A DNA stretch of 64,000 nucleotides from Promethearchaeota archaeon (lineage in GTDB: Archaea; Asgardarchaeota; Lokiarchaeia; Sigyniarchaeales; SOKP01), in the NCBI GenBank assembly GCA_016839585.1, contig JAEOTZ010000016.1, forward strand, positions 1-64,000, in the 5' to 3' direction. Positions within the stretch are counted from its first letter, which is position 1; each line of letters begins with the position of its first letter. Positions 1-64,000 of this stretch are shown one piece after another. The notes below the pieces were generated by a model that ran no database searches, was not told where the DNA came from, and saw only the letters and a list, made by a program, of their open reading frames with translations. Both the position numbers and the translations under genes were made by a program.

Positions 1-145
1 AGTTGAAATATCAACTTTACAAGCACCTCTCGATTTATTCCTTTTAAAGTTAATCCTTCATTATGAAAAAATTTAATTACTAGTCTTTATTATTTCATTT
101 ACTTATAACCATATAGGAAGGTATTTTTTAATAAAATAACCGTAC

Positions 146-153
146 TTATAAAA
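146..153 (+). promoter_or_regulatory. candidate TATA box for the 5S precursor
   Basis: TTATAAAA about 20-25 nt upstream of the precursor's closing stem (170-178/363-371). Confidence 0.45.
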
Positions 154-204
154 TGGTTAGTATACTTTAATACCACATAATCAGCTGCTAGCTAAGCGCC
201 GGAA

Positions 205-355
205 GTTAAACTCGTTTACGTTGTCCAATAGTACTGCTGTTCTTATCAGTGGGAAATGGCAAATTGTGAGTTCGCTCACGGTCATGATACTCGAGGAAAA
301 TACCCGGTCCCATCCGAAAAACCAACTGTTTTCGAGGTGGTTCGGGAACCCGGAA
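205..355 (+). rRNA. rrf: 5S rRNA, circularly permuted and intron-containing (3' half 205-270, UUCG linker 271-274, 5' half 275-318, intron 319-348, micro-exon 349-355)
   Basis: Order 275-318 + 349-355 + 205-270 gives a 117-nt 5S with helix I (263-270/275-282), conserved ACCCGGTCCCATCCGAACCCGGAAGTTAA, loop E AGTA/GAA, helix IV CTGCTG/CAGTGG and helix V; two BHB-like motifs sit at the junctions. Confidence 0.9.
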
Positions 356-482
356 ACGTTCCATGTGGTATGCGGTATACCAATGTATGTATTAAAAGGA
401 TAGATTTCGTTAATTTGTTGATTTCCTCAAAAATGAATCTATCATAGATCATAGAAAATATAATACATAGTACATAGTATAT

Positions 483-509
483 GAAAGAGATAAGATATCT
501 CTTTCTTTT
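483..509 (+). terminator. hairpin plus T-run, candidate terminator of the 5S precursor
   Basis: GAAAGAGATA-aga-TATCTCTTTC perfect 10-bp stem followed by TTTT. Confidence 0.45.
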
Positions 510-576
510 ACTTATCTAAAAATAATTTTTTTAAATCATTTATTATATCAATATATATTGTAGAATTATTCTTTAT

Positions 577-1134
577 TTGATAATATTCATGCCAAAAAAA
601 TACATAGTTATTTTTAAGACAATTGGGAGACACTGGTTTTGGATTCTTGTATTAATAATTATCATTTTATCTATATATAGACAATATATAGCTGCTATAG
701 TATTAAGTGTGATTTTTCTTGTTTTTTTTCTTTTATCGTATATTCCAGCTTTATTTTTCAAAAATAGATTAAAAAGACTCATGAAAAAGTATTATAGAAT
801 TGAAGATACTATAGTTGCTAAAAAGTTAAAGAAAAAAATTAATAAAATCAGAGAGGAGATGTTTGATATGTCGCAAAAACAGGAGAAGAAAAATTGGCTA
901 ATCACTTTTCTAAATAAGCAGTATATATATTATCATGAACAGACAATAACTAAATTTATGGAACTTTACAATAAAGGTTTTAGTGAAAAAGAAATCTTTG
1001 AAGGATTACAAGATTTTGAACTAAAAACGAGGGTAGAAGTTAAAAGTATTACAGAGAGTCTGATAAAACTTAACAAACTTAGTGAAAGAGATGTTTCAGT
1101 GAAAGAACATAAAAAAAAACAGAGATTTGCTTAA
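577..1134 (+). CDS. hypothetical membrane protein (2 N-terminal TM helices)
   Basis: 185 aa ORF, hydrophobic N-terminus, basic soluble C-domain. Confidence 0.75.
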   Translation: MIIFMPKKYIVIFKTIGRHWFWILVLIIIILSIYRQYIAAIVLSVIFLVFFLLSYIPALFFKNRLKRLMKKYYRIEDTIVAKKLKKKINKIREEMFDMSQKQEKKNWLITFLNKQYIYYHEQTITKFMELYNKGFSEKEIFEGLQDFELKTRVEVKSITESLIKLNKLSERDVSVKEHKKKQRFA

Positions 1135-1231
1135 TTCAAGATTTTTTCTCATTATTTATCTTCTTCTTTTCCTTTTAACTAATAATTGAAATAAAAAAAA
1201 TTTAAAAAAAAGAGTAAATAAAATTTTAAAA

Positions 1232-1525
1232 TTATTCTATATCTCCAAAGTTCAAATTAAAATTAAAATATTTCCTAACTGGCTTTTTTACATTCCATAC
1301 ACAGTTTAAGCCTTTTTCGAATTGGACTAGATCGCCTTTTTTGAATTCTATCTTATCTCCAGTCTCAGAATCGGTAACTTCTACTTCTCCATCTAGTATA
1401 TAGCAAGTTTCAGTATCACCATAAGACCAATCAAATTCGCTTACTTCTTTACTCCAAGTCCCCCAAGATTTAATCTTAAGTTTTTCTAGTTGCTCTTCAG
1501 ATGGCACTTTCTTTTTCATTTTCAT
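1232..1525 (-). CDS. cupin domain protein (DUF861/EutQ-like)
   Basis: W-x-Y-x3-ETCYILDGEVEV...GDLVQFEKG...W motif. Confidence 0.88.
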   Translation of the reverse strand: MKMKKKVPSEEQLEKLKIKSWGTWSKEVSEFDWSYGDTETCYILDGEVEVTDSETGDKIEFKKGDLVQFEKGLNCVWNVKKPVRKYFNFNLNFGDIE

Positions 1526-1846
1526 TTTTATCGCACCAAATCTAAAAATTAAATTTTATTTTTCAAATAATGAACTGAGAGAAAATATTATGTGAAGATT
1601 AAAAAAGTTTATTTTGAAATTGTTTTATTAATGATGTATAATTGAAAAAACAAAAAAATCAAAAATAAAAAATTATTAATTTACTAAATTTATCTTAAAA
1701 ATATCTTAAGCAATCTCAAAATTAAGAATATAAATTTATCAAAAAATTATAGAAATAAAAATTTCTAATGGGTCAGTCCTGACACTTTATAAATCAACCA
1801 AGGTCATTTAAAATTAAATTGGATCAACCAATTATGTGATAATATC

Positions 1847-2368
1847 GTGGCAAAAAAGTTCATTCTAAAGATCCTCACAGCTGGAGAAGGAGGGGTTGGA
1901 AAAACTACGTTACTTCATAGATATGTAGAAGGAAAATTCTCAGCAGAGACTAAAATGACGATAGGTGTTGAATTTTTCCTCAAAGAGACTATGATCGATG
2001 CCAAGCAATGCACATTACAGCTTTGGGATTTTGGAGGTCAAGAGCGTTTTAGGTTTCTTCTTGAAAGCTATGTATTAGGTGCAAAAGGAGCACTCCTCAT
2101 GTTTGACCTCACGAGACCAATTACTTTAGAGAATCTTGAACAATGGGTTAATATTGTTAGAAAAGGTGACCCCAATTTACCTATTCTTTTTTTAGGAACT
2201 AAGCTTGATTTAGAAGATGATATCCAAGTAAACGATAATTATGCAAAGAAATTTTTAGAAGTATATAATTTGATGGATTATCTTAAGATATCTTCTAAAA
2301 CAGGTGAAAATGTTAAGAATGTTTTTGATGTATTAACAAGAAAAATATTAGAGCGGCAAGTCTATTGA
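1847..2368 (+). CDS. Rab/Ras-like small GTPase
   Basis: GEGGVGKT, TIG, WDFGGQ, TKLD, SSK motifs; no prenylation motif. Confidence 0.95.
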   Translation: MAKKFILKILTAGEGGVGKTTLLHRYVEGKFSAETKMTIGVEFFLKETMIDAKQCTLQLWDFGGQERFRFLLESYVLGAKGALLMFDLTRPITLENLEQWVNIVRKGDPNLPILFLGTKLDLEDDIQVNDNYAKKFLEVYNLMDYLKISSKTGENVKNVFDVLTRKILERQVY

Positions 2369-2808
2369 GATCTAAACATAATTTAATTATTTTAGATTCC
2401 AATTTCATTCTTCTTCCTTTTCAATTTAAAGTTGACTATCTTAATGAGATTAGATTAAATTTAGAAGGAGAGGTAGAATTTATAATATTCAAACAAATTC
2501 TAAATGAACTTGAAGCAAAACAAGCTAGAGAACCTAATGCAACAAAATTTCAAAGAGAATTAAAATCAGGATTGTCCTATTTGGAAAAGAATAGAAATAA
2601 ATTTGACATTACCTTTCTAGATGAAACCAAAAAGGCAATTGAAACTACTGATGAATTTTTACTGAGGAAAGCAATTGAGTTAAAAGTTGAAAATAATCTT
2701 ATCTTTCTAGCAACAAACGATTCTATATTGCGAAAAAAAGCAAGAGATTTTGGATTAAAAACCATATTTTTAAGACAAAAAAAATATTTATCCTTTGAAA
2801 GACATTAA
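2365..2808 (+). CDS. PIN-domain ribonuclease, Fcf1/Utp24-like
   Basis: IILDSNF...NELE...TDEFLL...LATNDSILRKKA PIN acidic motifs; start overlaps GTPase stop (TTGA). Confidence 0.85.
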   Translation: MRSKHNLIILDSNFILLPFQFKVDYLNEIRLNLEGEVEFIIFKQILNELEAKQAREPNATKFQRELKSGLSYLEKNRNKFDITFLDETKKAIETTDEFLLRKAIELKVENNLIFLATNDSILRKKARDFGLKTIFLRQKKYLSFERH

Positions 2809-2862
2809 AAAATTTATTACTTTATTATTTTTCACTAATTATAACGATTATTTTTATAAGAT

Positions 2863-3399
2863 ATGAGTAAAAGTGCTAATGAAATGATCAAATCGAGAGT
2901 ACTGAAGGTTATAATCGCTGGTGATGGCGGAGTTGGGAAAACTACTATGCTGCACAGATATATTAAGGGTAAATTTATAGAAGGGCTATATATGACGATT
3001 GGTGTTGAATTTTTTCTCAAAGAATTAGAATTAGAGGGAGAAAAGGTATCGCTGCAAATCTGGGATTTCGGAGGTCAAGAACGTTTTCGATTTCTTCTTA
3101 AAAATTATGCTAGAGGTGCAAAAGGAGCACTTTTAATGTTTGATCTCACCCGGCCAGGTACATTAGAAAATTTAGATCAATGGGTGGAGATTTGTAGAGA
3201 TGAAAATCCAGAATTACCTATAATCTTTTTAGGGACTAAATTAGATTTATTTAATTTAATTATTGTTAAAGATGAATTTACTTTACCTTATAAAGAGAAA
3301 TATAATTTATTTGATTTTTTAAAAATATCATCTAAAACAGGGGAGAATGTCGAATTAGCCTTTGAATTACTAGCAAAAGAGATTATGAAAGGTCTTTAA
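2863..3399 (+). CDS. Rab/Ras-like small GTPase (paralog of 1847..2368)
   Basis: GDGGVGKT, WDFGGQ, TKLD, SSK. Confidence 0.95.
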   Translation: MSKSANEMIKSRVLKVIIAGDGGVGKTTMLHRYIKGKFIEGLYMTIGVEFFLKELELEGEKVSLQIWDFGGQERFRFLLKNYARGAKGALLMFDLTRPGTLENLDQWVEICRDENPELPIIFLGTKLDLFNLIIVKDEFTLPYKEKYNLFDFLKISSKTGENVELAFELLAKEIMKGL

Positions 3400-3427
3400 G
3401 AAATTATAATTAAATCTTTTAGTTTAA

Positions 3428-4642
3428 TTAAATTCTATTCATTACAATATTCTTGATATTCTCTTTACTTAAGCTAACGGGGTTATTCTTTAACCCTGCA
3501 TTTTCTACGATTTTATCAACATCATCTTTTTCTATACCAAATTTACCTAATGTGTCAAGTTTTAATATTTGAGTCCAACTATCTAGTGTTTCAATTAATA
3601 CAGAACAATATTTATCAATTTGTCCTTCTCCTTTAAGTTTATCATCGATTAATAATGCTCCAATTTCAGCATGTTTTTTTAATGCTCTTTTTCCAGCTGG
3701 ACCTTGTTCCTCTAACACTTTTATATTCATTTTAGTTGCTTCAGCTAATAGCGTTCCACATACAACACCATGTGGGATTTTGAATTCTCCCCCAATTGAA
3801 GACGCTAATCCATGGACGACCCCTAATCCCGCATTCGCAAGTGTTATCCCAGACATAAGGGCCCCGTATGCCATAGAAGTACGAACCTCAATATTGGAAG
3901 CCCCACTGGAACACGCAGGTATAATATTTCTACTTATATATTCCATTCCACTAAAAGCTAGTGCGTCAGTTATTGGATTTCCTTTTGGTGAAACATATGC
4001 TTCAAGTAATTGTGTAAAGGCATCCATACCGCAGGCTGCTGTAATTGACGTTGGACAAGAGATCATAAGTTCAGGATCAATTATAGCTACGTTTGGTATT
4101 AAATTGTCATGACGAAGTGATTTTTTAAACCCATTAGGCCCCACTTCACTAATTACCGCATTTTTTGTGGCCTCACTTCCAGTTCCAGATGTTGTTGGAA
4201 TTGCAATATATGGAATTTTTTTACCATCATGAGTCTTATTACCAATACCTTCAAGATAATTCTTAATTGAATCAGGTTTAGGAATCATAGCAGAAATCGC
4301 TTTCCCAGCATCAGTTACGCTCCCTCCACCTATTCCAACGACTAAATCAATATTTTTACTTCTAAATTCTTGAGCACATTCATCTATAAGAGCTGGAGAT
4401 GGTTCACTAGAAACTGAAATTGAAAAAAAGTTTATTGATTTATCTTCCAATATAGAAATAATCTCATCCCATTTGCCATATCGTTTAAGGGAACTTCCAC
4501 CTACTGCAATAAGTATATTATTTCCAAATTTCGGAAAAATTTTGTAAAGCTCTCTTAATTTTCCAGCACCAAAAATTATATGTGGAATTCTCGCAAAATT
4601 AAATGACTGTATCATAACGTTTATCACTACCCTTTCAATCAA
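3428..4642 (-). CDS. iron-containing alcohol dehydrogenase
   Basis: GGGSVTDAGK, PTTSGTGSE, GVVHGLA...PHG; likely true start ATG at 4615. Confidence 0.93.
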   Translation of the reverse strand: MIERVVINVMIQSFNFARIPHIIFGAGKLRELYKIFPKFGNNILIAVGGSSLKRYGKWDEIISILEDKSINFFSISVSSEPSPALIDECAQEFRSKNIDLVVGIGGGSVTDAGKAISAMIPKPDSIKNYLEGIGNKTHDGKKIPYIAIPTTSGTGSEATKNAVISEVGPNGFKKSLRHDNLIPNVAIIDPELMISCPTSITAACGMDAFTQLLEAYVSPKGNPITDALAFSGMEYISRNIIPACSSGASNIEVRTSMAYGALMSGITLANAGLGVVHGLASSIGGEFKIPHGVVCGTLLAEATKMNIKVLEEQGPAGKRALKKHAEIGALLIDDKLKGEGQIDKYCSVLIETLDSWTQILKLDTLGKFGIEKDDVDKIVENAGLKNNPVSLSKENIKNIVMNRI

Positions 4643-4796
4643 TTCATAAAATCTGTAATATTTATATTAAATTAACATAAATAAAAATGCATTATGATTA
4701 ATTTAGATTTCAAACCATTAAATTTTTTATAATAAGATTTATAATTTAATTTAAATAATTCGATTTATAATATATTAAAACCGTAGGTGATTTGCA

Positions 4797-5132
4797 ATTA
4801 GAAAAGTTCATGAAAGAGATTTTGAATATAGAGGAGGAACCTCAGGTGTTAAATACTTACTGCGTGGACCTAGTATTGATTGGGGAATAATTCTACTCAA
4901 ACCTGGTGAAATGATGGGTGATATGGCTCATGGTCATAATATAATAGATGAAACATTTTATTTCATGGAAGGGGATGGTATAATGATAATAGATGATAAG
5001 GAATATCCCGCCCCTCAGGGAAGTGCATTTTTATGTGAACCAAAAGAAATGCATAATATAAGAAACGACTCAGATAAACAACTCAAAATTGTGTTTATCA
5101 AAGGCGATTACAAACCCGATGATAAGATTTAA
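4797..5132 (+). CDS. cupin domain protein (probable ATT start at 4797; first ATG at 4911)
   Basis: H-x-H...ETFYFMEG...HNI cupin motif; frame open upstream to TGA 4788, reading IRKVHERDFEYRGGTSGVKYLLRGP; SD AGGTGA 4785-4790. Confidence 0.8.
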   Translation: MRKVHERDFEYRGGTSGVKYLLRGPSIDWGIILLKPGEMMGDMAHGHNIIDETFYFMEGDGIMIIDDKEYPAPQGSAFLCEPKEMHNIRNDSDKQLKIVFIKGDYKPDDKI

Positions 5133-5176
5133 GTTTTAGCAAAAGTTCACTAATTAAAGAGAATTAGGTAAATTAT

Positions 5177-5560
5177 ATGGGAAAAAAGAAAAAACAGCCA
5201 AAAAAAGGACGTAGAGGGTACTCTACTGAAGTGCCAGTAGTTACCAGAGTTAAATTCCCAAATAAGCGGATGGGAGAAATGTTTGGGAGAGTGGTAGATA
5301 TTTATGGAAATGACCGAATGCAGGTTTTTTGTGAAGATGGGAAACATCGTATTGGCAGGATAAGAGGAAAAATAAAGAAGAGGGTGTGGATTAGACGTGG
5401 TGACCTTGTTATTGTAAATCCGTGGGAATGGGAAACAGAGACCAAAGATGGGATGGGTAAATGTGAAATTAGCTGGAGATATATGAGGCATGAAATTTCT
5501 TGGCTTGAACGCAATAAAAGAATTCCAGAAAATTTAAGTATAAATAATATTCCTCTTTAA
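5177..5560 (+). CDS. eif1a: translation initiation factor aIF-1A
   Basis: GRIRGKIKKRVWIRRGDLVIVNPWEW signature. Confidence 0.95.
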   Translation: MGKKKKQPKKGRRGYSTEVPVVTRVKFPNKRMGEMFGRVVDIYGNDRMQVFCEDGKHRIGRIRGKIKKRVWIRRGDLVIVNPWEWETETKDGMGKCEISWRYMRHEISWLERNKRIPENLSINNIPL

Positions 5561-5727
5561 TGGATGCTTAAATAATTAAAGTTACATTTATTATTGAGGA
5601 TTGAAATGGATTTTTCTAGTTCTCTTTAAAAAGCAAAATTTTAAAATTTATTAATTCCTTACTATTTTAGACTTTTTTTTCTAAATAATTAAAAAATCCT
5701 AAATTCAAATAAGATTCGTGAAAAGCA

Positions 5728-6486
5728 ATGGTAGACCAAGAAGAAAATTCAAAAGAAAAAGAAATTAAAGAAAGTGGTTTAGATGATATTTTTAGTGTAG
5801 AGGATATTAAGGAAAAGGAAGATTTAACAACTCTATTTGCTGTTAGAACAACTATTAATCAAGAAAGTAACATCTTAAACCAAATTTTCTATCGGTTTAA
5901 GATTCTTGATGTAATTCCTGATATAAGAGCAATTCTTGTATCTCCTCTATTACCGGGTTATATATTTTTTGAAGCACCAACTAAGAGGCAAGTGCAAATA
6001 GCAGTTCAAGGGATTCCACATATTAAAGGGAGAATAGTACAGAATATCAAGCTTAGTGAACTTAAGCATGTATTATTACCTAGAAGTGTGACAGAATATT
6101 TAGAGGAAGGAGATACAGTTGAAATTATAAGTGGTGTCTTTGAAGGATCAAGAGCACTAGTTATGCGGATGCCACATGACACAAGTTCCAGTGAAGAAGT
6201 CGTAGTAAGGTTATTACAAGAGGAAACTCCAATTACAATTAAAATTCATGGCGACTATTTAAAGTTAGTAGAAAAGAAGAAACCAGTAGAAGAACCGATA
6301 CCCGAAGTGAAAGTTACAGAGCAATCAGTAACAGATATAGAGAAAGCAATAAGTTTCGAAGATGATTTTGAGGAGTTTGAAGAAGAATATAAAGAAAGTT
6401 ATAAAGGTGAAGAGATTGAAGAACACGCGGAAGACGAGGAAGATATAGATGAAGATGATGAATGGGCAAAATTTGAAGGTTATTAG
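5728..6486 (+). CDS. spt5: transcription elongation factor Spt5/NusG with acidic N- and C-terminal extensions
   Basis: NGN domain (FAVRTT...PGYIFFEA) plus KOW (LEEGDTVEIISGVF). Confidence 0.85.
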   Translation: MVDQEENSKEKEIKESGLDDIFSVEDIKEKEDLTTLFAVRTTINQESNILNQIFYRFKILDVIPDIRAILVSPLLPGYIFFEAPTKRQVQIAVQGIPHIKGRIVQNIKLSELKHVLLPRSVTEYLEEGDTVEIISGVFEGSRALVMRMPHDTSSSEEVVVRLLQEETPITIKIHGDYLKLVEKKKPVEEPIPEVKVTEQSVTDIEKAISFEDDFEEFEEEYKESYKGEEIEEHAEDEEDIDEDDEWAKFEGY

Positions 6487-6697
6487 ATCATAGAATTAAA
6501 GAATCTAATTAATATATTCATGTTTATTATTTTTTTGTCAATGAAGAAAATTATTTCGTTAAGTTAATAGAAAATTTATTTATATTTGTTGAGTTCACAC
6601 TAAGTAATTAAATCATACAAGAATTTTTATAGATTAAATATTATTTTAAATAATAAGGTATTGAATAATTATACTTACTAAATCAGTTTTGACCTAA

Positions 6698-7450
6698 ATG
6701 ATTAAGAATATCTTCATAATGAAAGGTAATACTGGTGAATTAATTTTCTATAAAACTTATGAAGATATTTTTAACATTAAATTAACAAGCAGTTTCTTGA
6801 GTGCAATTTTCTCATTTGTAAAGCAAACATTAAAAACTGAAGATTTATCTGAAATTGAGGTTGGTCCTTTTAGGTTCATATTCGAAATTGAAAAAATAGA
6901 GAATGATGAATTAATGTTTGCTTTATTCAGTGATCGAACAGATAATTTGGTTGAACTTAGAAATCAGTTAAGGGAAGTAAAAACTCAATTTTTAAACAAA
7001 TTTGATTTAAGTTTACTTACTGACAATTTTGATGGTGAAATTTCTAAATTCTTTAATTTTGATGAAAATATCGTTAGCATTATGGAAAATAGCAAACAAT
7101 TAGTTCCAAAAGAAATTCAAAATGATTTAATCAAAGTTTTTAACGAGTTACATACCTTCTCTTCATTTGTCGTTTCCTCGGCTTTATTAACCCAAACTGG
7201 TAGGGTAATTATCTCCTATTTAGATCCTAATATTCTTTCTGAAATCATTAGGCTTTTAGAGGGCAGATTTCTAGTAGGCAATTTTAAAGTAAATGAACTT
7301 ATATCTTTAGAGGATTTTGGCATTCTTTCATTAGTGGGAATAGATGAACATTTCATTTCTGTTGTTCAATTTAAACCTAATTGTCCATTTGAAACAGGTC
7401 TTATAATATCAAAGAAATTTTCTAATCGTTTGCAAAAATTAATTTCTTAA
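6698..7450 (+). CDS. longin-like plus roadblock-like domain protein
   Basis: N-terminal MIKNIFIM..GELIFYK..LTSSFLSAIFSF longin pattern; C-terminal VVSSALLTQTGRVI roadblock pattern. Confidence 0.6.
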   Translation: MIKNIFIMKGNTGELIFYKTYEDIFNIKLTSSFLSAIFSFVKQTLKTEDLSEIEVGPFRFIFEIEKIENDELMFALFSDRTDNLVELRNQLREVKTQFLNKFDLSLLTDNFDGEISKFFNFDENIVSIMENSKQLVPKEIQNDLIKVFNELHTFSSFVVSSALLTQTGRVIISYLDPNILSEIIRLLEGRFLVGNFKVNELISLEDFGILSLVGIDEHFISVVQFKPNCPFETGLIISKKFSNRLQKLIS

Positions 7451-7574
7451 ATTAAACTTATTAAAACCAGAAATTAGGTTTTAAAAAAAATTAAAAAGTT
7501 AGATTATATTTTCTTAAGTAGATTTAATTGATTTTTAAATTTACAAAATTTAGTGTTAGGGGTAAAAAAAAATA

Positions 7575-8864
7575 ATGAAAAACACAAAATTTATGAACCA
7601 AGCTATTAATGATGAAATTTTAGCTAAGTTAAGCCTTAAGAATCGATACAGTTTCTTGAATAATAACCTAATGCCTATATTATCTCCTGAACAATTCAAC
7701 TATCTAAAGGGTGTTCAAAAATTTTGCATGCGTTTTGAAAAGAAAAACAATATAACTCATGGACCGGATGAAGATGTGTATGATTGGATCCCTGCTTTTG
7801 GGGAACAAGGGTATATCACAAGAGCTCATAACTTTGATATGATTGATATAAATTATGATAATTATGGGGCAGTAGCTGATTTTCTGAGATACCTCGCGAT
7901 TGATATGTTTGATACGCAATTTGCTATGGGTAGCGGAGCAACGGTATTAGCTATTAACCCGATATATGACCACCATGAAGGGGTCCCTGAGAGATTGGAA
8001 GCGTTGAAGGATTTAATTACAGGAAAATCTCCTGGAGCAATACTTATCACAGAACCTGAGAGAGGTTCAGATGCTGTCCACCAATTAAGTGTATGCGAAG
8101 AACAAGACGATGGTAGCTTCATCTTGAATGGAGAAAAAATTTACAATACGAATGCACCCAAATCCAAGTGGGTTGTTGCATATGCAACTGCCGAAAAAAA
8201 CAATGGAAACTTGATGGCTCAATTTTTAATTAATACTGAATGGGACGGATGGCAGTGTGAGCGTGTCTATATTCCATGGGTCCCAAAACTTTATCTAGGA
8301 CATGAAAAATTAGTAAATCTCAGAGTTCCAAAAGAATACATCTTAGGTGGCGTAGGAAAGGGTCGCGAGCATCTATTCGAGGGATTAATTCCTGAAAGAA
8401 TTGGTATTGCATGTGGCGCAATTTCCCAATGTTGGGGTGCTGTTTCACATGCAGCTATTTATGCTAATATGCGAAAGCAATTTGACCAAGAAGTTCTCAA
8501 ATTCCAAGGCGTAGGCTTCCTCTTGGCAGATCTGTGGGCAAAGACAACCAATTTAACCATTGGACTTCTAAAATTCGCAGAAACTTATGATGATAAGATG
8601 GAAAAGTTTGGTGGAGAAATCCCCCGAAATATTTCAAGAGCTATGGTAGCAAGCGCTTCTCAGTTCAAGTATCATTGTACAAATCTTTCCAAGGAAGTTT
8701 GCTATGAGGCAGCAAATCTAATGGGTGGAGCAGGTCTTTGTGACAATACATTAATGCATGATTATATGAATATTTCAAGAATCCAAGAGATCCTGGGAGG
8801 TTCAAGACAAATCCAGCAATATATCATGAGCATGGCTCTACGACAACTTTTCAAGATGCTTTAA
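7575..8864 (+). CDS. acyl-CoA dehydrogenase (copy 1)
   Basis: ITEPERGSDA, LNGEKIYNTN, RKQF...FQGV, LMGGAG. Confidence 0.93.
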   Translation: MKNTKFMNQAINDEILAKLSLKNRYSFLNNNLMPILSPEQFNYLKGVQKFCMRFEKKNNITHGPDEDVYDWIPAFGEQGYITRAHNFDMIDINYDNYGAVADFLRYLAIDMFDTQFAMGSGATVLAINPIYDHHEGVPERLEALKDLITGKSPGAILITEPERGSDAVHQLSVCEEQDDGSFILNGEKIYNTNAPKSKWVVAYATAEKNNGNLMAQFLINTEWDGWQCERVYIPWVPKLYLGHEKLVNLRVPKEYILGGVGKGREHLFEGLIPERIGIACGAISQCWGAVSHAAIYANMRKQFDQEVLKFQGVGFLLADLWAKTTNLTIGLLKFAETYDDKMEKFGGEIPRNISRAMVASASQFKYHCTNLSKEVCYEAANLMGGAGLCDNTLMHDYMNISRIQEILGGSRQIQQYIMSMALRQLFKML

Positions 8865-9013
8865 AATTTTCTATTTTTTTTATTATTATAATCATTAAAA
8901 TTTTAATCTGAATTGATTTATTTTTTATTTGCATTGCTTTTTTCTTTAGAATAGATTCCATAGAATTTTAATTTGAAATAAAGTATTAAATAATACAAAG
9001 ATGAAAAGTATGT

Positions 9014-11257
9014 ATGGAAGAATTTCTCAATATTGCGAAAAAAGCATTCCCCCCAATATCTGGTTCAAAAAAGATAGAAGGTCTTAAAGAAGAGGTTGAA
9101 ATCCTATGGGATAAATGGGGCATCCCTCATGTTTTTGCAAAATCCATAGAAGATGTGTATTGTGTACAAGGATACATCCATGTATGTCATCGATTGTGGC
9201 AAATGGAGCAATTTCGACGATTAACTTCAGGCACTCTTTCGGAAATAACTGGAGATGTTACTTTAGATTTAGATAAGCACTATAGAATAATAGGATTACA
9301 TCGAATTGCAAAATTTTGCTCAGAACGATTACAGAAAGAACCTAATAATGAACAATTTTATTTATTAAAAAGCTATATAAGAGGGATTAATGCTGGTATC
9401 AAATTAATAGGAAAAAATCTACCTCTCGAGTTTTTTGTTCTTGGTATAACCCCCAAAGAGTGGAAAGTAGAAGATTCACTTTCAATCCTTAGTTTAATCG
9501 AATGGGGATTAAGTAGTTGGAATTATCCCTTAGAATTGCTGCGTGAGTATTTAATTAACGAATTGGGAACTAATTTAGCTGACAAAATTATACCCCTTTA
9601 TTTTGGTGCAAACTTGAAGAATTCAAAAGGAAGTAATGGCTGGGTAATCGCTCCTAATAAATCAGAATCGGGAGCAGTTTTATTCGCGAACGATCCACAT
9701 TTACCTCTAACTCTCCCATCAATATGGTTTTTAATTCATTTGAATTGTCCAGGATTAAATGTGATAGGAAGTTCTTTTGCAGGTTTACCTGGTGTGGTTT
9801 TAGGACACAATGAAAGAATCGCCTGGGGTTGCACAAATGTATGTGCAGATACTATAGATTTGTTTAAACTTAAATTAAATCCAGAAAATAACAATCAGTA
9901 TTTTTATAATGGAAAATGGATAGACTTTGAGAAAATTGAAGAACCTATAACCATTAAAGGTAAAACTAACGCAGTACCATTTAAAGTATTAATGACTAAA
10001 TTTGGTCCTGTGGTTGAATATTTTGAATCCGATAACAATATATATAATATTAACCTTCCTGAGAAATACGCTATGCGCTGGTCGAGTTTTGGGGCAAATT
10101 TAGATGCAACTATAGAAGGTTTTTTTAAAATAAATAAGGCTGCAAACTGGGATGAATTTCGTGAAGGTACGAAATTGTTGACCATTAATCCACAAAATTT
10201 TCTTTATGGTGATATTTCTGGTAATATCGGACATCAACATGGAGGAAAGATCCCCATAAGAAGGTATGGAGATGGGGCAACAGTCACTCCAGGCACAGAC
10301 GAGAAATATAATTGGGTTAGTCTAGCCCCATTCGAGAAATTATTGTCGATTTATAATCCTAAACATGGTTTTGTATATACAGCTAATTTTAATGAAGATA
10401 AAGCCCCAAATGATGTATTAATTGCTCAGGACTTTATAGGATTATATAGACAAAAAAGATTAAAGAAATTACTACAATCAAAAGATAAATTTACTGGTCA
10501 GGACTTTAAAAATTTCCAGAATGATTATTTTACCGAAGAAGCTGCCGAACTTTTACCTTTAATGTTGAAATTTATAAAAGAAAAAGCATCTTCTAAGATC
10601 AACCCTGAAGTGTTTTCTTTATTGGAAAGTTGGGATTATCATTTAACGCAAAAGTGTATAGGAGGTACCATATATAAAATTTGGTGTGAAGAAACTATAA
10701 AAGAAATACTTTTTCAGTATATTGATAAAGAATTTCTTGAACCTTATTTAGCAAGTTGTCCCTTTGACCTTACAAGACTATTTAAATTATATGATAATAA
10801 AAGCACAGAACTTGAGGAACTCTTGTTAAAAACACTCCAAAAAACAATCAATATCTTATCAGAAAAAATTTCTTCAGATTATCATAAATGGAACTGGGGT
10901 AACCTTCATAAAACTATTTTGGTTCATCCCTTCTCCCTTGTTAATAATGTAGCAGCGGTTTTAAATATCGGACCATTTAAAACTGGTGGTGATGGGAATA
11001 CCCTTAACAATGGTTTCTATGTTCCTTCTAACAACTATCAAGTTATTGTTGGACCCTCTGTCCGTCAGATTCATGATTTATCGGATTGGGATAAATCAGT
11101 TTGTGTTATTCCCGGAGGACAGTCTGGATTACCGTTTCATAAACATTATAAAGATTTAATGAAACTATGGGCTCGAGGAAAATATATTCCATTTTTATTC
11201 TCTCGCGATGCTATTACGAAAAACTTAGAAGGTACGTTCAAATTACTGCCAATATAA
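9014..11257 (+). CDS. penicillin acylase family (peptidase S45) Ntn hydrolase
   Basis: WDKWGIPHV, GSNGW nucleophile Ser, ANDPHL, GGQSG. Confidence 0.93.
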   Translation: MEEFLNIAKKAFPPISGSKKIEGLKEEVEILWDKWGIPHVFAKSIEDVYCVQGYIHVCHRLWQMEQFRRLTSGTLSEITGDVTLDLDKHYRIIGLHRIAKFCSERLQKEPNNEQFYLLKSYIRGINAGIKLIGKNLPLEFFVLGITPKEWKVEDSLSILSLIEWGLSSWNYPLELLREYLINELGTNLADKIIPLYFGANLKNSKGSNGWVIAPNKSESGAVLFANDPHLPLTLPSIWFLIHLNCPGLNVIGSSFAGLPGVVLGHNERIAWGCTNVCADTIDLFKLKLNPENNNQYFYNGKWIDFEKIEEPITIKGKTNAVPFKVLMTKFGPVVEYFESDNNIYNINLPEKYAMRWSSFGANLDATIEGFFKINKAANWDEFREGTKLLTINPQNFLYGDISGNIGHQHGGKIPIRRYGDGATVTPGTDEKYNWVSLAPFEKLLSIYNPKHGFVYTANFNEDKAPNDVLIAQDFIGLYRQKRLKKLLQSKDKFTGQDFKNFQNDYFTEEAAELLPLMLKFIKEKASSKINPEVFSLLESWDYHLTQKCIGGTIYKIWCEETIKEILFQYIDKEFLEPYLASCPFDLTRLFKLYDNKSTELEELLLKTLQKTINILSEKISSDYHKWNWGNLHKTILVHPFSLVNNVAAVLNIGPFKTGGDGNTLNNGFYVPSNNYQVIVGPSVRQIHDLSDWDKSVCVIPGGQSGLPFHKHYKDLMKLWARGKYIPFLFSRDAITKNLEGTFKLLPI

Positions 11258-11307
11258 ATTAACTGAGTTTAAATTGTTTTGTTAAGATAGTGAATTAGAA
11301 CAAAAAA

Positions 11308-11526
11308 ATGGAAAAAGTGTCGTGCTTTCAAGTCTATAGTCGTAGTGCTCAAGATGGTCTACATTTTATGGTAGATAAAATTTGGATTGAAGAAAGTAGA
11401 ATATTTTTTAGAGTTATAGAAGAAATACCTTCACAAGAATTCCATTTTAGGAAAGAAAAAGGTAATAATATTTATTCTATTCATGAGAATGATTTTTTTA
11501 GTATTAGGTGTAGATTGTATTTTTGA
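11308..11526 (+). CDS. small hypothetical protein
   Basis: 72 aa ORF with ATG and coding-like composition. Confidence 0.6.
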   Translation: MEKVSCFQVYSRSAQDGLHFMVDKIWIEESRIFFRVIEEIPSQEFHFRKEKGNNIYSIHENDFFSIRCRLYF

Positions 11527-11539
11527 CTAAATATAAAAA

Positions 11540-11707
11540 TCAATAAATGAGTCTAGGTTTGAGTTTTTTTAGTTTTGTCTGATAATCTGGACAATTCTTA
11601 CATTCTGGAATTTTACATAGAAGTTGAATTTTTGGTAGAATACACTTTTCATAGAATGGGCAGTTTAATAAGAGTAATTTTGATTTAGATATTATATCAC
11701 TAATCAT
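11540..11707 (-). CDS. small Cys-rich (putative Zn-binding) protein, 55 aa, not in ORF track
   Basis: MISDIISKSKLLLLNCPFYEKCILPKIQLLCKIPECKNCPDYQTKLKKLKPRLIY; GTGATG upstream. Confidence 0.6.
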   Translation of the reverse strand: MISDIISKSKLLLLNCPFYEKCILPKIQLLCKIPECKNCPDYQTKLKKLKPRLIY

Positions 11708-11944
11708 AATAACATCACATATTTTCGAGGTATTTAAATAGAAAAAAGGACCAATTTGACTTTTTAAAAGATAGAGACATCCAAATTATTAATTCATTTT
11801 AAAATCTAATCTTTTTCTTTGATTTTTAAAGAGAAGTAATATCTGGGTGATAAGATAGGGATATTTCAAAACCAAAAGTTAAAATGAGAAATTTTATTCA
11901 GTCTGAAGGTTTATATTGTACTTTCGATGATACTCCCATGAAGT

Positions 11945-12151
11945 ATGTATGAAATAATGGAAAACAATATGAATTATATTTGTTTAGAATGTGAAAAGGA
12001 GTATAAAAACAAGTTTAATATTGCTATATGTCAGGATTGCTTGGAAAAAGAAAAAGAGAATTTCAAAAAAGGGATTCCTTCCAAATATATGACTGTAAAC
12101 TTATTTTTACAAAGAGAATTTAAACCAAATATAATGAAACACAGTATTTAG
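11945..12151 (+). CDS. small zinc-ribbon protein
   Basis: CLEC...CQDC pairs. Confidence 0.65.
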   Translation: MYEIMENNMNYICLECEKEYKNKFNIAICQDCLEKEKENFKKGIPSKYMTVNLFLQREFKPNIMKHSI

Positions 12152-12190
12152 TAAAAATAAAAAAAAATTCTAATTTTATTAAACATTAAT

Positions 12191-13486
12191 TTATGAAACA
12201 GACATCTTATATAATTGTCTTAGGCTCAAACTCATGATATATTGTTGGATCTGCCTGGATCCTCCCACAATCTCTTGTATTCTTGAAATATTCAAATATT
12301 CATACATTAAAGTATTGTCACAAAGTCCTGCTCCACCCATTAAATTAGTACATTCATAACAAACTTCTTTTGAAAGTGCTGTTGCTTGGTATTTAAATTG
12401 AGAAGCACTTGCTACCATTGCTTGAGATATATTTTTTGGAATTTTTCCACTAAATTTCTCTACTTTCTCATCATAAGATTCACAAAATTTAAGAAGTCCA
12501 ATTGTCATATTGGTTGTTTTTGCCCACAGATCTGCCAAGAGGAAGCCTACGCCTTGGAATTTTAGGATTTCCTGATCAAATTGCTTTCTATTATTAGCAT
12601 AGATGACAGCGTAAGCTAATGCACCCCAACACTCTGATACACTCATCATAGAAATAGCAATTCTTTCAGGAACTAATCCCTCGAATAGATGCTCACGGCC
12701 TTTTCCTACGCCACCTAAGATGTATTCTTTTGGAACTCTGAGATTTTTGAATTGTTCTTTACCTAGATATAATTTTGGTACCCAGGGGATATTAACTCGC
12801 TCACAGAACCACCCATCCCATTCAGTATTAATTAAAAATTGAGCCATAGTATTTCCATTGTTTCTTTCGGCAGTTGCATATGCAACAACCCATTTGGATT
12901 TTGGTGCATTTGTATTAAATATCTTGGTTCCATTAAGGATAAAGGACCCATCTTCTTGTTCATCACATGTTGTTAACATATGAACAGCATCAGAACCCCT
13001 TTCAGGCTCTGTGATAAGTATTGCTCCAGGAGATTTTCCTGTAATTAAATCCTTTAACGCTTCCAATCTCTCAGGAACACCTTCATGGTGTTCATATACT
13101 GGATTAATGGCTAATACCGTTGCTCCACCACCCATCCCAAATTGTGGATCAAATATATCGATGGCAATAGTTCTCATTAAATCTGCTGCCAAGCCCCAAT
13201 TTTCATAAACTACATCGACCATATCAAATGAATGTTGACGAGATATATAACCCTGTTCCCCAAAAGCAGGGATCCAATCATACACATCTTCATCCGGTCC
13301 ATGAGTGATATTGTTTTTCTTTTCAAAGCGTAAACAAAATCTCTCAACCTCTCGTAAAAAGTTGAATTCTTTTTGTGATAATATAGGAGTTAAATTATTA
13401 TTCAAGAACGCATATCGATTTTTAAGGCTTAATTTAGCTAAAATTTCGTCATTTATCGCTTGAACTTTAAATTTTCTGTTTTCCAT
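12191..13486 (-). CDS. acyl-CoA dehydrogenase (copy 2)
   Basis: same ACAD motifs; close paralog of 7575..8864. Confidence 0.93.
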   Translation of the reverse strand: MENRKFKVQAINDEILAKLSLKNRYAFLNNNLTPILSQKEFNFLREVERFCLRFEKKNNITHGPDEDVYDWIPAFGEQGYISRQHSFDMVDVVYENWGLAADLMRTIAIDIFDPQFGMGGGATVLAINPVYEHHEGVPERLEALKDLITGKSPGAILITEPERGSDAVHMLTTCDEQEDGSFILNGTKIFNTNAPKSKWVVAYATAERNNGNTMAQFLINTEWDGWFCERVNIPWVPKLYLGKEQFKNLRVPKEYILGGVGKGREHLFEGLVPERIAISMMSVSECWGALAYAVIYANNRKQFDQEILKFQGVGFLLADLWAKTTNMTIGLLKFCESYDEKVEKFSGKIPKNISQAMVASASQFKYQATALSKEVCYECTNLMGGAGLCDNTLMYEYLNISRIQEIVGGSRQIQQYIMSLSLRQLYKMSVS

Positions 13487-13686
13487 TCTTATTTACCCTA
13501 TTAGATTAATATTTTATTATCAAATTTAAATTAATTACCTAGGAGAATATGAATATATTTTAAAACTTTTTTTCTAAATAAAAGAAAAGAACTTAAATCT
13601 TAAGAAAAAACCGAGAATGCACGCTGAAAAAAAAAAGGAAAAAAGGTATGATTTTAACTAATTGACATCTAGTTTCTCTTATTATT

Positions 13687-14982
13687 TTAGAGTATCTTGA
13701 AAAGTTGTCGTAGGCTCATGCTCATGATATATTGCTGAATTTGTCTTGAACCTCCTACAATTTCACCTATTCTTGACATATTTATGTAATCATGCATTAA
13801 GGTATTATCACATAGACCTGCTCCCCCCATAAGATTTCCTGCTTCATAACAAACTTTTTCTGAAAGACCAGTTGCTTGATATTTTAACTGTGAAGCATTG
13901 GCAACCATCCCTTGACGTAGATTTCTAGGAATATTCGTATCACTGCCAAATTTTTCGACTAAATTATCATAAAATTTACTAAATTGTACGATTGCACGCG
14001 TTAGATTTGTAGTTTTTGCCCAAAAGTCTGTTAAAAGGAATCCAACACCTTGGAATTTGAGAACTTCTTGGTCAAATTGTTTTCTCATATTAGAATAAAT
14101 AATAGCATGAGTTATAGCACCCCAACATTCACACAAACTTTTAATTGCTATACCTATTCGTTCAGGAACTAAACCCTCGAAAAGATGCTCACGGCCTTTT
14201 CCTACCGGACCCAGAATATATTCTTTTGGTACTCTGAGATTAACAAACGTCTCCTTGCCTAAGTAAACTTTAGGAACCCACGGAATATTAACTCTTTCAC
14301 AATTCCAACCATCCCATGATGTATTAACTAAAAATTGAGCCATCGTATTTCCGTTATTTTTTTCTGCAGTCGCATAGACTACCGCCCATTTAGCTTTTGG
14401 AGCGTTAGTATTAAAGATTTTTGTCCCATTTAATAAGAAACTACCATCATCTTGCTCATCGCAGGTAGTTAACATATGAACTGCATCTGAACCTCTTTCG
14501 GGTTCTGTTATGCATATGCATCCTGGAGCTTGACCTAAAACTAAATCTTTTAGTGCATCTAATCTCTCTGGGATTTTTTCATGGTGAGCCTGAATAGGAT
14601 TGACTGCTAATATTGTAGCTCCGGCTCCCATTGTAAACTGAGGGTCAAAATTATCAATAGCAAGTGTCTTAAGAAATTCAGCCATTAATCCATGAGGTTC
14701 ATAATTAAGATCTAGTTCTTCAAACTTATGAACCCTACAAATATAACCTGCTTTTCCAAAATCAGGTATCCATTCATAAATATCTTCATTCGGTCCATGA
14801 GTAATATTATGTTTCTTTTCATAATTAAGGCAAAACTTCTGCACTTCTTTGAAAAAAGCCAATTCTTCAGCAGAGAGAATTCCCATTAAATTTGTATATA
14901 TGAATGAGTATCTATTTTTAAGGCTTAATTTCTCAAGAATTTCATCACTTATAGCTTGAACTTCAAATTTCCTATTAGACAT
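13687..14982 (-). CDS. acyl-CoA dehydrogenase (copy 3)
   Basis: ACAD motifs. Confidence 0.93.
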   Translation of the reverse strand: MSNRKFEVQAISDEILEKLSLKNRYSFIYTNLMGILSAEELAFFKEVQKFCLNYEKKHNITHGPNEDIYEWIPDFGKAGYICRVHKFEELDLNYEPHGLMAEFLKTLAIDNFDPQFTMGAGATILAVNPIQAHHEKIPERLDALKDLVLGQAPGCICITEPERGSDAVHMLTTCDEQDDGSFLLNGTKIFNTNAPKAKWAVVYATAEKNNGNTMAQFLVNTSWDGWNCERVNIPWVPKVYLGKETFVNLRVPKEYILGPVGKGREHLFEGLVPERIGIAIKSLCECWGAITHAIIYSNMRKQFDQEVLKFQGVGFLLTDFWAKTTNLTRAIVQFSKFYDNLVEKFGSDTNIPRNLRQGMVANASQLKYQATGLSEKVCYEAGNLMGGAGLCDNTLMHDYINMSRIGEIVGGSRQIQQYIMSMSLRQLFKIL

Positions 14983-15194
14983 TTTTAAAACACATTTTTT
15001 TGATTATTCATTTGATTTAAAATTTATTTGATAAAAGAGGATAATTATGTTATTTATTACTTTAGATAAAATAAATTTAGTTGGTTTTCTTTAAATAATT
15101 TCTTTTTTCAGTATAAATATTAATCTTAAATTAAAATTACTTTCTATTTTTATACTATTATTGTAATAAAATAAGTAGAAAACAAGCACAAATT

Positions 15195-16517
15195 TTAAGA
15201 TTCAAAAGTTTCAAGTGATCTGAACATTCTTCTTAAATTAATCGACATGATGTACTGCTGAATTTGCCTTGAACCACCAATAATTTCTTGAATTCTAGAG
15301 ATATTTAAGTAATCGTGCATTAATGTATTATCGCAAAGACCAGCTCCACCCATTAAATTAGCACATTCATAACAAACTTTTTTAGATAACCGTGCTGCTT
15401 GATATTTAAATTGAGATGCATTTGCCACCATTAATTGAGAAATAGGTTGGGGTAATTCTCCTCCATATTTTTTCATTTTTTCATCATAAACTTCACAATA
15501 CTTAAGCATAGCTAAAGTTAAATTTGTGGTTTTAGCCCATAGATCTGTTAAAAGAAAGCCAACTCCTTGAAATTTAAGTATTTCTTGGTCAAATTGCTTT
15601 CTTAAATTCGAATAGATAAATGCATGTGATAAGGCACCCCAACATTCACTTATACCTCTCATGGCAATTGCAACTCTTTCAGGTACTAAGCCTTCGAAAA
15701 GATATTCTCTTCCTTTTCCAACTCCCCCAAGAACATATTCTTTCGGAACACGTAGATTTTCAAGATGCTCTTTTCCTAAATATAATTTAGGAACCCAGGG
15801 GATTCCAACTCTCTCGCAATGCCAACCATCCCAATCAGTATTAATTAAGAATTGAGCCATCATATTTCCATTATTTTTTTCTGCAGTGGCATATGCTACA
15901 GCCCATTTTGCTTTTGGTGCATTGGTATTGTAAATTTTTTCTCCATTTAAAATGAAACTACCATCATCTTGTTCCTCGCAAGTAGTTAACATATGGACCG
16001 CATCAGATCCTCTTTCAGGTTCTGTAATCAATAAACATCCAGGTGTTTTACCAGTTACTAATTGTTTCAATGCATCTAATCTAATCGGCATATTTTCATG
16101 ATGTTCATAAATTGGATTAATACAAATTACTGTGGCTCCACCACTCATAGCAAATTGTGGATCAAATATATCTAGTGCGAGTACTCTTAAAAAATCAGCA
16201 ATAAATCCATATTCTTCATAATTTAAATCAATGCATTCGAAAGCATGTTGACGAGTAATATAACCTTCTGCTCCAAATATAGGAATCCAATCATATATAT
16301 CTTCTTCAGGTCCATGAGTGATCTTATTATCTTTTTCAAACTTTAAGCAGAATTTCTGAACCTTCTTCAAGAAATTAAACTCTTCTTGCGTTAAAATAGA
16401 CATTAAATTACTGTTTATGAAATTATATCTATTTTTCAAACTTAACTTGGCTAAAATTTCATCATTAATGGCTTGTACTTTATATTTAGAAGGCATTATT
16501 ATATTCACTTTTTTCAT
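15195..16517 (-). CDS. acyl-CoA dehydrogenase (copy 4)
   Basis: ACAD motifs; start may be the second Met (MPSKYKV). Confidence 0.93.
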   Translation of the reverse strand: MKKVNIIMPSKYKVQAINDEILAKLSLKNRYNFINSNLMSILTQEEFNFLKKVQKFCLKFEKDNKITHGPEEDIYDWIPIFGAEGYITRQHAFECIDLNYEEYGFIADFLRVLALDIFDPQFAMSGGATVICINPIYEHHENMPIRLDALKQLVTGKTPGCLLITEPERGSDAVHMLTTCEEQDDGSFILNGEKIYNTNAPKAKWAVAYATAEKNNGNMMAQFLINTDWDGWHCERVGIPWVPKLYLGKEHLENLRVPKEYVLGGVGKGREYLFEGLVPERVAIAMRGISECWGALSHAFIYSNLRKQFDQEILKFQGVGFLLTDLWAKTTNLTLAMLKYCEVYDEKMKKYGGELPQPISQLMVANASQFKYQAARLSKKVCYECANLMGGAGLCDNTLMHDYLNISRIQEIIGGSRQIQQYIMSINLRRMFRSLETFES

Positions 16518-16710
16518 TTTAATGTTTAATTTTGATATTTAACGATATGAAAATGTTATTTTTTGTATTAATTTCTATTAATAAATTAAAATAGTTTTAG
16601 TTTTGCATTCTCAAATTTCTGTAAAAATAAGAGAATCAAAAATTAAAATATAAAAGATAAATAAATAAAATAAAAGAAAATGTAAGATTTTTTATTTAGT
16701 TATTAAATTT

Positions 16711-16923
16711 TTACTCTTCTTCCTCTTCATCTCCCAATAATTCTTCGATTTTATCTTCTAACTCTTCTACTTTCTCATCAATTTCTGCAATTTTCCTATA
16801 TGTCTCACAAGTCTCGCAAGCATCATTTTCCTCACACTTGGGAAGAGTGTCGCATATTTCCTCTAGTTGATCCCTTTCCTCTAATAATTTTTCAACTTGG
16901 TCCTCAAGTTCTTCGATACTCAT
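16711..16923 (-). CDS. small acidic coiled-coil protein with central Cys cluster
   Basis: heptad acidic helices flanking C-x5-C-x5-C-x2-C; SD GGTGTGA upstream. Confidence 0.7.
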   Translation of the reverse strand: MSIEELEDQVEKLLEERDQLEEICDTLPKCEENDACETCETYRKIAEIDEKVEELEDKIEELLGDEEEEE

Positions 16924-17055
16924 ATATCACACCAAAAAATGTTAAGATAAAAAAGAAAATATAATTTATTTTTTTTTGCTATAAAAATTTGAATTATATA
17001 AATTAAGTATAAGTGAATACTTAGAATCAGATGAACTATTAATGTGTTAGATTAA

Positions 17056-17880
17056 CTAACGGAAAAAGAAGAAGAAACTGATGATCATTAATGCAATTAT
17101 TACAATTGTTAAAGAAAGAAGCAAAAACTTTTTAGTTAAATGTGTTCTCTTTTTGATGTTATCATTTTCTTGATATGGAGCCGTTTCAATTAAAAATTTC
17201 TTAGTTGGGGTTTTTTTTCTAATGGGAACTTCTTCTTTCTTATAGAGCCTTTTAAATTTCTTTCTGAAAGTTTTAACAGACTTTTTAATTATATCTTGAA
17301 CCTCTTTTGGTAAATCTTCATCGGCTATTTCAAAATCACGAGTCATAAAATCTAAACCAATAGTTAATTTATAACTTGTTTCAAATTTCTTTCCTATAAA
17401 AGTTTTAATTAAGGATGACTTCCCTACTGCGGCATCTCCAACAAGTAAGATCTTAAATCTGAAATGATTCCCATCGACTACTTCTCCTAATCTCGGTTGA
17501 AGATCTAATAAAGCAATAATAGCTAGTCGATTAAACAAATTATCTACATTTTCATTTTCTAATGCTGAAGTTTCAATATATTCAAATAAATGATGCTGGT
17601 TTACTTTTTGTATTATTTTTTTGCGAGGTATTATTTCGCCTAAATCCTTTTTCAAGTCATTCTTATTTCCAACTAAGATAATTGGGACGTTTCCTGATCT
17701 ATTCCTTATGTCATTAAAATATACATCAATATCATCATAAGTATCAGGACGACTTAAGTCGAAAACTAATCCTATGGCAGCAACACCCTTATAGAAATCA
17801 GTTTTAAAGAAATCAAATCGTTCTTGTCCAGCAATATCCCAAAGGCTGAGTGTAATTTTCAAGTTGGAAATAAACTCCAA
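17056..17880 (-). CDS. circularly permuted Rab-like GTPase with C-terminal membrane anchor
   Basis: motif order DIAGQ(15) NKND(72) SAL(105) GDAAVGKS(148) TIG(173); hydrophobic C-terminal helix. Confidence 0.85.
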   Translation of the reverse strand: MEFISNLKITLSLWDIAGQERFDFFKTDFYKGVAAIGLVFDLSRPDTYDDIDVYFNDIRNRSGNVPIILVGNKNDLKKDLGEIIPRKKIIQKVNQHHLFEYIETSALENENVDNLFNRLAIIALLDLQPRLGEVVDGNHFRFKILLVGDAAVGKSSLIKTFIGKKFETSYKLTIGLDFMTRDFEIADEDLPKEVQDIIKKSVKTFRKKFKRLYKKEEVPIRKKTPTKKFLIETAPYQENDNIKKRTHLTKKFLLLSLTIVIIALMIISFFFFFR

Positions 17881-18000
17881 TATATTTTAATTTCAGATAA
17901 AATTTATTTGTAAAATTTTTCTTTTCATTGAATATTTCTAGTAAATTATCAAAAATTAATTTTTATATTAATAAAAAGAATGTTAAAAAGATAAAGAAGG

Positions 18001-18705
18001 TTAGTTATTGGAATCCCAAACTCCAATATAATTATCCTTAATCTCAAAAATCTTTTCAAACCCCATTTTTTTATATAGACTCTTAATACTTTTGTTATTG
18101 TGATTCCATGTTAATCGTTTTTTATATGTATTAACTCCGTCATTATCAAGAAATAAAAAATCTATCAATTTGTATAGCTTTTCGGGAAAAAATTTACCAA
18201 TTTTCAGGAATATTCTAATGAATCGAGTGTATGCTTTGATATCTTTTGGTTTTACGGCAATAGGTTCGCAAACTATTACTTTTCTCGCATGTATTTGAGC
18301 ATTTTCCACTAAAGTAAAATGCGAAGGATTGATATGATGTAGTATATCACATAAAACAATAACATCTACCTTTTCTTTCGCATAGTTATGAAAATCAAGA
18401 ATATTTTTTTGTTTAACACTAATATATTTCATTTTGGATTTCCCTCTCATCCAATCCTTCTTCAATTTAGTTAAGAATCTACGGTTAATATCCCAACCTT
18501 CATAAATGTTTGACGGATGTAAAAATCTAGTAAGAAAGCCAGTTCCACAGGCTAGGTCCAATATATGCTTGTTTTTACCGATTAATTTTGAAATGGATAA
18601 ATATTTCCTCCTGACATTATATATTTTGTTTGATAAGAAGTTATAAATTCTGCCACTTCGATACATTAGACTTCTAAATCCTTGGAGTGCTGATTTAAAT
18701 GTCAT
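18001..18705 (-). CDS. class I SAM-dependent methyltransferase
   Basis: ILDLACGTG, DILHH. Confidence 0.85.
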   Translation of the reverse strand: MTFKSALQGFRSLMYRSGRIYNFLSNKIYNVRRKYLSISKLIGKNKHILDLACGTGFLTRFLHPSNIYEGWDINRRFLTKLKKDWMRGKSKMKYISVKQKNILDFHNYAKEKVDVIVLCDILHHINPSHFTLVENAQIHARKVIVCEPIAVKPKDIKAYTRFIRIFLKIGKFFPEKLYKLIDFLFLDNDGVNTYKKRLTWNHNNKSIKSLYKKMGFEKIFEIKDNYIGVWDSNN

Positions 18706-18742
18706 CGTTTAAAAAATAAAAAAGAAAATTTATTATTATGCT

Positions 18743-20803
18743 TTAAGTAGGAGACAACTCCTGCATCTTTTCTTCAATTTTCTTATCATTAATCACTATT
18801 TTTTTATCTAATACCTTAAGCTCTTTACTAATTTCTTCGAATCTACTTTCTTGATCATTTAATTTCTTTATATATCTTTCTTTTAATGTAATTGATTGAC
18901 TATCAGTCCCTAAAACAGCAATGTTTTCTCTCAGCCTTTCTTGTTCGCCAGTCATTACATCGCGTTCTTCATGTAATTTTTCTCTCTTGTTTTTTAAATC
19001 ATTTGAAGTCTGAATTAATTCTGCAATTTCTTTTAGTTGTTGTTCGAGTTTTGGATCAATGAATTTATGTTTGACATAAAAGCCTACTCTTTTAAGAATA
19101 TCTTCCTTGGACCAATTCCATAAGTAATTGCTTGAGTAATTTTCTTTTCTTTCTTTAAGTTTAAAGATAATCGCATCTTTAGGTTTTAAAGTTATTTTAA
19201 AGCGCCAATAATTCGGTGTTTCTTCTGGATCAACAGGTTTTTCTATAAATTTGTAACCAGAAGTTTTAGGATGATCAAGATAGAGTTCTTTTTCTTCAGT
19301 GGTCTTGTTATTTATTTTGTATTCAGTCATTAAATTAGTATAATAGTATTCATAAGAATAACCACTCCCAAACGTTACTTTATGAACGCTTAAATTTTCA
19401 GATTTTTGTTCATGCATTATAATTACAGCTTGTTCAACAGCATAATTTAATAGTCTTGTATCTTCTTTATTCAAAAAGGGGATAATAGCTTCTCCTGCAA
19501 GATTATCATCATAGATTAGTGTAGCAGGTCCTCTTTCTAGTGTTAAATTTGTATTATTTGTTATTTCAAGACATGCATTAGGATTTTTATTATGTTCATC
19601 TTTATTATACAATAATATTCGCTTAGCTTTGATTGCTTCGGTTAAAATGGGAACTAAAGCAGACTGTTTCCTTTTAATGGAAACAGGATTTGAAATATTA
19701 TACTCAAAAAGCTCCCCTATATCTTTAGTTTGAGTTTTCGTCTGAAATTTAACTTTATCCATTAATGCATCATCAGATATTGTGGCTCCTGTAACACCAA
19801 ATCCACCAGCTGCTCCTGCTGGTGGTGCAGATGGAGCAGCTACCATTCTTGCACGACTCTTCATAGCTTTAAGTTTAGGTGCTGCTTCCGCCATACTGTA
19901 TTCTTTAAATCTTTCCATTTCTAAACCCTCCTCTATTTCGGTAGGTCTAGCACTCAAAACTTTCGGTGGTTGAATAACAGGACGCTGAATAAAAATAGGT
20001 CTATAAAAATCATATATAAAAGAAACCGGCATTCCTGCCACTAAAGATAATGCTATATCTTCCCAATCTTGATTTGTTGTATTTTCAATAAGACTCCAAC
20101 CAGAAAGTAAACACTTCTGTTCTAATGCTTGTTGTTTGCTCATTATTAATCGATAAGAAGTCTTCCAGATAGGGCTTTCTCGTATATAAGATACAAAAAT
20201 ACTTCTTTCAATATTATCAGCTCCACCTGACTCACAATTAATTTTTATCTTTTTAGCATCTTTCTTCTTTCCAGCAATAATAGTATCAAAAAAAAATTTT
20301 AAATCTTTTTTAATGTCTTCATTTAATATATCGAAGGACTTAATCTCTGAAAAGGGAATTTTGGTAATAATATCATCATCTTGTAATATTATCAATAATT
20401 TCTCGATTATTTTTTGTTCTTTAATAAATTTTTCAATTTCTTCAATGCCTATTATAGTTCCTAAAATTTGTTTACTAGCTCCAATTGTTAGATTGACTTT
20501 TGCTCCTTTAATTTGCGTTATAAGTGAAGAAAACGAATCTTTATCAGGAATGTTTAACATGATTGATTTTAATAACTGTAGAGTGTCTAAAGCAGCATCA
20601 TAAGAAATTGAGGATATATATCCTTTTTCACTAGTGTCTAATACAAAAAGAGATTTTAGTACATCATTCATCTCATCAACTTTAAATTCAAGTTCGAACG
20701 AATCTGTTCCTTTTATTATCCCTTCGAGAATATAATAAGAAACCCCGTGCTTGAAAATTATAACTTTTTTTACTTTTAATTTTGACATAAAATTATTATA
20801 CAT
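18743..20803 (-). CDS. DUF4139-family protein
   Basis: VIIFKHGVSY, MNDVLKSL, PIWKTSYRL, ENTTNQDWEDIALSLVAG, ELFEY; C-terminal coiled coil. Confidence 0.8.
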   Translation of the reverse strand: MYNNFMSKLKVKKVIIFKHGVSYYILEGIIKGTDSFELEFKVDEMNDVLKSLFVLDTSEKGYISSISYDAALDTLQLLKSIMLNIPDKDSFSSLITQIKGAKVNLTIGASKQILGTIIGIEEIEKFIKEQKIIEKLLIILQDDDIITKIPFSEIKSFDILNEDIKKDLKFFFDTIIAGKKKDAKKIKINCESGGADNIERSIFVSYIRESPIWKTSYRLIMSKQQALEQKCLLSGWSLIENTTNQDWEDIALSLVAGMPVSFIYDFYRPIFIQRPVIQPPKVLSARPTEIEEGLEMERFKEYSMAEAAPKLKAMKSRARMVAAPSAPPAGAAGGFGVTGATISDDALMDKVKFQTKTQTKDIGELFEYNISNPVSIKRKQSALVPILTEAIKAKRILLYNKDEHNKNPNACLEITNNTNLTLERGPATLIYDDNLAGEAIIPFLNKEDTRLLNYAVEQAVIIMHEQKSENLSVHKVTFGSGYSYEYYYTNLMTEYKINNKTTEEKELYLDHPKTSGYKFIEKPVDPEETPNYWRFKITLKPKDAIIFKLKERKENYSSNYLWNWSKEDILKRVGFYVKHKFIDPKLEQQLKEIAELIQTSNDLKNKREKLHEERDVMTGEQERLRENIAVLGTDSQSITLKERYIKKLNDQESRFEEISKELKVLDKKIVINDKKIEEKMQELSPT

Positions 20804-20886
20804 AAATTAGAATTTAAATGTTGATGAATTTGAGAAGGAAGGATTTAAAAAATAATCTTTAAAATTATAAGTAAATAAAAAACTCC

Positions 20887-21387
20887 TTACATGTTTTTTT
20901 CTAAGATCTCAAGAGTATCTTTTTCAATTGATGCTTTTGGATGCTCTACGATAACATCAAGGAAAACACCATTAGCATTGAAGAAATAAAACGTTGGAAT
21001 AGCTTTTAATTTAAATTTTGGATCAACTGCTTCTGGAGGAGATCGTTTTTTATGCCATATTGTCTCTCCTGGCTTATGCAATGCATTAACCATTATTCCA
21101 TATAGAATATGTAAGCTAATATCTTCACTATTTATCAATTTTACGATTTTTATCATCCGAGGTACATTTTTCGAGCAATCTGGACACCAATCAGCACCCA
21201 AAGCAACAATTTTTAATTTTTCGTTTTTATTTTTTAAATAACTTTTTATCTTTTCAAGTACAGCTGCCTTTGGTTCATAAGTCTCATAATTATAGGCAAC
21301 CTTGTCCCCATATATTTCTAAGTATTCATCTGGAGTCATTGTTGGCGATACTAGATCATTCCATTTTAAATTCATTTGCGATTTCAT
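20887..21387 (-). CDS. thioredoxin-like protein
   Basis: WCPDC motif and cis-Pro IPTF. Confidence 0.88.
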   Translation of the reverse strand: MKSQMNLKWNDLVSPTMTPDEYLEIYGDKVAYNYETYEPKAAVLEKIKSYLKNKNEKLKIVALGADWCPDCSKNVPRMIKIVKLINSEDISLHILYGIMVNALHKPGETIWHKKRSPPEAVDPKFKLKAIPTFYFFNANGVFLDVIVEHPKASIEKDTLEILEKNM

Positions 21388-21550
21388 ATGTATTAAAGAA
21401 ATTTCTTTTTTTAAAAAAATTCGTCTAATGATCTAAAAATTTTCAATCGGAATGCTTAAATTATAGAAATTAATGATAAAAAAAATATATGAAAACTAAA
21501 TTCTAAATTATCATTATAATTTATTGTTCAAATGAAATAGGTCGATAAAG

Positions 21551-23395
21551 ATTTTAAAATCTTTTAGGGGAAAATTATTAAATGTCAATTTAACAAATAA
21601 AGAAGTCAAAATTGAACCGTTAAATGAAGAATTCTCAAGAAGTTTCTTAGGAGGTGCTGGTTATGCTTGTCGTTATTTATATGACAAGCTGGATAAAGAT
21701 ACAAATCCATTAGCTCCCGATAATATCTTAATGATTATGACAGGTCCCTTAAATGGTACATTTGCGCCAAATTCAGGGAGATGGGTGGTGTGTTCTAAAA
21801 GTCCTTATACAGGGATGTGGGGAGAATCTAATTGTGGGAGTTGGTTTGGTGCTGAACTTAAAAAAGCGGGATATGATGGGATGATTATATCTGGTGCTTC
21901 AAAAGAACCGGTTTATATTGAAATTAAAGATGATAAAGCGGAAGTAAAGGATGCAAGATTTTTATGGGGAAGAGGGACTGAATATACTACCATGATGTTA
22001 AAGGATGTTTTTGGGGATAATCATGCGATGGTTGCATGTATAGGGCAAGCTGGTGAGAACCTTATAAAATTTGCTAATATCATATCTGAACAACGAGCAG
22101 CAGGTCGTACAGGTATGGGAGCTATTTTTGGTTCAAAAAAATTAAAAGCGATTATAGTAAAAGGAAATAATCTTCAATTAGATGTTCATAATAAAGATGA
22201 ATTAAAAAAATCTATAAAAACAGCTAGGGACAATGTAAAAACTAATTATGGATCACAGGTATTAACTAATTTCGGCACTTCAGGAACAGTGGATCTGTAT
22301 AATTCAACAGGAGAATTGCCTATTAAATATTTCACACTAGGAAAATGGGACAAGGCTACGAAGATATCTGGTATAACGATGGTCCAAACTATTCTTATAA
22401 AAAATAGATTTTGCCATTCTTGTGTAATTGGATGTGGGAGAATAATAGCTATAAAGGAAGGGAAGTATAAAACTAAAGAAACTGAGGGACCTGAATATGA
22501 AACGATATGTGGATATGGAAGTTTGATTTTAAATGATGATCTTGAATTTATATGTTATATAAATACAAAATGTAACGATTATGGGATTGATACTGTTAGT
22601 TCAAGTGGAATTATAGCTTGTATTATTTATCATTTTACTCTTGGAAATATTAAACCAAGAGATATTGATGGATTAAGTCCAAATTGGGGTGATACTGAAA
22701 CAGTAGAAAAATTACTAAATAAAATTGTTTATAGAGAAGGAATAGGCGATATATTAGCAGAAGGATCTAACGCTTTTGGTAGAAAATTCAGTATTCCCCA
22801 AGCTGAGATAGCTACAATTGATGGATTAGAAATTACTTATCATGATATGCGCTCAAATTATGGTATGTCAATTGCCTATGGAATGGGTGCTGCTCATAAA
22901 GGACCTTCTCACAATTTATGTGACCTATATTTTGTATTGATGGGTTATCCATTTGAAGAAATTAATGCACCTACAATAACTTTAGATACTTATGCAAACG
23001 ATTTAGAGATGGCTAAATGCTGTTCAATCATGATGGATTATAGAGCGCTGTATAGTTCATTGATAATCTGTTCTTTTTGTAATCCATTGCCCTCTCAAAT
23101 TGCCACAATTATCAAACATGCAACTGGTTTAAAATTTGGTCTAGATGAGATAAAATTATATGGTGAAAGAATACTAACTATGAAGAGATTGTTTAACTTA
23201 AAAATGGGGGTTACTCCAATGATTGATAAAGTTCCTCAAATATTATTAAAACCTCTTATTGAAGGTGGTTCGGCTGGAAAATCACCTGATTTTGAATTAT
23301 TGCGAAAAAACTTTTATAACTTTAAAGAATGGGATTTGATTACTGGAAAAATTAGTAAATCTAAACTTGAATTTTTAGGTTTAGATAATTTATAA
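21551..23395 (+). CDS. aor: aldehyde:ferredoxin oxidoreductase (W/Mo AOR family); probable ATT/ATA start (first ATG 21731)
   Basis: SKSPYTG, GRTGMGAIFGSKKLKA, CHSCVIGC, GPEYET; N-terminal GKLLNVNLT...FLGGAG lies upstream of the first ATG. Confidence 0.9.
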   Translation: MLKSFRGKLLNVNLTNKEVKIEPLNEEFSRSFLGGAGYACRYLYDKLDKDTNPLAPDNILMIMTGPLNGTFAPNSGRWVVCSKSPYTGMWGESNCGSWFGAELKKAGYDGMIISGASKEPVYIEIKDDKAEVKDARFLWGRGTEYTTMMLKDVFGDNHAMVACIGQAGENLIKFANIISEQRAAGRTGMGAIFGSKKLKAIIVKGNNLQLDVHNKDELKKSIKTARDNVKTNYGSQVLTNFGTSGTVDLYNSTGELPIKYFTLGKWDKATKISGITMVQTILIKNRFCHSCVIGCGRIIAIKEGKYKTKETEGPEYETICGYGSLILNDDLEFICYINTKCNDYGIDTVSSSGIIACIIYHFTLGNIKPRDIDGLSPNWGDTETVEKLLNKIVYREGIGDILAEGSNAFGRKFSIPQAEIATIDGLEITYHDMRSNYGMSIAYGMGAAHKGPSHNLCDLYFVLMGYPFEEINAPTITLDTYANDLEMAKCCSIMMDYRALYSSLIICSFCNPLPSQIATIIKHATGLKFGLDEIKLYGERILTMKRLFNLKMGVTPMIDKVPQILLKPLIEGGSAGKSPDFELLRKNFYNFKEWDLITGKISKSKLEFLGLDNL

Positions 23396-23426
23396 AGGTC
23401 TTTAAATCTTGTATTATGGTAAAAAA

Positions 23427-23969
23427 TTAAGATGGGCTTTTATTTTTAAAGATTAATCTCGCTAATAGATCAAAAATTTTACTTACATTTTCACCTGTTT
23501 TTGAACTGCATTCTATAAATCCTTTTGCTTCCATTGATTTTGCTATTTGCATTGCTTTTTTTGTTGATACTTCTTTTAAATGATTTAAATCTACTTTACC
23601 TCCAACAAAGATAATCGGTAATTCATTATCTACATCTTTTTTGGCTATAGCATCCTCAACTATCGCAAACCAATTATCTACATGAACAAGTGAACCATAA
23701 TTAGTAATATCATACATGAATATCGCACCATTAGCGCCTTTTAAATATAAAGGAAAAAGAAATCTAAAGCGTTCTTCACCAGCAAAATCCCATATCTGTA
23801 ACTTAACGATTTCTCCATTAACTTCAACATCTTTTAACATAAATTCAACTCCTAAAGTTATTGAAATATCCTGCTTAAATAAGTTTGTCAAAAATCTATG
23901 AGCTAATGTTGTTTTACCCGTTCCAGAATCGCCAAAAATCACTATCTTAAAAGTTGAGCTGTATTCCAA
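23427..23969 (-). CDS. Rab-like small GTPase
   Basis: GDSGTGKT, WDFAGEE, GKVD, SSK. Confidence 0.93.
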   Translation of the reverse strand: MEYSSTFKIVIFGDSGTGKTTLAHRFLTNLFKQDISITLGVEFMLKDVEVNGEIVKLQIWDFAGEERFRFLFPLYLKGANGAIFMYDITNYGSLVHVDNWFAIVEDAIAKKDVDNELPIIFVGGKVDLNHLKEVSTKKAMQIAKSMEAKGFIECSSKTGENVSKIFDLLARLIFKNKSPS

Positions 23970-24207
23970 CCCTAATCCCTATAGAAACGTTATTATTTTT
24001 ATTAAATATATAGTTAATTAGTTAAGTAATTGTTTAACCTAATATACTTTATGATATCTTATTTTAAAAATATTATTTTCCAAATAGGGATTAATACCCT
24101 AGAATTAGAAAAAGAAATTTACAAAGCATACTAAAAAAGGCATAATCTATAGAAATACAAATACATAAAAATATCAAGTTTATTATCATATAAAAAATCA
24201 AAAATAG

Positions 24208-24675
24208 GTGCTATATTTGGTAGGTACAGATATTTATTGTGGTTATAAAATTGAAAAAGCTCCCGAAACGCTCGAGCCTAATGATGAAATTGAAGGAAGT
24301 TTCATACTAGAAAACCGTGGTAAAAAAGAAAAGAAATTAAAGAAAGCATTTATTAGGATAAATGAATTATATCTTGAAAAAGTGATATATAAAGATCCTG
24401 AGACGGGAGAGGAGACTAAAAAATATGAAGAACGCAAAAAAACAATGAAAACTGAAGAAATTGTAAAAGGCGATAAAATTAAAGCGGGTGAAAAGAAAGA
24501 GTTGGATTTCAAGATGAAAATGCCCAGCTCTTGGTCTAAAAAAAAAAGAAATAAAATTAAGGACTGGCGGTTAGAGATGTGGTTCATTCAAAAATCAGCA
24601 ATGGTTGCATCTCGAGGATCGCATAAAGATGATGCTACTTGCGTGCTACCGGTCATCTTTAACATATTTTTGTGA
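24208..24675 (+). CDS. hypothetical protein, possibly arrestin/SpoOM-like beta-sandwich
   Basis: 155 aa ORF; likely TTG start 24217 after AGGTG. Confidence 0.6.
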   Translation: MLYLVGTDIYCGYKIEKAPETLEPNDEIEGSFILENRGKKEKKLKKAFIRINELYLEKVIYKDPETGEETKKYEERKKTMKTEEIVKGDKIKAGEKKELDFKMKMPSSWSKKKRNKIKDWRLEMWFIQKSAMVASRGSHKDDATCVLPVIFNIFL

Positions 24676-25077
24676 AACTAATTCATACTTTCCCCGAGAA
24701 TAATCAATATTAAGATTAATTAATTTATCATCTTTAGTAATGATACCTATTGGGAATTTTTCAGGAGGTACAGTAAATTTTGGTAAATCCATATTATGAG
24801 AATATATTTCCCTCCAATCATAATTTTTCAATCCTAATTCCCGTATTAAATCAGTAGGTGTTTTACCAATTCGTTTTAAAGCATATCTGAGTCCTCTATA
24901 TCCGATTTTATCAATTTCATCCTTTGTGGGAACCCGATTATAATAGGAATAAATTACATCTCGATAAAAAGCTAGCGCTTTTTTCTTATCAACCCATTCC
25001 CATCTTGTTTTTAATTTTTTAGGATTTATACCATTTTCTTCTAAAAATTCTATTTCTTCCTCTGTGAAATTTATCAT
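24646..25077 (-). CDS. hypothetical protein with homing-endonuclease-associated-repeat-like helical motif
   Basis: RVPTKDEI...GLRYALKRIG...LIRELGL pattern. Confidence 0.5.
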   Translation of the reverse strand: MINFTEEEIEFLEENGINPKKLKTRWEWVDKKKALAFYRDVIYSYYNRVPTKDEIDKIGYRGLRYALKRIGKTPTDLIRELGLKNYDWREIYSHNMDLPKFTVPPEKFPIGIITKDDKLINLNIDYSRGKYELVSQKYVKDDR

Positions 25078-25197
25078 CAGTATTCTTCTAAATGAGATGT
25101 TTAAAAGAAAACGAATTTCACTAATGAATCATTATAAATATTCAAAGAGAAGTTCACTAGTTATATTTAAGCTTCTTTAGTTCTGATAATAATATGA

Positions 25198-27519
25198 TTA
25201 TTCTCTTTCAGAAATTTGAAGTAATTTCTGTAGAAGTTTAAGAGCTCCATCTTTTGATAAGTTTTGATTTCGGTTTCCACATTTTGGTGAATAAATACAG
25301 CCTGCGCAACCAACAGAACAATTACAGGTACTTAATAATTCAAATGTTAATGAAAGTAATTCTTCTAACTTTTGATATAATAATTCTGAAATTCCAATAC
25401 CCCCTCTATAGGCATCATAGATGTAAATTATAGGTTGTTGCTTAACTGGATCAAAATCAATTGATACACCACCTAGGTCCCATCTAGAAATTTGAGATAA
25501 TACTGGCGCGACAGCAATCATAGCATGTTCGACAGCATGTATACAATCGCCTATTAAATATCCGTCTTCCTCAAGTTCTTTTTGAATTGAGAAAGGAATA
25601 TAAAACCACATGGCCTGAGACTCAAATTCAATGATTGGAATATCTTCTAAAGGATGTCTTGATTGGATTTCCTGTGTTATAGTATTAATGACTTTATAAG
25701 CATAGTATTCATGTTCAACTTTCACATTACCAAAAAATGCTTCTATTTGTTCATTTGGAGCTGTCTTTTTTTGAGAAGTTACTTCAATTGGAGTAATATT
25801 TGTGTGTTTTAGAGATTGAGTGTAATAATCAATATTAGTTTTAGAAATGTAGACTTTTCTTTCCTCAAGGTCAAGCTCCTGAACAATATAAGTTTCAGCT
25901 TCGTAAAGATATACAGCACCTTGATGTAAATCTCGAAATACATAGCTCTCATCCTCAGTTGTTAAAAGTGCTTCCTGATTTCCGAATCTTAAAATAACTT
26001 TATAACTTCTACTGGAGAGATCATTTAATCCATATTTCTCGTTTGGGAAAAATCCTCCTTTCCAATAGTATTTATCACCTCGCTTCATTAACAATGATTC
26101 TGCAAGTAATTCATTTATGCATTCAATCAAAAATTCTTTATTCTGAACGCCAAATTTTTTGTAATCATCTAACTTAATTGGAATTTCTTTTGCAGCACAA
26201 CATAGATGATTTTTTAAAATATATTTGTTATTTAGGGTTATTAAGACTTCTTCTTGAATAGGTCCAAATAATTTATCAGGATTATGAATGTAAAACAGAT
26301 CAAGTGGATTTTGCATTGGTATAATAGTTGAAATAGACAGATCGGAACCTCTTCCGGAACGACCAATTTGTTGTCTAAAACTTGAAATTGTCCCTGGAAA
26401 TCCAGAACTTATCGTGGCATCCAAGCTTCCTATGTCAATTCCTAATTCCAAAGCATTTGTAGAGCTTATTCCGAGAATAATTCCTTGTTTAAAATTGCTC
26501 TCAATCTCTCTTCTTTTTGATTTACTTATGCCAGCCCTATAACTATGAATTTTATTTTTTAAGATTGGCAAGGCTTTTCGGGTCCAAATGGCTTGCAATT
26601 CTGCCATTTTACGAGAAAGAGTAAATGTTAACGTCTGATATCCTTTTTTTAGGTGACTAACAAATAAATTTTTCGTTTCTTGATGAGGAGATCTATATTT
26701 ATTGGACACCTCATCATAAGGCAAATCCCATAAAATTACTTTTTTAGCACCAGAAGGTGAATCATCTTTATCAACAACATAAAATTCTTCACCAATCAAT
26801 TTTTCACAAAATTCTTTTGGATTAGGAATTGTAGCACTAGATAAAATCCAAATTGGTTTTACATTATAAATTTCAAGAATTCTTTTTAAACGTCTAAGAA
26901 GCAACGCAAAATTAGACCCAAATATACCTCGGTAAAAATGTATCTCATCCAGTACAATATATTGTAAATTTTGGCAAATCCTTCTCCATTTTTGTTTAAA
27001 CCATGGTAAATAAAAATGTAGTCCATAAGGATTAGTAATAATGATATTTGCATTAGTTAAAATCAGTCTTTTTTCATTTAGCTCTACGTCCCCATCGTAA
27101 ACACCAATTCTATTTTGTTTAATATTAGTTTCGGTCAGCATATTTGTTAAAATCGTATATTGATCTCTTGATAATGCTTTTGTTGGGAAGATATATAGGG
27201 CGGTAGTCTTGTCATCGTTTAAAATTGAATTAAGAACTGGGAGATTATAGCATAAAGATTTCCCTGAAGCAGTAGAGGTAACTATTACTGTATTAAAACC
27301 ATTACGAATAGCATTAATTGCTTCTGCTTGATGTCGCCATAGTTTTAAATTATTATTATTTAAATATCGTTGGAGTCGTCTGCTTGAAGGTTTATCTAGA
27401 TCATCATAACGTGCTTTTAATTCAGGAATATGCTCAATATGATATATCTGATCACAATAATATTCTTGGGATTTGATAAATTTTAAGAAATCTTCGAAAT
27501 CAACCATAAATAGTGTCAA
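25198..27519 (-). CDS. Hrq1/MrfA-family DEAH helicase with DUF1998 Zn domain
   Basis: TASGKS, DEIH, SAT, QIGRSGR, CNC..GC..C..SPKCGN. Confidence 0.92.
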   Translation of the reverse strand: MTLFMVDFEDFLKFIKSQEYYCDQIYHIEHIPELKARYDDLDKPSSRRLQRYLNNNNLKLWRHQAEAINAIRNGFNTVIVTSTASGKSLCYNLPVLNSILNDDKTTALYIFPTKALSRDQYTILTNMLTETNIKQNRIGVYDGDVELNEKRLILTNANIIITNPYGLHFYLPWFKQKWRRICQNLQYIVLDEIHFYRGIFGSNFALLLRRLKRILEIYNVKPIWILSSATIPNPKEFCEKLIGEEFYVVDKDDSPSGAKKVILWDLPYDEVSNKYRSPHQETKNLFVSHLKKGYQTLTFTLSRKMAELQAIWTRKALPILKNKIHSYRAGISKSKRREIESNFKQGIILGISSTNALELGIDIGSLDATISSGFPGTISSFRQQIGRSGRGSDLSISTIIPMQNPLDLFYIHNPDKLFGPIQEEVLITLNNKYILKNHLCCAAKEIPIKLDDYKKFGVQNKEFLIECINELLAESLLMKRGDKYYWKGGFFPNEKYGLNDLSSRSYKVILRFGNQEALLTTEDESYVFRDLHQGAVYLYEAETYIVQELDLEERKVYISKTNIDYYTQSLKHTNITPIEVTSQKKTAPNEQIEAFFGNVKVEHEYYAYKVINTITQEIQSRHPLEDIPIIEFESQAMWFYIPFSIQKELEEDGYLIGDCIHAVEHAMIAVAPVLSQISRWDLGGVSIDFDPVKQQPIIYIYDAYRGGIGISELLYQKLEELLSLTFELLSTCNCSVGCAGCIYSPKCGNRNQNLSKDGALKLLQKLLQISERE

Positions 27520-27685
27520 TAACTATAATGAAATATCTAAATTAAAAATTACAAAGGGAAAAGATTTAATTATTTCTAAGTAAACAAACCTTAATTTATT
27601 ATTATAAAAAGAAAAGTTAAGTTTTTGATTAAATTTAAAGACAATTTTTTTTTTATTTGTAATATACAAAAAAATCATAGAAAAA

Positions 27686-28681
27686 ATGTCTAGTTCTGAA
27701 TGGAATAAAGTTGATTTTAATCAATTTATAAATGAATTTGATTATGAACTTATAGTTAATAATGCACCTACTATCTTATATTCAAAAAAAGATAAAGAGC
27801 ATGAGGCATATAACTCGCTAATAGCTTTCTTTTTCATAGCTGGTGGTTTGCTTATTTACATTTCCCTATCATATATTTTTGAATTTATTTTCAATTTAGG
27901 GTTAATAATTGTAGTATCTATTGTAGCAATCATCATAGATTTATTTTTAATTATTAACTATATAAAATCAAATGTATACATTAGACCATTAGAGTGCTGG
28001 GTTGAGATCCATAGAGGCAAATCTCAAAATGATGTTAATTATTATTGTTTTACTTATTATCCTATCTTTACCGGTAAATGTCACCCAAATGAAGTAAAAA
28101 ATGTAATTTTTAAGTTTTACCAAGAGGAAGTGTTGAAGAGTAAAATTGATATTACCCAAATTGAAGTATACCTAAAAATAAACCAAATTAACAAAGAAAA
28201 AATAGGTTACTTCTTCCAATATGGTGAAGGAAGACCTTTTGGTGACGAAAATATAATTAGAAATTCTTGGAAATTTTTTCCTTCTCACCAATCGAAGGAA
28301 GAGAATTTTATTGCAATAGCAAATTGGGATCATCAGTTTGAGTGGCGTAATGATTTAGAATTAGATTTCGATAAGTTACATCAATATGCCCCTTGGGTAA
28401 TTCAAAAATGGACCAAAATGAATTTAAAACCTTTAAATGAAGAATTTAAAGGAAGATACAATTGGAATTTAAGAAATATCATATCAGAACCAAAATTGAC
28501 GCCATGGATAGCAGGTTTAGAAAATCAAACCTATGAAAATCCGATGGCTTATTGGGATATTAATATCATTGATGAAGCACTCGAAAACATCATTGGTAAG
28601 GTTAAGGAAGTAAAAAAATTAAAAAAGGTAAAAAATCAACTTCCAATGTTTAAATCTTATTTTAGAGATTCAAATGCTTAA
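27686..28681 (+). CDS. hypothetical membrane protein
   Basis: 331 aa, two TM helices near N-terminus. Confidence 0.75.
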   Translation: MSSSEWNKVDFNQFINEFDYELIVNNAPTILYSKKDKEHEAYNSLIAFFFIAGGLLIYISLSYIFEFIFNLGLIIVVSIVAIIIDLFLIINYIKSNVYIRPLECWVEIHRGKSQNDVNYYCFTYYPIFTGKCHPNEVKNVIFKFYQEEVLKSKIDITQIEVYLKINQINKEKIGYFFQYGEGRPFGDENIIRNSWKFFPSHQSKEENFIAIANWDHQFEWRNDLELDFDKLHQYAPWVIQKWTKMNLKPLNEEFKGRYNWNLRNIISEPKLTPWIAGLENQTYENPMAYWDINIIDEALENIIGKVKEVKKLKKVKNQLPMFKSYFRDSNA

Positions 28682-30233
28682 ACATTGCTTTATTCCTTTT
28701 ATAAATTTTCATATATTCTGTGAATAACTTAGTGTAAATCTTTTTGTTATCTGGATTTGGCGTGAAATTTTGCTTAATTTTAATCAATGGAATTGCATCA
28801 GAAAAATCTTTTAACAATCCTAATCCAACCAGAGAAATTATAGCAGATCCTTTAACTGCAGCTAAATCAGGATCAATCATTTGAACAATATTCCTTTCCA
28901 ACACATCGGCTAATATCTGACACCAAACATTTGATTTTGCACCACCACCAATGAAATTTATTTTGTTAGTTTTTCCTACTAACTTTTCTAAAATAATTAA
29001 CGCCCATTTTATATTATATGCTACCCCCTCATATACTGCACGTAAAAGATCTTCCCGATTATGATCAAGGCTAAGATTATAAAAACCCCCTCGAACGTTA
29101 GGATCATTTAATGGACTTCTCTCTCCAAACAACCATGGCGTAAATAGGAGATTTTTTGCTCCTACTTTAGAGTTCTCTACAATTGAGTTTATTAGTTTAT
29201 ATAATTCTTCCTGTTTTTCTTTAAATTTCTCCTTTTCATCGCTAAATATTTGATTAATCAACCAATCAAGACATGCAGCACCGGTTTCTTGTTTAGAGAT
29301 GCATAAATAATTATCTTGAGAAGAGCATATGCTCCCCGTGTAGTGTATAAGGTCTTTTAATCTTTTAGATGTGTGAGCGGAGGCCCAATCTGATGTACCT
29401 AGACATATAATTGGTTCATTATCTAATATCGCACCTGAACCTAGTGCAGCAGAAGTCAAATCTCCAGAGCCTACAAAAACTGGAATTCCTGGCTTCAGAC
29501 CCAATTTATCTGAGGCTTCAGTGGTTAATTCTCCAGCAATTTCAGAGGATCTTTTTATTTGAGGTAATTTTTCTTTATCTATACCAAACTTATTTAATAT
29601 TTTATCTGACCATTCAAATTTACCTGGATTACTATCCATCATCCAAGACGTATTACCTAAATCTCTTGAAGTTACGGCATTTTTAGTACATCTATAAACT
29701 ACAATATCCTTTACACTTAAAAATTTGAAGGTTTTTTCATATACTTCGGGTAAATTATCTTTAATCCATAAAATATGAGAGATTGGGTCTTTACCATTGA
29801 TTCCTGGAGCGCCACCTGTTACTTTAATGAACATAAGTAAATTTCGCAAACCGAAATTTGAAATTTTTATAATCCCTTTAGTGAATTTACGAGTAGTAGC
29901 AGCAGCTCGAGTATCAAGCCAATTAATGCAATTCATTAATGGAATACCTTCAATGTCAATAGGAACCGTACAATTCATTTGGCAATCGAATATTAACGCA
30001 AGAATATCATTTTGATTAACTTTACTTTCATTGATTAACGTATGAGTTGCCTTTACTACAGAATTCCAATAATCTTCTGCGTTTTGTTCTGCCCAACCTG
30101 GTTTTGGATAAAATAAAGGATAATCAGCCTTAGTTTGAGAAACTAAATTTAAATTTATATTAAAAAGAGCTGCTTTATTGCCAGTTGTTCCTAAATCATG
30201 AGCTAATATGAATTTATCTGCCAATTTTTTCAC
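28662..30233 (-). CDS. FGGY-family carbohydrate kinase (xylulokinase-like)
   Basis: HDLGTTGNKA, WLDTRA, GERSP, GGGAKS. Confidence 0.92.
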   Translation of the reverse strand: MKKLADKFILAHDLGTTGNKAALFNINLNLVSQTKADYPLFYPKPGWAEQNAEDYWNSVVKATHTLINESKVNQNDILALIFDCQMNCTVPIDIEGIPLMNCINWLDTRAAATTRKFTKGIIKISNFGLRNLLMFIKVTGGAPGINGKDPISHILWIKDNLPEVYEKTFKFLSVKDIVVYRCTKNAVTSRDLGNTSWMMDSNPGKFEWSDKILNKFGIDKEKLPQIKRSSEIAGELTTEASDKLGLKPGIPVFVGSGDLTSAALGSGAILDNEPIICLGTSDWASAHTSKRLKDLIHYTGSICSSQDNYLCISKQETGAACLDWLINQIFSDEKEKFKEKQEELYKLINSIVENSKVGAKNLLFTPWLFGERSPLNDPNVRGGFYNLSLDHNREDLLRAVYEGVAYNIKWALIILEKLVGKTNKINFIGGGAKSNVWCQILADVLERNIVQMIDPDLAAVKGSAIISLVGLGLLKDFSDAIPLIKIKQNFTPNPDNKKIYTKLFTEYMKIYKRNKAMFKHLNL

Positions 30234-30366
30234 CTTAATTGTTTTAATAACATTATAATAAAGTTGGTTTGAATTGTAAATAAAGATAAAGTTTTAAACA
30301 AAGAATTTTATCATAAAAATTATTATTAATTTTTATAGAAAATAATTTAAGAGAGGAAAAGTAAAT

Positions 30367-31776
30367 TTGACGTTATTAGAAAACATCTCAAAACTTGAAA
30401 TTCCAACAAATAAAATATATTATGATAAGAAATCAAACGTTCTGTCCATTGAAATTCTGAGATTCACCTTTATTGGGATATATAAAAAGTCTACAAAGCT
30501 ATCAAAAATTTTAGATGATATATATAACTTCTTGGGAGAAATTCACATAAATCGTGAAGATTTATCCTTTGTAGATTTCATATCTAATACTATAATTTCA
30601 GAAACTACAAAGTTAAAAAGTTTAGGTTTGCTTGAAAAAAAAGAATTTGAAAAAAAAGAGGAAAAGAAAGAAGAGCAGAAATTAGGTAAAGATATTCGAA
30701 CCAAAGCAGATATTGTTGAAAAAGAAACAGTTGAAAGAGTAAAAACCATTGCTCCTCCACGTAAAGCTCCAGAAAAGAAGAAAGCTAAGCAAGCTAAAAA
30801 AAGAGAGTCGTATAGAGAAGAGAAAGCAGAATATAAGATGATGGAAGAACCTGTTGAAAGTGCTGATATGCTTTTATATGAAGAGGATGAAGAATTTGAA
30901 ATGGAAGAAGAACCTTTACCTCCACCATCTCCAGCCGCAGGTGCTCCACCAGCACCAACAAAAGTTCCAACAAGTGCTCCCCCCTCCGATGCATTAGCAG
31001 GTCCTGGATTACCTCCTCCTGAAAAATTTCGAGATGCCGTTGAAGAAGTTTTCTCTGAAGTTGTATCGGAACCAAAACCAACGGTTTATGAGATTAACAT
31101 GGGGCTCCAATACTATTCAGTAATGATGGAGCAGAGAAGTTATTTGTTTTATATCTATTTTTCTCATAAAGAATTAAAGATTGTAGATGAAGAGGGTAAA
31201 ACTATTTATACAACACAAGTTAGAATAGTAACTACTAAAAAAGAACCACCCATTTTGGATCTTAAAATTGAAGGAGAAGGTTTTGAGGTTCATCCTTTAG
31301 CAGGAAAAGTAGTTGTTAAAAAAGATGCAGTTAATCCTCCAGTAATGATTTTCTCTGTGCTCCCCATAAAGTCTAAGAAAAAGAAGAAAAAGAAAGAAAG
31401 TGAACGTCGCTTTCTAAATATTTATATTGAGTTTGAAAATAAAGTAATAAGCCATTCAGTTCTCTCAATTATAGTTCAACCAAAATATTTTCGACTAGAA
31501 CTTGGTCCAATCCATTTAAATCTAAGTAAAAAAGTAGCATTGATAATCTCATTTATTTCTATATTAATTGCTGGAGTTTCACTGGTTTATACACTACTTT
31601 CGATTGACCCTTCATCAAAATTCACAGATTATTTAGGTGGATTTGCTCCGGGATTGGGATCAATTGTATTCTTTGCAATTTTTCTGTTCACCTTATTTAA
31701 AGAAGGCATATATCCACTGAAAGAGAAAATTAGTAGCTTTTTAAATTTTGATCAAGCAGGTGTTCTTATAAAATAA
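30367..31776 (+). CDS. hypothetical protein with acidic/Pro-rich linker and two C-terminal TM helices
   Basis: 469 aa ORF, low-complexity middle, hydrophobic C-terminus. Confidence 0.78.
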   Translation: MTLLENISKLEIPTNKIYYDKKSNVLSIEILRFTFIGIYKKSTKLSKILDDIYNFLGEIHINREDLSFVDFISNTIISETTKLKSLGLLEKKEFEKKEEKKEEQKLGKDIRTKADIVEKETVERVKTIAPPRKAPEKKKAKQAKKRESYREEKAEYKMMEEPVESADMLLYEEDEEFEMEEEPLPPPSPAAGAPPAPTKVPTSAPPSDALAGPGLPPPEKFRDAVEEVFSEVVSEPKPTVYEINMGLQYYSVMMEQRSYLFYIYFSHKELKIVDEEGKTIYTTQVRIVTTKKEPPILDLKIEGEGFEVHPLAGKVVVKKDAVNPPVMIFSVLPIKSKKKKKKKESERRFLNIYIEFENKVISHSVLSIIVQPKYFRLELGPIHLNLSKKVALIISFISILIAGVSLVYTLLSIDPSSKFTDYLGGFAPGLGSIVFFAIFLFTLFKEGIYPLKEKISSFLNFDQAGVLIK

Positions 31777-31930
31777 CTAAAATAGTATCTTAAATGAGAA
31801 AAACAACTCCTTTATAACAAAGCTTTTTTTTTTTTGCTTATTTTTTGCTATTAGATTCCTATAAAATAAAAATAGTTTACAGAAAGAGCTCATTTTTTAA
31901 TTTTTTTTCTTGATATGATTATCATAAAAA

Positions 31931-32986
31931 TTGGTCTACAAGAGTGTTTTATTCAATTTAATTTTAATTATAAATATGAATGAATCAATATTAGAAGAAG
32001 CAAAAGTAATATATTCAGATCCTAATCAATTCAATGAGAATAAACATTCAAATGAGTTTATCATAGAAGTTCAAGATCTAAAAAAGTCATTCAATGGTAT
32101 TAAAGCAGTTGATGGTATTAGTCTTAAAGTTCGTAAAGGTGAATTGTTTTCTCTTTTAGGCCCTAATGGAGCAGGTAAATCTACTACAATTAGAATGCTT
32201 ACCACCGTATTAAAACCCACAAATGGAGACGCAAGAATCAAGGATCATAGCCTAATAAAAGAAAAAGATAAAATTAAACCGCTTATTGGTGTATGTCCTC
32301 AAGAAAATGTTGTTTTTGAAGCCTTAACAGCAGAAGATAATGTGGAATTTGTTGGTCGCATGCATGGAATGGATCCTGCTGACATAAAAAGACGCACGAA
32401 AACTTTGTTAGAAAAAATGAATATTGCTGGACGAAAAAAACCTGCAAAATCATTTTCTGGTGGAATGAAACGACGGTTAAGTCTTGTAATGAGCCTAATT
32501 CATCTACCACAAATTCTATTTCTTGATGAACCAAGTGCCGGGTTAGATCCTCAAGCAAGACGCCTTGTCTGGGATTTTATCAAAAATCTTAAAAAAACAG
32601 GAATGACAATCATCCTTACTACCCATGATATGATAGAGGCTGATGTGTTAAGTGATCATATAGCAATCATGGATCATGGTAAAATCATTGCTTCTGGAAC
32701 CTTAGAAGAGTTAAAAAGAAGTTCACATAACGGGAATATTCTTGAATTTAGCTTCTCTTCCAAAGAAGAGCTCATTCAAGCAAAACGCAAGTTAAAACAA
32801 ATAGATAAAGTGAAAAAAATCACAGAAATGGAGAACAATAAGTTAATTATCTCCTTTACTGGAGGAGTTAAGACTTTTAAACGAGAAATTTTACGCGAAA
32901 TAGAAATGTTTAAAACCTTACACTTTAGGGAAGATTCTCTTGAAGATATATTCTTAAAGCTAACTGGTAGGGGGTTACGAGATTAA
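31931..32986 (+). CDS. ABC-2 type transporter ATP-binding protein
   Basis: GPNGAGKS, FSGGMKRR, LFLDEP; likely start ATG 31976. Confidence 0.93.
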   Translation: MVYKSVLFNLILIINMNESILEEAKVIYSDPNQFNENKHSNEFIIEVQDLKKSFNGIKAVDGISLKVRKGELFSLLGPNGAGKSTTIRMLTTVLKPTNGDARIKDHSLIKEKDKIKPLIGVCPQENVVFEALTAEDNVEFVGRMHGMDPADIKRRTKTLLEKMNIAGRKKPAKSFSGGMKRRLSLVMSLIHLPQILFLDEPSAGLDPQARRLVWDFIKNLKKTGMTIILTTHDMIEADVLSDHIAIMDHGKIIASGTLEELKRSSHNGNILEFSFSSKEELIQAKRKLKQIDKVKKITEMENNKLIISFTGGVKTFKREILREIEMFKTLHFREDSLEDIFLKLTGRGLRD

Positions 32987-33789
32987 TGAACATGATTGAT
33001 TTAAAAGCCTGGTATATTGCCAAGAAGAATGTAAAAGAGAAACTTAAAAATTATGGCACAATGTTTTGGACTGTTGCATTTCCAATCATGATGTTAATTG
33101 TCTACAAGTTAGCCTTCACTGAAGATGGTACTACGATGATAAATGGGTTAACAGTTTTCGACGTAGAATTTCCAGGAATCGTTGTATATACTATTGGTAT
33201 ATCCACAGTATCAAGTGCAGTTATGTTTTCAATGAGTAAAAAAGATGGAACATTAGAGTTTATAGATTCAATGCCTGTGAGTCGTGGAAATGTATTTTTA
33301 GGAGCTGTAATATCTGAGGCCATATTCATGAATCTCCAGCTCATTTTATTATTTGGATTTGGATATGGGGTGTTAGGAGCTCATTTTGAACTAGCAATGA
33401 TGCCGATTGGATACTTGATTGCAATGATTTATGGTGTTGCATCAATCGGATTGGGTCTTATTATTGCGAGTTTTCTTAATAGCCCTGAAGGAGCGAATGG
33501 AATTGCAATGTTGACTCACATGTCCTTAATGTTTGTATCCGGGTCATTTTTCCCCTTGGATAATGGGAGCGTATTTTTTACTCCACAATATTGGGTCAAA
33601 CAAGTCTATCTCCAATTGACAGTTATTGGGGATTCATTCTCTGATTTGATGTATAGTGGTACTATAATTACTCCCACTTCTGAAGCCACTTTCTTTCCCA
33701 TATGGGGAGGAATCCTCATGATATTAGCATTCACAGCTGCATTTATCATTTTAGGAGTTAAAATCTTTCAGAAAAAGACAACCCTTTAG
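32986..33789 (+). CDS. ABC-2 type transporter permease
   Basis: six TM helices, SGSFFP motif, coupled to the ATPase. Confidence 0.9.
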   Translation: MNMIDLKAWYIAKKNVKEKLKNYGTMFWTVAFPIMMLIVYKLAFTEDGTTMINGLTVFDVEFPGIVVYTIGISTVSSAVMFSMSKKDGTLEFIDSMPVSRGNVFLGAVISEAIFMNLQLILLFGFGYGVLGAHFELAMMPIGYLIAMIYGVASIGLGLIIASFLNSPEGANGIAMLTHMSLMFVSGSFFPLDNGSVFFTPQYWVKQVYLQLTVIGDSFSDLMYSGTIITPTSEATFFPIWGGILMILAFTAAFIILGVKIFQKKTTL

Positions 33790-33830
33790 ATTCTTTTTGA
33801 AATATTTAATTATTTTTTTTATTTTATTTT

Positions 33831-34757
33831 TTATTTTATTGTGAATTTAGATTTTAATTCATCCCAAAATCTCTTCTTAAGTTTGCTCAATTTTTTATCT
33901 TTTAATTTAATAAAATATAAAGATCTTTTCACAATGGAAGGATAACCTTTAACTTTTAAATATTTTATCAAACCCGCTGATTCTGCCTTATCGGCCATCA
34001 TTTCACTCATAACACTTATAAAATTAGATTCATTAACTGTGGAAATGATTGAGTCATTATCATTTATTTCAAGTTTTATATTTAATTTTTTATAATCGGG
34101 AAATTGGTGTTTAAACGTATTCCTCATTCCAGATCCTTTTTCTCTCCATACAAAGGGATATTTAGTAAGATCACTGAAATTTACAACATCTTTCCCATTT
34201 TTAAGTAATTCATGAGTAGGAGAACATATGAATTTAAATTCATCTTGTCCAATTTCAATATAATCAAAATCATTTTCATCATTATTCATAAAACTTCCGA
34301 TACCTGCAAAATTCGCTATATTTTTCTTTAAATTTTCAATAGATTTCTGAGAATTATTAATTAGGATTTTAAAGTTAACATTAGGATTTTTATTTCGAAA
34401 ATTTGCTATAAATTTTGGCAAAATATGAGAACCTGGAATAGTTGATGCTGATATTATAATCTCTTCAATTCTTTGATCTTTAAATTTTGAAATCTCTTGT
34501 TTACAATCGTCATATAACCTAATGATTTCTACTGCATGTTTAAGAAATACCTTTCCTGCTTCAGTTAATTCAAATCTTTTAGTTGATCTATCAATTAAAA
34601 CGACTTCAAATTCTTTCTCTAATTGCGATATTTGATGAGATAATGTACTTTGAGAGATAGGTAAATCCTTTGCTAATTCTGAAAAGCTTTTGTATTGAAC
34701 AAGTTTTATAAAATTCCTTAAATATTCAATATTCAAATTTACTGCCGCCTTAAACAA
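33831..34757 (-). CDS. LysR-family transcriptional regulator (resembles the selenium-metabolism-associated subgroup)
   Basis: SFSELAKDLPISQSTLSHQISQLE HTH; ASTIPG; WREKGSGMR. Confidence 0.9.
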   Translation of the reverse strand: MFKAAVNLNIEYLRNFIKLVQYKSFSELAKDLPISQSTLSHQISQLEKEFEVVLIDRSTKRFELTEAGKVFLKHAVEIIRLYDDCKQEISKFKDQRIEEIIISASTIPGSHILPKFIANFRNKNPNVNFKILINNSQKSIENLKKNIANFAGIGSFMNNDENDFDYIEIGQDEFKFICSPTHELLKNGKDVVNFSDLTKYPFVWREKGSGMRNTFKHQFPDYKKLNIKLEINDNDSIISTVNESNFISVMSEMMADKAESAGLIKYLKVKGYPSIVKRSLYFIKLKDKKLSKLKKRFWDELKSKFTIK

Positions 34758-34884
34758 TCGTCATAAGTAAAAATTTAACACTCTATTAATAATTCAATGT
34801 GTTTAATGTTATTTTTATTTATCGATTTTTTGCATAAATTATTACGAAAAAATTAATAAATATATATTTATTTTCATTTATATC

Positions 34885-35244
34885 ATGTCAGAAAAAAAGA
34901 AAGTATTCACAATTGCCATTGGGAGCGGCCCGTATACCGAAGAAAGATCTTATACTATGCTTCGATTTGCTTATACCGCACTTTTAGAAGGACATAGCGT
35001 GAACATTTTTTTAGTTGAAGATGGAATCTGGGTTGGAAAAAAAAACCAAGATCCTACAACTTATGACAATGTTGGTAAATGGTTAAAAGATGTAATTGAA
35101 GAGGGTGCTATAGTAAAAATATGTGGAGTATGCATGAAAGCGCGTGGAATGGGTGTCGATGAATTGATGGAAAGAATTGAGAAAACAACTATGAATGGTT
35201 TTCTTGAAATGTGTGTAAATGCAGATAATGTAATATTTGGTTAA
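34885..35244 (+). CDS. DsrE/TusD-family sulfur relay protein
   Basis: GPY, FLVEDG, CGVCMKARG. Confidence 0.88.
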   Translation: MSEKKKVFTIAIGSGPYTEERSYTMLRFAYTALLEGHSVNIFLVEDGIWVGKKNQDPTTYDNVGKWLKDVIEEGAIVKICGVCMKARGMGVDELMERIEKTTMNGFLEMCVNADNVIFG

Positions 35245-35266
35245 TAAAAGGAGTCGATATATTGAT

Positions 35267-35494
35267 ATGGGAAATGTATTTAAACTAAAATGTGATGGAT
35301 TGGTTTGTCCATTACCAGTCGCAAAAACTAAAAGGAAATTATTGGAAATGGGCAGTGGAGACATTTTAGAAGTTTCAGGAGATTATGCAGAAGCAGGACA
35401 AAATATCAAAAATTATATTGAGAAACATGGAGATAAGGTATTAGATTTTATTATCGATGGAGAAGACTTTTTGATAAAAATCCAAAAGTCATAG
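35267..35494 (+). CDS. TusA/SirA-family sulfurtransferase
   Basis: GLVCPLPV motif; ATG 35267 after AGGAG. Confidence 0.88.
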   Translation: MGNVFKLKCDGLVCPLPVAKTKRKLLEMGSGDILEVSGDYAEAGQNIKNYIEKHGDKVLDFIIDGEDFLIKIQKS

Positions 35495-35529
35495 ATGAAA
35501 AAATCTTTTTTTTCTTTTTAAAGTCTTTT

Positions 35530-35880
35530 TTATTTATTGAGGAAATTTCTATTAGGCATACAATATGGGTAGGTTCTAAAGAATTTTGCGAATATAACTT
35601 CTCTATCAACGCCGTTTTCAAGCATCCTCTTAAATCCTTTTATGTTATTTAAATTATTTGAATAAATCGATTGCATTTCTTCCGAATGAGTTTTTAGCAT
35701 AGTCGTTAAATCTTTTTTAGAATCAAGCTCTTTTAATTTTTCAATTCCCGTTTCTAATTCATCTTTTAGTTCATCAAATTTTTTAATTAAAAATTTAAAA
35801 TCTTTCTTACATCTTTCTACAATGGCAATTTGGTTTTGTTTAATTTTTGATTGTTCCAATCTAGAAAGTAATTTTGACAA
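35530..35880 (-). CDS. hypothetical coiled-coil protein
   Basis: 116 aa ORF with SD-like GAGGGTG upstream. Confidence 0.6.
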   Translation of the reverse strand: MSKLLSRLEQSKIKQNQIAIVERCKKDFKFLIKKFDELKDELETGIEKLKELDSKKDLTTMLKTHSEEMQSIYSNNLNNIKGFKRMLENGVDREVIFAKFFRTYPYCMPNRNFLNK

Positions 35881-35964
35881 ATCTATAACACCCTCTTTAT
35901 TTTTTTTTTTTTTATTTCTATATTCACTATTATTTATTATTAAAAGTAATGAAAATTTGGATAT

Positions 35965-36864
35965 TTATATTTTAGTAGTATTCTCAATAGCCTCAAATAA
36001 CCAAATATTATTATACTTTTTTGCTAATTCCTCTGCTAAAATGGGGTCTAAAACGTTCATACAAGCAAAAATTTGAGTAGGGTTTAATGGATTTTGTAGT
36101 TTGATCAATACTCTACTATTATCAAAAATATCATAATATGTTGGGATTCTTTTATATATGAATCTCATTTCAAAACCATCTATTACTGGAGATAATCCAA
36201 ATAATTCATTTAAAACTTCTATTAATTTATCGAATAGAGAATGATTTTTAATTTTTTGATCATTTGAGAGTGGCCTCTCATCATATTCAAAACTCCATAA
36301 ATACCTTACTTGAACACCTCGGTTTAATGCATTTACAATGCCTTTATAGAAATTTTTAGCAAAAGGAAGAACCTTAAGTGTATTATCATTTAAAAAACCA
36401 GTCATCAGTAAATTGTCCTTTAATGTATTAAATTTCTTAGTATATAATGATAACATGTTTTCTGCTCCAAAAGCAGTGGACCAAAAGACTTTTGATGATT
36501 CTCTTTTAATAAAAAAATTAGAATTATAAATTTTTGATTCTAATTCCTTTGCTTGATTGTAGAGAAATGAAATTCTTCTTTGATTTTCTTTCTCCATTTT
36601 GGATATTAAATTTTGGAATGCTTGGTTGACCGAGATTGCTCTGTATTTTTTTGGTCTCGAATCTTGGATTTCAATCATTCCATAATCATTTAAAACCTCT
36701 AAAACTTCATATATCCTTCCAGTTGGGACTCTTGATCGTTCGCTTAATTCCCGTGCATTTAATTCATTTGATTGTAATAATACTAAATAGACGTTTATTT
36801 CATAATTGGAGAGATGCAAGTTTTTTAAGAATTCTTTCAACTCATCTTTTATAATATTTGACAT
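35965..36864 (-). CDS. TrmB-family transcriptional regulator
   Basis: LSNYEINVY...ARELSERSRVPTGRIYEVL...RPKKYRA. Confidence 0.9.
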   Translation of the reverse strand: MSNIIKDELKEFLKNLHLSNYEINVYLVLLQSNELNARELSERSRVPTGRIYEVLEVLNDYGMIEIQDSRPKKYRAISVNQAFQNLISKMEKENQRRISFLYNQAKELESKIYNSNFFIKRESSKVFWSTAFGAENMLSLYTKKFNTLKDNLLMTGFLNDNTLKVLPFAKNFYKGIVNALNRGVQVRYLWSFEYDERPLSNDQKIKNHSLFDKLIEVLNELFGLSPVIDGFEMRFIYKRIPTYYDIFDNSRVLIKLQNPLNPTQIFACMNVLDPILAEELAKKYNNIWLFEAIENTTKI

Positions 36865-36880
36865 TTAGATCATTCTAGAA

Positions 36881-36974
36881 ATTTCAACTAAAAAAGTGTT
36901 GTTTTATGTTTTATAGTTCTTTATTTTATTTTAATTATTTTCACATTTTATATTTCAACTTGAAAAAAGTTGTT
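36881..36974. promoter_or_regulatory. two copies of a CAAC-N9-GTTG palindrome (candidate TrmB operators)
   Basis: ATTTCAACtaaaaaagtGTTGTT (36881-36903) and ATTTCAACttgaaaaaaGTTGTT (36952-36974) in a divergent intergenic region. Confidence 0.55.
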
Positions 36975-37018
36975 AAGGATCGAAAAATAATTTAAATCGT
37001 GCATGTATCCTATAAACT

Positions 37019-37513
37019 GTGAAAAAAATAGAATTAAAAGAATTATTGATTAAATGTTGGATGACTCATGATGGTATGTGGTTTTTTCACTGCCTACAAG
37101 AGTGTGGTATTGAGAAGACAAATAAAATAAATAAAGCGGCAATAAAATCAATGGCTAAAATAGAGATAAAAAGAATTCAACACATATTTGGTATTGATGA
37201 AATTAATAAATTTGGAGAACTTCAAAATATTATAAAAAATGCTTTAGAAGTGTTCAAAGCTGATTTTATGGAATTTAATCATTCTTTTCCAAGTAAAAAT
37301 CATATGCATTGTGAAATACATAAATGTTGGGCTTATGATGGTATTAAACGTCTTGGAGTTATTGATGAATACAAATGTGGAATTTTCGATAGAATTGATA
37401 GCTGGTTAGATAATCTAGGGATAAAATATGATGTAAATCCCAAAATAGAGAATTGCTTAATGAACATTAATGGGAGATGTTATAGAGATTACACTTTTTA
37501 CTTCAATGAATGA
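37019..37513 (+). CDS. DUF6125-like protein
   Basis: CWMTHDGMWF...CWAY...YKCG...C..C pattern. Confidence 0.75.
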   Translation: MKKIELKELLIKCWMTHDGMWFFHCLQECGIEKTNKINKAAIKSMAKIEIKRIQHIFGIDEINKFGELQNIIKNALEVFKADFMEFNHSFPSKNHMHCEIHKCWAYDGIKRLGVIDEYKCGIFDRIDSWLDNLGIKYDVNPKIENCLMNINGRCYRDYTFYFNE

Positions 37514-37556
37514 TTAAATAAATATTTAAAGATATAAGAATTGAGATGATGAAATT

Positions 37557-38072
37557 ATGGAATTATTATTAAAAGAAAAGTATAAAATCCCCTTAGAGAC
37601 TCAGAAATTTATATTGCAAATGTGCTGGGCTCAACATGATGGACAATGGTTCTTAAAATCAAAAAAAGAGTACGGTATTGAAGCAGCAAATCAATTGAAC
37701 CAAAAAGTAGTATTTTCTATGGGAAAAATAGAAGCAAAGCATATTTTAAATGCTTTAGGTATCAAAAAAGGAACAATTAAATCAATTTCTGAACTCTTTA
37801 AACTCATAAATACTTTCATGGATGTAATCATTCCCAAAATAATGAAATTCAAGTTTATTGTTCATTCTAAAAATGAAGGTGTAGCTATTGTTAACAAATG
37901 TTTTATTTGGAAAGAAGTAGAAAAATCTAAAGAAGCTTCAGAATATAAATGCGCATGCAACTTTAGACATAGGAGTTGGCTCGAAGCAATGGGGGTTAAT
38001 GGTGAAATTATTCCCTTAAAACGCAAATCAAACGGAGATAATATGTGTAAATTCAAATTTATATTGACGTAG
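37557..38072 (+). CDS. DUF6125-like protein (tandem paralog)
   Basis: CWAQHDGQWF...CFIW...YKCAC...C. Confidence 0.72.
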   Translation: MELLLKEKYKIPLETQKFILQMCWAQHDGQWFLKSKKEYGIEAANQLNQKVVFSMGKIEAKHILNALGIKKGTIKSISELFKLINTFMDVIIPKIMKFKFIVHSKNEGVAIVNKCFIWKEVEKSKEASEYKCACNFRHRSWLEAMGVNGEIIPLKRKSNGDNMCKFKFILT

Positions 38073-38105
38073 AGTATTGATATACAGAATTAACTATTAT
38101 TATTT

Positions 38106-38816
38106 TTAGCAATTGCATATAAAATTCTTTATTATCTCCTCACCTATAGTCTTAGTCTTATTAACTATAGCCTTATCATAGACTTTAGCAAAATTTTTAT
38201 TACTATAATGAGTTTCTGGGTGGAATTGGACTGAAAAAACGGGTTTTTTAAGATGACGCATGTATTGTACAGTTTTATAACCATCTATCTCTTTTGTTGC
38301 TATTATTTGGAAAGTACTTCGAATATGAGGGTCGTCTGGTAATAAATAATCACGATGATGTATGTTTACTGGGATTTCATCATAAGGTATCAATTCATCA
38401 GATTTATTTAACGATATCGAAATAATCTGACTCCCACTCTTTAATATATTCATTCTTTGGATTTTCCCATTAAAAGCATATGCTATTAAGTGAAATCCAT
38501 AACAAATTGCTAAGATTGGCTTTTGATTCTTTTTTCGAATTAACTGTATTTCAGGTTTGAATTTTTTTCTTAAATTTTTATCATTATAGAATTCTGATAC
38601 ATTAAAGTTAGAACCTGATAAAATGTAACCATTAATATCTTTCAGATGTTTTATATCTAATTGAGAATAATGAAGAGTTTTTAAATTGATACTTGGAAAA
38701 TTTTGTTTGTTAATATCTTTAATTCTTTCAATACGTTCAGTTGGAAAGTTAAGTTGATAATTGTCTATGAGACATATAACCTTCTCATTTTTTAACGTTT
38801 TCTTTTCTTCATTCAT
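38106..38816 (-). CDS. class I glutamine amidotransferase
   Basis: ILSGS, AICYGFH, VQFHPE triad. Confidence 0.88.
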   Translation of the reverse strand: MNEEKKTLKNEKVICLIDNYQLNFPTERIERIKDINKQNFPSINLKTLHYSQLDIKHLKDINGYILSGSNFNVSEFYNDKNLRKKFKPEIQLIRKKNQKPILAICYGFHLIAYAFNGKIQRMNILKSGSQIISISLNKSDELIPYDEIPVNIHHRDYLLPDDPHIRSTFQIIATKEIDGYKTVQYMRHLKKPVFSVQFHPETHYSNKNFAKVYDKAIVNKTKTIGEEIIKNFICNC

Positions 38817-38833
38817 TATATCAACAACGTCTT

Positions 38834-39229
38834 TTATTTAAGATATGAATTAATAAGAGATGGGGAGGGGCAATATACAAAAGCAAGAAGACTCTCCCCT
38901 TCTAATGTTTCCACATTTACTAAGAGCCTATGGTATAAAGATCCTTCACCTTCGATTATATCAATCTCTTGAAATAATGAATTATCTAAGCCAAAATAAA
39001 CTTCACCTTTTACTTTAGACTCTTTGTCCTGTATAATAATTGGAAATCCTAGATGTGAAAAGGAAATTTTTCGGTATCCAGATAAGCTAGCTTTTTGGAA
39101 TGTTAATCCCTTAAGTATATAATTACGACTCTGTCCATGTTGTAAGGTTCCATAAACAAAAAGGTTATTACATTCTTGACTGTTATTTGTTTGTTCTTCA
39201 CTGTGATTATTTCTGTAGGTGAAGTTCAT
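38834..39229 (-). CDS. gamma-glutamylcyclotransferase (AIG2-like)
   Basis: LFVYGTL, VKGEVY, DIIEG..LYHR. Confidence 0.88.
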   Translation of the reverse strand: MNFTYRNNHSEEQTNNSQECNNLFVYGTLQHGQSRNYILKGLTFQKASLSGYRKISFSHLGFPIIIQDKESKVKGEVYFGLDNSLFQEIDIIEGEGSLYHRLLVNVETLEGESLLAFVYCPSPSLINSYLK

Positions 39230-39394
39230 TTTATTCCCATACGTTTTAGTATTTCTAATCCATCAATATTTAAGAATTGACTTGCTTTATCTTTTAAATG
39301 TTTTTAAAATAATTATTATTTTATATTAGAATGAAAATAAAGAAATATTAAGAGAAAATTTCAAATTAAAGTTAAAAAAAATAAAAAAATAAGT

Positions 39395-40540
39395 CTAATG
39401 TTTTAAATTCGCAGAAACCCAGTCGTAATAACCTTTATCATCCAATTCTTTTGGAACTGCTTCAAAGAATTGATTTGTTATATCTTTTAAATGTTTTGCG
39501 GCGACAGGGTGAAACATCATAGCTAGATCAAGTCCTACAAGTGTCAAGCTTAAAGCATTAAGAATCTCCCAAATAGGGCCTCTATATTGTCTTAAACCCC
39601 ATCCTGGTGCTGTTTTTTCACTCATCCATGCTTCCCTAGCACCCCACGCGTTAGTTGTTCCACCACTTATGGGATACGCTAAGTCAGTTTCACCAAGCAG
39701 TCCTGCGATACGCATTCTTTGATAAATGCTGAAAGAGTATTCTAGGCCATATCCTAAAGTTGCGCATGTTGGATCCATTACTATTCGGTTAGGAGGGAGT
39801 CCAAGTTCAAGAGCATCCTTGTTCATCTTGATCTGATTGTTTAAATCCAAGCTAGTCCACAATAAACAATTATGATCATATTTCACGGCTAGAGGGATAA
39901 CATCCTCCCAAGTTGCCTTATCTGCTGCCGAAAGCATTAATACTTCGCTTTCTGAAATTTCAGCAAGTACTTGAAACATCTCAACATCCTTTTTCTTGTT
40001 TCCAGAACATCCAATAATAACTGGTACATCAACTGCCTGGAGAATTTCTTCAAAAAGCTTTTTAGATTTTGATACTGGCCAATCTAATGTTCCTGGATCA
40101 ATCCCTAGAGAGTGAAATGTAACACATTCGGCGCCGAATTTATCAACTGCAAATTTTGCCCAAGCAGCAGGATCTCCAAGAACATCTTTATATTCCAGTT
40201 TAATAGGTTTTGGTAAAATCATTTCAGCACCCATATCGAAGACATCATAGGTTACTAATGGTGGATTAGGATTTCTTTTATCAACTCCTAAGAAGTTATA
40301 AAAAGGAGGGACAACCTCACCGCCAATAACAGCTTTTTTCCCATTAGAGCGTATAAATTCGACAGTTTCGATTTTTCCTGGAAAATCTACATCCAGTGAG
40401 AATTTAGTTGGAGTCCATTCTGCAATTCCCGGTAAAACTGCTTGAGCTGCTCCAGCAACCATACCTGGTAAGACCTGAAATTCTAAGTATTCAGCAAACA
40501 AATCAACATCTACAAGTTCCATAGATTCAGTATCTTTCAT
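39395..40540 (-). CDS. cdhD: CO dehydrogenase/acetyl-CoA synthase delta subunit (corrinoid Fe-S protein small subunit)
   Basis: IVMDPTCATLGYGLEYS, NAWGAREAW, MMFHP; may start at ATT 40579. Confidence 0.92.
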   Translation of the reverse strand: MKDTESMELVDVDLFAEYLEFQVLPGMVAGAAQAVLPGIAEWTPTKFSLDVDFPGKIETVEFIRSNGKKAVIGGEVVPPFYNFLGVDKRNPNPPLVTYDVFDMGAEMILPKPIKLEYKDVLGDPAAWAKFAVDKFGAECVTFHSLGIDPGTLDWPVSKSKKLFEEILQAVDVPVIIGCSGNKKKDVEMFQVLAEISESEVLMLSAADKATWEDVIPLAVKYDHNCLLWTSLDLNNQIKMNKDALELGLPPNRIVMDPTCATLGYGLEYSFSIYQRMRIAGLLGETDLAYPISGGTTNAWGAREAWMSEKTAPGWGLRQYRGPIWEILNALSLTLVGLDLAMMFHPVAAKHLKDITNQFFEAVPKELDDKGYYDWVSANLKH

Positions 40541-40845
40541 TAATTCTGCTAATTTTTTACTAAGTTCTTCGAAAGAAATTTTACATCACGATGATTAATT
40601 TTTTGATATTTTGATAGATATGAAATTATTAAATAGAATATAAAATTGACTGTTAGAAATCGATCAGTTTACAACGATTTTACTCATTTCTAGCTAAATT
40701 GAAAATTTTAGAAGTGATAAATTTATGAAAATGAAAATCCTTTAAATATGGTTCATGTCGGATTTAGTTTATTTAAAATCTTTTATAATTTCGGCTTTTA
40801 AATAAAGTGCACTTAATAAAAAAAGAGTAGATATGAAATTGTAAC

Positions 40846-41361
40846 TTATTTAATTCTCTTCATTTTTCTCTTATATAACACAATAATTAATCCTAAGGCA
40901 AAAATTAATGAGAAAATAAAAATTGGTAGCTGATATCCAGGAATTTGGGGAAGATAATACCGTGTTAAATCTTGTGTACAAATTAATGTAAAAGTATCAG
41001 GTCCTCCACTGATTAAAATAATTTCAATATAATAAATTTTTTCTACTGGAGCTGTATAATTAATATAAGGATTATCATCCAGATTATAAGCTACACTGTC
41101 GTTAAAAATTTTAATATTAAGAGTATTATCATTTCTTACATAGGAATTAGTTGGTCTTTTATTAAATAGAAAAAGAGTGAAATTTCCACTTCCTACATGG
41201 GTTACATTTAGCTCAATATTTTCATCTACATCTAAATCGACTAAAAAGAAAACATAATTACCATTTTTTACATTATCTACGTATGTGAACGCCAATATAT
41301 TAGTAATTGGAAATGATAATAGAAAAATTGAGCCTAGTAGAAATAATTTTTTATAATTCAT
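40846..41361 (-). CDS. secreted protein with IPGY/Loki-CTERM sorting signal
   Basis: signal peptide; C-terminal IPGY + TM + KRKMKR. Confidence 0.78.
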   Translation of the reverse strand: MNYKKLFLLGSIFLLSFPITNILAFTYVDNVKNGNYVFFLVDLDVDENIELNVTHVGSGNFTLFLFNKRPTNSYVRNDNTLNIKIFNDSVAYNLDDNPYINYTAPVEKIYYIEIILISGGPDTFTLICTQDLTRYYLPQIPGYQLPIFIFSLIFALGLIIVLYKRKMKRIK

Positions 41362-41543
41362 ACACGGATATACCTTTCTTTTATTGAAATAGATATTAAA
41401 TATAACATTTTATAATTATTTATTTTTTATAATCTTATTTTAAAAAGAATTAAAGTCCAATTTATACAAATTAAATTTAGAAATTTTTTTCAATTATCGT
41501 TATATTTTAAAATTAGTAGTTAGAAGAATTAGTTGAATTAATC

Positions 41544-42425
41544 ATGGAAAATTATTTTCTGGAAAATTTAGATTTTGAGAAATATCATGGATTAGGAAAT
41601 GATTATATTCTTTTGAATGATATTAAATGGAATATTCCTGAGAAAAAGAAATCAGAATTAGCGATTAAATTATGTAAAACTCATTTTTCAATTGGTGCAG
41701 ATGGTCTTATTTTTGTACGTAATTCCGAAAATGCAGATATTAGAATGCGTATTTTCAATAATAATGGATTAGAAGCAGAGATGTGTGGAAATGGAATTAG
41801 ATGTTTTTCAAAATACATTTATGAGAATAATATTGTAAGAAAAGATCAGATTAATATTGAAACTCTTAAGGGGCTAATTAGGGCTGAGCTTAATGTTGTA
41901 AACAATAAAGTAAAAAGTATACAAATTGATATGGGTTCTCCCATTTTAGAATGTGAAAAAATTCCTGTTATTTCGGATGATAATATTGATAAATGTATTA
42001 ATGAGCCAATAGTGATTTTGGATAAAATTTTTAACTTCACAGCAGTTTCAATGGGGAATCCTCATGCGATTATATTTGTAAATGAACAATTAGATGATGA
42101 TAAATTAAATAAGTATGGAGCAGCAATAGAATCCCATGAACGTTTTCCAAATAAGGTAAATGTCGAGTTTGTTAAAGTCTTATCTAAACATGAAGCAATT
42201 TTAAGGGTATTTGAAAGAGGAGTAGGGATAACGAATTCATGTGGAACAGGAACATGCGCAGCTGTAGTAGCAGGATCTATTCTAGGGCTTTTTGATAAAA
42301 ATAGTCCGATAATTGTTCATAATGATGGAGGAGATTTAATAATAACTTATGATGGGAAAAAAGTATTCATGGAAGGCCCTATTGAAAAGGTTTTCAAAGG
42401 TGTAATTGAAAAAATTGAATTATAA
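41544..42425 (+). CDS. dapF: diaminopimelate epimerase
   Basis: KYHGLGNDY, EMCGNG, MGNPH, ERGVG..SCGTG. Confidence 0.96.
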   Translation: MENYFLENLDFEKYHGLGNDYILLNDIKWNIPEKKKSELAIKLCKTHFSIGADGLIFVRNSENADIRMRIFNNNGLEAEMCGNGIRCFSKYIYENNIVRKDQINIETLKGLIRAELNVVNNKVKSIQIDMGSPILECEKIPVISDDNIDKCINEPIVILDKIFNFTAVSMGNPHAIIFVNEQLDDDKLNKYGAAIESHERFPNKVNVEFVKVLSKHEAILRVFERGVGITNSCGTGTCAAVVAGSILGLFDKNSPIIVHNDGGDLIITYDGKKVFMEGPIEKVFKGVIEKIEL

Positions 42426-42487
42426 GTATTATTTAACACTTGTAAGAATTAGTTTAAATTGTATTAGAATTCTGAGGTATTGAAAAA

Positions 42488-43801
42488 ATGGAGTATACAG
42501 AATGGTTAAAATACAAGGATTTAGAATATCGAGATGGAATATTATATTTTGAGAATGTAAACACATTAGATTTAGCCAAAAAATATGGAACTCCTTGTTA
42601 TATTATTAATGAAAATATGATTCGAAAACGATATAATGAATTAAAAAATATTATTGATTCTGAATACATAAAAAATGATATACACTTTGCTGTGAAGGCA
42701 AATTCAAATATATCTATTCTAAAAATCCTTGATTCTGAGGGATCACATTTCGATTGTACGTCAAGAGGAGAAATTTACACATGTCTTAAAGCAGGGATAT
42801 TCCCAGAGAAAATCATTTATACAGGAAACATGTTTACCAATGAAGACTTCGAATTTGCTATTATAAATGGTGTTGTTGTTAATTTAGATAGTCTTAGTCA
42901 ACTAGAAAGGTTAGAAAGAGCATATAATAAATTAAAAAAAGAAAAAAAACCAGTATCTTTTAGAATAAATCCTGAATTTGGAGCCGGACATCATATTCAT
43001 GATATTACTGCTGGAAAAGATATTAAGTTTGGAATCTTAGAAGATCAAGTTATTGAAGCATATAAGAAAGCGAGGGAATTGGGCTTTAGGGATTTTGGTA
43101 TTCACCAACATATTGGGTCTGGGATAAATAATCCTTATGATTTTGAAAGAGCTACTAAGAAATTTCTATCAATTATCAAAAAAATTATTGACTCACTCCA
43201 TATTAAGTTTAAATTTATAGATTTTGGCGGAGGTTTGGGAATTCCTTATCATCCAGAAGAAGACCCTTTAGATTTAGATCTTTACAAAGAAATAGTTATT
43301 AAACCATTTAAAGAATTAGTTAACACTGAAGATATTGGAGAGCCTATATTTAAAATTGAACCAGGAAGATATTTATCTGCTGAATCAAGCATTATTTTAA
43401 CTCAAATAAACACAATAAAAGATAATGGATATAAATTATTTGCAGGGATAAATGCTGGATTTAACACTTTGATAAGACCGACGATGTATAATTCCTATCA
43501 CCATATAATCGTTTGCAACAAAAAAGAAAAAGTTAGAAAATTAAAGTATGATATCGCAGGACCTATATGTGAATCTGGAGATATTCTAGGAAAAGAAAGA
43601 GATTTACAAGAGTTAAAGGAACAAGATTATCTTGCTATTCTTGATACAGGTGCTTATGGTTTTACGATGAGTAGTACATATAATTCAAGACCCCGACCTG
43701 CTGAAATTTTAATTAAAAATGGACGATCATTCAAAATTCGAGAAGCAGAATCTTACGATAATTTATTAAAACTTCAAATAATTCCTGATCATCTCAAGTA
43801 A
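42488..43801 (+). CDS. lysA: diaminopimelate decarboxylase
   Basis: FAVKAN, HIGS, EPGR, GPICESGD, GAYG. Confidence 0.96.
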   Translation: MEYTEWLKYKDLEYRDGILYFENVNTLDLAKKYGTPCYIINENMIRKRYNELKNIIDSEYIKNDIHFAVKANSNISILKILDSEGSHFDCTSRGEIYTCLKAGIFPEKIIYTGNMFTNEDFEFAIINGVVVNLDSLSQLERLERAYNKLKKEKKPVSFRINPEFGAGHHIHDITAGKDIKFGILEDQVIEAYKKARELGFRDFGIHQHIGSGINNPYDFERATKKFLSIIKKIIDSLHIKFKFIDFGGGLGIPYHPEEDPLDLDLYKEIVIKPFKELVNTEDIGEPIFKIEPGRYLSAESSIILTQINTIKDNGYKLFAGINAGFNTLIRPTMYNSYHHIIVCNKKEKVRKLKYDIAGPICESGDILGKERDLQELKEQDYLAILDTGAYGFTMSSTYNSRPRPAEILIKNGRSFKIREAESYDNLLKLQIIPDHLK

Positions 43802-43914
43802 AATATTCATTTATGTTTCTTAGATAAAAAAAAATAAAAATATTACTGATTTTTATTATTACGAGATAAAATTATAAAAGTGAGAATATTTAAGGCTTGG
43901 ATACCCTTTATATA

Positions 43915-43988
43915 TTCTTAATGAAGAGTTGGCATTATGAAATCTATATTATTGGGTTAATGATAATACTGATCTGCTCTGATATATT
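43915..43988 (+). ncRNA. candidate C/D-box sRNA
   Basis: C ATGAAGA 43921-27, D' ATGA 43937-40, internal hairpin, C' ATGATAA 43960-66, D CTGA 43979-82; lies between convergent lysA and dapB. Confidence 0.4.
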
Positions 43989-44045
43989 TTTATAATTTTA
44001 TCTCATTTTCTAAAATGAACTTCACTATGTGAAAATACTTTAGAA

Positions 44046-44867
44046 TCATAAACCCAAAACTTCAGCTGTGCTATAAATCTTACTTTCTTTTGCTTTAACA
44101 ATGAATTTAATTGCATTAATTGCACCTGTAGCAAAACAAAGCCTACTATGAGCCTGATGTTTTAATTCAATTCTTTCTCCAGACCCTCCAAATAGTACAA
44201 TATGATCACCAACAATATCACCTGCCCTAATTGAATGAATCCCAATTTCATTTTTTGCCCCTAGTAACCGCTTATTAGGTCCCTTATTACGTCCAAATTT
44301 AGCTATAGCTGAAAAATCAGAACCTAAAGTATTACTAATAAGTTGTCCAGTTTTCAGAGCAGTTCCACTTGGGGCATCAATTTTTCTATGATGATGTGCT
44401 TCAATTATTTCAATATCCCATTCTGATAGATAGTTAGCTAATACTGAAGCCATTTTAAAGAAAATATTCACACCAGTTGCCATGTTTGGCGAAATTACAG
44501 CAGGCGCATTATGTTCTTTAACTAATTTTTCGAATTTATTGAGAAAATCTTGAGATAATGCTGTTGTTCCAATAATACATCGAATACTATTCTTCACACA
44601 AGTTTCACTATTTTTTTCTGTTGCTTTTGCAACTGTAAAATCAACCGCTACATCAGGATTCGTTTTTTCGATAACATTTTGAAGGTTATTTACATTATTA
44701 ATTTTTACTTTATTTGGATCTTTTGTGGCTACATAAGCTCCTAACTCTTCTCCAATATTGCTTACATCGCAAGCAGCCACTACTTCAATATCACCATCAT
44801 TTAAGGCTAATTTACTTATAATTTTTCCCATTGCCCCCGTTGGACCTAAAATTAATAACTTAATCAA
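44046..44867 (-). CDS. dapB: 4-hydroxy-tetrahydrodipicolinate reductase
   Basis: GPTGAMG, IGTT, EAHHHRKIDAPSGTA. Confidence 0.96.
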   Translation of the reverse strand: MIKLLILGPTGAMGKIISKLALNDGDIEVVAACDVSNIGEELGAYVATKDPNKVKINNVNNLQNVIEKTNPDVAVDFTVAKATEKNSETCVKNSIRCIIGTTALSQDFLNKFEKLVKEHNAPAVISPNMATGVNIFFKMASVLANYLSEWDIEIIEAHHHRKIDAPSGTALKTGQLISNTLGSDFSAIAKFGRNKGPNKRLLGAKNEIGIHSIRAGDIVGDHIVLFGGSGERIELKHQAHSRLCFATGAINAIKFIVKAKESKIYSTAEVLGL

Positions 44868-44885
44868 AAAATCCCCTCATAGATA

Positions 44886-45800
44886 TTAGATTATGTTTAA
44901 CTTTTTTAAAACTATATTAATTTTTTCTTGATTCTCTGGTAGTGGAGGCGTTAATGGTAATTTCATCCTTTTATTCATTATTCCCATTAATTCTGCAGCA
45001 TATTTAACAGGACCAGGATTAGTCTCTATAAATAATACCTTAAAAAGATCAAATAAATCTAACTGCATATCTCTTGCATTATCCCAATTGCCATTATTCA
45101 TAAATCGTGTAAACTCTACCATCTTAGCAGGTATAATATTTGAAGCTACACTAATAACTCCTTTTCCACCTAATGCCATAATGTGATAAGTTAGACTATC
45201 ATCTCCACTTAGAACAATAAAATCATCTGGAGTTGTTTTAATTATCTTCGTTATTTGGTCTATATTTCCACTGGCACATTTTATCCCAGCTATGTTATCT
45301 TTAGAAGACGCTAATGTAGAAACTGTTTCAGGTTCTAAATTCCTGCCAGTACGGCTAGGGACATTATATAAAATTATTGGCAATGAAACAGAATCGGCAA
45401 CAGCAGAAAAGTGGTCAACTAAAGAATGTTGAACAGGCTTATTATAATAGGGTACAACTAATAATAATCCATCTGCTCCTACTTTTTCAGCATATTGTGA
45501 TAAAGAAATGGCTTCTTTAGTAGAATTACTCCCTGTCCCAGCTAATATAAATGTATTTTTTTCAACCTTTTTTGCTTCATCAACTGCAATACTAATTGCT
45601 TGATGGTGTTCTTCATGTGATAAAGTTGCACTTTCTCCAGTTGTTCCCATTGTCAAGATTTGACAATCATTTTTAATTTGAAACCTAATAAATTCTCTAT
45701 ACTTTTTTTCATCTATTGTAAAATCCTCCTCGAAGGGAGTAATTAATGCTGTAATAACACCACTTAATTTTTTTAAATTAGACATAGTAAATTTTTCCAA
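44886..45800 (-). CDS. dapA: 4-hydroxy-tetrahydrodipicolinate synthase
   Basis: GTTGES, PYYNKP, YNVPSRT, GIK, ETNPGPVK. Confidence 0.96.
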   Translation of the reverse strand: MEKFTMSNLKKLSGVITALITPFEEDFTIDEKKYREFIRFQIKNDCQILTMGTTGESATLSHEEHHQAISIAVDEAKKVEKNTFILAGTGSNSTKEAISLSQYAEKVGADGLLLVVPYYNKPVQHSLVDHFSAVADSVSLPIILYNVPSRTGRNLEPETVSTLASSKDNIAGIKCASGNIDQITKIIKTTPDDFIVLSGDDSLTYHIMALGGKGVISVASNIIPAKMVEFTRFMNNGNWDNARDMQLDLFDLFKVLFIETNPGPVKYAAELMGIMNKRMKLPLTPPLPENQEKINIVLKKLNII

Positions 45801-46010
45801 TTAAATAGGTTTAATTTTTGAATAATAAATTATGCAAACTTCTATAATCATTTTTTTTAAATAAATTAATTTAAAAGTTGTCTTTTTTAAAAAAAAAAAG
45901 CAATTTTTAACTAATCATTTAATAAAAAATTAAATACAACTTCTATTATTGGAATTATGACGTATTTATCTTAAAATTTTTAATAAATTTGATTTTAGAG
46001 AAAAAGAACA

Positions 46011-49000
46011 TTGAATGAAAAAAATTCTTTATCAGAAGCTTTTGAAAGCAGAGTTTTAGATTCTATTTCTGAGCACGTTATTTATTATAATAAGGATTTT
46101 GAGATTAAATGGGCAAATAGAGCCGCTGCGGATTCTGTAAATTTATCACCCTTAGAATTAATCGGTAAAAAATGTTATAGTATATGGCAAAACAGAATTT
46201 CCCCATGTGAAAATTGTCCTGTATTAGATGCGCTTAAAACAGGTAAATCTAATTCAGTAGAAATGATTACTCCCGATGGAAGAGTCTGGCTTATTAAAGG
46301 AAATCCTGTTTATAATAAAAATGAGAAAATTATTGGGGCAGTTGAAATTACTCGCGAAATAACAGACTTAAAAGAGGTAGAACAAAAATTAATAGCTTCT
46401 CAAGAGAATTATCGGAATTTAATCGAACGATCAAAAGATGCGATTTTTCTAGTAAATTTAAAAAATGAGATATTATTTGCTAACCAAGCTTGTTATGATA
46501 TCTTTGGATATACCCCTGAAGAATTTTTAACAATTCAGGGACTTGTCAGACGTATTCTTCATCCTAAATATGAACAACAGTTTGAAGATTTTTGGAAAAA
46601 TTATGAAATAACAAAATTTTTTCCAGAAAATACCACAGAATGGGCATGGATAAAAAAGGATGGAGAATTAGTGTATACAGAAAATATTTTTTTTAATATT
46701 TTAGATGAGAAAAAACTTGTTATTGGTTTTGGAACTGTAGCTCGGAACATTACGCTGCGTAAAAAAGTTGAAAAAAAATTAAGGGAATCTGAAGAGAAAT
46801 ATCGTAATCTTATAAATAATATTTTGGATCAAATAATAGAAACAGATTTAGATGGAACAATAACCTTTATTAGTCCTCAAGTTTATGATCTTTTTGGTTA
46901 TAAGCCAGAAGAGGTGATTGGCAGAAGAAGTATCCAATTTGTACATCCCGATGATATTAATATTATCAAAGAAGCAATGGAAAAATCAATTAAATCCGGA
47001 GAAATGATATCTTCAGAGTATAGATTAAAACATAAAAATGGGTATTATGTGAACGTAGCATCAAGAGGGAGGCTTATTAAAAGAGGTGATGATCATAAAC
47101 TTATTGCAGTAATTAGAGACATCACAGCACAAAAAAGGGCAGAAAAAAAAATTAGAGATTCAGAACTACAATATAGGACTACACTTAATTCAATTGGGGA
47201 TCCTTTGCATGTTGTAGATAAAAATTTGAGAATAATTTTAATAAATCCAGCAATGAAAAAATGGCTCGATGATCTAAATCTTATTAGAGATGTAAAAAAT
47301 CAAAAGTTAGATGAAATTTTTACATTCTTGCCTAAAAATGTTTTTAAAGAATATGAGGAAGTATTTACAACAGGTCAGCCAATTTTAACTGAAGATGAGA
47401 CAAAAATAGAAGAGAAAATATATTATACTGAAACTCGAAAGATTCCAATATTTAGAGAAGGAGAAGTCCATCAGATAATTACATTTATCCGTGATATAAC
47501 TGATCGTAAGGAAGCTGATTTACTGTTAAAAGAATCTGAAGAGAAATATCGAAATATTCTCGAAAATATGATGGAAGGATATTATGAAACTGATCTTATA
47601 GGAAATCTTGTTTATGTCAATATTGAATATTGTAAAATAATGGGATATTCAAAGGAAGAAATAATAGGAAAGAATTATCGCTTACTATATGATACAAACT
47701 CATCCGAAATTTTGTTCAATATGTTCAACCAAGTTTATAAAACAGGGATTCCTCGTCCTCCAACAGGAGTAGTTAAAGTAATAACAAAAAAGAAGAAACT
47801 AATCTATTTTGAAGGATCAGTTGATTTATTATACGATTCTAAAGGAAATAAGGTCGGATTTTATGGTCTTGTTCGGGATATTACGAAAAGGAAAATTGCC
47901 GAGCAAAAATTAAAAAAATCTGAAGAAAAATATCGTTCTTTGTTTGAAAATATGAACGCAGGATTTGCTCTTCATGAGGTCATGGTTGATGATAACAATA
48001 AACCAGTTGATTATAGATATATTGAAGTGAATCCTGCTTTTGAAAAGCTTACAGGAATGAAAAAAGAAGATCTAATTGGAAAGACTGTAACTGAAGCAAT
48101 TCCAGGAACAGAGAATGATCCTGCGGATTGGATTGGCAAATTTGGAGGGGTGGGATTAACAGGAATTCCAATAACAGTTGAAGATTATTCAGAAGCATTT
48201 GATCGATGGTATAAAGTCTCAGGATATTCTCCTAAGAAGGGTTATTTTGCTGTGACTTTTACTGATATAACTGAGCGCAAGAAGGCAGAAGAAGCTTTAA
48301 AAGAATCAGAGGAAAAGTTCAGAACGATTGCCGAACAATCATTTATGAGTATTATTATCTTACAAGATGGCATTTTAAAATATTTTAATGAAAGATTTCC
48401 AAAAGGTAATAGATATTCACCCGAAGAAATAAAAAATTGGAAACCGTATGAATTTGCTAAGCTCATACATCCTGATGATAGAGATTTTGTTATGGACCAA
48501 GCTAGAAAAAAAGCGATTGGAGAAAAAGGCGTAATTGAACAATATAAGTATCGCATAATAAGGAAAGATGGAGAAATTAGATGGCTTGAAAATTTTTCAA
48601 AAACAATTAATTATAAAGGAAGACCAGCCGATTTCATAATGTCAATAGACATTACAGAACAAATAAATGCTGAAAAGCAATTAAAAAAATCAGAAAAAAA
48701 ATATCGGGAAGCTTTTAATCGATCTAATTTTTATAAGGACTTAATTGCCCACGATATAAACAACATTCTTCAAAACATCTTATCTTCTGTTGAATTGAGT
48801 TTCCTTTATTTGGAAGAAGAGAAAGATTTAAATGAATTAAAACAAATGTTGAAAATATCTAAACAACAAGTTAGTAGGGCGGCTAATTTAATCTCAAATA
48901 CCCGAAAATTGTCAAGATTGGAAGATATAAAAATTTTCACCCAACCCATAGAAGCCATTGAAGTATTGAACAAATCAATAGAATTCCTACTTAAAAGTTA

Positions 49001-49418
49001 CCAAGACAAAAAAATTAAACTTGACGTTGAAAATCCTTATAAAACAATTATGGTTCAAGGAAACGAGCTTTTAATAGATGTTTTTGAAAATATTTTAATC
49101 AATGCTGTAAAACATAATCAGAATTCGCCCATTGATATAATGATTAAGGTTTCAAGCATTCAAAAGGAAGGATTAGACTTTTTTAAATTTGAATTTAAAG
49201 ATAACGCAATTGGTATTCCTGAGGTCAATAAAGAGTTGATTTTTCAGAGAGTGATCAATACAGAAAAGACTGTTAGTGGAATGGGGATTGGGTTATCGCT
49301 TGTGAAAAAGATATTAGATATTTATGAGGGTCAAATATGGGTTGAGGATAAAGTTCAGGGAGACTATTCAAGGGGAAGTAATTTTATTGTATTGATTCCT
49401 GAGGTGAAAACAAACTAG
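46011..49418 (+). CDS. multi-PAS (about 7) sensor histidine kinase
   Basis: repeated PAS/PAC modules, HDINNILQ H-box, N-box, GMGIGL. Confidence 0.93.
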   Translation: MNEKNSLSEAFESRVLDSISEHVIYYNKDFEIKWANRAAADSVNLSPLELIGKKCYSIWQNRISPCENCPVLDALKTGKSNSVEMITPDGRVWLIKGNPVYNKNEKIIGAVEITREITDLKEVEQKLIASQENYRNLIERSKDAIFLVNLKNEILFANQACYDIFGYTPEEFLTIQGLVRRILHPKYEQQFEDFWKNYEITKFFPENTTEWAWIKKDGELVYTENIFFNILDEKKLVIGFGTVARNITLRKKVEKKLRESEEKYRNLINNILDQIIETDLDGTITFISPQVYDLFGYKPEEVIGRRSIQFVHPDDINIIKEAMEKSIKSGEMISSEYRLKHKNGYYVNVASRGRLIKRGDDHKLIAVIRDITAQKRAEKKIRDSELQYRTTLNSIGDPLHVVDKNLRIILINPAMKKWLDDLNLIRDVKNQKLDEIFTFLPKNVFKEYEEVFTTGQPILTEDETKIEEKIYYTETRKIPIFREGEVHQIITFIRDITDRKEADLLLKESEEKYRNILENMMEGYYETDLIGNLVYVNIEYCKIMGYSKEEIIGKNYRLLYDTNSSEILFNMFNQVYKTGIPRPPTGVVKVITKKKKLIYFEGSVDLLYDSKGNKVGFYGLVRDITKRKIAEQKLKKSEEKYRSLFENMNAGFALHEVMVDDNNKPVDYRYIEVNPAFEKLTGMKKEDLIGKTVTEAIPGTENDPADWIGKFGGVGLTGIPITVEDYSEAFDRWYKVSGYSPKKGYFAVTFTDITERKKAEEALKESEEKFRTIAEQSFMSIIILQDGILKYFNERFPKGNRYSPEEIKNWKPYEFAKLIHPDDRDFVMDQARKKAIGEKGVIEQYKYRIIRKDGEIRWLENFSKTINYKGRPADFIMSIDITEQINAEKQLKKSEKKYREAFNRSNFYKDLIAHDINNILQNILSSVELSFLYLEEEKDLNELKQMLKISKQQVSRAANLISNTRKLSRLEDIKIFTQPIEAIEVLNKSIEFLLKSYQDKKIKLDVENPYKTIMVQGNELLIDVFENILINAVKHNQNSPIDIMIKVSSIQKEGLDFFKFEFKDNAIGIPEVNKELIFQRVINTEKTVSGMGIGLSLVKKILDIYEGQIWVEDKVQGDYSRGSNFIVLIPEVKTN

Positions 49419-49441
49419 CCTTAGTTTTTATTGTTGAATAG
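49415..49441 (+). pseudogene. relic of a response-regulator 5' end
   Basis: cta gcc tta gtt ttt att gtt gaa TAG after GAGGTG mirrors ata gct tcg gtt ttc att gtt gag gat after GAGGTG at 51912-51952. Confidence 0.55.
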
Positions 49442-49619
49442 GAATAGAATACTAATTTTTATGATTCGTATATAAGCCCTATTGATAATGTTAAGAATAA
49501 TAATTAAAAAGTTTTTCTCCTTTTCATTTTTAAAAAAGATTAAATAAAAATTCTATTATAAAATTTTCAAAAGACTTGAATGAACATTTTTTTAAATTAA
49601 CAATTTCCTCTGATATAAT

Positions 49620-51920
49620 GTGAATGAAGAAATAAAAGCTCCTGAAGCAAAATTTAAGGCTATAATTAATAATATCAAGGAAGGGTATTTTGAAGTAGAC
49701 CTTGAAGGCAATCTAACTTTTTTCAATGATACATTATGTGAGCTTACTAGATTCTCAAGAAGTGAATTATTAGGATTAAATTATAAATATATAACCGATG
49801 AAGAAAGTAGAAAAAAGATATTTAACGGATTCAATTCTGTTTATAAAACTGGTAAAGAATTAGCTGATTTTCAATATAAATTTAAAGATAAACATGGGAA
49901 GACTATTATAGGTGAAACTTCAGTATATTTAAAATATGATACAAAGGGAAATAAAGTTGGATTTTATGGTCTATTTCGAGATATTACTAAAAGAAAGGAA
50001 GAAGAGGAAAAATTTAAAGCAAAATTAGAAAGATTAGTAGATAAAAGGGCAAAGGAATTAAAAGAATCAGAAGAAAAATACCGACTTATTACTGAAAATG
50101 CTAATGATATAATAGATATATTAAATAGAAATTTTATTATTGAATTTGCAAATGAACAAGCTACCTTTAACATATTAGGTTATAAATCTTCTGAAGTTGT
50201 TGGAAAAAGTGTATTAGATTTTCTACATCCTTTGGATAAGAATAAAGGATTAAATTCACTTTTAAAAGGAACACATGAAAAAGAAGGGATGGATGAAATA
50301 AGAGTAAGACACAAAAATGGAACTTATATTTGGCTAGAGGTTAAAGGCAAAGTTTTTGTTGATAGAAATGGTGAAAATAAAGGAATTTTGATAGGTCGAG
50401 ATATTACTTCACGTAAGGAAGGGGAGTTAAAATTAAAAGAATCGGAAGAAAAATTTAGAACATTAACAGAACAATCTTTTCTTGGCATTGCTATTATCCA
50501 GGATAATTTAACTAAATATGTAAATAAGCGAATTTCAGAAACATTCGGATATTCAATAGATGAAGTAATGACTTGGCAACCGGGAGAATTCATAAAGAGA
50601 ATTCATCCTGATGATAGAAATTTTGTTGTTGAACAAGTTAGAAAAAAGCAATTAGGTGAGCCAAATGCAATTGATCAATACCAGTTCAGAGGGCTTAAAA
50701 AGAATGGAGATATAATCTGGTTAGAAGTATTCTCAATAACAATTAATTATGAAGGAAAACCTGCAGACTTTGTTACTCTTATCGATATAACAGAAAAAAA
50801 AGAAGCTGAAGCAAAATTAAAAGAATCCGAACAACAGTACCGTTCAACAATTGATTCAATAAGAGATCCAATTCATGTTATTGATAAAGATTTAAAAATT
50901 ATTCTTATTAATAATTCAATTAGAAAATGGCTTAAGATTTTAGATATTAAAGAGGATATAATAGGTAAAAAATTAAATGAAGTATTTACATTTTTGTCTA
51001 AGAAAGTCTTTAATGAATATATACAAGTTTTTACTACTGGAAAACCACTCATTTCAGAAGAGACCAGCGTAATTAAGGATGAAATTTATTATACTGAATC
51101 AATAAAGATTCCAATATTTAGTGAAGATTTAGTTATTCAGGTAATTACTATTATCCGTGATATAAGTGATCATAAGCTTGCTCAGCAGAAATTAAAAAGA
51201 TCTAAAAGAAAATATCGTGAAGCTTTTAATAGATCTAACTTTTATAAGGACTTAATTTCCCATGATATAAACAATATTCTTCAAAATATATTATCTTCCA
51301 TTGAATTAAGTTCCATTTATTTAAATGAGGGAAAAGACACAAATGAATTAAAACAGTTACTGAAAATTTCTAGAGAACAAGTAAGTAGAGGAGCAAATTT
51401 AATTTCAAATGTTCGAAAATTATCAAGCTTGGAAGAAACAGAAATTTCTACTCATCCTATAGAAGCTATTGAAGTATTGAATCAATCAATAGATTTTTTA
51501 TTGAACAATTATCAAGATAAAAAAATAAATATAGATATTGAAAATCCTTATAAAACAGTCACAGTTCAAGGAAATGAGCTTTTAATTGAAATATTTGAAA
51601 ATATTTTAATTAATGCCGTAAAACATAATCAAAATTTCCCCATCGAATTAAAGATTAGAGTTTCAAAGATCCAAAAGGATAATTATAATTTTGTAAAATT
51701 TGAATTTAAAGATAATGGAATCGGTATATCTGATCCTGATAAAGAGATTATATTTCAGAGAGCCTATAGTATAGACAAAACTATTAGCGGAATGGGAATA
51801 GGATTATCGCTTGTAAAGAAAGTTTTAAATACATATCAAGGTCAGATTTGGGTTGATGATCGAATAGAAGGAGACTACTCAAAAGGAAGTAATTTTGTTA
51901 TATTAATTCCAGAGGTGTAA
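49620..51920 (+). CDS. multi-PAS (4) sensor histidine kinase
   Basis: PAS modules, HDINNILQ, DNGIG, GMGIGL. Confidence 0.93.
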   Translation: MNEEIKAPEAKFKAIINNIKEGYFEVDLEGNLTFFNDTLCELTRFSRSELLGLNYKYITDEESRKKIFNGFNSVYKTGKELADFQYKFKDKHGKTIIGETSVYLKYDTKGNKVGFYGLFRDITKRKEEEEKFKAKLERLVDKRAKELKESEEKYRLITENANDIIDILNRNFIIEFANEQATFNILGYKSSEVVGKSVLDFLHPLDKNKGLNSLLKGTHEKEGMDEIRVRHKNGTYIWLEVKGKVFVDRNGENKGILIGRDITSRKEGELKLKESEEKFRTLTEQSFLGIAIIQDNLTKYVNKRISETFGYSIDEVMTWQPGEFIKRIHPDDRNFVVEQVRKKQLGEPNAIDQYQFRGLKKNGDIIWLEVFSITINYEGKPADFVTLIDITEKKEAEAKLKESEQQYRSTIDSIRDPIHVIDKDLKIILINNSIRKWLKILDIKEDIIGKKLNEVFTFLSKKVFNEYIQVFTTGKPLISEETSVIKDEIYYTESIKIPIFSEDLVIQVITIIRDISDHKLAQQKLKRSKRKYREAFNRSNFYKDLISHDINNILQNILSSIELSSIYLNEGKDTNELKQLLKISREQVSRGANLISNVRKLSSLEETEISTHPIEAIEVLNQSIDFLLNNYQDKKINIDIENPYKTVTVQGNELLIEIFENILINAVKHNQNFPIELKIRVSKIQKDNYNFVKFEFKDNGIGISDPDKEIIFQRAYSIDKTISGMGIGLSLVKKVLNTYQGQIWVDDRIEGDYSKGSNFVILIPEV

Positions 51921-51925
51921 ATAAA

Positions 51926-52294
51926 ATAGCTTCGGTTTTCATTGTTGAGGATGATCAATCACTTAGATTGCTGTTTAGAAAAGTTTTAGGAATATCAGGA
52001 TTTGATGTGATAGGGGAAGCAAAAAATGGAGAAGAAGCTGTTTCTTTGTATACTTCCTTCCCAAAAAAACCAGATATAATTTTGATGGATCATAGAATGC
52101 CAATAAAAAATGGAATTGAAGCAACAAAACAAATCTTAAATATTAATAAAAAATCAAAAATTATTTTCACGAGTGCTGATAATAGTATCAAACAAGAAGC
52201 CCTTTCTATTGGTGCAAAAAGTTTTTTAGACAAACCTTTTAGTATTACAGATTTGATTGATATAATTAAGAAGGTTTCAATAAATTTGGAATAA
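51926..52294 (+). CDS. single-domain response regulator (CheY-like); probable ATA start
   Basis: VFIVEDD lies upstream of the TTG at 51968; DIILMDHRMP, FLDKPF; SD GAGGTG 51912-17. Confidence 0.9.
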   Translation: MASVFIVEDDQSLRLLFRKVLGISGFDVIGEAKNGEEAVSLYTSFPKKPDIILMDHRMPIKNGIEATKQILNINKKSKIIFTSADNSIKQEALSIGAKSFLDKPFSITDLIDIIKKVSINLE

Positions 52295-52335
52295 AGTTAT
52301 AAAGATTAAAAATTATTGAATCCTTTTAAAAGGTA

Positions 52336-53337
52336 ATGCCTATAGATTATCTAGACAAATTTAAAGGATCTCTAATTGGAGTTGCTATAGGAGATACTCT
52401 CGGACATCCTTTTGAAGGAATGTTGAGAGATGCTATAAGATCTAATTTTACCAATTTTAAAGATTTTATAAATGATAATAGGAGATTATTTAATAAATTT
52501 ACAGATGATACGCAATTAACGCTACATACTGCACAAGCTTTGATTCAAGGGAGAGGATTTAATCTCAACAATTTTGTAGAGGAATATATTAAATGGCTTG
52601 ACGATCCTCCAATTGGAGCTGGTTATGGATGTATTACTGCCGCAAAGAAATTAAAATACGGTATACCATGGAAAGAAGCTGCGTCGAATTCCGGTGGAAA
52701 TGGAACTACTATGAGAATTGCACCAATTGGATTGTTTTTTCATAAAGATATAAAAGTATTAAAATCATCAGCAATCACATCAAGTATTATCACTCATGCT
52801 CACCCAGCAGCTTCTGCTGGAGCGGTTGTAATAGCAAGCGCTATTGCATATTTAATTAATAAGGAACCAGAATCTGGTTTCTCAATAGATGAATTTTTTG
52901 ATGTGATTACATCTTCTATTTCTAACTCTCAAGATGAGATTTGGGAAGAATTTTGTGAAATTTTAGTAAAATTGCAATCAAGCCTAGATATGCCAATTGA
53001 AGCGGGATTAATAAAGTTTTCTCAAGCAGGAGTTAAATCTCCCTACTTTATTGAACAATTCTTAGGGAAAGCTTTTGTTCATCCTTATACTATAAGTACC
53101 GTTGTTTGTGCGATTTTTGTTTTCTTAAAAAATCTAAATTCATTTAAGGATTGTATTTTTGAGTTAGCTACTGCTGGAGGAGATAGCGATACAGTTGGTG
53201 CAATAGGAGGAGGTTTAGCAGGTGTTTATTCTGGTATGAAGAATATTCCAGATGATCTAATCAAAATGGTAAAGAATTATAAAAAAATTCTAAAAATTAG
53301 TGAAAAATTATTTGAAATATTTAAAGAGAGGTATTAA
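52336..53337 (+). CDS. ADP-ribosylglycohydrolase
   Basis: GDTLG, TDDTQ, GNGTTMR, GGDSDT. Confidence 0.93.
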   Translation: MPIDYLDKFKGSLIGVAIGDTLGHPFEGMLRDAIRSNFTNFKDFINDNRRLFNKFTDDTQLTLHTAQALIQGRGFNLNNFVEEYIKWLDDPPIGAGYGCITAAKKLKYGIPWKEAASNSGGNGTTMRIAPIGLFFHKDIKVLKSSAITSSIITHAHPAASAGAVVIASAIAYLINKEPESGFSIDEFFDVITSSISNSQDEIWEEFCEILVKLQSSLDMPIEAGLIKFSQAGVKSPYFIEQFLGKAFVHPYTISTVVCAIFVFLKNLNSFKDCIFELATAGGDSDTVGAIGGGLAGVYSGMKNIPDDLIKMVKNYKKILKISEKLFEIFKERY

Positions 53338-53342
53338 ATAAA

Positions 53343-53921
53343 TCATTTCAGTTTTTTAACAAATTTTAATAATCTTTTTGAGCAAATATCGCAAAATTGA
53401 GAAGGTTTTTCATCAGTATCTGCCAAAGAATTTGAAAATTGCATTATACAAAAATTATTACAGTGTTCTAAGCCGAATGTATGCCCTAGTTCGTGAATTG
53501 CTTCTTTTAAAACTCTTAATTCGAATAAAGAGTTGTCATCAGACCTCCTGTAGAAACTTTCTCTGAGACGTGTAATTGAAATTATGGCAACACTAGATAC
53601 TTTCAAATCTACTCTAAATGGTTTTAAAGCAATTCCAAATACAAAATTTAAGAATCCTGAATAAATGTCTTTATCCATTACTCCTAATACACGAAAGTAT
53701 TGCTTTTCTTTTACATAATTTTTTATTTTTCTCAATACTAATGAGGCATCATATTGATGCCTAATTTGGTTGTACGACGAATCCTCCAATGGAATCTCTT
53801 CCTCGATTATCTTTATAGATAATGAAAATTCTTTAAATGCCCATTGAAGATTTTTTTTTAATTTTAATATAATAGCAAGATCTAATTCTCCTATTCTTTG
53901 AAGATGAACTATGTTTTTCAA
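53343..53921 (-). CDS. amzA: archaemetzincin (peptidase M54)
   Basis: HELGHTFGLEHC..CIMQFSNS..FC..C. Confidence 0.92.
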   Translation of the reverse strand: MKNIVHLQRIGELDLAIILKLKKNLQWAFKEFSLSIKIIEEEIPLEDSSYNQIRHQYDASLVLRKIKNYVKEKQYFRVLGVMDKDIYSGFLNFVFGIALKPFRVDLKVSSVAIISITRLRESFYRRSDDNSLFELRVLKEAIHELGHTFGLEHCNNFCIMQFSNSLADTDEKPSQFCDICSKRLLKFVKKLK

Positions 53922-54035
53922 GTTAGTACCTTTCTTTTTATATTATTTCTATTAATCAAGAATATCTTTTGAATATTAAATAGAGAACATTACTTCTTAA
54001 TTCTTATTGAAAAAAAGAAAACTTGAAAAAAAATA

Positions 54036-54927
54036 TTAATGTTTTTGTTTTTGTTCTTCTTCATATAATTTTTTAATATAGGCTCGTAATCTCTCAAAAC
54101 TTTCATCTTCTCCCATGTTAACAGAACAAGATTCACAGTATTCAGAATTATTATTTATTTTTTTTCCACAAACCTTACAAAATGATTTTAAATCTTCCAT
54201 TACATATTCCTCCTGTTTTTTATCATCCTTATTTTTTAACCTATAAAATTTACTCTCTAAAATTTTTTTATTATTTTCACTAATTTCCTCATCCGTTAAC
54301 CAACTTCTCTCTATATTAGGTGTTCTTAATAAGAAAGGTTTTTCAATTGAATTTACCCTAATAATGCATTGCCCTTGCTGTAGCATTGAAAGATATTCTT
54401 TTTGCCTTTCTTCAAGATTTAATAATTCTTGCTTTCTACTATATCTTTAAAGATTTTATCCATCCTTTTTTTATAAGAACAATTTTCAAATTCTCGTAAA
54501 GTATCAACAATTTCACGCCCTATGTTCCCTATGCTCCGATTTATTTCATTAATTACACGAATTAATTCCCTCTGTTTATCATTATAATACAAATCCCTAG
54601 CTTGATATTCCCAATGCCTTTTTTTAATATAATCTCCCGCTTCTCTCTCTCTCTCATTTCAGAAAATATTTTTGCCATCTGTTCTTTCATGATAAAATCA
54701 GCATCATCACTGTTAGTAGTATTTGGCTTTTCTAAAATAGCGTGGACCTCATCAATGACAATGAGATATTTTAATTCTTCAGCTTCACTATCTTTGGTTA
54801 AAGTTCGTACAAGTTGAAATATGGCATTTACAATTAACATCTTAATGAATTTATTACACATGGACAAATCAAGGAGAATATTTCTTCCATCTAACCAACT
54901 TGTAACCCAATCTGGCAACACTTCCAT
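54036..54927 (-). pseudogene. fragmented HerA/VirB4-like ATPase (ORFs 54562..54927 and 54036..54386)
   Basis: Walker B LIVIDEVH and FSEMR in one fragment; LNLEERQKEYLSMLQQGQCIIRV plus Zn ribbon in the other; no Walker A. Confidence 0.6.
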
Positions 54928-54932
54928 TAATT

Positions 54933-55265
54933 TTAGAACCTTTTGGATCTTTTGTTCATCAAAATACCAGAATACCAGTATTCTGCAATTTTATCATTCG
55001 AAAAAATTTCACTCAATCCCCCTTTATTATATAGGTTTTTAATTTCTTTTTCATAATCTTCTTGACCGTATTCTTCGGAAGTAAATTCAATATGATAGAA
55101 AATAGGGCAATCATGATGAAATACCTTGCATGTAAAATCATTTAATTCTTCTCTTATTGGAAATTCTTCCACTAATTTGCCATAAGGACACCAACCAAAC
55201 CGATGGCATGGTTTTTTTGCGTTCTTATCAATAATTTCTGAAGTATTTAACCATTCACTAACCAT
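54933..55265 (-). CDS. small Cys/His-rich hypothetical protein
   Basis: KPCHRFGWCPYG...CKVFHHDCP; SD-like GAAGTGA. Confidence 0.55.
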   Translation of the reverse strand: MVSEWLNTSEIIDKNAKKPCHRFGWCPYGKLVEEFPIREELNDFTCKVFHHDCPIFYHIEFTSEEYGQEDYEKEIKNLYNKGGLSEIFSNDKIAEYWYSGILMNKRSKRF

Positions 55266-55490
55266 TTAATTCACTTCTTTGGTTTAATTATTATTTTATA
55301 ATATATTTATACAATTATTTATAAACAAAAAATAAAAACATCAATTATTAACGGAAAAACTTTTTTAGAGTATTAATTTTATTTATCTATACCATTTTAT
55401 AAATACAATAGCTCAATTAATTTTTAATTTGTCTCATTAGTAAGAGAGGAATTAGAAATTATCTTTAAGAAGGAACGCCCATTCCTTAAA

Positions 55491-55593
55491 GGGAGGGTAG
55501 TCTAGCCTGGTATGATTCTTGGTTTGGGACCAAGTAAACGAGCCAATATGACCGTTTTGGTAAGGGTCGGGGGTTCAACTCCCCCCTCTCCCA
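55491..55593 (+). tRNA. trnP: tRNA-Pro(UGG) with a 29-nt intron at position 43/44 (55535-55563)
   Basis: acceptor GGGAGGG/CTCTCCC, anticodon arm CTTGG-TTTGGGA-CCAAG, T arm GGGGG-TTCAACT-CCCCC; splicing leaves GGGTC variable loop; CCA not encoded. Confidence 0.92.
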
Positions 55594-55693
55594 TTTTGTA
55601 CTTTTTAATATTTAGTCAATTCTCTTTAAGAATAGGATAAAAAATAAATGAAATTTTTTCCGTTGTAAGAATTCTAATTAATTAGATGAGATT

Positions 55694-55996
55694 TTATAAT
55701 ATTTCATCTTTAATTTCTAGTGGCTCTTGTATCTCTATTGATTCTTCTGTATTGAAATAACTTTCAGCGATTAATTCTTGAATAGATGAGATAAGGGATA
55801 ACATAATAGCAGGATTATTAGATGTAATTCTATAGTATTCATAGAACCTACTTTTTATAGAATAATTTACTTGATTTTTGAAAAATTTTAGGATTTCTTG
55901 AATATCCTTATCCAAATCTTTATGTTTTTGTATCCAAGCAATAATAACTTTCTTGTTATGCTTTTTATCGGTTTTCACTTTAGTTTTTACAATCAT
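55694..55996 (-). CDS. hypothetical protein
   Basis: 100 aa ORF with ATG. Confidence 0.6.
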   Translation of the reverse strand: MIVKTKVKTDKKHNKKVIIAWIQKHKDLDKDIQEILKFFKNQVNYSIKSRFYEYYRITSNNPAIMLSLISSIQELIAESYFNTEESIEIQEPLEIKDEIL

Positions 55997-56198
55997 TTTA
56001 CCATTTGTTTTAAATACTTTAATAGAGTCCGATTAGTTTAACATTATTATAACTTAATATATTTAAAGAAAAAGAATTTTAAATAAAAAAAAAGATTTTT
56101 GAAAAATATTAGGCTTACTTTAATACTATTAAAATAGTTTTATCCGATATGCTGAAATTTTAAAAAAAGAAAATAAGTAATTCTATATAAATATTACA

Positions 56199-57752
56199 TT
56201 ACTTTTCAGAAACCGTTTTATCTAAATCATGAACAATCAATTTTGTGGTATTTTTCTCATTGAATTTCAATCTGCTCTTATTTAACTCATCGTCAATTCC
56301 GGCTATTTTTTTAACCATCGTTTTTCGGGCTTCAATGTCATATTGGGTTGTAATAGCTATTTCCTCCATAACTGGGCTTCCTCCTCCGTGGTAGCTTCCA
56401 AAAAGATGAATTCCTCCTGTTGCAGAACAAAGCATATCACCAACATACCGCCAGAATTGTGCGGCATTTTCAGGTGATATCTTTGGGTTTCTAGTAATAT
56501 ATTTATAAAGTTTGTCTTTCAATTTAGGATTAAGAAAATCTTTTTCGTGTGGGAAAGTTGCTGGAATACCACCTGAAATATCCGTAATTATCTCAGCTTC
56601 ACGGAATACATTTTCTCCGGTTAAGCATCTTCCAACATTGCAATAAATTGAGTTTGGAATGTAGCTTCCTGGCCCATAAGGAATAAGTCCTACTCCGGGC
56701 ATATATATTTCTGATTTTCCTAAATCAGAAGCAGTGTATCCCGCAGCATAACCAAGTTCTGTAACTAAGATTAATTCAGCTAATTTATGCCGAACATGTG
56801 TTGCCTTAGCTATGTTGTTATATTCTGCAGCCAAAGCTGCTGTTCCCGTTATTATATCTCCAATTGCGGGTTTGCATCCCGAGTAACTATGGCGGTGAAA
56901 GAGACCAAATAGTAAGGCAAGGGCACCTCCATGCTGGTATTCACCGCATAAAAAGACTCTTTCCCAGGGAATGAATACATCGTCAAAAATTATATATGAA
57001 TCAGTGGCTCCTGGTTGAAAACCACGTGGAAAATGTTCTCTATTACGATAATTATGAATGGTAACCACTTGAGTAACACCCTCATAATCTCCAGGTACAG
57101 CGAATGCAACCGCATAGTCTTTATCTTCTGGTCTTAAAGCTCTTGTTGGGATAACTAGTAGTTCATCAGAAACGGAAGCTTCTGAGATATGCAATTTACA
57201 GCCACGAACTATAATTCCATCTTTCTTCTTTTCTACAACATGAACATACATATCAGGATCTACTTGATCAGCAGGACGTTTAATTCGATCACCTTTTACA
57301 TCAGTTTGAGCACCAGCTGCGACTAAGTCTTCCTGTTGAAATCTTAATAGCCATTTTTTAAAATTTTCGTGGTAACGAGATTCTCCATTATTTAGTTTAT
57401 CAGCCTCATATGAAACATTGTATATCGCATTCGCTGCATCGCAACCCATGCATCGTTGAATGCATCCACCAACTTTTTGACATAATTTACGCGTCATATC
57501 TTGCTTTTTATGAAGGTCTTCAGTACTATGATGAATATGCGTAAATCGATTAATAATTTCACCCGTAAGATGAGATTTTACTTGTACTAATTCTTTGTAT
57601 TCAGGATCGTTGAAGGCTTCGAATGTAGTTCCAATCGTATTTAGACAAGCCATTTGGCGGTCATCTAATCGATCAATTTGTTCGCCATCATAATAAAGAT
57701 TGGATTTCATTTTACCTAAATCTTTCATGTACTGTTCTTTTGTCCTAACCAT
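56199..57752 (-). CDS. 4-hydroxybutyryl-CoA dehydratase / 4-HPA hydroxylase family protein
   Basis: CIQRC, QTDVKGDR, FHRHSYSGCK Fe-S ligands, HGGGSP. Confidence 0.88.
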   Translation of the reverse strand: MVRTKEQYMKDLGKMKSNLYYDGEQIDRLDDRQMACLNTIGTTFEAFNDPEYKELVQVKSHLTGEIINRFTHIHHSTEDLHKKQDMTRKLCQKVGGCIQRCMGCDAANAIYNVSYEADKLNNGESRYHENFKKWLLRFQQEDLVAAGAQTDVKGDRIKRPADQVDPDMYVHVVEKKKDGIIVRGCKLHISEASVSDELLVIPTRALRPEDKDYAVAFAVPGDYEGVTQVVTIHNYRNREHFPRGFQPGATDSYIIFDDVFIPWERVFLCGEYQHGGALALLFGLFHRHSYSGCKPAIGDIITGTAALAAEYNNIAKATHVRHKLAELILVTELGYAAGYTASDLGKSEIYMPGVGLIPYGPGSYIPNSIYCNVGRCLTGENVFREAEIITDISGGIPATFPHEKDFLNPKLKDKLYKYITRNPKISPENAAQFWRYVGDMLCSATGGIHLFGSYHGGGSPVMEEIAITTQYDIEARKTMVKKIAGIDDELNKSRLKFNEKNTTKLIVHDLDKTVSEK

Positions 57753-57910
57753 TTCTCATCAATTTTTTAAATTGTTTTTTTTGGTTTAATTCTTTAATTA
57801 TAATTATATATTTATAATTTTAATACAAGAAGTATTAAATTATTTTGATTTATAATTTTTTATAAATCAATATTTGATATATTTTTGATTTTTATTTTTT
57901 TTTAAGATTT

Positions 57911-58012
57911 TATAGCGCATCACAATTCGGACCCGAAAAAGGAGCCAAGATGCGAAAATGCACTTTTTGTTTAGATAGACACCTGGAAAATAAAATACCA
58001 GTAAGTGTTGAC
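57911..58012 (+). pseudogene. relic of a DmsB/NrfC-type 4Fe-4S subunit
   Basis: isolated GC-richer patch translating YSASQFGPEKGAKMRKCTFCLDRHLENKIPVSVD. Confidence 0.55.
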
Positions 58013-58018
58013 TTAATT

Positions 58019-59083
58019 TTATTTATTTAAGAATTTTTTCAGTTCTTTTGTGATTTTTTCGGTTTTTTTATCTTTTATCCAATATCTGATTTTCGAGGAT
58101 TGTAGGAATTTCTGAATTTTATCATTTAGTTCATTTAATTTTTTTCGATCTTCATCAGAAAGCTGAGGGATTTCTTCTTCTATTTTTTCTTTTACTTTTT
58201 TAATTTCTTCTTCAATAATAGGAATTTCTATTTGTACTTTTCCATAAATAAGTCTTTTTCTTAAGATTTCTTTTATATTTTTTATCCACCCTTGAATCCA
58301 AGGAAAATTGCCTTGTTTCTTTGGATCAATTATACTAATTGTTTTTCTATCAACAATTATTAAATCATCAGGGCAAGAATTTTCACACGCTCCGCAATAA
58401 AAGCATTCATCCTCATTACAAGCAATTTTTCCATATTTTTTTACATCCTCGGCACTTTCTGGAATAAAGAAAGATTCGGTAGGACATATGTTCACGCATG
58501 CTTTACATCCTTGTGGATCGCATTTATAAAGCATATTCTTTTTAATAATTACTTCTCCTTTTATAGGAGAATCTATATGAAAACATTGAGTTGGACATTC
58601 TTTTTCAATTCTATAGTAATCTTGTATATTATTTCTAGTTCTAACATTTAAACATAGAATACATATCTCGTTTTTTTTATCTTCTATACATTTCTTTTTG
58701 TCAATATTAAAAAAATTTCCAATTGAAGGATATTCATCTATATTAATTTGCCCTTCAGGTTCAATAGATTCATGAAAAGCGTCATTTGGACATACTATTG
58801 CACATAACATACAATAACAACATTTATCATAATCTATTAATATTTTAGGATTACTCTCATCTAAAATATTTTGGGCAATTTCAGGAATAGGTCCAAGTTC
58901 AATTGCATCGACAGGACATACTAATTTGCATAAACTACATCCAATACATTTTTCTATATCATATGTAAGCTTTTTATTAACTTCTTTAAATTTCCAATTA
59001 AGAATGAGTTGTTCTGGAGTGATCTCGATATCCTTATTTATTTGTTCCTCTTGAGTTTCTTCTTCGGGAGATGTATTTGAAAT
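58019..59083 (-). CDS. polyferredoxin (FwdF-like 4Fe-4S protein); probable ATT start (first ATG 58810)
   Basis: several CxxCxxCxxxCP motifs, including CIGCSLCKLVCP and CCYC upstream of the ATG; stop at 59090-92. Confidence 0.85.
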   Translation of the reverse strand: MSNTSPEEETQEEQINKDIEITPEQLILNWKFKEVNKKLTYDIEKCIGCSLCKLVCPVDAIELGPIPEIAQNILDESNPKILIDYDKCCYCMLCAIVCPNDAFHESIEPEGQINIDEYPSIGNFFNIDKKKCIEDKKNEICILCLNVRTRNNIQDYYRIEKECPTQCFHIDSPIKGEVIIKKNMLYKCDPQGCKACVNICPTESFFIPESAEDVKKYGKIACNEDECFYCGACENSCPDDLIIVDRKTISIIDPKKQGNFPWIQGWIKNIKEILRKRLIYGKVQIEIPIIEEEIKKVKEKIEEEIPQLSDEDRKKLNELNDKIQKFLQSSKIRYWIKDKKTEKITKELKKFLNK

Positions 59084-59180
59084 CTTTATTCAACCATTCA
59101 TTCCATTTTTCAAATCTATTTAATCCAAATAGTCCTTTATAATTAATTTTAATGTGCTAAATAATTAAAAAGAAGTTTTA

Positions 59181-59681
59181 TTAAGAGTAATAAGTGTAGC
59201 TTTCTTTATCAAAACCATAAATATATTCAATAGAAATTCCATCAGGTTGAAGATCTAAAGGAGCATAAATTAAAGGCAAGTTCGGAAAGTATGTTCCGAT
59301 TCCTTTCTTTGCTAATATTATCGCAGGATGATCTACATCTTTATAAATTTTTTCGCTAATTATTAATGTTATCGCTCTACATTGTTGTTCATCTAGGATT
59401 CCTAAAGAGTGAACATATTCATGTAAAAGTATATGATATGTATAAGCCCAAATTATATCATGAGGTTGTTCTTCTAAAATGATCTTTAAAGGAGTTTTAT
59501 TCATGAGTATTTCTGTACCAGGGTAAAAGTGCATCCCGCCTATAAAGCCTCCCCGAAAAATACCCATCTCAACTAACCCTAAGCTTAATCCTGCTCGATG
59601 GCGTCCATATATTTTTCTAACATCTTTTTTTACTTTTTCAAAAATTCCTGGCATTAATTTTTTAAAATCGTGAAAATTCAT
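59181..59681 (-). CDS. zincin-like metallopeptidase domain protein
   Basis: HILLHEYVHSLG. Confidence 0.75.
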   Translation of the reverse strand: MNFHDFKKLMPGIFEKVKKDVRKIYGRHRAGLSLGLVEMGIFRGGFIGGMHFYPGTEILMNKTPLKIILEEQPHDIIWAYTYHILLHEYVHSLGILDEQQCRAITLIISEKIYKDVDHPAIILAKKGIGTYFPNLPLIYAPLDLQPDGISIEYIYGFDKESYTYYS

Positions 59682-59737
59682 ATAATAACCTCAAATTCTT
59701 ATTTTAATATACAAAATTGATGAGGATTAAGACAATT

Positions 59738-60526
59738 TCATATATCAAAGAACCAATTATCTTCGTCTTCTTTTAAAAAATCCATTAGATTAGATAAATC
59801 TCTTAATAAATGTCTAACAGAAACTCTATGTTGATCCCTACTAATAAGATCCATGCCTGAGAAAAACATATCATCTAACAAGCTATCAATATTAATTCTC
59901 TTGAAATATTTTATTGGATTATAAAATAATGTATAAAAAATTTCTTTTCTTTCTAATTTGGAAGAATTAGAGCGTCCCTTCCTAAGTTGGTCTTCATATT
60001 GTTGTCCTATTAGATTTTTAAGCTCTACTATGAGGCATTCTTTGTTTTGCAGTAAACCACTTCTTTCCTCTTCTAATTCTATAATGTTCTGTTCAATTTC
60101 TTTAATTTTTTCTCCTAAAAATCTTAATTTGTTGTTAGGACTTTTAATTTTCTTGTAATCAACATTATATCCAATATCTTTTAGCTGAAGAATTTCACTG
60201 TTTTCATCTATTGTAGCAACATCATATTCTATATTATAATAATCAGGAGTTAAATCAATTCTTAAAGAGAGATTACTCATTATCCGATATTTCCCACCCC
60301 TTGGTTTGGGATCTATATTTTCAATTATACCATTATCAGATAAAATTTTCAATTGAGAATGAACTGCTTGACGAGAAATACCTAATGATCTTGCTAATTC
60401 CGAGGCACCATGTGGCACCTTAGCTAGTTTTGCTAAAATAATTCTTCTTGTAGGATTACCTAATATTTCTAGTAAGGTATCTAAGTTAATAATTTTATTT
60501 TTATTTTCTTGATTTTCAATTATCAT
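59738..60526 (-). CDS. ArsR-family regulator, Phr/HSR1-like heat-shock regulator
   Basis: LGNPTRRIIL..ELARSLGISRQAVHSQLKIL wHTH plus coiled coil; downstream of hsp20-cdc48. Confidence 0.8.
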   Translation of the reverse strand: MIIENQENKNKIINLDTLLEILGNPTRRIILAKLAKVPHGASELARSLGISRQAVHSQLKILSDNGIIENIDPKPRGGKYRIMSNLSLRIDLTPDYYNIEYDVATIDENSEILQLKDIGYNVDYKKIKSPNNKLRFLGEKIKEIEQNIIELEEERSGLLQNKECLIVELKNLIGQQYEDQLRKGRSNSSKLERKEIFYTLFYNPIKYFKRINIDSLLDDMFFSGMDLISRDQHRVSVRHLLRDLSNLMDFLKEDEDNWFFDI

Positions 60527-60575
60527 ATTTAATCTCTCTTTCTTTGTAAATACTTAATATAATTTTATATTTTTA

Positions 60576-62801
60576 TTATCTATATAATTCTTCTGAAGGT
60601 TCTTGTGAATATCTTTCATGAGATTTTTTTGCTTTATCAGCAGATTTTAAGATTTTTTCAAATGCTTCATCGAATTCAGATTTAGAAATTTTCACTACTT
60701 TTACAGATTCTGCATCTTGAGTATTGATATTTTTATTAGCAACTGCCTTTCGAATAGTTAGTAGAGTAGCTTCTTCACAAATTGCTTGAATATCCGCTCC
60801 TGTATATCCTTCCATATCTCCCGCCATTTTATCAATACCAACATTACCTGCTAATGGCTTGTTTCTAAGATGGATTTTAAAAATATCAATTCGCGATTTT
60901 TTATCTGGCATAGGTATCTCAATATGTCTTCCAAACCTACCCGACCTTAATAAAGCTGGATCAAGCATGTCGGGCCTATTTGTAGCAGCAAGTAAAACAA
61001 CATCTTTTAACCCTTCTAATCCATCCATCTCTGTTAATAACTGTGAAACAACTTGCTCTGTGACTTGATAACCTGCAAATCTACCTCTCAAACCTGCTAT
61101 AGCATCTATCTCATCAAAGAAAATTATACAAGGTGCTGCTGATCTTGCTTTTCGAAATGTTTCTCTTACGGCTTTTTCACTTTCACCAACCCATTTCGAT
61201 AGAAATTCTGGACCTTTTACTGATATAAAATTTATCTCAGTTTCGTGAGCTAATGCTTTAGCTAATAAAGTTTTTCCTGTTCCAGGAGGTCCAAAAAGTA
61301 AAATCCCATTTGGAGGTTTTGATTTTAAATGGGAATATAATTCAGGATATTTTAATGGCCACTCTATTACTTCTCTTAATTGGAGCTTAGCATCTTCTAG
61401 CCCCCCAATATCGTCCCAAGTTTCAGTTGGTTGAGTAATTAATACTTCTCTTAAAGCAGATGGTTCGATGCCTGTTAATGCTGTTTCGAAATGATTCATT
61501 TTAATTTGAAGATCCATTAACATTTCAGGAGGAATTGGCTTATCTAGATTTATTTTAGGTAAAATTTCTCTTATAGCTAACATTGCAGATTCTTTTGCTA
61601 ATGATTCTACATCAGCACCAACAAACCCATGAGTTTTCTCAGCGATTAGCCGAAGATCAACATCTTTATATAAGGGCATTCCTCGTGTATGGATTAATAA
61701 AATTTCATAACGTCCATCAGTATCAGGAACTCCAATCACGATTTCACGGTCAAATCTTCCAGGTCTTCTCAATGCAGGGTCAATATCATTTACTCTATTT
61801 GTTGCGCCAATAACGATAATTTCACCACGCCCTTCTAAACCATCTAATAGTGATAATAATTGAGCAACAACCCTTCTTTCAACTTCACCGGTTACTTCAC
61901 CTCTCTTAGGGGCTATTGAATCTAATTCATCAATAAAAATGATTGAAGGTGAATTTTCTTTAGCCTCTTCAAAAACTTTACGAAGATTTTCTTCACTTTG
62001 ACCGTAAAATTTGCTCATTATTTCTGGTCCACTTATTGTAATAAAATGAGCATCGGTCTCTCCGGCAACAGCTCTTGCTAGTAATGTTTTTCCTGTACCG
62101 GGAGGACCATGAAGTAATACACCTTTAGGTGGATCAATACCAATTCTTTTAAATAATTCAGGATGCCTTATAGGTAATTCAATCATCTCACGGATTTTCT
62201 GAATTTCTTCTTCTAAGCCTCCAATATCTTCGTATGTTACTTTTCTTCTTTCTAATTCTTCAAATTCTTTATGGGTTTTTTCTGAAATAGTAATTTTAGT
62301 GTCTAAATAGATCCTAACAGCCTCAGCTTTAGGATAGTAATCAATAACAACAAAATCAATTCTACGACCCATAGCATTAAAACTTATAATATCTCCCTTA
62401 GTAACTACTCGGTTTTCTAATATTTGTGTTATTTGTTGAGGGGTTCTCAATATAATGGACTCTTCTAAACCTGCAAATGTTATTCTTTCTGCGAGACTAG
62501 CTTCTATTTTACGTATTTCTACTATGTCATCTAAAGAGGCATTTAAATTTCTTCGTAGTGAAGAATCAATTCTGATTGAATTAGTACCTCTATCTTCCTC
62601 TTTTCCAGGATATAACAATGCTGCTGTTTTCTTTTCTGCTGCGGGATGTAAAATCTCAACTACATCACCAGTTCTAAGGTTTAATTCCTTAATTAAGTCA
62701 GGATCGATTCTTATTCTACCTCTTCCCGCATCTATCTTATAAGCGTCTTTTATTTTAACTTTTCTCCCATTACCTTTAAATTCTCTTGTTATTCCACTCA
62801 T
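60576..62801 (-). CDS. cdc48: CDC48/VCP (VAT) AAA+ ATPase
   Basis: N-domain, two AAA modules GPPGTGKT, C-terminal ELYR. Confidence 0.96.
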
Positions 62802-62880
62802 CTTTTTATCATCATCATACGTTCATAATAAATTCTATTTCTCAAATGTTTATTAAAATGATTATTTAATAATTATTATT

Positions 62881-63501
62881 CTATTTACTTAATTTCTTCA
62901 CTTTTATGTAAGCAATTCCATTATTCACATCTAACTCATAATTTTCATTTAATAACTTAGAAGGTAAATTAATCTTTTTAAAATATTTCCGATTTTTATT
63001 TTGAGCGGTAAGCAATAATATTTTGCCATCAGCACTAAAATCTATCTTAACATCTCCTCTTTCAATACCTGGAACTTCAATTAGAATCTCAAAATATTCT
63101 TTATCTTCATTAATTTCCGTATATGGTTCTAAAACATATAGTTCTTTATCTTGCTTTAATGTCTCTAATGTAAGTTCACTCGCATCAATCTCTTTTTTAG
63201 AGTGTGAACCAAATAGTTTCTTTAACTGGGGATATTTATTCATATCCACATTTTTTAAGAAGTCCTTAATTTTTTTATCATCAATATTACCTTCAATTTT
63301 TATTTCAGGTTTATCCATACCTGTTTCAAAATGATAGGATATCTTAAATCCTTCCAATTTTTTATCATAAGGCTTTATTCCTAAATCAATATTTTTTTCT
63401 GGTATAAATAAAACATCTATATCAAAAATATCTGAATCTAATTTAAAGAACTTTTTAATCTCATCAATTATATCATCAAAATCATCCCGCACAGTTTTCA
63501 C
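62881..63501 (-). CDS. hsp20: small heat-shock protein Hsp20
   Basis: EPYTEI...EVPG...NNGI alpha-crystallin motif; start may be GTG 63492. Confidence 0.88.
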   Translation of the reverse strand: MKTVRDDFDDIIDEIKKFFKLDSDIFDIDVLFIPEKNIDLGIKPYDKKLEGFKISYHFETGMDKPEIKIEGNIDDKKIKDFLKNVDMNKYPQLKKLFGSHSKKEIDASELTLETLKQDKELYVLEPYTEINEDKEYFEILIEVPGIERGDVKIDFSADGKILLLTAQNKNRKYFKKINLPSKLLNENYELDVNNGIAYIKVKKLSK

Positions 63502-63528
63502 CTTTGATTTTTATGATTTTAATTTTTT

Positions 63529-63547
63529 TGTCATTCCTCAATTGACA
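63529..63547. promoter_or_regulatory. TGTCA-N9-TGACA palindrome, candidate heat-shock operator
   Basis: overlaps the expected start site downstream of a minus-strand TTTTTATAT box (63561-63569). Confidence 0.45.
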
Positions 63548-63887
63548 TATGAACCTTTACATATAAAAATCTATTGGTTTTAGAAAAAAAGTGTTTTACT
63601 AGTCTTTTTTAAAAATATAATAGATTTAAAATCTAATTCTTAATTGAAAAAGATAAAATTAATATTAAAGTAATTGAAATGGAAGCAGATGATTTAAATA
63701 GAGAAGAGTTAGAACTGTTCTACGAGGTTTGTTTAAAAAGATTAAATAATCAAATAAATTTGAAAAAAATAGAATGTAAAAAAAAACATAAAAATTAATA
63801 ATTAAATTTCTTTTGGATTTAAAATATAATTGAAATTTTTACAAAAATGTTTTTATATATAAAATTGATCTTTAATTACGAAAAGTA

Positions 63888-64000
63888 ATGGATCGTAAAA
63901 GATTAATTTTTGCTATTTTCCTCACTAGTTCATTAATCTTTGCATTATCTTCTTTTGGAGTTGGAGAATCCCACCCAGATTCATCATATAATTATAATAA
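63888..64000 (+). CDS. 5' part of a secreted protein (runs off window)
   Basis: MDRKRLIFAIFLTSSLIFALSSFGVG signal peptide, frame open to window end. Confidence 0.6.
   Translation, partial: MDRKRLIFAIFLTSSLIFALSSFGVGESHPDSSYNYN

What the first reader, a model, noticed from the sequence alone, without database searches (positions are those of the whole stretch)
195..360. Circularly permuted 5S rRNA gene whose halves are rejoined by a bulge-helix-bulge junction
Seen: the 3' half of 5S (205-270: GTTAAACTCG...AGTACTGCTG...CAGTGGGAAA...ATTGTGAG) lies upstream of the 5' half (275-318: CTCACGGTCAT...ACCCGGTCCCATCCGAA). Leader and trailer form a BHB-like motif: central helix CCGG(199-202)/CCGG(350-353), bulges AA^G(203-205) and AA^A(354-356), flanking helix AGCG(195-198)/CGTT(357-360). 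Cutting after the second bulge nucleotide, the archaeal splicing endonuclease rule, and ligating gives ...CCCGGAA|GTTAA..., the conserved helix III sequence with its AA bulge. Established: BHB-dependent permuted tRNAs and a permuted SRP RNA are known in Thermoproteota, and permuted 5S in some algal mitochondria. I know of no permuted, BHB-restored 5S gene in archaea. Inference: this is a functional 5S gene that standard annotation would miss or truncate.
Basis: partly seen in the sequence, partly recalled or inferred. Interest (0 to 1): 0.97.

Follow-up and report, generated by a model that had tools for sequence, protein, structure and literature searches.

The report
Permuted, spliced, ring-forming 5S rRNA gene
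This Lokiarchaeia-type Asgard archaeon encodes its only 5S ribosomal RNA back part first, between tRNA-intron-type cut signals and with a 30-base intron. Public environmental RNA contains exactly the cut, spliced and re-joined 121-base form, which explains why gene finders report no 5S here.

Summary
Window 205-270 is the 3' part of a 5S rRNA. A UUCG loop (271-274) caps helix I. 275-318 is the 5' part, 319-348 a 30-nt intron and 349-355 a 7-nt micro-exon. [quoted passage not shown]

Rfam finds no colinear 5S in this 99%-complete genome. The same layout occurs once per genome in 118 of 131 sampled genomes of the family, and in about half of the Asgard families sampled. It never occurs together with a colinear 5S. 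The 5S helices and the BHB helices covary, and break points differ between lineages while restoring the same sequence.

Contigs from two metatranscriptome runs of two studies carry both the 318>349 splice and the 355>205 back-join. They run through the UUCG loop and wrap around a 121-nt circle.

The genome encodes two EndA paralogues and RtcB. Cutting and joining is strongly supported. That the ring is the final ribosomal form is inferred (about 0.6).

I found no published report. This scan has already noted the same layout on other Asgard DNA (135 notes, at least 99 genomes).

The parts
126..153 (+). AT-rich TATA-like boxes (126-135 and 146-153): putative promoter of a stand-alone 5S transcription unit
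   Evidence: Sequence. A conserved upstream block with TTATAAAA/TTATATAA is visible in relatives. The transcription start was not determined; this part is inference.
170..178 (+). 5' strand of the outer processing stem; pairs with 363-371 (9 bp)
   Evidence: Forms in the unconstrained MFE fold. All 80 related loci analysed have a perfect flanking duplex of 7-18 bp, median 13. Compensatory differences are visible.
183..193 (+). Small leader hairpin (AGCU-GCU-AGCU)
   Evidence: Constrained fold. Hairpins at the same place in relatives: AGCA..UGCU and GUAGC..GCUAC.
195..198 (+). BHB outer helix, 5' strand; pairs with 357-360
   Evidence: In 37 distinct class A loci the first three outer pairs are paired in 37/37, with GC, CG, AU, UA and GU types.
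199..202 (+). BHB central 4-bp helix, 5' strand (CCGG); pairs with 350-353
   Evidence: The leader strand tracks the 5S helix III strand across lineages: CCGG/CCGG, CUGG/CCAG, CUGG/UCAG.
203..205 (+). 5' bulge AA|G; inferred cut between 204 and 205; G205 is the first retained base
   Evidence: In relatives the discarded leader bases vary (AA, AC, AU) while the retained G is invariant. RNA contigs read ...CCCGGAA followed by GUU.
205..270 (+). 3' part of 5S: end of helix III, helix II 3' strand, helix V, loop E, helix IV, loop D, helix I 3' strand
   Evidence: HMM positions 47-115 of the sister-family 5S profile; covariation; R1 and R2 model matches.
271..274 (+). UUCG tetraloop capping helix I, where a normal 5S has its free ends
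   Evidence: 104 of 111 scored loci have a 4-nt cap, 62 of them UUCG, on a perfect stem of 7 bp in 97 of 111 loci, which covaries. RNA contigs run through it without a break.
275..318 (+). 5' part of 5S: helix I 5' strand, loop A, helix II 5' strand, loop B, helix III 5' strand, first part of loop C
   Evidence: HMM positions 3-44; covariation.
319..348 (+). 30-nt BHB intron in loop C. Central helix 313-316/343-346, bulges 317-319 (AA|A) and 347-349 (AA|C), inner helix 320-324/338-342
   Evidence: Absent from most relatives at the same site. The same BHB with a covarying inner helix occurs in other genera. Both RNA contigs lack it and join 318 to 349.
349..355 (+). 7-nt micro-exon CCCGGAA: end of loop C, helix III 3' strand and the AA bulge
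354..356 (+). 3' bulge AA|A; inferred cut between 355 and 356
   Evidence: The retained AA is invariant in class A, while the discarded third base varies A/U/G/C.
357..360 (+). BHB outer helix, 3' strand
363..371 (+). 3' strand of the outer processing stem

Best explanation
This is the genome's only 5S rRNA gene, encoded in circularly permuted order as a stand-alone transcription unit.

The primary transcript folds so that leader and trailer form a 9-bp stem and a bulge-helix-bulge motif. The splicing endonuclease, here probably an alpha-beta heterotetramer, cuts after the second base of each bulge (204|205 and 355|356). RtcB joins base 355 to base 205. This rebuilds helix III with its AA bulge. 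A second BHB in loop C directs removal of the 30-nt intron 319-348.

The product is a 121-nt covalently closed 5S RNA whose helix I is capped by UUCG.

- Shown: gene order, conservation, covariation, absence of any other 5S, presence of the enzymes, and both junctions in RNA.
- Inferred: that EndA and RtcB are the enzymes, the exact cut positions, and that the ring itself (about 0.6) rather than a re-opened form sits in the ribosome.
For: Gene identity
- No Rfam 5S in the window or in the 99.2%-complete genome. There is exactly one permuted copy.
- The joined order aligns to HMM positions 4-114 of the sister-family 5S profile. The genomic order gives positions 47-115 followed by 3-44.
- Covariation of helices I, II, IV and V in permuted order: 14 of 28 pairs and 20 of 28 pairs have changes on both sides. 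No shuffle out of 500 reached the observed values for paired cells, pairs changed on both sides or the covariation score.

Distribution
- 118 of 131 genomes of the family have one copy. Every other family of the class except f2 has one.
- Phylum-wide, permuted and colinear 5S are mutually exclusive by family.

BHB motif
- Paired cells 94.6% (class A) and 86% (class B), against 7-44% with partners slid. Compensatory changes occur in the outer and central helices.
- Retained bulge bases are invariant and discarded ones vary, as expected for a cut after the second bulge base.
- Different break points (helix III AA|G, loop C, loop B, GA|A, AAG|U) all obey the same rule and restore the same 5S sequence.

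RNA
- Metatranscriptome contigs of 137 and 147 nt from two studies map 199-318 without a break.
- They continue with ...CCCAUCCGAAC before 199 and CCCGGAAGUU after 318.
- They show no cover on leader, intron or trailer, and they wrap around a 121-nt circle.

Enzymes
- Two EndA paralogues of 200-201 aa, 31% identical. The alignment shows no His in the second opposite the His of the first.
- One RtcB.
Against: - The RNA evidence is assembled contigs, not reads. It cannot give abundance, molecule ends or the share of ring against linear forms.
- CCGGAA occurs in both leader and trailer. The product therefore does not fix the cut sites in this species; these rest on comparison with relatives.
- The BHB conformer is not the predicted MFE: -38.6 against -60.2 kcal/mol for 168-374. 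In the MFE the leader CCGG pairs with 304-308 instead.
- With 3-nt bulges there is no inner helix on the 5S side, so the motif is relaxed rather than textbook.
Confidence: 0.9

Rival explanations
1. The ring is only an intermediate. After ligation it is re-opened in or beside the UUCG loop and trimmed, so that the ribosome carries an ordinary linear 5S with free helix I ends, as happens with permuted tRNA genes.
For: Permuted tRNAs mature this way, and circular pre-16S/23S are re-linearised in model archaea (PMC3978253, PMC10351888; background in PMC12918454). Contigs cannot exclude a mixture of a rare ring and abundant linear molecules.
Against: - The joint is only 4 nt in 104 of 111 loci and is mostly of the stable UNCG type. 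It sits on a covarying stem, perfect over 7 bp in 97 of 111 loci. That looks like a structural cap, not a spacer with a processing site.
- RNA contigs of two studies run through the loop, and no RNA contig ends there.
- The permuted SRP RNA of Thermoproteus stays circular and functional (PMC4731332).
Confidence: 0.3
2. The RNA is cut at the BHB but not ligated. The ribosome uses a permuted linear 5S (or a nicked one) whose ends lie in helix III.
For: Organellar permuted 5S rRNAs function as permuted linear molecules (PMC4267664).
Against: RNA contigs of two studies contain the joined sequence CCCGGAA-GUU across 355>205. RtcB is encoded. Different break points in relatives restore one and the same sequence.
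Confidence: 0.03
3. Assembly artefact or decaying pseudogene near a contig end, with the real 5S gene unassembled.
For: The feature lies 195 nt from the start of its contig. rRNA genes are often missing from MAGs.
Against: - A source-run DNA contig extends 294 nt beyond the window start, and a second sample covers 295-700 with no difference.
- The same layout occurs in closed genomes and in over 100 other genomes, with covariation.
- Colinear 5S is never found in those families. The only two exceptions are bacterial-type 5S next to 23S ends, that is contaminant contigs.
Confidence: 0.01
4. 319-348 is an expansion segment kept in the mature 5S, not an intron.
For: Expansion segments exist in some archaeal and bacterial 5S rRNAs (PMC7812874). 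The insert folds into a hairpin.
Against: Both RNA contigs lack it and join 318 to 349. It has a 4-bp central helix and two 3-nt bulges whose rule-based cuts restore the consensus exactly. It is present in only some relatives.
Confidence: 0.03

Closest known systems
Permuted, circular SRP RNA of Thermoproteus tenax (Plagens et al. 2015, eLife, PMC4731332; abstract read)
   Same: The gene is encoded in permuted order. [quoted passage not shown] The product is a circular, functional RNA. The canonical gene appears to be missing from the genome.
   Different: A different RNA: 5S rRNA, a ribosome component. It is spread over about half of the Asgard families sampled rather than a few Thermoproteus species. 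Break points vary between lineages. Optional BHB introns occur inside the permuted gene. No biochemical test has been done.
Circularly permuted tRNA genes (Cyanidioschyzon merolae; Thermofilum pendens: PMC3218864, PMC3978253, listed)
   Same: The 3' half lies upstream of the 5' half. The BHB is formed by leader and trailer, and maturation goes through a circular intermediate.
   Different: In tRNAs the circle is re-opened by RNase P and tRNase Z at a spacer between the native ends. Here the native ends are bridged by a 4-nt tetraloop with no evident processing site.
Circular pre-16S/23S rRNA, circular or permuted 23S rRNA in archaea (PMC12918454, PMC7758197, bioRxiv 10.64898/2026.03.23.713588)
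   Same: A BHB in a processing stem, EndA cleavage, and ligation to a circle. In some lineages the circle or a permuted form is kept in the ribosome.
   Different: Those genes are colinear in the DNA and the permutation arises at RNA level. These papers state that 5S is not processed this way, or was seen only as rare, unvalidated circles without a BHB (PMC3326292).
Permuted mitochondrial 5S rRNAs (Valach et al. 2014, PMC4267664)
   Same: A 5S rRNA gene whose native ends are joined and whose new ends lie elsewhere. Standard covariance models miss it.
   Different: These are organellar. There is no BHB and no ligation step, and the molecules are thought to act as permuted linear RNAs.
Archaeal BHB introns in 16S/23S rRNA and non-canonical tRNA introns
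   Same: The 30-nt insert 319-348 has a 4-bp central helix, two 3-nt bulges and an inner hairpin. It is patchily present among relatives.
   Different: It lies in a 5S rRNA, for which I found no reported intron. The inserts are uniformly about 30 nt. They occur at four or more sites of the same small RNA across relatives.

Membership tests
5S rRNA (Rfam RF00001) | Match to the covariance model at or above 38 bits | tested here: not met
   In genomic order there is no match, even at E up to 10. This is expected for a permuted gene. The joined order could not be given to cmscan.
5S rRNA (Rfam RF00001) | Full-length sequence homology to known 5S, including the loop C and loop E motifs, at a length of about 117-121 nt | tested here: met
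   The joined order aligns to HMM positions 4-114 of the sister-family colinear 5S profile (29.9 bits for this locus, 30-50 bits for relatives). Ring lengths are 119-123 nt in 54 loci.
5S rRNA (Rfam RF00001) | Helices I, II, IV and V supported by covariation | tested here: met
   92.5% and 87.9% of cells paired, 14 and 20 of 28 pairs with changes on both sides, slid controls 32-48%.
5S rRNA (Rfam RF00001) | It is the genome's 5S: no other copy, and one copy per genome | tested here: met
   permuted and colinear forms are mutually exclusive by family.
5S rRNA (Rfam RF00001) | Presence in the large ribosomal subunit | not testable with these tools
   This needs ribosome preparation or cryo-EM.
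BHB-dependent permuted RNA genes (tRNA, SRP RNA type) | The 3' part is encoded upstream of the 5' part on one strand in one transcription unit | tested here: met
BHB-dependent permuted RNA genes (tRNA, SRP RNA type) | Leader and trailer form helix, 3-nt bulge, 4-bp helix, 3-nt bulge, helix | tested here: met
   Outer helix 195-198/357-360, central helix 199-202/350-353, bulges 203-205 and 354-356, conserved with covariation. Caveats: no inner helix next to a 3-nt 5' bulge, and the motif is not the MFE conformer.
BHB-dependent permuted RNA genes (tRNA, SRP RNA type) | Rule-based cuts plus ligation give the functional sequence, and that junction exists in RNA | tested here: met
   RNA contigs X19 and X20.
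BHB-dependent permuted RNA genes (tRNA, SRP RNA type) | Splicing endonuclease and RtcB ligase are encoded | tested here: met
BHB-dependent permuted RNA genes (tRNA, SRP RNA type) | Cleavage of the precursor by the cognate endonuclease | not testable with these tools
   This needs an in vitro assay.
BHB-dependent permuted RNA genes (tRNA, SRP RNA type) | Covalently circular product | tested here: inconclusive
   The contigs wrap around a 121-nt circle and contain both the ligation junction and the capped helix I. Contigs could, however, merge different molecules.
Archaeal BHB intron (for 319-348) | A 4-bp central helix flanked by two 3-nt bulges; the cuts restore the uninterrupted sequence; absent from the RNA | tested here: met
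   Central helix 313-316/343-346, bulges AA|A and AA|C, inner helix 320-324/338-342. The same motif occurs in other genera. It is spliced out in the RNA contigs. No outer helix lies directly next to the motif.

The most novel reading that the evidence does not exclude
The mature 5S rRNA in the ribosomes of this organism, and of roughly half of the Asgard lineages, is a covalently closed ring. The cultured Lokiarchaeia family is an exception. The ring is made by the tRNA-splicing machinery from a permuted gene. Its break point and its 30-nt mini-introns have moved repeatedly along the beta arm during evolution.
Probability: 0.55. Interest if true: 0.93.

Novelty: new variant of a known kind. 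Interest (0 to 1): 0.88.

Why it matters
- **Ribosome biology.** 5S rRNA is a universal ribosome component, and its gene is regarded as easy to find. Here a whole radiation of the closest archaeal relatives of eukaryotes encodes it in scrambled order. They depend on the tRNA-splicing enzymes to rebuild it, probably as a ring. If the ring is the mature form, this would be, to my knowledge, the first ribosome with a circular 5S.
- **Literature.** The current statement that 16S and 23S, but not 5S, pass through BHB circularisation (PMC12918454) would need revising.
- **Genome quality.** From my own knowledge of the MIMAG standard (Bowers et al. 2017), a 'high-quality' genome needs a detected 5S gene. 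Many Asgard genomes would fail that criterion only because the models cannot see this layout. A permuted covariance model such as R2 fixes this.
- **Evolution.** The shifting break points and the 30-nt introns offer a natural experiment on how BHB sites arise and move.

Tried and rejected
- **Rfam partial matches.** cmscan at E up to 10 on 100-460 gave no partial 5S hit, so Rfam could not demonstrate the two halves. I used an HMM of sister-family 5S instead.
- **Thermodynamic folding.** It does not recover the BHB. In the MFE the leader CCGG pairs with 304-308.
- **Free BHB search with a shuffled-leader control.** Uninformative, because too many cut combinations reach 7-8 pairs by chance. I replaced it with anchored pair counts and slid controls. 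Loci for that count were selected for a fully paired central helix, so only the outer-helix figures and the covariation types are independent.
- **Sub-threshold Rfam 'colinear' hits of about 30 bits in class B relatives**. They force the leader hairpin into helices I and II with many mismatches. I rejected them in favour of the permuted reading.
- **Two above-threshold colinear 5S hits in family f1 genomes.** Both are bacterial-type 5S next to 23S ends, so contaminant contigs.
- **Transcription start.** Two TATA-like boxes are present and their spacing differs between loci, so I left it open.
- **First regular expressions for locus extraction.** They missed most loci and were rewritten.

Full report
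**1. What is in the sequence**

The window starts at base 1 of contig C88 of a 3.45-Mb genome that is 99.2% complete. Reading 160-380 gives this order:
- 170-178: one strand of a 9-bp stem whose partner is 363-371
- 183-193: a small hairpin
- 195-198: AGCG
- 199-202: CCGG
- 203-205: AAG
- 205-270: a stretch with the 5S signatures GUUAAAC, AGUACUG and GGGAAA, ending in UUGUGAG
- 271-274: UUCG
- 275-318: CUCACGGUCAUG... through ACCCGGUCCCAUCCGAA
- 319-348: 30 extra bases
- 349-355: CCCGGAA
- 356: A
- 357-360: CGUU

Rfam reports no 5S in the window at gathering score. It reports none at E up to 10 around the locus, and none in the whole genome.

**2. Is it a 5S?**

I took nine colinear 5S genes from the sister family f2 and built an HMM from them. 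The joined order is 275-318 + 349-355 + 205-270.
- The joined order aligns to HMM positions 4-114.
- The genomic order gives positions 47-115 first and 3-44 second.

All 23 loci reconstructed from the 24 same-genus genomes behave the same way. In the permuted order, helices I, II, IV and V are well supported:

| Alignment | Cells paired | Pairs changed on both sides | Slid controls |
|---|---|---|---|
| Within the genus | 92.5% | 14 of 28 | 32-48% |
| 19 sequences from three families | 87.9% | 20 of 28 | 37-44% |

The loop-closing pair of helix I itself covaries (GC 8, AU 5, CG 4), so the capped hairpin is a selected RNA feature.

**3. Distribution**

I built a covariance model of the permuted core (R1). 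It finds exactly one copy in 118 of 131 genomes of family f1, across 12 genera. Public record titles name these as Promethearchaeota/Promethearchaeia MAGs, that is Lokiarchaeia in the older naming. They include Loki_b31, Loki_b32 and two closed chromosomes.

A broader model (R2) finds full-length permuted genes in:
- families f3, f4, f5, f6 and f7 of the class;
- many other Asgard families, among them a 1.42-Mb closed genome.

On the same 151-genome sample, Rfam's colinear 5S is found only in families where R2 finds nothing. Examples are f12 (25/26), f17 (17/19) and f2. No family has both. Family f2 seems, from closed genomes of 4.4 and 6.0 Mb, to include the cultured Lokiarchaeia. That identification is my inference from genome sizes. 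Family f2 has ordinary genes with a TATA box about 25 nt upstream, a T-run after the gene and no flanking stem. Two colinear hits inside f1 genomes are bacterial-type 5S next to 23S ends, so contaminants.

**4. The BHB motif**

The motif has the handedness of a true BHB: on each strand the order is helix, 4-nt central strand, 3-nt bulge, helix. Relatives show several break points:

| Lineage | Break point | Leader | Trailer |
|---|---|---|---|
| Class A (this window) | between the AA bulge of helix III and the next G | as in the window | as in the window |
| Class B (same genus) | loop C | GCG-CUGG-AA\|C | CCGG-UC\|A-CGC |
| f3 | loop B | CCGA-AA\|A | UCGG-AA\|A |
| f5 | AAG\|U | – | – |
| f8 | GA\|A | – | – |

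In every case, cutting after the second bulge base on both strands and joining gives the same canonical 5S sequence and length.

Anchored counts on 56 distinct BHB regions show:
- The outer helix is paired at its first three positions in 37/37 class A and 19/19 class B regions, with many compensatory types.
- The central helix follows changes of the 5S helix III strand: CCGG/CCGG, CUGG/CCAG, CUGG/UCAG.
- Sliding the partner drops pairing from 95% or 86% to 7-44%.
- In class A, the two retained trailer bulge bases are always AA and the retained leader base is always G. The discarded leader bases vary (AA, AC, AU), and so does the discarded third trailer base. This is the pattern expected from those cut sites.

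All 80 loci analysed also carry a perfect outer duplex of 7-18 bp.

**5. The 30-nt insert**

Stretch 319-348 is missing from most relatives at exactly this point. It has its own BHB:
- central helix 313-316 (UCCG) with 343-346 (CGGG)
- bulges AA|A and AA|C
- inner helix 320-324 with 338-342

The same motif, with different and covarying inner helices, occurs in other genera. Of 80 loci, 54 give a ring of 119-123 nt and 26 give 149-153 nt. The longer ones carry one insert of about 30 nt, at four or more different sites, and each obeys the same rule.

**6. RNA**

Twenty public runs hold part of the stretch, two of them metatranscriptomes from different studies. I laid those two RNA runs and two DNA runs on window 1-700.
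- **DNA.** The DNA contigs reproduce the genomic order. One covers 1-318 and extends 294 nt upstream of the window start. Another, from a second sample, covers 295-700 without a difference.
- **RNA.** The RNA contigs are 137 and 147 nt long, each with one base different from the window. Both map 199-318 in one piece, through the UUCG loop. Before 199 they carry (CCC)GGUCCCAUCCGAAC instead of the leader. After 318, the one that continues long enough to be reported carries CCCGGAAGUU.
- **What this means.** This is the 318>349 splice and the 355>205 back-join. The contigs run once around a 121-nt circle (114 + 7 nt) and 16-26 nt further. Leader, intron and trailer have no RNA cover.

These are assemblies, so they show that the junctions exist in RNA. 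They do not show abundances or molecule ends.

**7. Enzymes**

The genome encodes two splicing-endonuclease paralogues of 201 and 200 aa. Each has the N-terminal and catalytic domains, and they are 31% identical. In the alignment the second has no His opposite the His of the first. This fits an alpha-beta heterotetramer, the type known for broad substrate range. That assignment is my inference. One RtcB ligase is present.

**8. Ring or re-opened?**

Three observations favour the ring as the final form:
- The bridge between the native ends is 4 nt in 104 of 111 loci and mostly UNCG-like (UUCG 62). It sits on a covarying stem that is perfect over 7 bp in 97 of the 111 loci. That looks like a cap, not a spacer.
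- The RNA contigs pass through it.
- The permuted SRP RNA of Thermoproteus stays circular (PMC4731332).

None of this proves that the ring is the ribosomal form. I put that at about 0.6, and re-opening at about 0.3.

**9. Weak points**

- The BHB conformer is 21.6 kcal/mol above the predicted MFE for 168-374. In the MFE the leader CCGG pairs with the helix III 5' strand.
- The 5' bulge may be 2 nt if G205 pairs with C349.
- The 6-nt repeat CCGGAA hides the exact cut sites in this species.
- The promoter and transcription start are only guessed.

**10. Literature and earlier notes**

Searches of the held library found a permuted 5S only in organelles (PMC4267664). A 2026 paper states that 16S and 23S, but not 5S, are circularised (PMC12918454). 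Rare, unvalidated 5S circles without a BHB were reported in Sulfolobus, Halobacterium and Pyrococcus (PMC3326292; bioRxiv 10.64898/2026.03.23.713588). Subscription journals are not covered.

This scan has already noted the same layout on other Asgard DNA: 135 notes in at least 99 genomes. I read those notes after reaching my own reading, and they agree with it.

Noticed in passing
window 55491-55593 (+): A tRNA gene (49 bits) with an insert of about 30 nt in the variable-loop region (after model position 45), so a non-canonical intron. This fits an endonuclease with broad substrate range.
   Followed up: no
L009-L019, L021-L024 (same genus, other species): A second break-point class within the same genus. 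The 5S is opened in loop C (GGUC|CCAUCC) instead of helix III, with its own BHB (GCG-CUGG-AA|C and CCGG-UC|A-CGC), and restores the identical mature sequence.
   Followed up: yes
L040, minus strand, about 1380-1600 (family f3): A third break point, in loop B. Leader CCGA-AA|A and trailer UCGG-AA|A join to CGGAA+ACACCCGA, the Rfam consensus. Rfam sees only model positions 20-59 of this gene.
   Followed up: partly
26 of 80 related loci, e.g. L006, L021-L024, L098, L099, L145, L167: Mini-introns of about 30 nt at four or more sites of the 5S (two in loop C, one in loop D, one in helix IV). Each has a 4-bp central helix, and its rule-based cuts restore the consensus. Covarying example: UUGC/GCGA against UUAC/GUGA.
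   Followed up: partly
L188 (G076:C68) and L190 (G094:C263): Colinear 5S hits above the Rfam threshold in two family f1 genomes are bacterial-type 5S (GAAGUGAAA-type motif) directly after a 23S end. They are probably contaminant contigs in these MAGs.
   Followed up: partly
L097 / L122 (G115:C109, 4504-4606 and 5234-5382): One genome carries two permuted-5S matches about 730 nt apart on one contig. The second scores much lower (41 bits) and may be a decaying duplicate.
   Followed up: no
Asgard family f25 (0/7), also f14, f16, f28, f29: Neither a colinear Rfam 5S nor an R2 permuted 5S was found in the sampled genomes of these families. Their 5S may have yet another layout.
   Followed up: no
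L117 (contig of 2802 bases; the same length as the contig of L052, G082:C484): A contig that, by its length, seems to be G082:C484 of the window's own GTDB genus is titled 'Candidatus Odinarchaeota' in its public record. Other hits carry Thor-, Hod- or Hermodarchaeota labels. Submitter labels do not match the genome-based grouping.
   Followed up: no
window 198-202 with 304-308: In the predicted MFE the leader GCCGG pairs with the helix III 5' strand. It thereby mimics helix III with its AA bulge before ligation. This could be a competing or chaperoning precursor fold.
   Followed up: no

What the first reader, a model, noticed from the sequence alone, without database searches (positions are those of the whole stretch)
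313..355. 30-nt BHB intron in 5S loop C creating a 7-nt micro-exon
Seen: a second BHB-like motif with central helix TCCG(313-316)/CGGG(343-346), bulges AA^A(317-319) and AA^C(347-349), and intron helix AACCA(320-324)/TGGTT(338-342). Excising 319-348 gives TCCCATCCGAA|CCCGG, the canonical loop C. Only CCCGGAA (349-355) lies between this 3' splice site and the permutation site, so the mature RNA needs two splicing events around a 7-nt exon. Established: archaeal introns are known in tRNA, 16S/23S rRNA and cbf5 mRNA; I know of none in 5S. Both junctions independently restoring consensus is unlikely to be chance.
Basis: partly seen in the sequence, partly recalled or inferred. Interest (0 to 1): 0.9.

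Follow-up and report, generated by a model that had tools for sequence, protein, structure and literature searches.

The report
Spliced mini-intron in permuted 5S rRNA
The only 5S ribosomal RNA gene of this Lokiarchaeia-type Asgard archaeon is encoded back-to-front and also carries a 30-base tRNA-style intron in loop C. Environmental RNA holds the predicted product, with the intron gone and a 7-base exon kept between the two joints; no intron has been reported in a 5S rRNA before.

Summary
Window 313-349 forms the described motif: a 4-bp helix (313-316/343-346), 3-nt stretches at 317-319 and 347-349, and a 5-bp inner stem (320-324/338-342).

- **Borders.** Close relatives with the same permuted gene lack exactly these 30 bases.
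- **Conservation.** A homologous 30-nt insert sits at the same site in 12 genomes of 4 genera. The 4-bp helix never varies and the inner stem covaries.
- **RNA.** One contig from each of two unrelated sediment metatranscriptomes matches the window at 119 of 120 bases. Both read 318 joined to 349-355 joined to 205, with the intron absent, the micro-exon present and the sequence continuous through the loop that closes helix I.
- **Only gene.** This is the only 5S gene found in a 99%-complete genome.
- **Enzymes.** The genome encodes two EndA paralogues and RtcB.

Caveats:
- The motif is relaxed: the 3' site has no adjoining outer helix.
- The exact cut positions are inferred from motif geometry. 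The sequence alone allows a micro-exon of 1 to 7 nt.
- The RNA and DNA samples are unmatched.
- Contigs cannot prove a circle.

I found no paper on an archaeal 5S intron or permuted 5S gene. Unpublished notes of this scan record the same intron on other Asgard DNA.

The parts
138..159 (+). Conserved upstream box with a TATA-like core, the likely promoter of the 5S precursor
   Evidence: Nearly the same box precedes the locus in the genus relatives. A promoter role is inferred.
170..178 (+). Leader strand of the outer processing stem; pairs with 363-371
   Evidence: 9 complementary bases in the window. The matching pair of strands is conserved in relatives, with a compensating 1-nt length change.
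195..205 (+). Leader half of the end-joining motif: inner helix strand 195-198, central helix strand 199-202 (CCGG), 3-nt stretch 203-205, inferred cut 204|205
   Evidence: Read from the sequence. The central helix covaries in relatives: CTGG in the leader pairs with CCAG in the trailer in G048/G063, and with TCAG in genus g13.
205..318 (+). Exon 1 (114 nt): the 3' part of 5S (helix II 3' strand, helices V and IV), helix I closed by a tetraloop, then the 5' part up to the first half of loop C
   Evidence: Model R1 scores 103 bits here. 93% of cells pair and 12 pairs covary. Covered by RNA contigs of X14 and X15 with one mismatch each.
263..282 (+). Helix I (263-270/275-282) closed by the TTCG loop at 271-274, where a normal 5S has its two ends
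   Evidence: 8 bp, 100% paired, 2 covarying pairs. The RNA contigs run through it without a break.
313..316 (+). Exon strand (TCCG) of the intron motif's central 4-bp helix; pairs with 343-346
   Evidence: Invariant pairing in 10 distinct sequences from 4 genera.
317..319 (+). 5' splice-site bulge (AAA), a true 3-nt bulge; inferred cut 318|319
   Evidence: 342 and 343 are adjacent on the opposite strand. The border agrees with intron-less relatives, give or take the repeated AA.
319..348 (+). 30-nt intron in loop C
   Evidence: Absent from 6 genus relatives with the same permutation type. Present and homologous in 12 genomes. Absent from the RNA contigs. Present in DNA contigs of X6 at 100% identity.
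320..342 (+). Intron hairpin: inner helix 320-324/338-342 with its loop
   Evidence: 86% of cells pair across 10 sequences and 3 pairs change on both sides.
343..349 (+). Intron strand of the central helix (CGGG, 343-346) and the 3' splice-site stretch (AAC, 347-349); inferred cut 348|349
   Evidence: CGGG is invariant in all 10 introns while the rest of the intron diverges to 15-22 of 30 identical.
349..355 (+). 7-nt micro-exon (CCCGGAA): one base left from the intron's 3' stretch, the 4-nt central-helix strand of the end-joining motif (in mature 5S the 3' strand of helix III), and two bases of that motif's bulge
   Evidence: The RNA contigs read exactly these 7 letters between 318 and 205. 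Sequence alone allows 1-7 nt because 350-355 repeats 199-204.
354..371 (+). Trailer half of the end-joining motif: bulge 354-356 (inferred cut 355|356), inner helix strand 357-360, outer stem strand 363-371
   Evidence: Complementary to 195-198 and 170-178. A fold with both motifs enforced reaches -48.5 kcal/mol.

Best explanation

Proposed mechanism: the precursor is transcribed from about 170 to beyond 371. Leader and trailer pair into a processing stem that presents one BHB-like motif (central helix 199-202/350-353). The insert folds into a second one (central helix 313-316/343-346). The tRNA-splicing endonuclease cuts at 318|319, 348|349, 355|356 and 204|205. RtcB ligase then joins 318 to 349 and 355 to 205.

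The product is a 121-nt RNA (205-318 plus 349-355). Loop C and helix III are rebuilt across a 7-nt micro-exon, and the normal 5S ends are sealed by a tetraloop, so the product is most likely a closed ring.

Shown: the gene structure, the borders, conservation of the motif, both joints in RNA, and the presence of the enzymes' genes. Inferred: the exact cut positions, which enzymes act, the order of events, and circularity.
For: - **Only 5S gene.** RF00001 finds no 5S in the 99%-complete genome. Model R1 of the permuted core finds one locus, this one.
- **Borders from comparison.** The six genus relatives G010, G012, G017, G018, G022 and G024, with the same permutation type, read loop C without the 30 bases.
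- **Conservation.** A 30-nt insert lies at the same site in 12 genomes: genus g1 (5), g12 (4 of 4), g14 (1), g16 (2). Across 10 distinct sequences the central helix pairs 100% and never varies, and the inner stem pairs 86% with 3 compensatory pairs. Sliding the partners by one column drops overall pairing from 92% to 53-57%.
- **Chance.** 45 of 200,000 intron shuffles give the motif at these borders.
- **RNA.** Metatranscriptome contigs X14 (137 nt) and X15 (147 nt), from different studies, lie on 199-318 with one mismatch each. Their overhangs read the end of exon 1, then C, then run into 199, which is identical to 350. X15 also reads CCCGGAAGTT after 318. So 318 joins 349-355, which joins 205, and there are no intron or flank letters.
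- **DNA keeps the insert.** Contigs at 100% identity keep it: X6 record 10 spans 295-358. The three closest genomes (G000, G105, G070) all carry it.
- **The joints rebuild a real 5S.** The rebuilt RNA aligns over its full length with normal 5S genes of the sister family, 72-80 identical positions. The 29-nt string across both joints occurs unbroken in normal 5S genes elsewhere, one of them scoring 86 bits against RF00001.
- **Enzymes.** There are two EndA paralogues of 201 and 200 aa, 31% identical. The first is closest to PDB tRNA-splicing endonuclease chains 3p1z_B, 3ajv_B and 2zyz_B; from memory these are catalytic subunits of crenarchaeal two-subunit enzymes. RtcB is present.
- **Same kind of intron elsewhere in the gene.** Clean 30-nt BHB introns occur at other 5S sites in relatives: loop D in G002 with a 6-bp outer helix, and helix IV in G050.
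Against: - The motif is not the strict form. The 3' cut site has no adjoining outer helix, so it depends on an endonuclease that accepts relaxed substrates. That is plausible for a two-subunit enzyme but untested.
- The motif fold is not the minimum-energy fold. For 302-361 it scores -14.7 against -19.8 kcal/mol. With both motifs enforced the precursor scores -48.5 against -60.5.
- The RNA runs and DNA runs come from different studies, so an intron-less allele in the RNA samples cannot be formally excluded.
- The DNA contig of X1 stops exactly at 318, which could mean a branch in the assembly graph at that point.
- Read laying listed no formal joint. I read the joints from overhangs of 10-17 letters, below the tool's 31-letter rule for bridging.
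- The repeats (AA, and 199-204 = 350-355) leave the exact cut sites undetermined by sequence.
Confidence: 0.88

Rival explanations
1. The 30 bases are a retained expansion segment at the tip of loop C in this species. The intron-less RNA contigs then come from a near-identical strain whose gene lacks the insert.
For: RNA and DNA runs are from different studies. One DNA contig (X1 record 1) ends exactly at 318, which could reflect presence/absence variation. Relatives without the insert exist.
Against: Every DNA source at 99% identity or more carries the insert: G000, G105, G070 and the X6 contigs. The nearest intron-less genome found is only about 82% identical. An expansion segment would not need its CGGG complement to the exon, or the 3-nt spacing, kept unchanged across four genera while the rest drifts. 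Both RNA contigs lack it. By established knowledge, loop C is a conserved protein-contact and RNA-contact surface.
Confidence: 0.05
2. The insert is removed, but not as described. Either the cuts fall elsewhere within the repeated letters (a micro-exon of 1-6 nt), or another nuclease and ligase do the work instead of EndA and RtcB.
For: AA at 317-318 repeats at 347-348, and 199-204 repeats at 350-355, so the product is the same for three intron registers and seven joint registers. The 3' site is not a canonical bulge.
Against: Only the register 318|319, 348|349 puts both cuts after the second base of a 3-nt stretch that follows a 4-bp helix, which is the known EndA geometry. The same geometry fits the end-joining motif and the loop D and helix IV introns of relatives. 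A register joining 349 to 199 would need helix 344-347/193-196, which does not pair.
Confidence: 0.06
3. The locus is a decaying 5S pseudogene, or the motif is a chance look-alike, and the working 5S lies elsewhere in the unassembled 1% of the genome.
For: RF00001 does not score the locus at all. rRNA genes are often missing from MAGs.
Against: The same permuted locus is present once per genome in 60 of 71 family genomes, with covarying helices. Normal 5S is missing family-wide: 5 of 41, all weak except one hit (80.8 bits, G076) on a different contig that is likely contamination. RNA of the rebuilt form exists. The shuffle test gives 2 in 10,000.
Confidence: 0.01

Closest known systems
Archaeal BHB introns in 16S/23S rRNA genes (for example Thermoproteales, PMC4496867) and in the Cbf5 pre-mRNA (PMC2738675)
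   Same: An insert in a non-tRNA gene with splice sites set by a 4-bp helix flanked by 3-nt stretches. Distribution among relatives is patchy, with precise loss. The cell's tRNA-splicing endonuclease and ligase are presumed to remove it.
   Different: The host RNA is 5S, for which I found no report. The intron is only 30 nt and has no ORF. It lies 7 nt from a second motif that joins the ends of a permuted gene.
Non-canonical tRNA introns with relaxed BHB motifs, cut by two-subunit or broad-specificity EndA (Aeropyrum pernix, PMC3241643; ARMAN three-unit enzyme, PMC3239211)
   Same: One canonical bulge plus a second site that lacks the outer helix. Intron length is about 20-40 nt. The genome has two EndA paralogues, and many of its tRNA genes carry inserts of about 30 nt.
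   Different: The substrate is not a tRNA. Whether this Asgard enzyme is a heterotetramer, and what it accepts, has not been tested.
Permuted, circularised SRP RNA of Thermoproteus tenax (Plagens et al. 2015, PMC4731332) and permuted tRNA genes (PMC3218864, PMC3978253)
   Same: A gene encoded back-to-front. Leader and trailer form a BHB motif. EndA-type cutting and ligation restore the functional loop, and the product is circular or passes through a circle.
   Different: These are the model for the end-joining site, not for the intron. None of them combines permutation with an internal intron separated from the end joint by a 7-nt exon.
Permuted mitochondrial 5S rRNA of brown algae (Valach et al. 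2014, PMC4267664)
   Same: A 5S rRNA whose helix I is replaced by a closed hairpin.
   Different: There the mature RNA itself is permuted and linear, with no splicing, no BHB motif and no intron.

Membership tests
Archaeal BHB (splicing-endonuclease) intron | Central 4-bp helix with the two cut sites in 3-nt stretches at its opposite ends, each cut after the second base | tested here: met
   313-316/343-346 pair. The stretches 317-319 and 347-349 place the cuts at 318|319 and 348|349, which are the comparative borders.
Archaeal BHB (splicing-endonuclease) intron | Strict form: both 3-nt stretches are true bulges flanked by an inner and an outer helix | tested here: not met
   The 5' bulge is canonical, with inner helix 320-324/338-342. 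The 3' stretch has no adjoining outer helix, because 312/350 do not pair. It is therefore the relaxed form.
Archaeal BHB (splicing-endonuclease) intron | Removal restores the functional RNA, and intron-less homologues have the same junction | tested here: met
   Six genus relatives lack exactly these 30 nt. The junction string equals that of normal 5S genes.
Archaeal BHB (splicing-endonuclease) intron | The intron is absent from the mature RNA in vivo | tested here: met
   Two metatranscriptome contigs, each 119 of 120 identical to the window, lack it and carry the joint. Caveats: the DNA is unmatched and the overhangs are short.
Archaeal BHB (splicing-endonuclease) intron | Endonuclease and RtcB-type ligase encoded in the genome | tested here: met
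   Two genes with PF01974 and PF02778 and one RtcB at 561 bits.
Archaeal BHB (splicing-endonuclease) intron | Cleavage by EndA leaving 2',3'-cyclic phosphate and 5'-OH ends; the excised intron is circularised | not testable with these tools
   This needs an enzyme assay or end-specific small-RNA sequencing. A 30-nt circle is shorter than the 31-letter words of the contig index.
5S rRNA (Rfam RF00001) | Scores above the family threshold as encoded | tested here: not met
   No hit even at E = 10 in window 1-700 or in the genome. This is expected for a permuted, interrupted gene.
5S rRNA (Rfam RF00001) | Helices I, II, IV and V and the loop C / helix III sequence present after rearrangement | tested here: met
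   28 pairs, 93% paired, 12 covarying. Full-length alignment to normal 5S. Running the rebuilt sequence through the Rfam model was not possible with these tools.
Permuted RNA gene matured through a BHB end joint | Leader and trailer form the motif, and the joined form exists as RNA | tested here: met
   Helices 199-202/350-353 and 195-198/357-360, plus the outer stem. The joint 355 to 205 is in both RNA contigs.
Permuted RNA gene matured through a BHB end joint | The mature product is a covalently closed circle | tested here: inconclusive
   The X15 contig wraps past its own start and runs through the helix I loop. Contigs cannot tell a ring from a mixture of forms.

The most novel reading that the evidence does not exclude
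The ribosomes of this whole Lokiarchaeia family carry a covalently closed 121-nt 5S ring. In intron-bearing species it is stitched from two exons, one only 7 nt long, by four endonuclease cuts and two ligations. End-joining sites and introns are the same kind of element and interconvert: the family shows two permutation points 16 nt apart and 30-nt introns at three or more sites. On this reading the 5S gene is a naturally scrambled gene maintained by the tRNA-splicing machinery.
Probability: 0.45. Interest if true: 0.9.

Novelty: new variant of a known kind. Interest (0 to 1): 0.8.

Why it matters
- **New substrate.** 5S rRNA has been the one rRNA thought to be free of introns and, in archaea, free of circularisation-type processing (stated for example in PMC12918454). 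Here the tRNA-splicing machinery appears essential for making the cell's only 5S.
- **Missing genes explained.** Standard tools report no 5S gene in these Asgard genomes, because the gene is permuted and interrupted.
- **A stringent natural substrate.** Two motifs sit back to back around a 7-nt exon. This can be used to study how splicing endonucleases recognise relaxed motifs and how the ligase avoids skipping the micro-exon.
- **Intron origins.** The lineage lies close to the root of eukaryotes, and introns, permutation points and their loss can be followed species by species.

Tried and rejected
- **Rfam.** At E up to 10 on window 1-700 it gave only noise, and RF00001 on the genome gave nothing.
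- **Exact junction search.** The G000-specific spliced junction (36 nt) had no match in JGI metagenome contigs. The general 29-nt junction matched only long DNA contigs carrying the string; the one I checked holds a normal 5S gene. This is useful as a consensus check but is not RNA evidence.
- **Intron mobility.** No second copy of any 5S intron turned up in the genome beyond chance 12-14-mers. Introns at different 5S sites share only 4-15 of 30 letters, so transposition between sites is not supported.
- **My strict motif scanner.** It is unselective in AT-rich flanks and found few tRNA introns, so I used it only at borders fixed by comparison.
- **Minimum-energy folding.** It does not recover the motif. 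It pairs exon 310-320 with intron 329-340 instead. That pairing recurs in genera g1 and g16 but not in g12, and I treat it as incidental.
- **Helix I loop insert.** The 30-31-nt insert in genus g16 could not be fitted to a clean motif.
- **Read laying.** It called no formal joints. Stretches without RNA cover (flanks, intron) are not used as evidence by themselves.
- **Literature.** Four searches gave no paper on an archaeal 5S intron or permuted 5S. Low-level 5S circles in Sulfolobus and Halobacterium (PMC3326292) are a different thing: normal gene order, and not validated by RT-PCR.

Full report
**What is at the site.** Window 196-371 is a GC-rich island (42-50% GC against about 20% in the flanks) with no ORF longer than 63 codons. 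It reads as a 5S rRNA in rotated order. The segment 205-262 carries the helix II 3' strand and helices V and IV. Helix I (263-270/275-282) is closed by a TTCG loop.

**It is a 5S gene, and the only one.**
- RF00001 finds nothing in the window at E up to 10, and nothing in the 99.2%-complete genome.
- A covariance model of the permuted core (R1, built on 17 genus sequences) has 28 pairs, 93% of cells paired and 12 pairs with compensatory changes. Pairing falls to 32-47% when partners are slid by one column.
- R1 finds one locus in G000 and one per genome in 60 of 71 genomes of the family, in 12 of 13 genera.
- RF00001 finds normal 5S genes in 12 of 14 genomes of the sister family but only 5 of 41 here, all weak apart from one 80.8-bit hit on a separate G076 contig, probably contamination.
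- Relatives are Promethearchaeota/Promethearchaeia (Lokiarchaeia-type Asgard) MAGs.
- The rebuilt RNA (275-318, 349-355, 205-270) aligns over its full length with normal 5S genes of the sister family, 72-80 identical positions of about 117.

**The borders of the insert are fixed by comparison.** Six genus relatives with the same permutation type (G010, G012, G017, G018, G022, G024) read loop C without the 30 bases. The removed block is 319-348, or the same block shifted by one or two within the AA repeat. The 29-nt string that results across both joints occurs unbroken in 5S genes of unrelated archaea in metagenomes, one of which scores 86 bits against RF00001.

**The motif is conserved and not due to chance.**
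- A 30-nt insert at exactly this site occurs in 12 genomes: five in genus g1 (G000, G001, G070, G076, G105), all four sampled in g12, G059 in g14, and G088 and G098 in g16.
- The inserts are homologous (15-22 of 30 identical) but diverged.
- Across 10 distinct sequences the central helix pairs in every case. Its intron strand, CGGG, is invariant although it is not part of the mature RNA.
- The inner stem pairs in 86% of cells, with three pairs changed on both sides.
- Overall pairing is 92%, against 53-57% when partners are slid by one column.
- Shuffling the intron letters gives the motif at these borders in 45 of 200,000 trials.

**The motif is the relaxed kind.** The 5' site (317-319) is a true bulge between two stacked helices. 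The 3' site (347-349) is followed directly by 350-353. That segment pairs with the leader (199-202) in the precursor, or with 304-307 (helix III) in the mature RNA. No outer helix adjoins it. The fold is also not the minimum-energy one (-14.7 against -19.8 kcal/mol locally; -48.5 against -60.5 for the precursor with both motifs enforced).

**The micro-exon has the minimum possible length for two adjoining motifs.** C349 is the third base of the intron's 3' stretch. 350-353 is the central-helix strand of the end-joining motif. A354-A355 are the first two bases of that motif's bulge. The end-joining motif has its own inner helix (195-198/357-360) and a 9-bp outer stem (170-178/363-371). In relatives its central helix covaries: a CTGG leader pairs with a CCAG or TCAG trailer.

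**RNA evidence.** Two sediment metatranscriptomes from different studies each hold about half of the sampled words of 185-390. Laid on window 120-450, each gives one contig.
- X14 (137 nt) and X15 (147 nt) both lie on 199-318, with one mismatch each (245 A>G in X14; 242 C>A in X15).
- The overhang before 199 is the end of exon 1 followed by one C.
- X15 also reads CCCGGAAGTT after 318.
- Because 199-204 equals 350-355, this reads as 318 joined to 349-355 joined to 205.
- The extra C cannot come from the leader, which has G at 198, so a direct 318-to-199 joint is excluded.
- Neither contig holds intron or flank letters. Both run through the helix I loop, and X15 overlaps itself, as a 121-nt ring would.

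**DNA evidence.** DNA contigs at 100% identity keep the insert: X6 record 10 covers 295-358 and record 8 covers 121-321. The RNA contigs are closer to the window than to its nearest relatives G105 and G070, which differ at 242-244 and 287 and also carry the insert.

**Limits of the RNA evidence.**
- The tool listed no formal joint, because the overhangs are only 10-17 letters.
- RNA and DNA come from different studies.
- One DNA contig (X1 record 1) ends exactly at 318, which I cannot explain.
- Contigs cannot prove circularity.

**Machinery.** The genome has two EndA paralogues (201 and 200 aa, 31% identical), both with the N-terminal and catalytic-type domains. The first is closest in the PDB to tRNA-splicing endonuclease chains 3p1z_B, 3ajv_B and 2zyz_B, which from memory are catalytic subunits of crenarchaeal two-subunit enzymes. 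The second is more divergent, and in the pairwise alignment it has no histidine where the first has one. That fits a two-subunit enzyme, the type known to accept relaxed motifs (PMC3241643, PMC3239211). The assembly state is inferred. RtcB is present. The genome is rich in introns: only 24 tRNA genes are found by RF00005, and about half of them carry inserts of about 30 nt.

**Context in relatives.**
- The family has two permutation points. Type A breaks after the helix III 3' strand, as here. Type B breaks 16 nt earlier, after the helix III 5' strand, and moves those 16 nt to the front of the gene.
- Other 30-nt introns with clean motifs occur in loop D (six distinct sequences; in G002 with a 6-bp outer helix, and a compensatory change in the central helix between G002 and G019). 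One more occurs in helix IV of G050.
- This makes a splicing origin for the loop C insert the economical reading.

**Comparison with what is known.** BHB introns are known in tRNA, in 16S/23S rRNA (PMC4496867) and in Cbf5 mRNA (PMC2738675). Permuted genes matured through a BHB joint are known for tRNAs (PMC3218864, PMC3978253) and for Thermoproteus SRP RNA (PMC4731332). Permuted 5S is known only as a linear mitochondrial form (PMC4267664). Four searches of the paper library found no archaeal 5S intron or permuted 5S. Unpublished notes of this scan describe the same permuted gene in many Asgard genomes, and the same loop C intron on another genome.

**Verdict.** I put about 0.88 on a spliced BHB-type intron with a 7-nt micro-exon. 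It is a new variant of a known kind.

Noticed in passing
L009-L019, L021-L024 (genus g1), L050, L056, L061 (g14), L121 (g18), compared with window 199-356: There is a second permutation type. The break lies after the helix III 5' strand instead of its 3' strand, and the 16 nt of loop C plus the helix III 3' strand have moved from the end of the gene to its start. Both types use a CCGG-type central helix, so the two near-identical strands of helix III may let the end joint jump between them.
   Followed up: partly
L006, L021-L024, L060 (loop D); L127 (helix IV, G050): Further 30-nt introns with clean BHB motifs occur at two other 5S sites in relatives. Examples: G002 has central helix TTAC/GTGA, a 7-bp inner stem and a 6-bp outer helix; G050 has central helix CTGC/GCAG and a 5-bp inner stem.
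   Followed up: partly
L119, L120, L122, L123 (genus g16), in the loop that closes helix I: A 30-31-nt insert forming a GC-rich hairpin sits in the helix I capping loop, where a normal 5S has its ends. I could not fit it to a clean BHB motif. It may be a relaxed intron, a stem extension, or a site where the ring is opened.
   Followed up: partly
whole genome G000; window 55491-55593: Only 24 tRNA genes (RF00005) or 18 (ARAGORN) are found in a 99%-complete genome, and about half have inserts of about 30 nt. The tRNA in the window has a 32-nt insert in the variable-loop region rather than at 37/38. Many tRNA genes are probably hidden by multiple introns, non-canonical introns, splitting or permutation.
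   Followed up: partly
window 318, run X1 record 1: A 612-nt DNA contig from the likely source sample ends exactly at the proposed 5' splice site. This may be a branch in the assembly graph. Whether it reflects an intron-less allele in the population is unknown.
   Followed up: no
G076:C68:17163-17272 (L030): One genus member that has the permuted, intron-bearing 5S also has a very strong normal 5S hit (80.8 bits, above any in the order) on another contig. This is probably contamination: the genome is rated at 5% contamination.
   Followed up: no
window 138-159 and the same place in relatives: A conserved box with a TATA-like core lies about 10-30 nt upstream of the processing stem in the genus relatives. 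It is probably the promoter, so the transcript would begin about where the stem begins.
   Followed up: no
window 310-320 with 329-340: The exon bases just upstream of the splice site can pair with the 3' half of the intron, giving the minimum-energy fold. The same complementarity (CCATCC with GGATGG) is seen in g16 introns but not in g12. It might compete with the splicing fold or reflect how the intron arose.
   Followed up: partly

What the first reader, a model, noticed from the sequence alone, without database searches (positions are those of the whole stretch)
263..282. Native 5S ends sealed by a UUCG tetraloop: mature 5S may be a covalently closed circle
Seen: helix I (ATTGTGAG/CTCACGGT) is closed by exactly TTCG, with no spacer offering an obvious processing site. 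Splicing at both BHBs gives a 121-nt circle (205-318 + 349-355). Inference: the ribosome may carry a circular 5S, as with the circularised permuted SRP RNA of Thermoproteus. Otherwise an unknown nuclease reopens the loop to give 117 nt.
Basis: inference. Interest (0 to 1): 0.72.

Follow-up and report, generated by a model that had tools for sequence, protein, structure and literature searches.

The report
Tetraloop-capped, probably circular 5S rRNA
The small hairpin is the sealed outer end of this Asgard archaeon's only 5S ribosomal RNA gene, which is written back half first between tRNA-splicing cut signals, so the working 5S is most likely a closed 121-base ring; I could not reach RNA data to show that the ring stays closed.

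Summary
Window 263-282 is ATTGTGAG/TTCG/CTCACGGT, helix I of a circularly permuted 5S rRNA gene (199-360).

- **Only 5S:** Rfam finds no canonical 5S in the window or in the 99%-complete genome.
- **Rejoined product:** joining 205-318 and 349-355 gives 121 nt. It matches a profile of canonical archaeal 5S end to end, whereas the genomic order gives two swapped pieces.
- **Helix I:** paired in all 42 distinct relatives, with compensatory changes at 5 of 8 pairs.
- **Cap:** exactly 4 nt in 42 of 43 genomes of the family. U1 and G4 never vary and position 3 is free, so the family motif is UNNG, not strictly UUCG. The discarded flanks vary in length.
- **Other Asgard families:** caps are 3-5 nt, mostly UUCG.
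- **Processing:** both bulge-helix-bulge motifs fit and covary, and EndA and RtcB are encoded.

A circle is therefore very probably made. My odds are about 0.6 that it stays closed.

I found no paper on a permuted or obligately circular archaeal 5S. This scan has noted the same layout on many other Asgard genomes.

The parts
146..153 (+). TATA-like box (TTATAAAA) upstream of the 5S precursor. A second A/T-rich box lies at about 128-136.
   Evidence: The sequence is, and the same CTTATAAAATGG block is conserved upstream in relatives. Promoter function is inferred, not tested.
170..178 (+). Leader strand of the outer processing stem (AUACCACAU). It pairs with 363-371.
   Evidence: RNAfold of the precursor pairs 170-178 with 363-371. 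Relatives carry AUAACCACAU / AUGUGGUUAU at the same places.
195..198 (+). Leader strand of the BHB flanking helix (AGCG). It pairs with CGUU at 357-360.
   Evidence: One search finds a 4-bp flanking helix. It covaries in relatives: AAGCG/CGCUU, UAGUG/UGCUA, AACG/CGUU and UCGCACUAGA/UUUAGUGCGA.
199..202 (+). Leader strand of the 4-bp central helix of the terminal BHB (CCGG). It pairs with 350-353.
   Evidence: The leader reads CUGG wherever the exon reads CCAG or UCAG.
203..205 (+). 5' bulge AA|G, with the predicted cut after 204. G205 becomes the first base of the excised RNA.
   Evidence: The two discarded bulge bases vary in relatives (AA, AC, AU), which fits their removal.
205..262 (+). 3' part of the 5S: GUUAAAC, the helix II 3' strand, and helices V and IV with their loops.
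   Evidence: It matches profile positions 47-114 of canonical 5S. Helices II, V and IV covary.
263..270 (+). Helix I, 3' strand (AUUGUGAG).
   Evidence: All cells are paired and 5 of 8 pairs show compensatory change.
271..274 (+). UUCG cap joining the native 3' and 5' ends of the 5S.
   Evidence: The cap is 4 nt in 42 of 43 family genomes, with U1 and G4 invariant.
275..282 (+). Helix I, 5' strand (CUCACGGU).
283..318 (+). 5' part of the 5S: loop A, the helix II 5' strand, loop B, the helix III 5' strand (CCGG at 303-306) and loop C up to CCGAA.
   Evidence: It matches profile positions 7-45 of canonical 5S and aligns with canonical 5S of the sister family.
319..348 (+). 30-nt BHB mini-intron in loop C.
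   Evidence: One search gives central helix 313-316/343-346, bulges AA|A and AA|C, and a 5-bp intron helix. The same site is occupied in L010, L070, L071, L077 and L081.
349..355 (+). 7-nt micro-exon CCCGGAA. It holds the helix III 3' strand, which doubles as the exon strand of the terminal BHB central helix (350-353).
   Evidence: Joining 318 to 349 and 355 to 205 recreates a 27-mer identical to canonical 5S of other archaea.
354..356 (+). 3' bulge AA|A, with the predicted cut after 355.
357..360 (+). Trailer strand of the BHB flanking helix (CGUU).
363..371 (+). Trailer strand of the outer processing stem (AUGUGGUAU).

Best explanation
Window 263-282 is helix I of the organism's only 5S rRNA gene, which is circularly permuted. 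The transcript runs leader, 3' two-thirds of the 5S, a 4-nt cap, the 5' third, a 30-nt intron, a 7-nt exon and trailer.

Leader and trailer pair into a bulge-helix-bulge motif, and the intron forms a second one. The tRNA-splicing endonuclease (EndA) cuts after 204, 318, 348 and 355. RtcB then joins 318 to 349 and 355 to 205.

The product is a 121-nt covalently closed RNA with a normal 5S fold, whose helix I ends in a UUCG (family-wide UNNG) tetraloop instead of free ends. I propose that this ring is not reopened and is the form built into the 50S subunit.

- **Shown here:** the gene layout, the motifs, their conservation and covariation, and the presence of the enzymes.
- **Inferred:** cleavage and ligation in vivo (about 0.85), and the ring as the final ribosomal form (about 0.6).
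For: **1. This is the only 5S, and it is permuted.**
- RF00001 finds nothing in the window or the 99%-complete genome.
- A profile of 23 canonical archaeal 5S sequences hits the rejoined sequence end to end (51 bits, E 4e-15). It hits the genomic order as two swapped pieces of about 14 bits each.
- The rejoined sequence aligns collinearly with canonical 5S of the sister family.

**2. The joint matters.**
- The rejoined 27-mer across both joints is identical to canonical 5S of Woesearchaeota, Methanosarcinales and Nitrososphaeria.
- Two breakpoint classes in relatives, 16 nt apart, give the same ring sequence.

**3. The cut signals are real.**
- Both BHBs have canonical geometry.
- The flanking and central helices covary, including a three-way match of leader, helix III 5' strand and helix III 3' strand.
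- Two EndA genes and one RtcB gene are present.

**4. Helix I is under selection as a hairpin.** It is paired in all 42 distinct sequences, and 5 of 8 pairs show compensatory changes.

**5. The cap behaves like retained structure.**
- It is 4 nt in 42 of 43 family genomes, with U1 and G4 invariant.
- In the same genomes the discarded leader spacer varies from 20 to 31 nt and the trailer spacer from 6 to 20 nt.
- In nine other Asgard families the cap is 3-5 nt, mostly UUCG, with one GUAA, while helix I varies from about 6 to 12 bp.

**6. Precedent.**
- Permuted Thermoproteus SRP RNA is circularised at a BHB and stays circular and functional (PMC4731332).
- Circular 23S sits in archaeal ribosomes (PMC12918454).
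- E. coli ribosomes work with 5S ends joined by a tetraloop, and the native ends lie far from 23S (PMC7283268).
Against: - Neither the joint nor the intact cap was seen in RNA here.
- The cap is not a conserved ultra-stable UUCG. Position 3 varies, and 17 of 43 caps are UUAG, UUUG or UAUG.
- One relative (G172, L084) carries a 31-nt insertion in the cap with no recognisable BHB. That could mark a processing site.
- A later check in this scan of the same claim on other DNA priced 'the ring is the ribosome's 5S' at 35/100 (I did not verify this).
Confidence: 0.6

Rival explanations
1. The ring is only an intermediate. After EndA/RtcB circularisation restores loop C and helix III, an unidentified nuclease opens the helix I cap, with or without trimming. 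The ribosome then carries a linear 5S of about 117-121 nt with conventional ends. Permuted tRNAs and circular pre-16S/23S intermediates mature this way.
For: - Circular pre-rRNAs are re-linearised in studied archaea, and Pyrococcus 23S is reopened elsewhere.
- Permuted tRNA precursors are processed after circularisation (PMC4267664 discussion).
- U1 and G4 of the cap are invariant, which could equally be a nuclease recognition feature.
- G172 has a 31-nt insertion exactly in the cap.
Against: - A 4-nt loop offers no room for the known end-processing enzymes.
- Its length is fixed, whereas segments known to be discarded vary.
- Other families use classic stable loops, UUCG and GUAA.
- 5S needs no free ends: engineered E. 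coli 5S with joined ends works.
- The nearest natural analogue, Thermoproteus SRP RNA, stays circular.
Confidence: 0.28
2. The transcript is cut at the BHBs but the ends are not joined, or are joined only in part. The functional 5S would then be a permuted linear or nicked molecule, held together by helix III pairing, with its ends in loop C. The brown-algal mitochondrial 5S is permuted in the product itself in this way.
For: Brown-algal mitochondrial 5S is permuted in the final RNA, with a hairpin in place of helix I (PMC4267664).
Against: - In this window a 7-nt exon (349-355) would be lost without ligation.
- The breakpoint moves by 16 nt between relatives while the joined sequence stays identical to canonical 5S.
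- RtcB is encoded.
- Loop C and helix III are among the most conserved parts of the 5S.
Confidence: 0.07
3. The hairpin is a chance inverted repeat, or the locus is a dead rearranged 5S copy, and the working 5S lies in unassembled DNA.
For: Hairpins of this size are as frequent in the window as in shuffles. The genome is in 91 contigs.
Against: - The genome is 99% complete with no canonical 5S.
- The homologous locus is present in 23 of 24 genus genomes and 23 of 25 family genomes sampled, with covariation in four helices.
- No genome of the family reached the Rfam cut-off.
Confidence: 0.02

Closest known systems
Permuted, circularised SRP RNA of Thermoproteus tenax (Plagens et al. 2015, eLife, PMC4731332)
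   Same: The gene halves are swapped. The new termini lie beside a functionally important loop. [quoted passage not shown] The ligated circle is the functional RNA.
   Different: It is a different RNA (SRP RNA, not 5S) in a narrow lineage. Circularity there was shown by RNA-Seq and binding assays, whereas here it is inferred. This locus also carries an extra mini-intron and a 7-nt exon next to the joint.
Engineered E. coli cp5S rRNA with native ends linked by a tetraloop (Huang et al. 2020, Nat Commun, PMC7283268)
   Same: Helix I is closed by a tetraloop and the molecule is opened at loop C or D. The ribosomes are active.
   Different: That construct is synthetic, and the permuted 5S is embedded in 23S rather than closed into a free ring. 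Here the arrangement is natural and genome-encoded.
Permuted mitochondrial 5S rRNA of brown algae (Valach et al. 2014, PMC4267664)
   Same: A closed hairpin replaces the open-ended helix I of a 5S.
   Different: In brown algae the product itself is a permuted linear RNA with ends at the three-way junction, with no BHB and no ligation. Here the junction is restored by splicing-type ligation.
Circular 23S rRNA retained in archaeal ribosomes (PMC12918454) and circular pre-16S/23S intermediates
   Same: BHB excision and ligation of an rRNA. In many lineages the circle stays in the ribosome.
   Different: Those genes are collinear, and circularisation joins the native ends. Here circularisation repairs an interrupted internal loop, and the native ends are joined in the DNA. 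That paper states that 5S is not known to be processed this way.
Minor circular forms of canonical 5S in Halobacterium and Sulfolobus (PMC12558985, citing Danan et al. 2012)
   Same: Covalently closed RNAs covering the 5S.
   Different: Those are heterogeneous, low-level species from normal genes and are interpreted as degradation-linked. Here the ring would be the obligatory product.

Membership tests
5S rRNA (Rfam RF00001) | Genomic sequence scores above the family's gathering cut-off (38 bits) | tested here: not met
   There is no hit in the window even at E<=10, or in the whole genome. Relatives reach at most 22-32 bits. This is expected for a permuted gene.
5S rRNA (Rfam RF00001) | Full-length collinear similarity to canonical 5S once the parts are put in order | tested here: met
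   An nhmmer profile of 23 canonical archaeal 5S matches positions 8-114 with 51 bits and E 4e-15. The genomic order gives two swapped pieces. The rejoined sequence aligns with canonical 5S of the sister family. I could not run the Rfam model on the rejoined sequence.
5S rRNA (Rfam RF00001) | Three-way junction with helices I, II and IV/V supported by covariation | tested here: met
   Of 27 pairs, 96% of cells are paired and 20 pairs show changes on both sides; 0 of 500 shuffles reach these values. The circular fold gives the 5S shape.
5S rRNA (Rfam RF00001) | Conserved helix III / loop C sequence | tested here: met
   The rejoined 27-mer is identical to canonical 5S genes of three other archaeal groups.
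5S rRNA (Rfam RF00001) | Incorporated in the large ribosomal subunit | not testable with these tools
   This needs ribosome purification or cryo-EM.
Substrates of the archaeal splicing endonuclease (bulge-helix-bulge) | Two 3-nt bulges on opposite strands separated by a 4-bp helix | tested here: met
   The terminal BHB is 199-205 / 350-356 and the intron BHB is 313-319 / 343-349. The scanner alone is permissive, so specificity comes from conservation.
Substrates of the archaeal splicing endonuclease (bulge-helix-bulge) | Flanking and central helices maintained by compensatory change | tested here: met
   The flanking helix has at least five sequence versions. The central helix leader reads CUGG wherever the exon reads CCAG or UCAG.
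Substrates of the archaeal splicing endonuclease (bulge-helix-bulge) | EndA and RtcB encoded in the genome | tested here: met
   PF01974 matches twice (103 and 69 bits) and PF01139 once (561 bits).
Substrates of the archaeal splicing endonuclease (bulge-helix-bulge) | Cleavage and ligation observed in RNA | not testable with these tools
Permuted, circularised non-coding RNA genes (Thermoproteus SRP RNA type) | The 3' part is encoded upstream of the 5' part, with the native ends fused | tested here: met
Permuted, circularised non-coding RNA genes (Thermoproteus SRP RNA type) | The mature RNA is a covalent circle | not testable with these tools
   There is only comparative support, from cap length constraint and cap sequences.
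UNCG tetraloop | Four-base loop of sequence U-N-C-G | tested here: met
   The window has UUCG at 271-274 on a G-C closing pair.
UNCG tetraloop | C at position 3 conserved in homologues | tested here: not met
   Position 3 is C in 26, A in 9 and U in 8 of 43 family genomes, so the conserved motif is UNNG.

The most novel reading that the evidence does not exclude
In this family, and probably in most Asgard lineages that lack a detectable 5S gene, every ribosome carries a covalently closed, end-less 5S rRNA made by the tRNA-splicing machinery. These would be the first natural ribosomes whose 5S has no termini. The ring form would also let the gene's breakpoint drift (classes A and B) and let 30-nt mini-introns settle in its loops.
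Probability: 0.55. Interest if true: 0.85.

Novelty: new variant of a known kind. Interest (0 to 1): 0.72.

Why it matters
5S rRNA is universal, and textbooks treat it as a linear molecule with free ends. Three things would follow from a natural, obligately circular 5S.

- **Role of the splicing machinery.** EndA and RtcB would become essential for ribosome biogenesis in the archaea closest to eukaryotes.
- **'Missing' 5S genes.** It would explain why 5S genes could not be predicted in closed Asgard genomes (PMC8813620). In my phylum sample only 49 of 151 genomes reach the Rfam cut-off.
- **Circular rRNAs in ribosomes.** It would add 5S to the recent finding that circular 23S sits in archaeal ribosomes.

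Practically, annotation pipelines need a permuted 5S model, and completeness scores that count 5S are biased for these lineages.

Tried and rejected
- **Metagenome and genome scans for the rejoined 27-mer.** These returned only canonical 5S genes of unrelated archaea on DNA contigs. None was RNA-derived or from this lineage. The result shows that the joint restores a canonical sequence, but it says nothing about expression.
- **Rfam on the locus.** No 5S hit, and only chance-level matches.
- **Strict BHB search in the 31-nt cap insertion of G172.** None found, so I dropped the idea of a cap intron.
- **Hairpin rarity as evidence.** Rejected, because hairpins of this size are at chance frequency.
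- **Taxon check through the look-up of encoding contigs.** Nothing on record, so 'Lokiarchaeia' is unverified.
- **Literature searches for a permuted or circular archaeal 5S.** I found no such report.
- **The BHB helper script.** It mis-anchored on about ten loci. I read those by eye.

Full report
**What is at 263-282**

One search shows ATTGTGAG (263-270), TTCG (271-274) and CTCACGGT (275-282). This is an 8-bp stem with two U-G pairs, closed by four bases. It folds as such on its own.

Hairpins of this size are not rare here. There are 29 per strand, against 24.6 +/- 5.5 in shuffles. This one is the only one with a TTCG loop.

**The hairpin is helix I of a permuted 5S gene**

- Rfam's 5S model finds nothing in the window, even at E<=10, and nothing in the whole genome (99% complete, 91 contigs).
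- Read by eye, the locus runs in this order: GUUAAAC, helix II 3' strand and helices V/IV (205-262); helix I 3' strand; cap; helix I 5' strand; loop A, helix II 5' strand and helix III 5' strand to CCGAA (283-318); 30 extra bases (319-348); then CCCGGAA (349-355).
- Joining 205-318 to 349-355 and closing the ends gives 121 nt.
- A profile HMM built from 23 canonical archaeal 5S genes matches the rejoined sequence end to end (positions 8-114, 51 bits, E 4e-15). In genomic order it gives two separate pieces of about 14 bits in swapped order: profile 47-114 first, then 7-45.
- The rejoined RNA aligns collinearly with canonical 5S of a sister family.
- It folds, as a circle, into the three-armed 5S shape.
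- The 27 bases spanning both joints are identical to canonical 5S genes of Woesearchaeota, Methanosarcinales and Nitrososphaeria.

**Processing signals**

- **Terminal BHB:** leader CCGG (199-202) pairs with exon CCGG (350-353). The bulges are AA|G and AA|A, and a flanking helix AGCG/CGUU adjoins them. The cuts fall after 204 and 355.
- **Intron BHB:** UCCG (313-316) pairs with CGGG (343-346). The bulges are AA|A and AA|C, and there is a 5-bp intron helix. The cuts fall after 318 and 348.

The scanner is permissive, so specificity comes from comparison with relatives.

- The flanking helix exists in at least five sequence versions. One of them is a 10-bp helix of unrelated sequence in one genus.
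- The leader reads CUGG wherever the exon and helix III have changed to CCAG or UCAG.
- A 9-bp outer stem (170-178 with 363-371) also covaries with relatives.
- The genome encodes two EndA paralogues and RtcB.

**Distribution**

- The homologous permuted locus is present in 23 of 24 sampled genomes of the genus.
- It is present in 23 of 25 sampled genomes of the family, across six genera.
- No genome of that family reaches the Rfam cut-off.
- In a 151-genome sample of the phylum, only 49 genomes have a canonical 5S above cut-off.
- Many of the rest give paired sub-threshold hits. When I read 20 of these loci, 19 were permuted genes from nine further families. The other, G171 (L106), keeps the canonical order with an insert.
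- Wu et al. 2022 state that 5S genes could not be predicted in their closed Heimdallarchaeum genomes (PMC8813620).

**Evidence bearing on the cap itself**

- *Helix I.* It is paired in 100% of cells in 42 distinct sequences, with compensatory changes at 5 of 8 pairs. The cap-closing pair is G-C in 29, C-G in 7 and A-U in 6. That alignment was fitted to the model, so it leans towards the structure.
- *Cap length and sequence.* In 43 family genomes the cap is exactly 4 nt in 42. U1 and G4 never change. Position 2 is U in 38, A in 3 and C in 2. Position 3 is C in 26, A in 9 and U in 8.
- *Contrast with discarded parts.* In the same genomes the parts that are certainly thrown away vary in length. 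The leader spacer is 20-31 nt and the trailer spacer 6-20 nt.
- *Other families.* The cap is again minimal:
  - f5: UUCG in all four genomes.
  - f7: UUCG in all four genomes.
  - f23: UUCG.
  - f19: UUUG, UAGA, UUCG and UUCG, while helix I varies from 8 to 11 bp.
  - f10: UACG and CACG.
  - f22: GUAA, and a 3-nt UAA.
  - f11: ACAU.
  - f8 and f4: 3- or 5-nt loops.

Short, often classic stable loops of fixed length are what one expects of a structural cap that stays in the RNA. They are not what one expects of a spacer that is excised.

**A ring is very probably formed**

- The window's 7-nt exon would be lost without ligation.
- Relatives fall into two breakpoint classes: GGAA|GUUAAAC, and CCCGGUC|CCAUCCGAA. 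In these the same 16 bases sit at the 3' or the 5' end of the gene, yet the joined product is the same. This makes sense only if the joined sequence is what selection sees.

**Does the ring stay closed?**

In favour:
- The cap constraints described above.
- 5S has no known need for free ends.
- Functional E. coli ribosomes exist whose 5S native ends are linked by a tetraloop, and those ends lie at least 50 Å from the nearest 23S site (PMC7283268).
- The closest natural analogue, permuted Thermoproteus SRP RNA, stays circular and functional (PMC4731332).
- Circular 23S is found in archaeal ribosomes (PMC12918454).

Against:
- Circular pre-rRNAs and permuted tRNA precursors are reopened in other systems.
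- The cap is not an invariant ultra-stable loop.
- One relative (G172) has an unexplained 31-nt insertion in the cap.

I put the ring as the mature form at about 0.6, a reopened linear form at about 0.28, an unligated form at about 0.07, and artefact or pseudogene at about 0.02.

**Earlier notes of this scan**

The same layout has been noted on more than 100 other genomes.

- A note on this window reports the spliced product in environmental RNA.
- A note on another genome reports reads in which the loop stays closed.
- A later check priced 'the ring is the ribosome's 5S' at 35/100.

I treat these as leads. I verified only the sequence-level claims.

**Literature**

Searches found no report of a permuted or obligately circular archaeal 5S. 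Minor, heterogeneous circular forms of canonical 5S are known and are read as degradation-linked (PMC12558985). I therefore class this as a new variant of a known kind, namely BHB-dependent circularisation of a permuted non-coding RNA gene.

Noticed in passing
L016, L018-L027, L029-L032, L067, L068, L072 versus window, L010-L015, L017: There are two breakpoint classes of the permuted gene. The same 16 nt (CCAUCCGAACCCGGAA) sit at the 3' end of the gene (class A, as in the window) or at the 5' end (class B). Leader GCGCYGGAA and trailer ACGCUU stay homologous in both. Both helix III strands read CCGG, so one leader can pair with either.
   Followed up: partly
L084 (G172), around the helix I cap: A 31-nt insertion lies inside the cap (CTGTAAA...TTCG TTTACGG). 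No strict BHB is present, and it folds as an extension hairpin of helix I. It is the only exception to the 4-nt cap among 43 family genomes.
   Followed up: partly
window 319-348; L010, L070, L071, L077, L081 (loop C); L014, L015, L029-L032, L069, L072, L085 (helix IV loop): The 5S genes of this family carry BHB mini-introns at two sites. Each of those measured (10 of 15 loci, and window coordinates) is exactly 30 nt, and the others look the same by eye, although their sequences differ.
   Followed up: partly
L029, L031, L032: The 3' part of the helix IV intron (GTTGTAAGCGAA) is complementary over 12 bp to the cap plus the helix I 5' strand (TTCGCTTACGGT). This may be a folding or ordering element, or it may be coincidence.
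   Followed up: no
window 55491-55593 (+): A tRNA gene (Rfam 49 bits) carries an insert of about 30 nt after the anticodon arm and an encoded CCA end. ARAGORN missed it. It is probably an intron at a non-canonical position.
   Followed up: no
L003 (G032:C1:1399892-1400758): A sister-family genome (single contig, 4.4 Mb) has three tandem canonical 5S copies about 375 bp apart. A tandem array is a plausible starting point for a permutation by duplication and deletion. In the same order, family f2 is canonical while f1 and f4 (L110) are permuted.
   Followed up: no
L106 (G171, family f9): A 5S in canonical order with an insert of about 30 nt after GTTAAA (Rfam hit 152 nt long, 32 bits). It may be an intron in a non-permuted 5S.
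   Followed up: no
window 577-1134 (+): The downstream ORF, which starts ATGCCAAAAAAA in most relatives, keeps its position next to the 5S locus across the genus, so synteny is conserved.
   Followed up: no

Follow-up and report, generated by a model that had tools for sequence, protein, structure and literature searches.

A circularly permuted Rab-like small GTPase with a predicted C-terminal membrane anchor in one order of Asgard archaea

RESULTS

An archaeal gene encodes one complete G domain in permuted order

Analysis of a reverse-strand gene in the window (the whole 64,000-nucleotide stretch of DNA from a Promethearchaeota archaeon) confirmed that it encodes one complete, intact Rab-like G domain, circularly permuted at the hairpin between strand 2 and strand 3. 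The G motifs are each present once and follow the chain order G3-G4-G5-G1-G2. The gene is real and under purifying selection, and its family is confined to one Asgard order rather than being a one-off. We give a probability of roughly 0.8 to the reading that the product is a functional Rab-like permuted GTPase, of a single origin separate from that of the eukaryotic cpRAS domain, serving as a membrane-tethered GTP/GDP switch. Within this reading, we infer that the protein binds and hydrolyzes GTP, that it inserts into the membrane and in which orientation, that it recruits effectors, and how it originated.

The open frame at 17056..17880 (-) has 274 codons counted from the first TTG. Residue numbers refer to this 274-aa frame unless the 268-aa product is stated. 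The features of the locus are as follows.

17887..17889 (-): in-frame TAA, three codons upstream of 17880, read directly from the sequence
17875..17878 (-): GGAG, Shine-Dalgarno-like, 12 nt before the TTG at 17862
17056..17862 (-): most likely coding sequence, 268 aa, with a TTG start, placed from the relatives' N termini and the conserved TTG with its Shine-Dalgarno-like motif
17824..17838 (-): G3, DIAGQ, residues 15-19, end of strand 3, at the N terminus of the domain
17656..17667 (-): G4, NKND, residues 72-75
17560..17568 (-): G5, SAL, residues 105-107
17464..17499 (-): joint from helix 5 to strand 1, QPRLGEVVDGNH, 12 residues, with a conserved PRLGE motif
17416..17439 (-): G1 P-loop, GDAAVGKS, residues 148-155
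17347..17373 (-): G2/switch I, YKLTIGLDF (T173), running into strand 2, end of the domain
17233..17307 (-): basic amphipathic helix, residues 192-216, directly after strand 2 and preceded by an LPxE motif
17146..17232 (-): disordered Lys-rich linker, residues 217-245, pLDDT below 50
17062..17127 (-): predicted C-terminal transmembrane (TM) helix, residues 252-273, tail anchor, hydropathy 2.18 over 19 residues
17056-17058 (-): stop codon

The product opens with strand 3 and G3, KITLSLWDIAGQERF, and the strand 1/G1 sequence, FRFKILLVGDAAVGKS, follows later in the chain. This order had been proposed in the initial annotation of the sequence, and motif positions, Pfam matches, and a re-ordered alignment agree on it. 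First, the motif residues are invariant in an alignment of 64 sequences: D15, G18, and Q19; N72, K73, and D75; and S105 in G3-G4-G5, and G148, G153, K154, and S155; and Y170, K171, and T173 in G1-G2. Second, the Pfam Ras profile (PF00071, E 1.4e-37) is matched in two stretches of swapped order. Residues 6-120 correspond to profile positions 45-157, and the P-loop part starts at residue 143, where positions 1-44 of the MMR_HSR1 profile are matched. Third, a sequence re-ordered by script, with residues 134-179 placed before 1-121 (268-aa numbering), aligned in one piece with a canonical 177-aa GTPase from the same genome (positions 1-159 of 167, E 5e-41), whereas the native order gave two separate matches. 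This end-to-end alignment means that the two halves make up exactly one G domain, with no overlap and nothing missing. Judged as a member of the Ras superfamily, the protein has the five G motifs and the small-GTPase fold but not the canonical G1-G2-G3-G4-G5 order. The ends of the domain likewise place the break at the interswitch (strand 2/strand 3) hairpin, where it had been located initially.

The predicted fold is consistent with a single domain. The AlphaFold2 model is of moderate overall confidence (mean pLDDT 74.6, pTM 0.65; four other models were lower, at 49-63), and its switch II is poorly defined. It runs through strand 3, strand 4, helix 3, strand 5, helix 4, strand 6, and helix 5 and continues with a short hairpin, strand 1, helix 1, and strand 2; a short strand (132-136) lies inside the joint between helix 5 and strand 1. 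Canonical structures of Rho and Rab proteins align with residues 6-128 of the model (their residues ∼50-181) with Z scores of 10-11 and rmsd values of 2.3-2.9 over about 120 residues. Solved structures of the permuted proteins YjeQ/RsgA, YqeH, YlqF, and an Lsg1-type pre-60S factor are colinear with residues 18-184 across the joint, with Z scores of 9.1-9.8 over 125-142 residues. The two sets together suggest that residues 6-185 form one G domain, and the fold comparison for a longer relative agrees, with a higher Z score. One complete G domain was what structure prediction had been expected to return, and the model and its structural matches bear this out. A homodimer prediction for residues 7-222 with GTP scored 0.00, which gives no verdict either way.

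The G domain is Rab-like

Rab-type switch motifs are TIGxDF and WDTAGQERF according to the RabF definitions, and the permuted protein carries YKLTIGLDF and WDIAGQERF. The 60 best solved chains by sequence were all Rabs, one of them an Asgard Rab, in line with the Rab-like character assigned at the outset. The best matches were the "Thorarchaeota Rab" (PDB 7ezb) and the eukaryotic Rab11, Rab7, and Rab35, with E values of about 1e-23 to 2e-24. The G motifs and the fold from strand 3 to helix 5 are the same as in canonical Asgard and eukaryotic Rabs. Two differences are apparent. First, canonical Rab-like GTPases are ordered from G1 to G5, whereas the permuted protein has G3 first. Second, the canonical paralogs in the same genome end right after helix 5, whereas the permuted protein has a tail.

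Outside the window (G000:C27, about 6480-8200, +) lies a GTPase of 531 aa that has a zinc ribbon and a linker rich in Pro and Glu. It is frameshifted between G2 and strand 2, and its P-loop part, MAEEYDFLFKSIVVGDGGVGKT..., is in another frame. This split GTPase could be a pseudogene, a sequencing error, or a case of recoding.

The product most likely starts at a conserved TTG codon

The reading frame initially annotated at 17056-17880 stands, but its start probably does not. Translation most likely begins at the second TTG (17862, residue 7 of the 274-aa frame), because the relatives begin there, mostly with TTG behind a Shine-Dalgarno-like motif. The N terminus M/L-K-[IVL]-T-L-S-L-W-D is common to all relatives. 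Of five relatives whose DNA was inspected, four start with TTG and one (L018) with ATG, and all five have a GGAG/GAGGT-like or GGTG motif before the start at a distance similar to that in the window. The start codon occupies positions 6001-6003 in loci L013-L016 and 17860-17862 in the window. The first ATG of the frame does not occur before residue 188, and it may be that the weak TTG start is conserved to keep translation deliberately low. The in-frame TAA noted three codons upstream was found at 17887-17889, and it excludes an upstream P-loop lost from the N terminus.

The permuted gene is conserved within one order

Relatives with the same architecture are numerous. The protein database returned 402 matches, and the best 120 of the 402, drawn from many independent assemblies, all have G3 before G1 and the same N terminus; architecture and N terminus are both shared by over 100 database clusters. 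Among 400 Asgard genomes, full-length matches (E at most 1e-40) were found in 66, all in two families (f1 and f3) of one order. The counts were 63 of 134 genomes in the window's family, 2 of 14 in the second family of the same order, and 0 of about 250 in other Asgard families, absences that are soft since the survey scored the top candidates per genome only and many genomes are incomplete. A junction query was limited to the stretch from strand 6 through strand 2, a segment that only permuted genes have in colinear form; full-length matches to it came from these same 66 genomes. The search for homologs of the same order, set as a check when the sequence was first read, thus succeeded, and a finding that would have counted against that reading, a lack of such homologs, is contradicted. 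Pairwise dN/dS against five relatives was 0.07-0.13, with dS saturated.

Some of the matching entries (P0031, P0069, P0089, P0091, and P0096; loci L015, L016, and L018) carry Thor-, Odin-, Hod-, or Hermodarchaeota source names. Their loci share long synteny with the Lokiarchaeia-type window, and the labels are therefore suspected to be wrong; this is probably the explanation, rather than a wide distribution. A 1,169-aa CHAT-domain protein (P0281), suspected of being permuted at 94% query coverage, turned out to have the canonical order.

A tree was inferred with IQ-TREE (short search, 168 columns) from 38 permuted domains after re-ordering, together with two canonical sets: 38 domains of the window's genome and 37 database representatives. 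In it, the permuted proteins group as a single clade (SH-aLRT 99) that sits within the canonical Asgard GTPases. Its closest neighbors are canonical paralogs that the window's genome carries on contigs C5, C68, and C90. The clade consists of two branches, a short type of 214-283 aa, which includes the protein in the window, and a long type of 376-755 aa. The long type (for example, P0127, P0131, P0133, P0140, P0142, and P0271-P0278; loci L021-L023 from 7001 onwards) adds a Pro-rich linker and a conserved all-beta domain, and most of its members have one or two predicted TM helices. The all-beta domain, with the motifs FPGC...LD...ITP...G...TP, resembles an Ig-like sandwich (Z 8.9-9.4), which is a common arrangement, and it matched no Pfam family. 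In the protein database, it turned up only fused to the permuted GTPase, and a search for it in the window's genome gave nothing significant (E 0.11).

The C-terminal extension combines an amphipathic helix and a predicted tail anchor

The basic linker and single C-terminal TM helix described in the initial annotation were recovered by hydropathy and by an AlphaFold2 helix at residues 241-273 (pLDDT 88-96). The extension begins with the basic amphipathic helix (192-216), which has a pLDDT of about 80, a hydrophobic moment of 0.7-0.75, and a net charge of +6. P191 and E193 of the LPxE motif are invariant in the 64-sequence alignment, and the linker at 217-245 varies among relatives in both length and sequence. 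The hydrophobic tail is preceded by KKRTHLTKK and followed by a single residue. There is neither an N-terminal signal nor a hydrophobic segment besides residues 252-273 of 274, as is typical of a tail anchor with its single TM segment at the extreme C terminus. The Lys-rich flank before the TM helix is the sole indication of orientation, and it suggests that the helix would be inserted post-translationally, with the N-terminal domain in the cytoplasm.

Eukaryotic Rabs are prenylated at C-terminal cysteines. The permuted protein ends in ...ISFFFFFR, and its tail has no Cys, so a Rab prenylation motif is absent. The TM anchor may stand in place of prenylation. Among about 49 small-GTPase ORFs in the genome, none has a terminal Cys motif, only this one has a C-terminal TM helix, and two others have N-terminal TM segments.

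The anchor is missing from about three-quarters of the close relatives listed, which means that anchoring is not essential to the family. Basal short-type members and most long-type members carry TM helices, and the anchor is therefore probably ancestral and was then lost several times; six state changes were counted on the tree, some of them possibly threshold artifacts. The basic amphipathic helix is retained in the relatives that have no anchor, and these proteins could still bind membranes peripherally through it.

The P-loop carries two alanines

The P-loop, G-x-A-A-V-G-K-S, has Ala at the positions of Ras Gly12 and Gly13, and this Ala-Ala pair is conserved in the short type. Judging from the sequence, hydrolysis could be slowed or differently regulated. 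An extreme form of this would be a very slow GTPase or a nucleotide-binding scaffold locked in one state instead of a cycling switch, and the lack of a conserved neighboring GAP or GEF candidate is consistent with it. However, neither the catalytic Gln of G3 nor any of the nucleotide-contacting residues varies, and the P-loops of the long type are GAGGVGKT or GAAGVGKT. A locked state is therefore quite unlikely.

Neighboring genes reflect kinship more simply than function

In several relatives, the genes for Trx_9, the 683-aa protein, the methyltransferase, and the permuted GTPase follow one another in this order with short gaps. This raises the question of whether the GTPase works specifically with the upstream Trx-like, 683- to 686-aa, and class I methyltransferase genes on the same strand. 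Some short-type loci, however, have no methyltransferase or 683-aa gene, and the long-type loci have none of the three and share only the Hrq1-like helicase upstream. A family-wide link was dropped because of these long-type loci, and we consider a specific partnership very unlikely; close kinship is the simplest explanation of the synteny. A search for a partner gene conserved across short- and long-type loci found none. The Hrq1-like helicase lies a few kilobases upstream of both types of gene, and this shared position suggests that the two are positional orthologs.

Three further genes in the window deserve mention. A 686-aa protein (18743-20803, -) keeps its place beside the permuted GTPase in several relatives, as does a very acidic 70-aa coiled-coil protein with four Cys residues (16711-16923, -); searches of Pfam, NCBIfam, and solved-structure sequences put a name to neither. 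The aldehyde:ferredoxin oxidoreductase ORF at 21731-23395 (+), taken from its first ATG, is without about 55 N-terminal profile positions, and AFOR_N is matched from position 56.

The permutation is likely separate from that of eukaryotic cpRAS

The switch sequences of cpRAS are nearly identical to those of H-Ras. In the cpRAS domain of the eukaryotic CPRas proteins, the motifs are ordered G3-G4-G5-G1-G2, the chain is broken at the strand 2/strand 3 hairpin, and a short linker leads from helix 5 into strand 1 (Elias and Novotny 2008, Biol Direct 3:21, PMC2430557). Its motifs, DTAGQEEYSxMRDQY, YDPTIEDSYRKQ, and NKCDL in the supplement and YDPTIEDSY for G2, are those of Ras proper, and it is found only in eukaryotes, within 840- to 970-aa VWA/Sec23-24-trunk proteins or a 3,933-aa macroglobulin-like protein (PMC2430557). 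A 2008 survey held that a break in the strand 2/strand 3 turn should prevent folding, with cpRAS as the sole counterexample. No experimental characterization of cpRAS was found in the literature.

The Asgard protein has the same motif order and the same break point as cpRAS and differs from it in several respects. First, the joint has 12 residues, compared to about 7 in cpRAS. Second, the motifs are Rab-like (TIGLDF and DIAGQERF), whereas those of cpRAS are Ras-proper (TIE, DTAGQEEY, and NKCDL). Third, it is an archaeal, stand-alone protein with an N-terminal G domain and a predicted TM anchor, whereas cpRAS is embedded in large proteins; no VWA/Sec23-24-trunk or macroglobulin-like Pfam domain was found here or in seven longer relatives. 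The protein therefore has the order and break of cpRAS but neither its Ras-family signature nor its large-protein context. A search among long proteins did not retrieve the eukaryotic cpRAS proteins.

Judging by these Rab-like motifs, the nesting of the clade among Asgard paralogs, and the narrow distribution, a separate origin of the permutation is likely. Independence had been claimed initially, and the claim is well supported, though not proven, by the motifs and by the position of the clade among canonical GTPases of the same genome. The opposite case is that the Asgard family and cpRAS share one ancestral permutation and that cpRAS is an Asgard inheritance. Several observations would fit such a history, namely, the identical motif order and break point, joints that both contain a Pro-Arg-x-Gly-x-Glu-like motif (TPRTGVE or TPRQGVE in cpRAS and PRLGE in the Asgard protein), and a 2026 paper in which CPRas is potentially present in the last eukaryotic common ancestor. 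They are set against Ras-proper switches in cpRAS and Rab-like ones here, a clade that nests among Asgard paralogs, an occurrence in one order only with 0 of about 250 genomes of other Asgard families, and the absence of a VWA/Sec23-24-trunk domain from the protein in the window and seven longer relatives. We find a shared origin very improbable.

The YRG (YlqF/YawG/RsgA) permuted GTPases have the order G4-G5-G1-G2-G3, with the break between strand 3 and helix 2 (PMC2430557). Like the Asgard protein, the YlqF-YawG-RsgA-YqeH proteins are natural permutants of the G domain in which helix 5 leads into strand 1. Unlike it, they are TRAFAC-class ribosome-assembly factors with RNA-binding domains and are universal and ancient. 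The Asgard protein does not have the YRG order, and the NCBIfam models for YlqF, YqeH, and RsgA scored 13-22 bits against cutoffs of 208-483.

A 243-aa protein from the transcriptome of the foraminiferan Bolivina argentea (EukProt, P0204) is Rab7-like, and a single open frame encodes its motifs in the order G3-G4-G5-G1-G2. This could be a third instance of the G3-first permutation or an artifact of transcript assembly.

DISCUSSION

It is virtually out of the question that the permuted gene is an artifact, be it two GTPase genes joined as a chimera, a pseudogene, or a miscalled part of a tandem GTPase. The gene does lack an ATG before residue 188 and lies in a genome with about 49 GTPase ORFs and tandem pairs. 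However, independent assemblies repeat its architecture and N terminus, in 66 genomes and over 100 database clusters, its dN/dS points to purifying selection, the upstream stop and intergenic region are present, and the TTG start is conserved.

A canonical Rab-like paralog within one order of Lokiarchaeia-type Asgard archaea would have given rise to the permutation in a single event. A plausible route is that tandem genes were fused and both ends were then lost. Precursor-like arrangements for such a fusion exist. For example, in a genome from another family of the same class (G128:C1:359825-360091), two canonical GTPase genes lie next to each other, and the junction query matches them colinearly across two stop codons. 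Fused tandem GTPases with two domains also occur (P0148 and P0151).

Because of the permutation, the chain begins and ends at the tip of the interswitch hairpin. The extension at the C terminus would leave directly from strand 2 as a basic amphipathic helix, followed by a flexible linker of ∼30 residues and one TM helix. The protein would most likely work as a GTP/GDP switch permanently tethered to the cytoplasmic membrane face, with the tether starting from strand 2 and not from helix 5. Effectors would be recruited or released according to the nucleotide state, without the cycle of lipid modification and extraction of eukaryotic Rabs.

The permutation may itself be adaptive and not neutral. 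With the amphipathic helix and the anchor wired to strand 2, nucleotide-dependent movement of switch I and the interswitch could be passed on mechanically to a membrane-proximal helix. We regard this as unlikely. If it were true, it would mean an Arf-like interswitch coupling built on a Rab-like scaffold and a self-anchored membrane-identity switch in Asgard archaea that needs no lipid modification or extraction factor.

The topology is already known from cpRAS; the novelty lies in the lineage, in the protein standing alone, and in its membrane anchor. Searches of open-access papers and bioRxiv found no account of a permuted GTPase from Asgard archaea. The family provides a second, probably independent, and strongly conserved natural case, which shows that the Ras fold can be permuted in this way and still be viable and selectable. 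The family places a permuted G domain in the archaeal relatives of eukaryotes in the form of a small stand-alone protein that should express easily, which makes it a tractable target for structure determination and GTPase assays. It also offers one way in which Asgard archaea, whose small GTPases carry no prenylation motifs, may attach a Rab-like switch to a membrane, and this bears on how membrane-associated GTPase systems were organized before eukaryotes.
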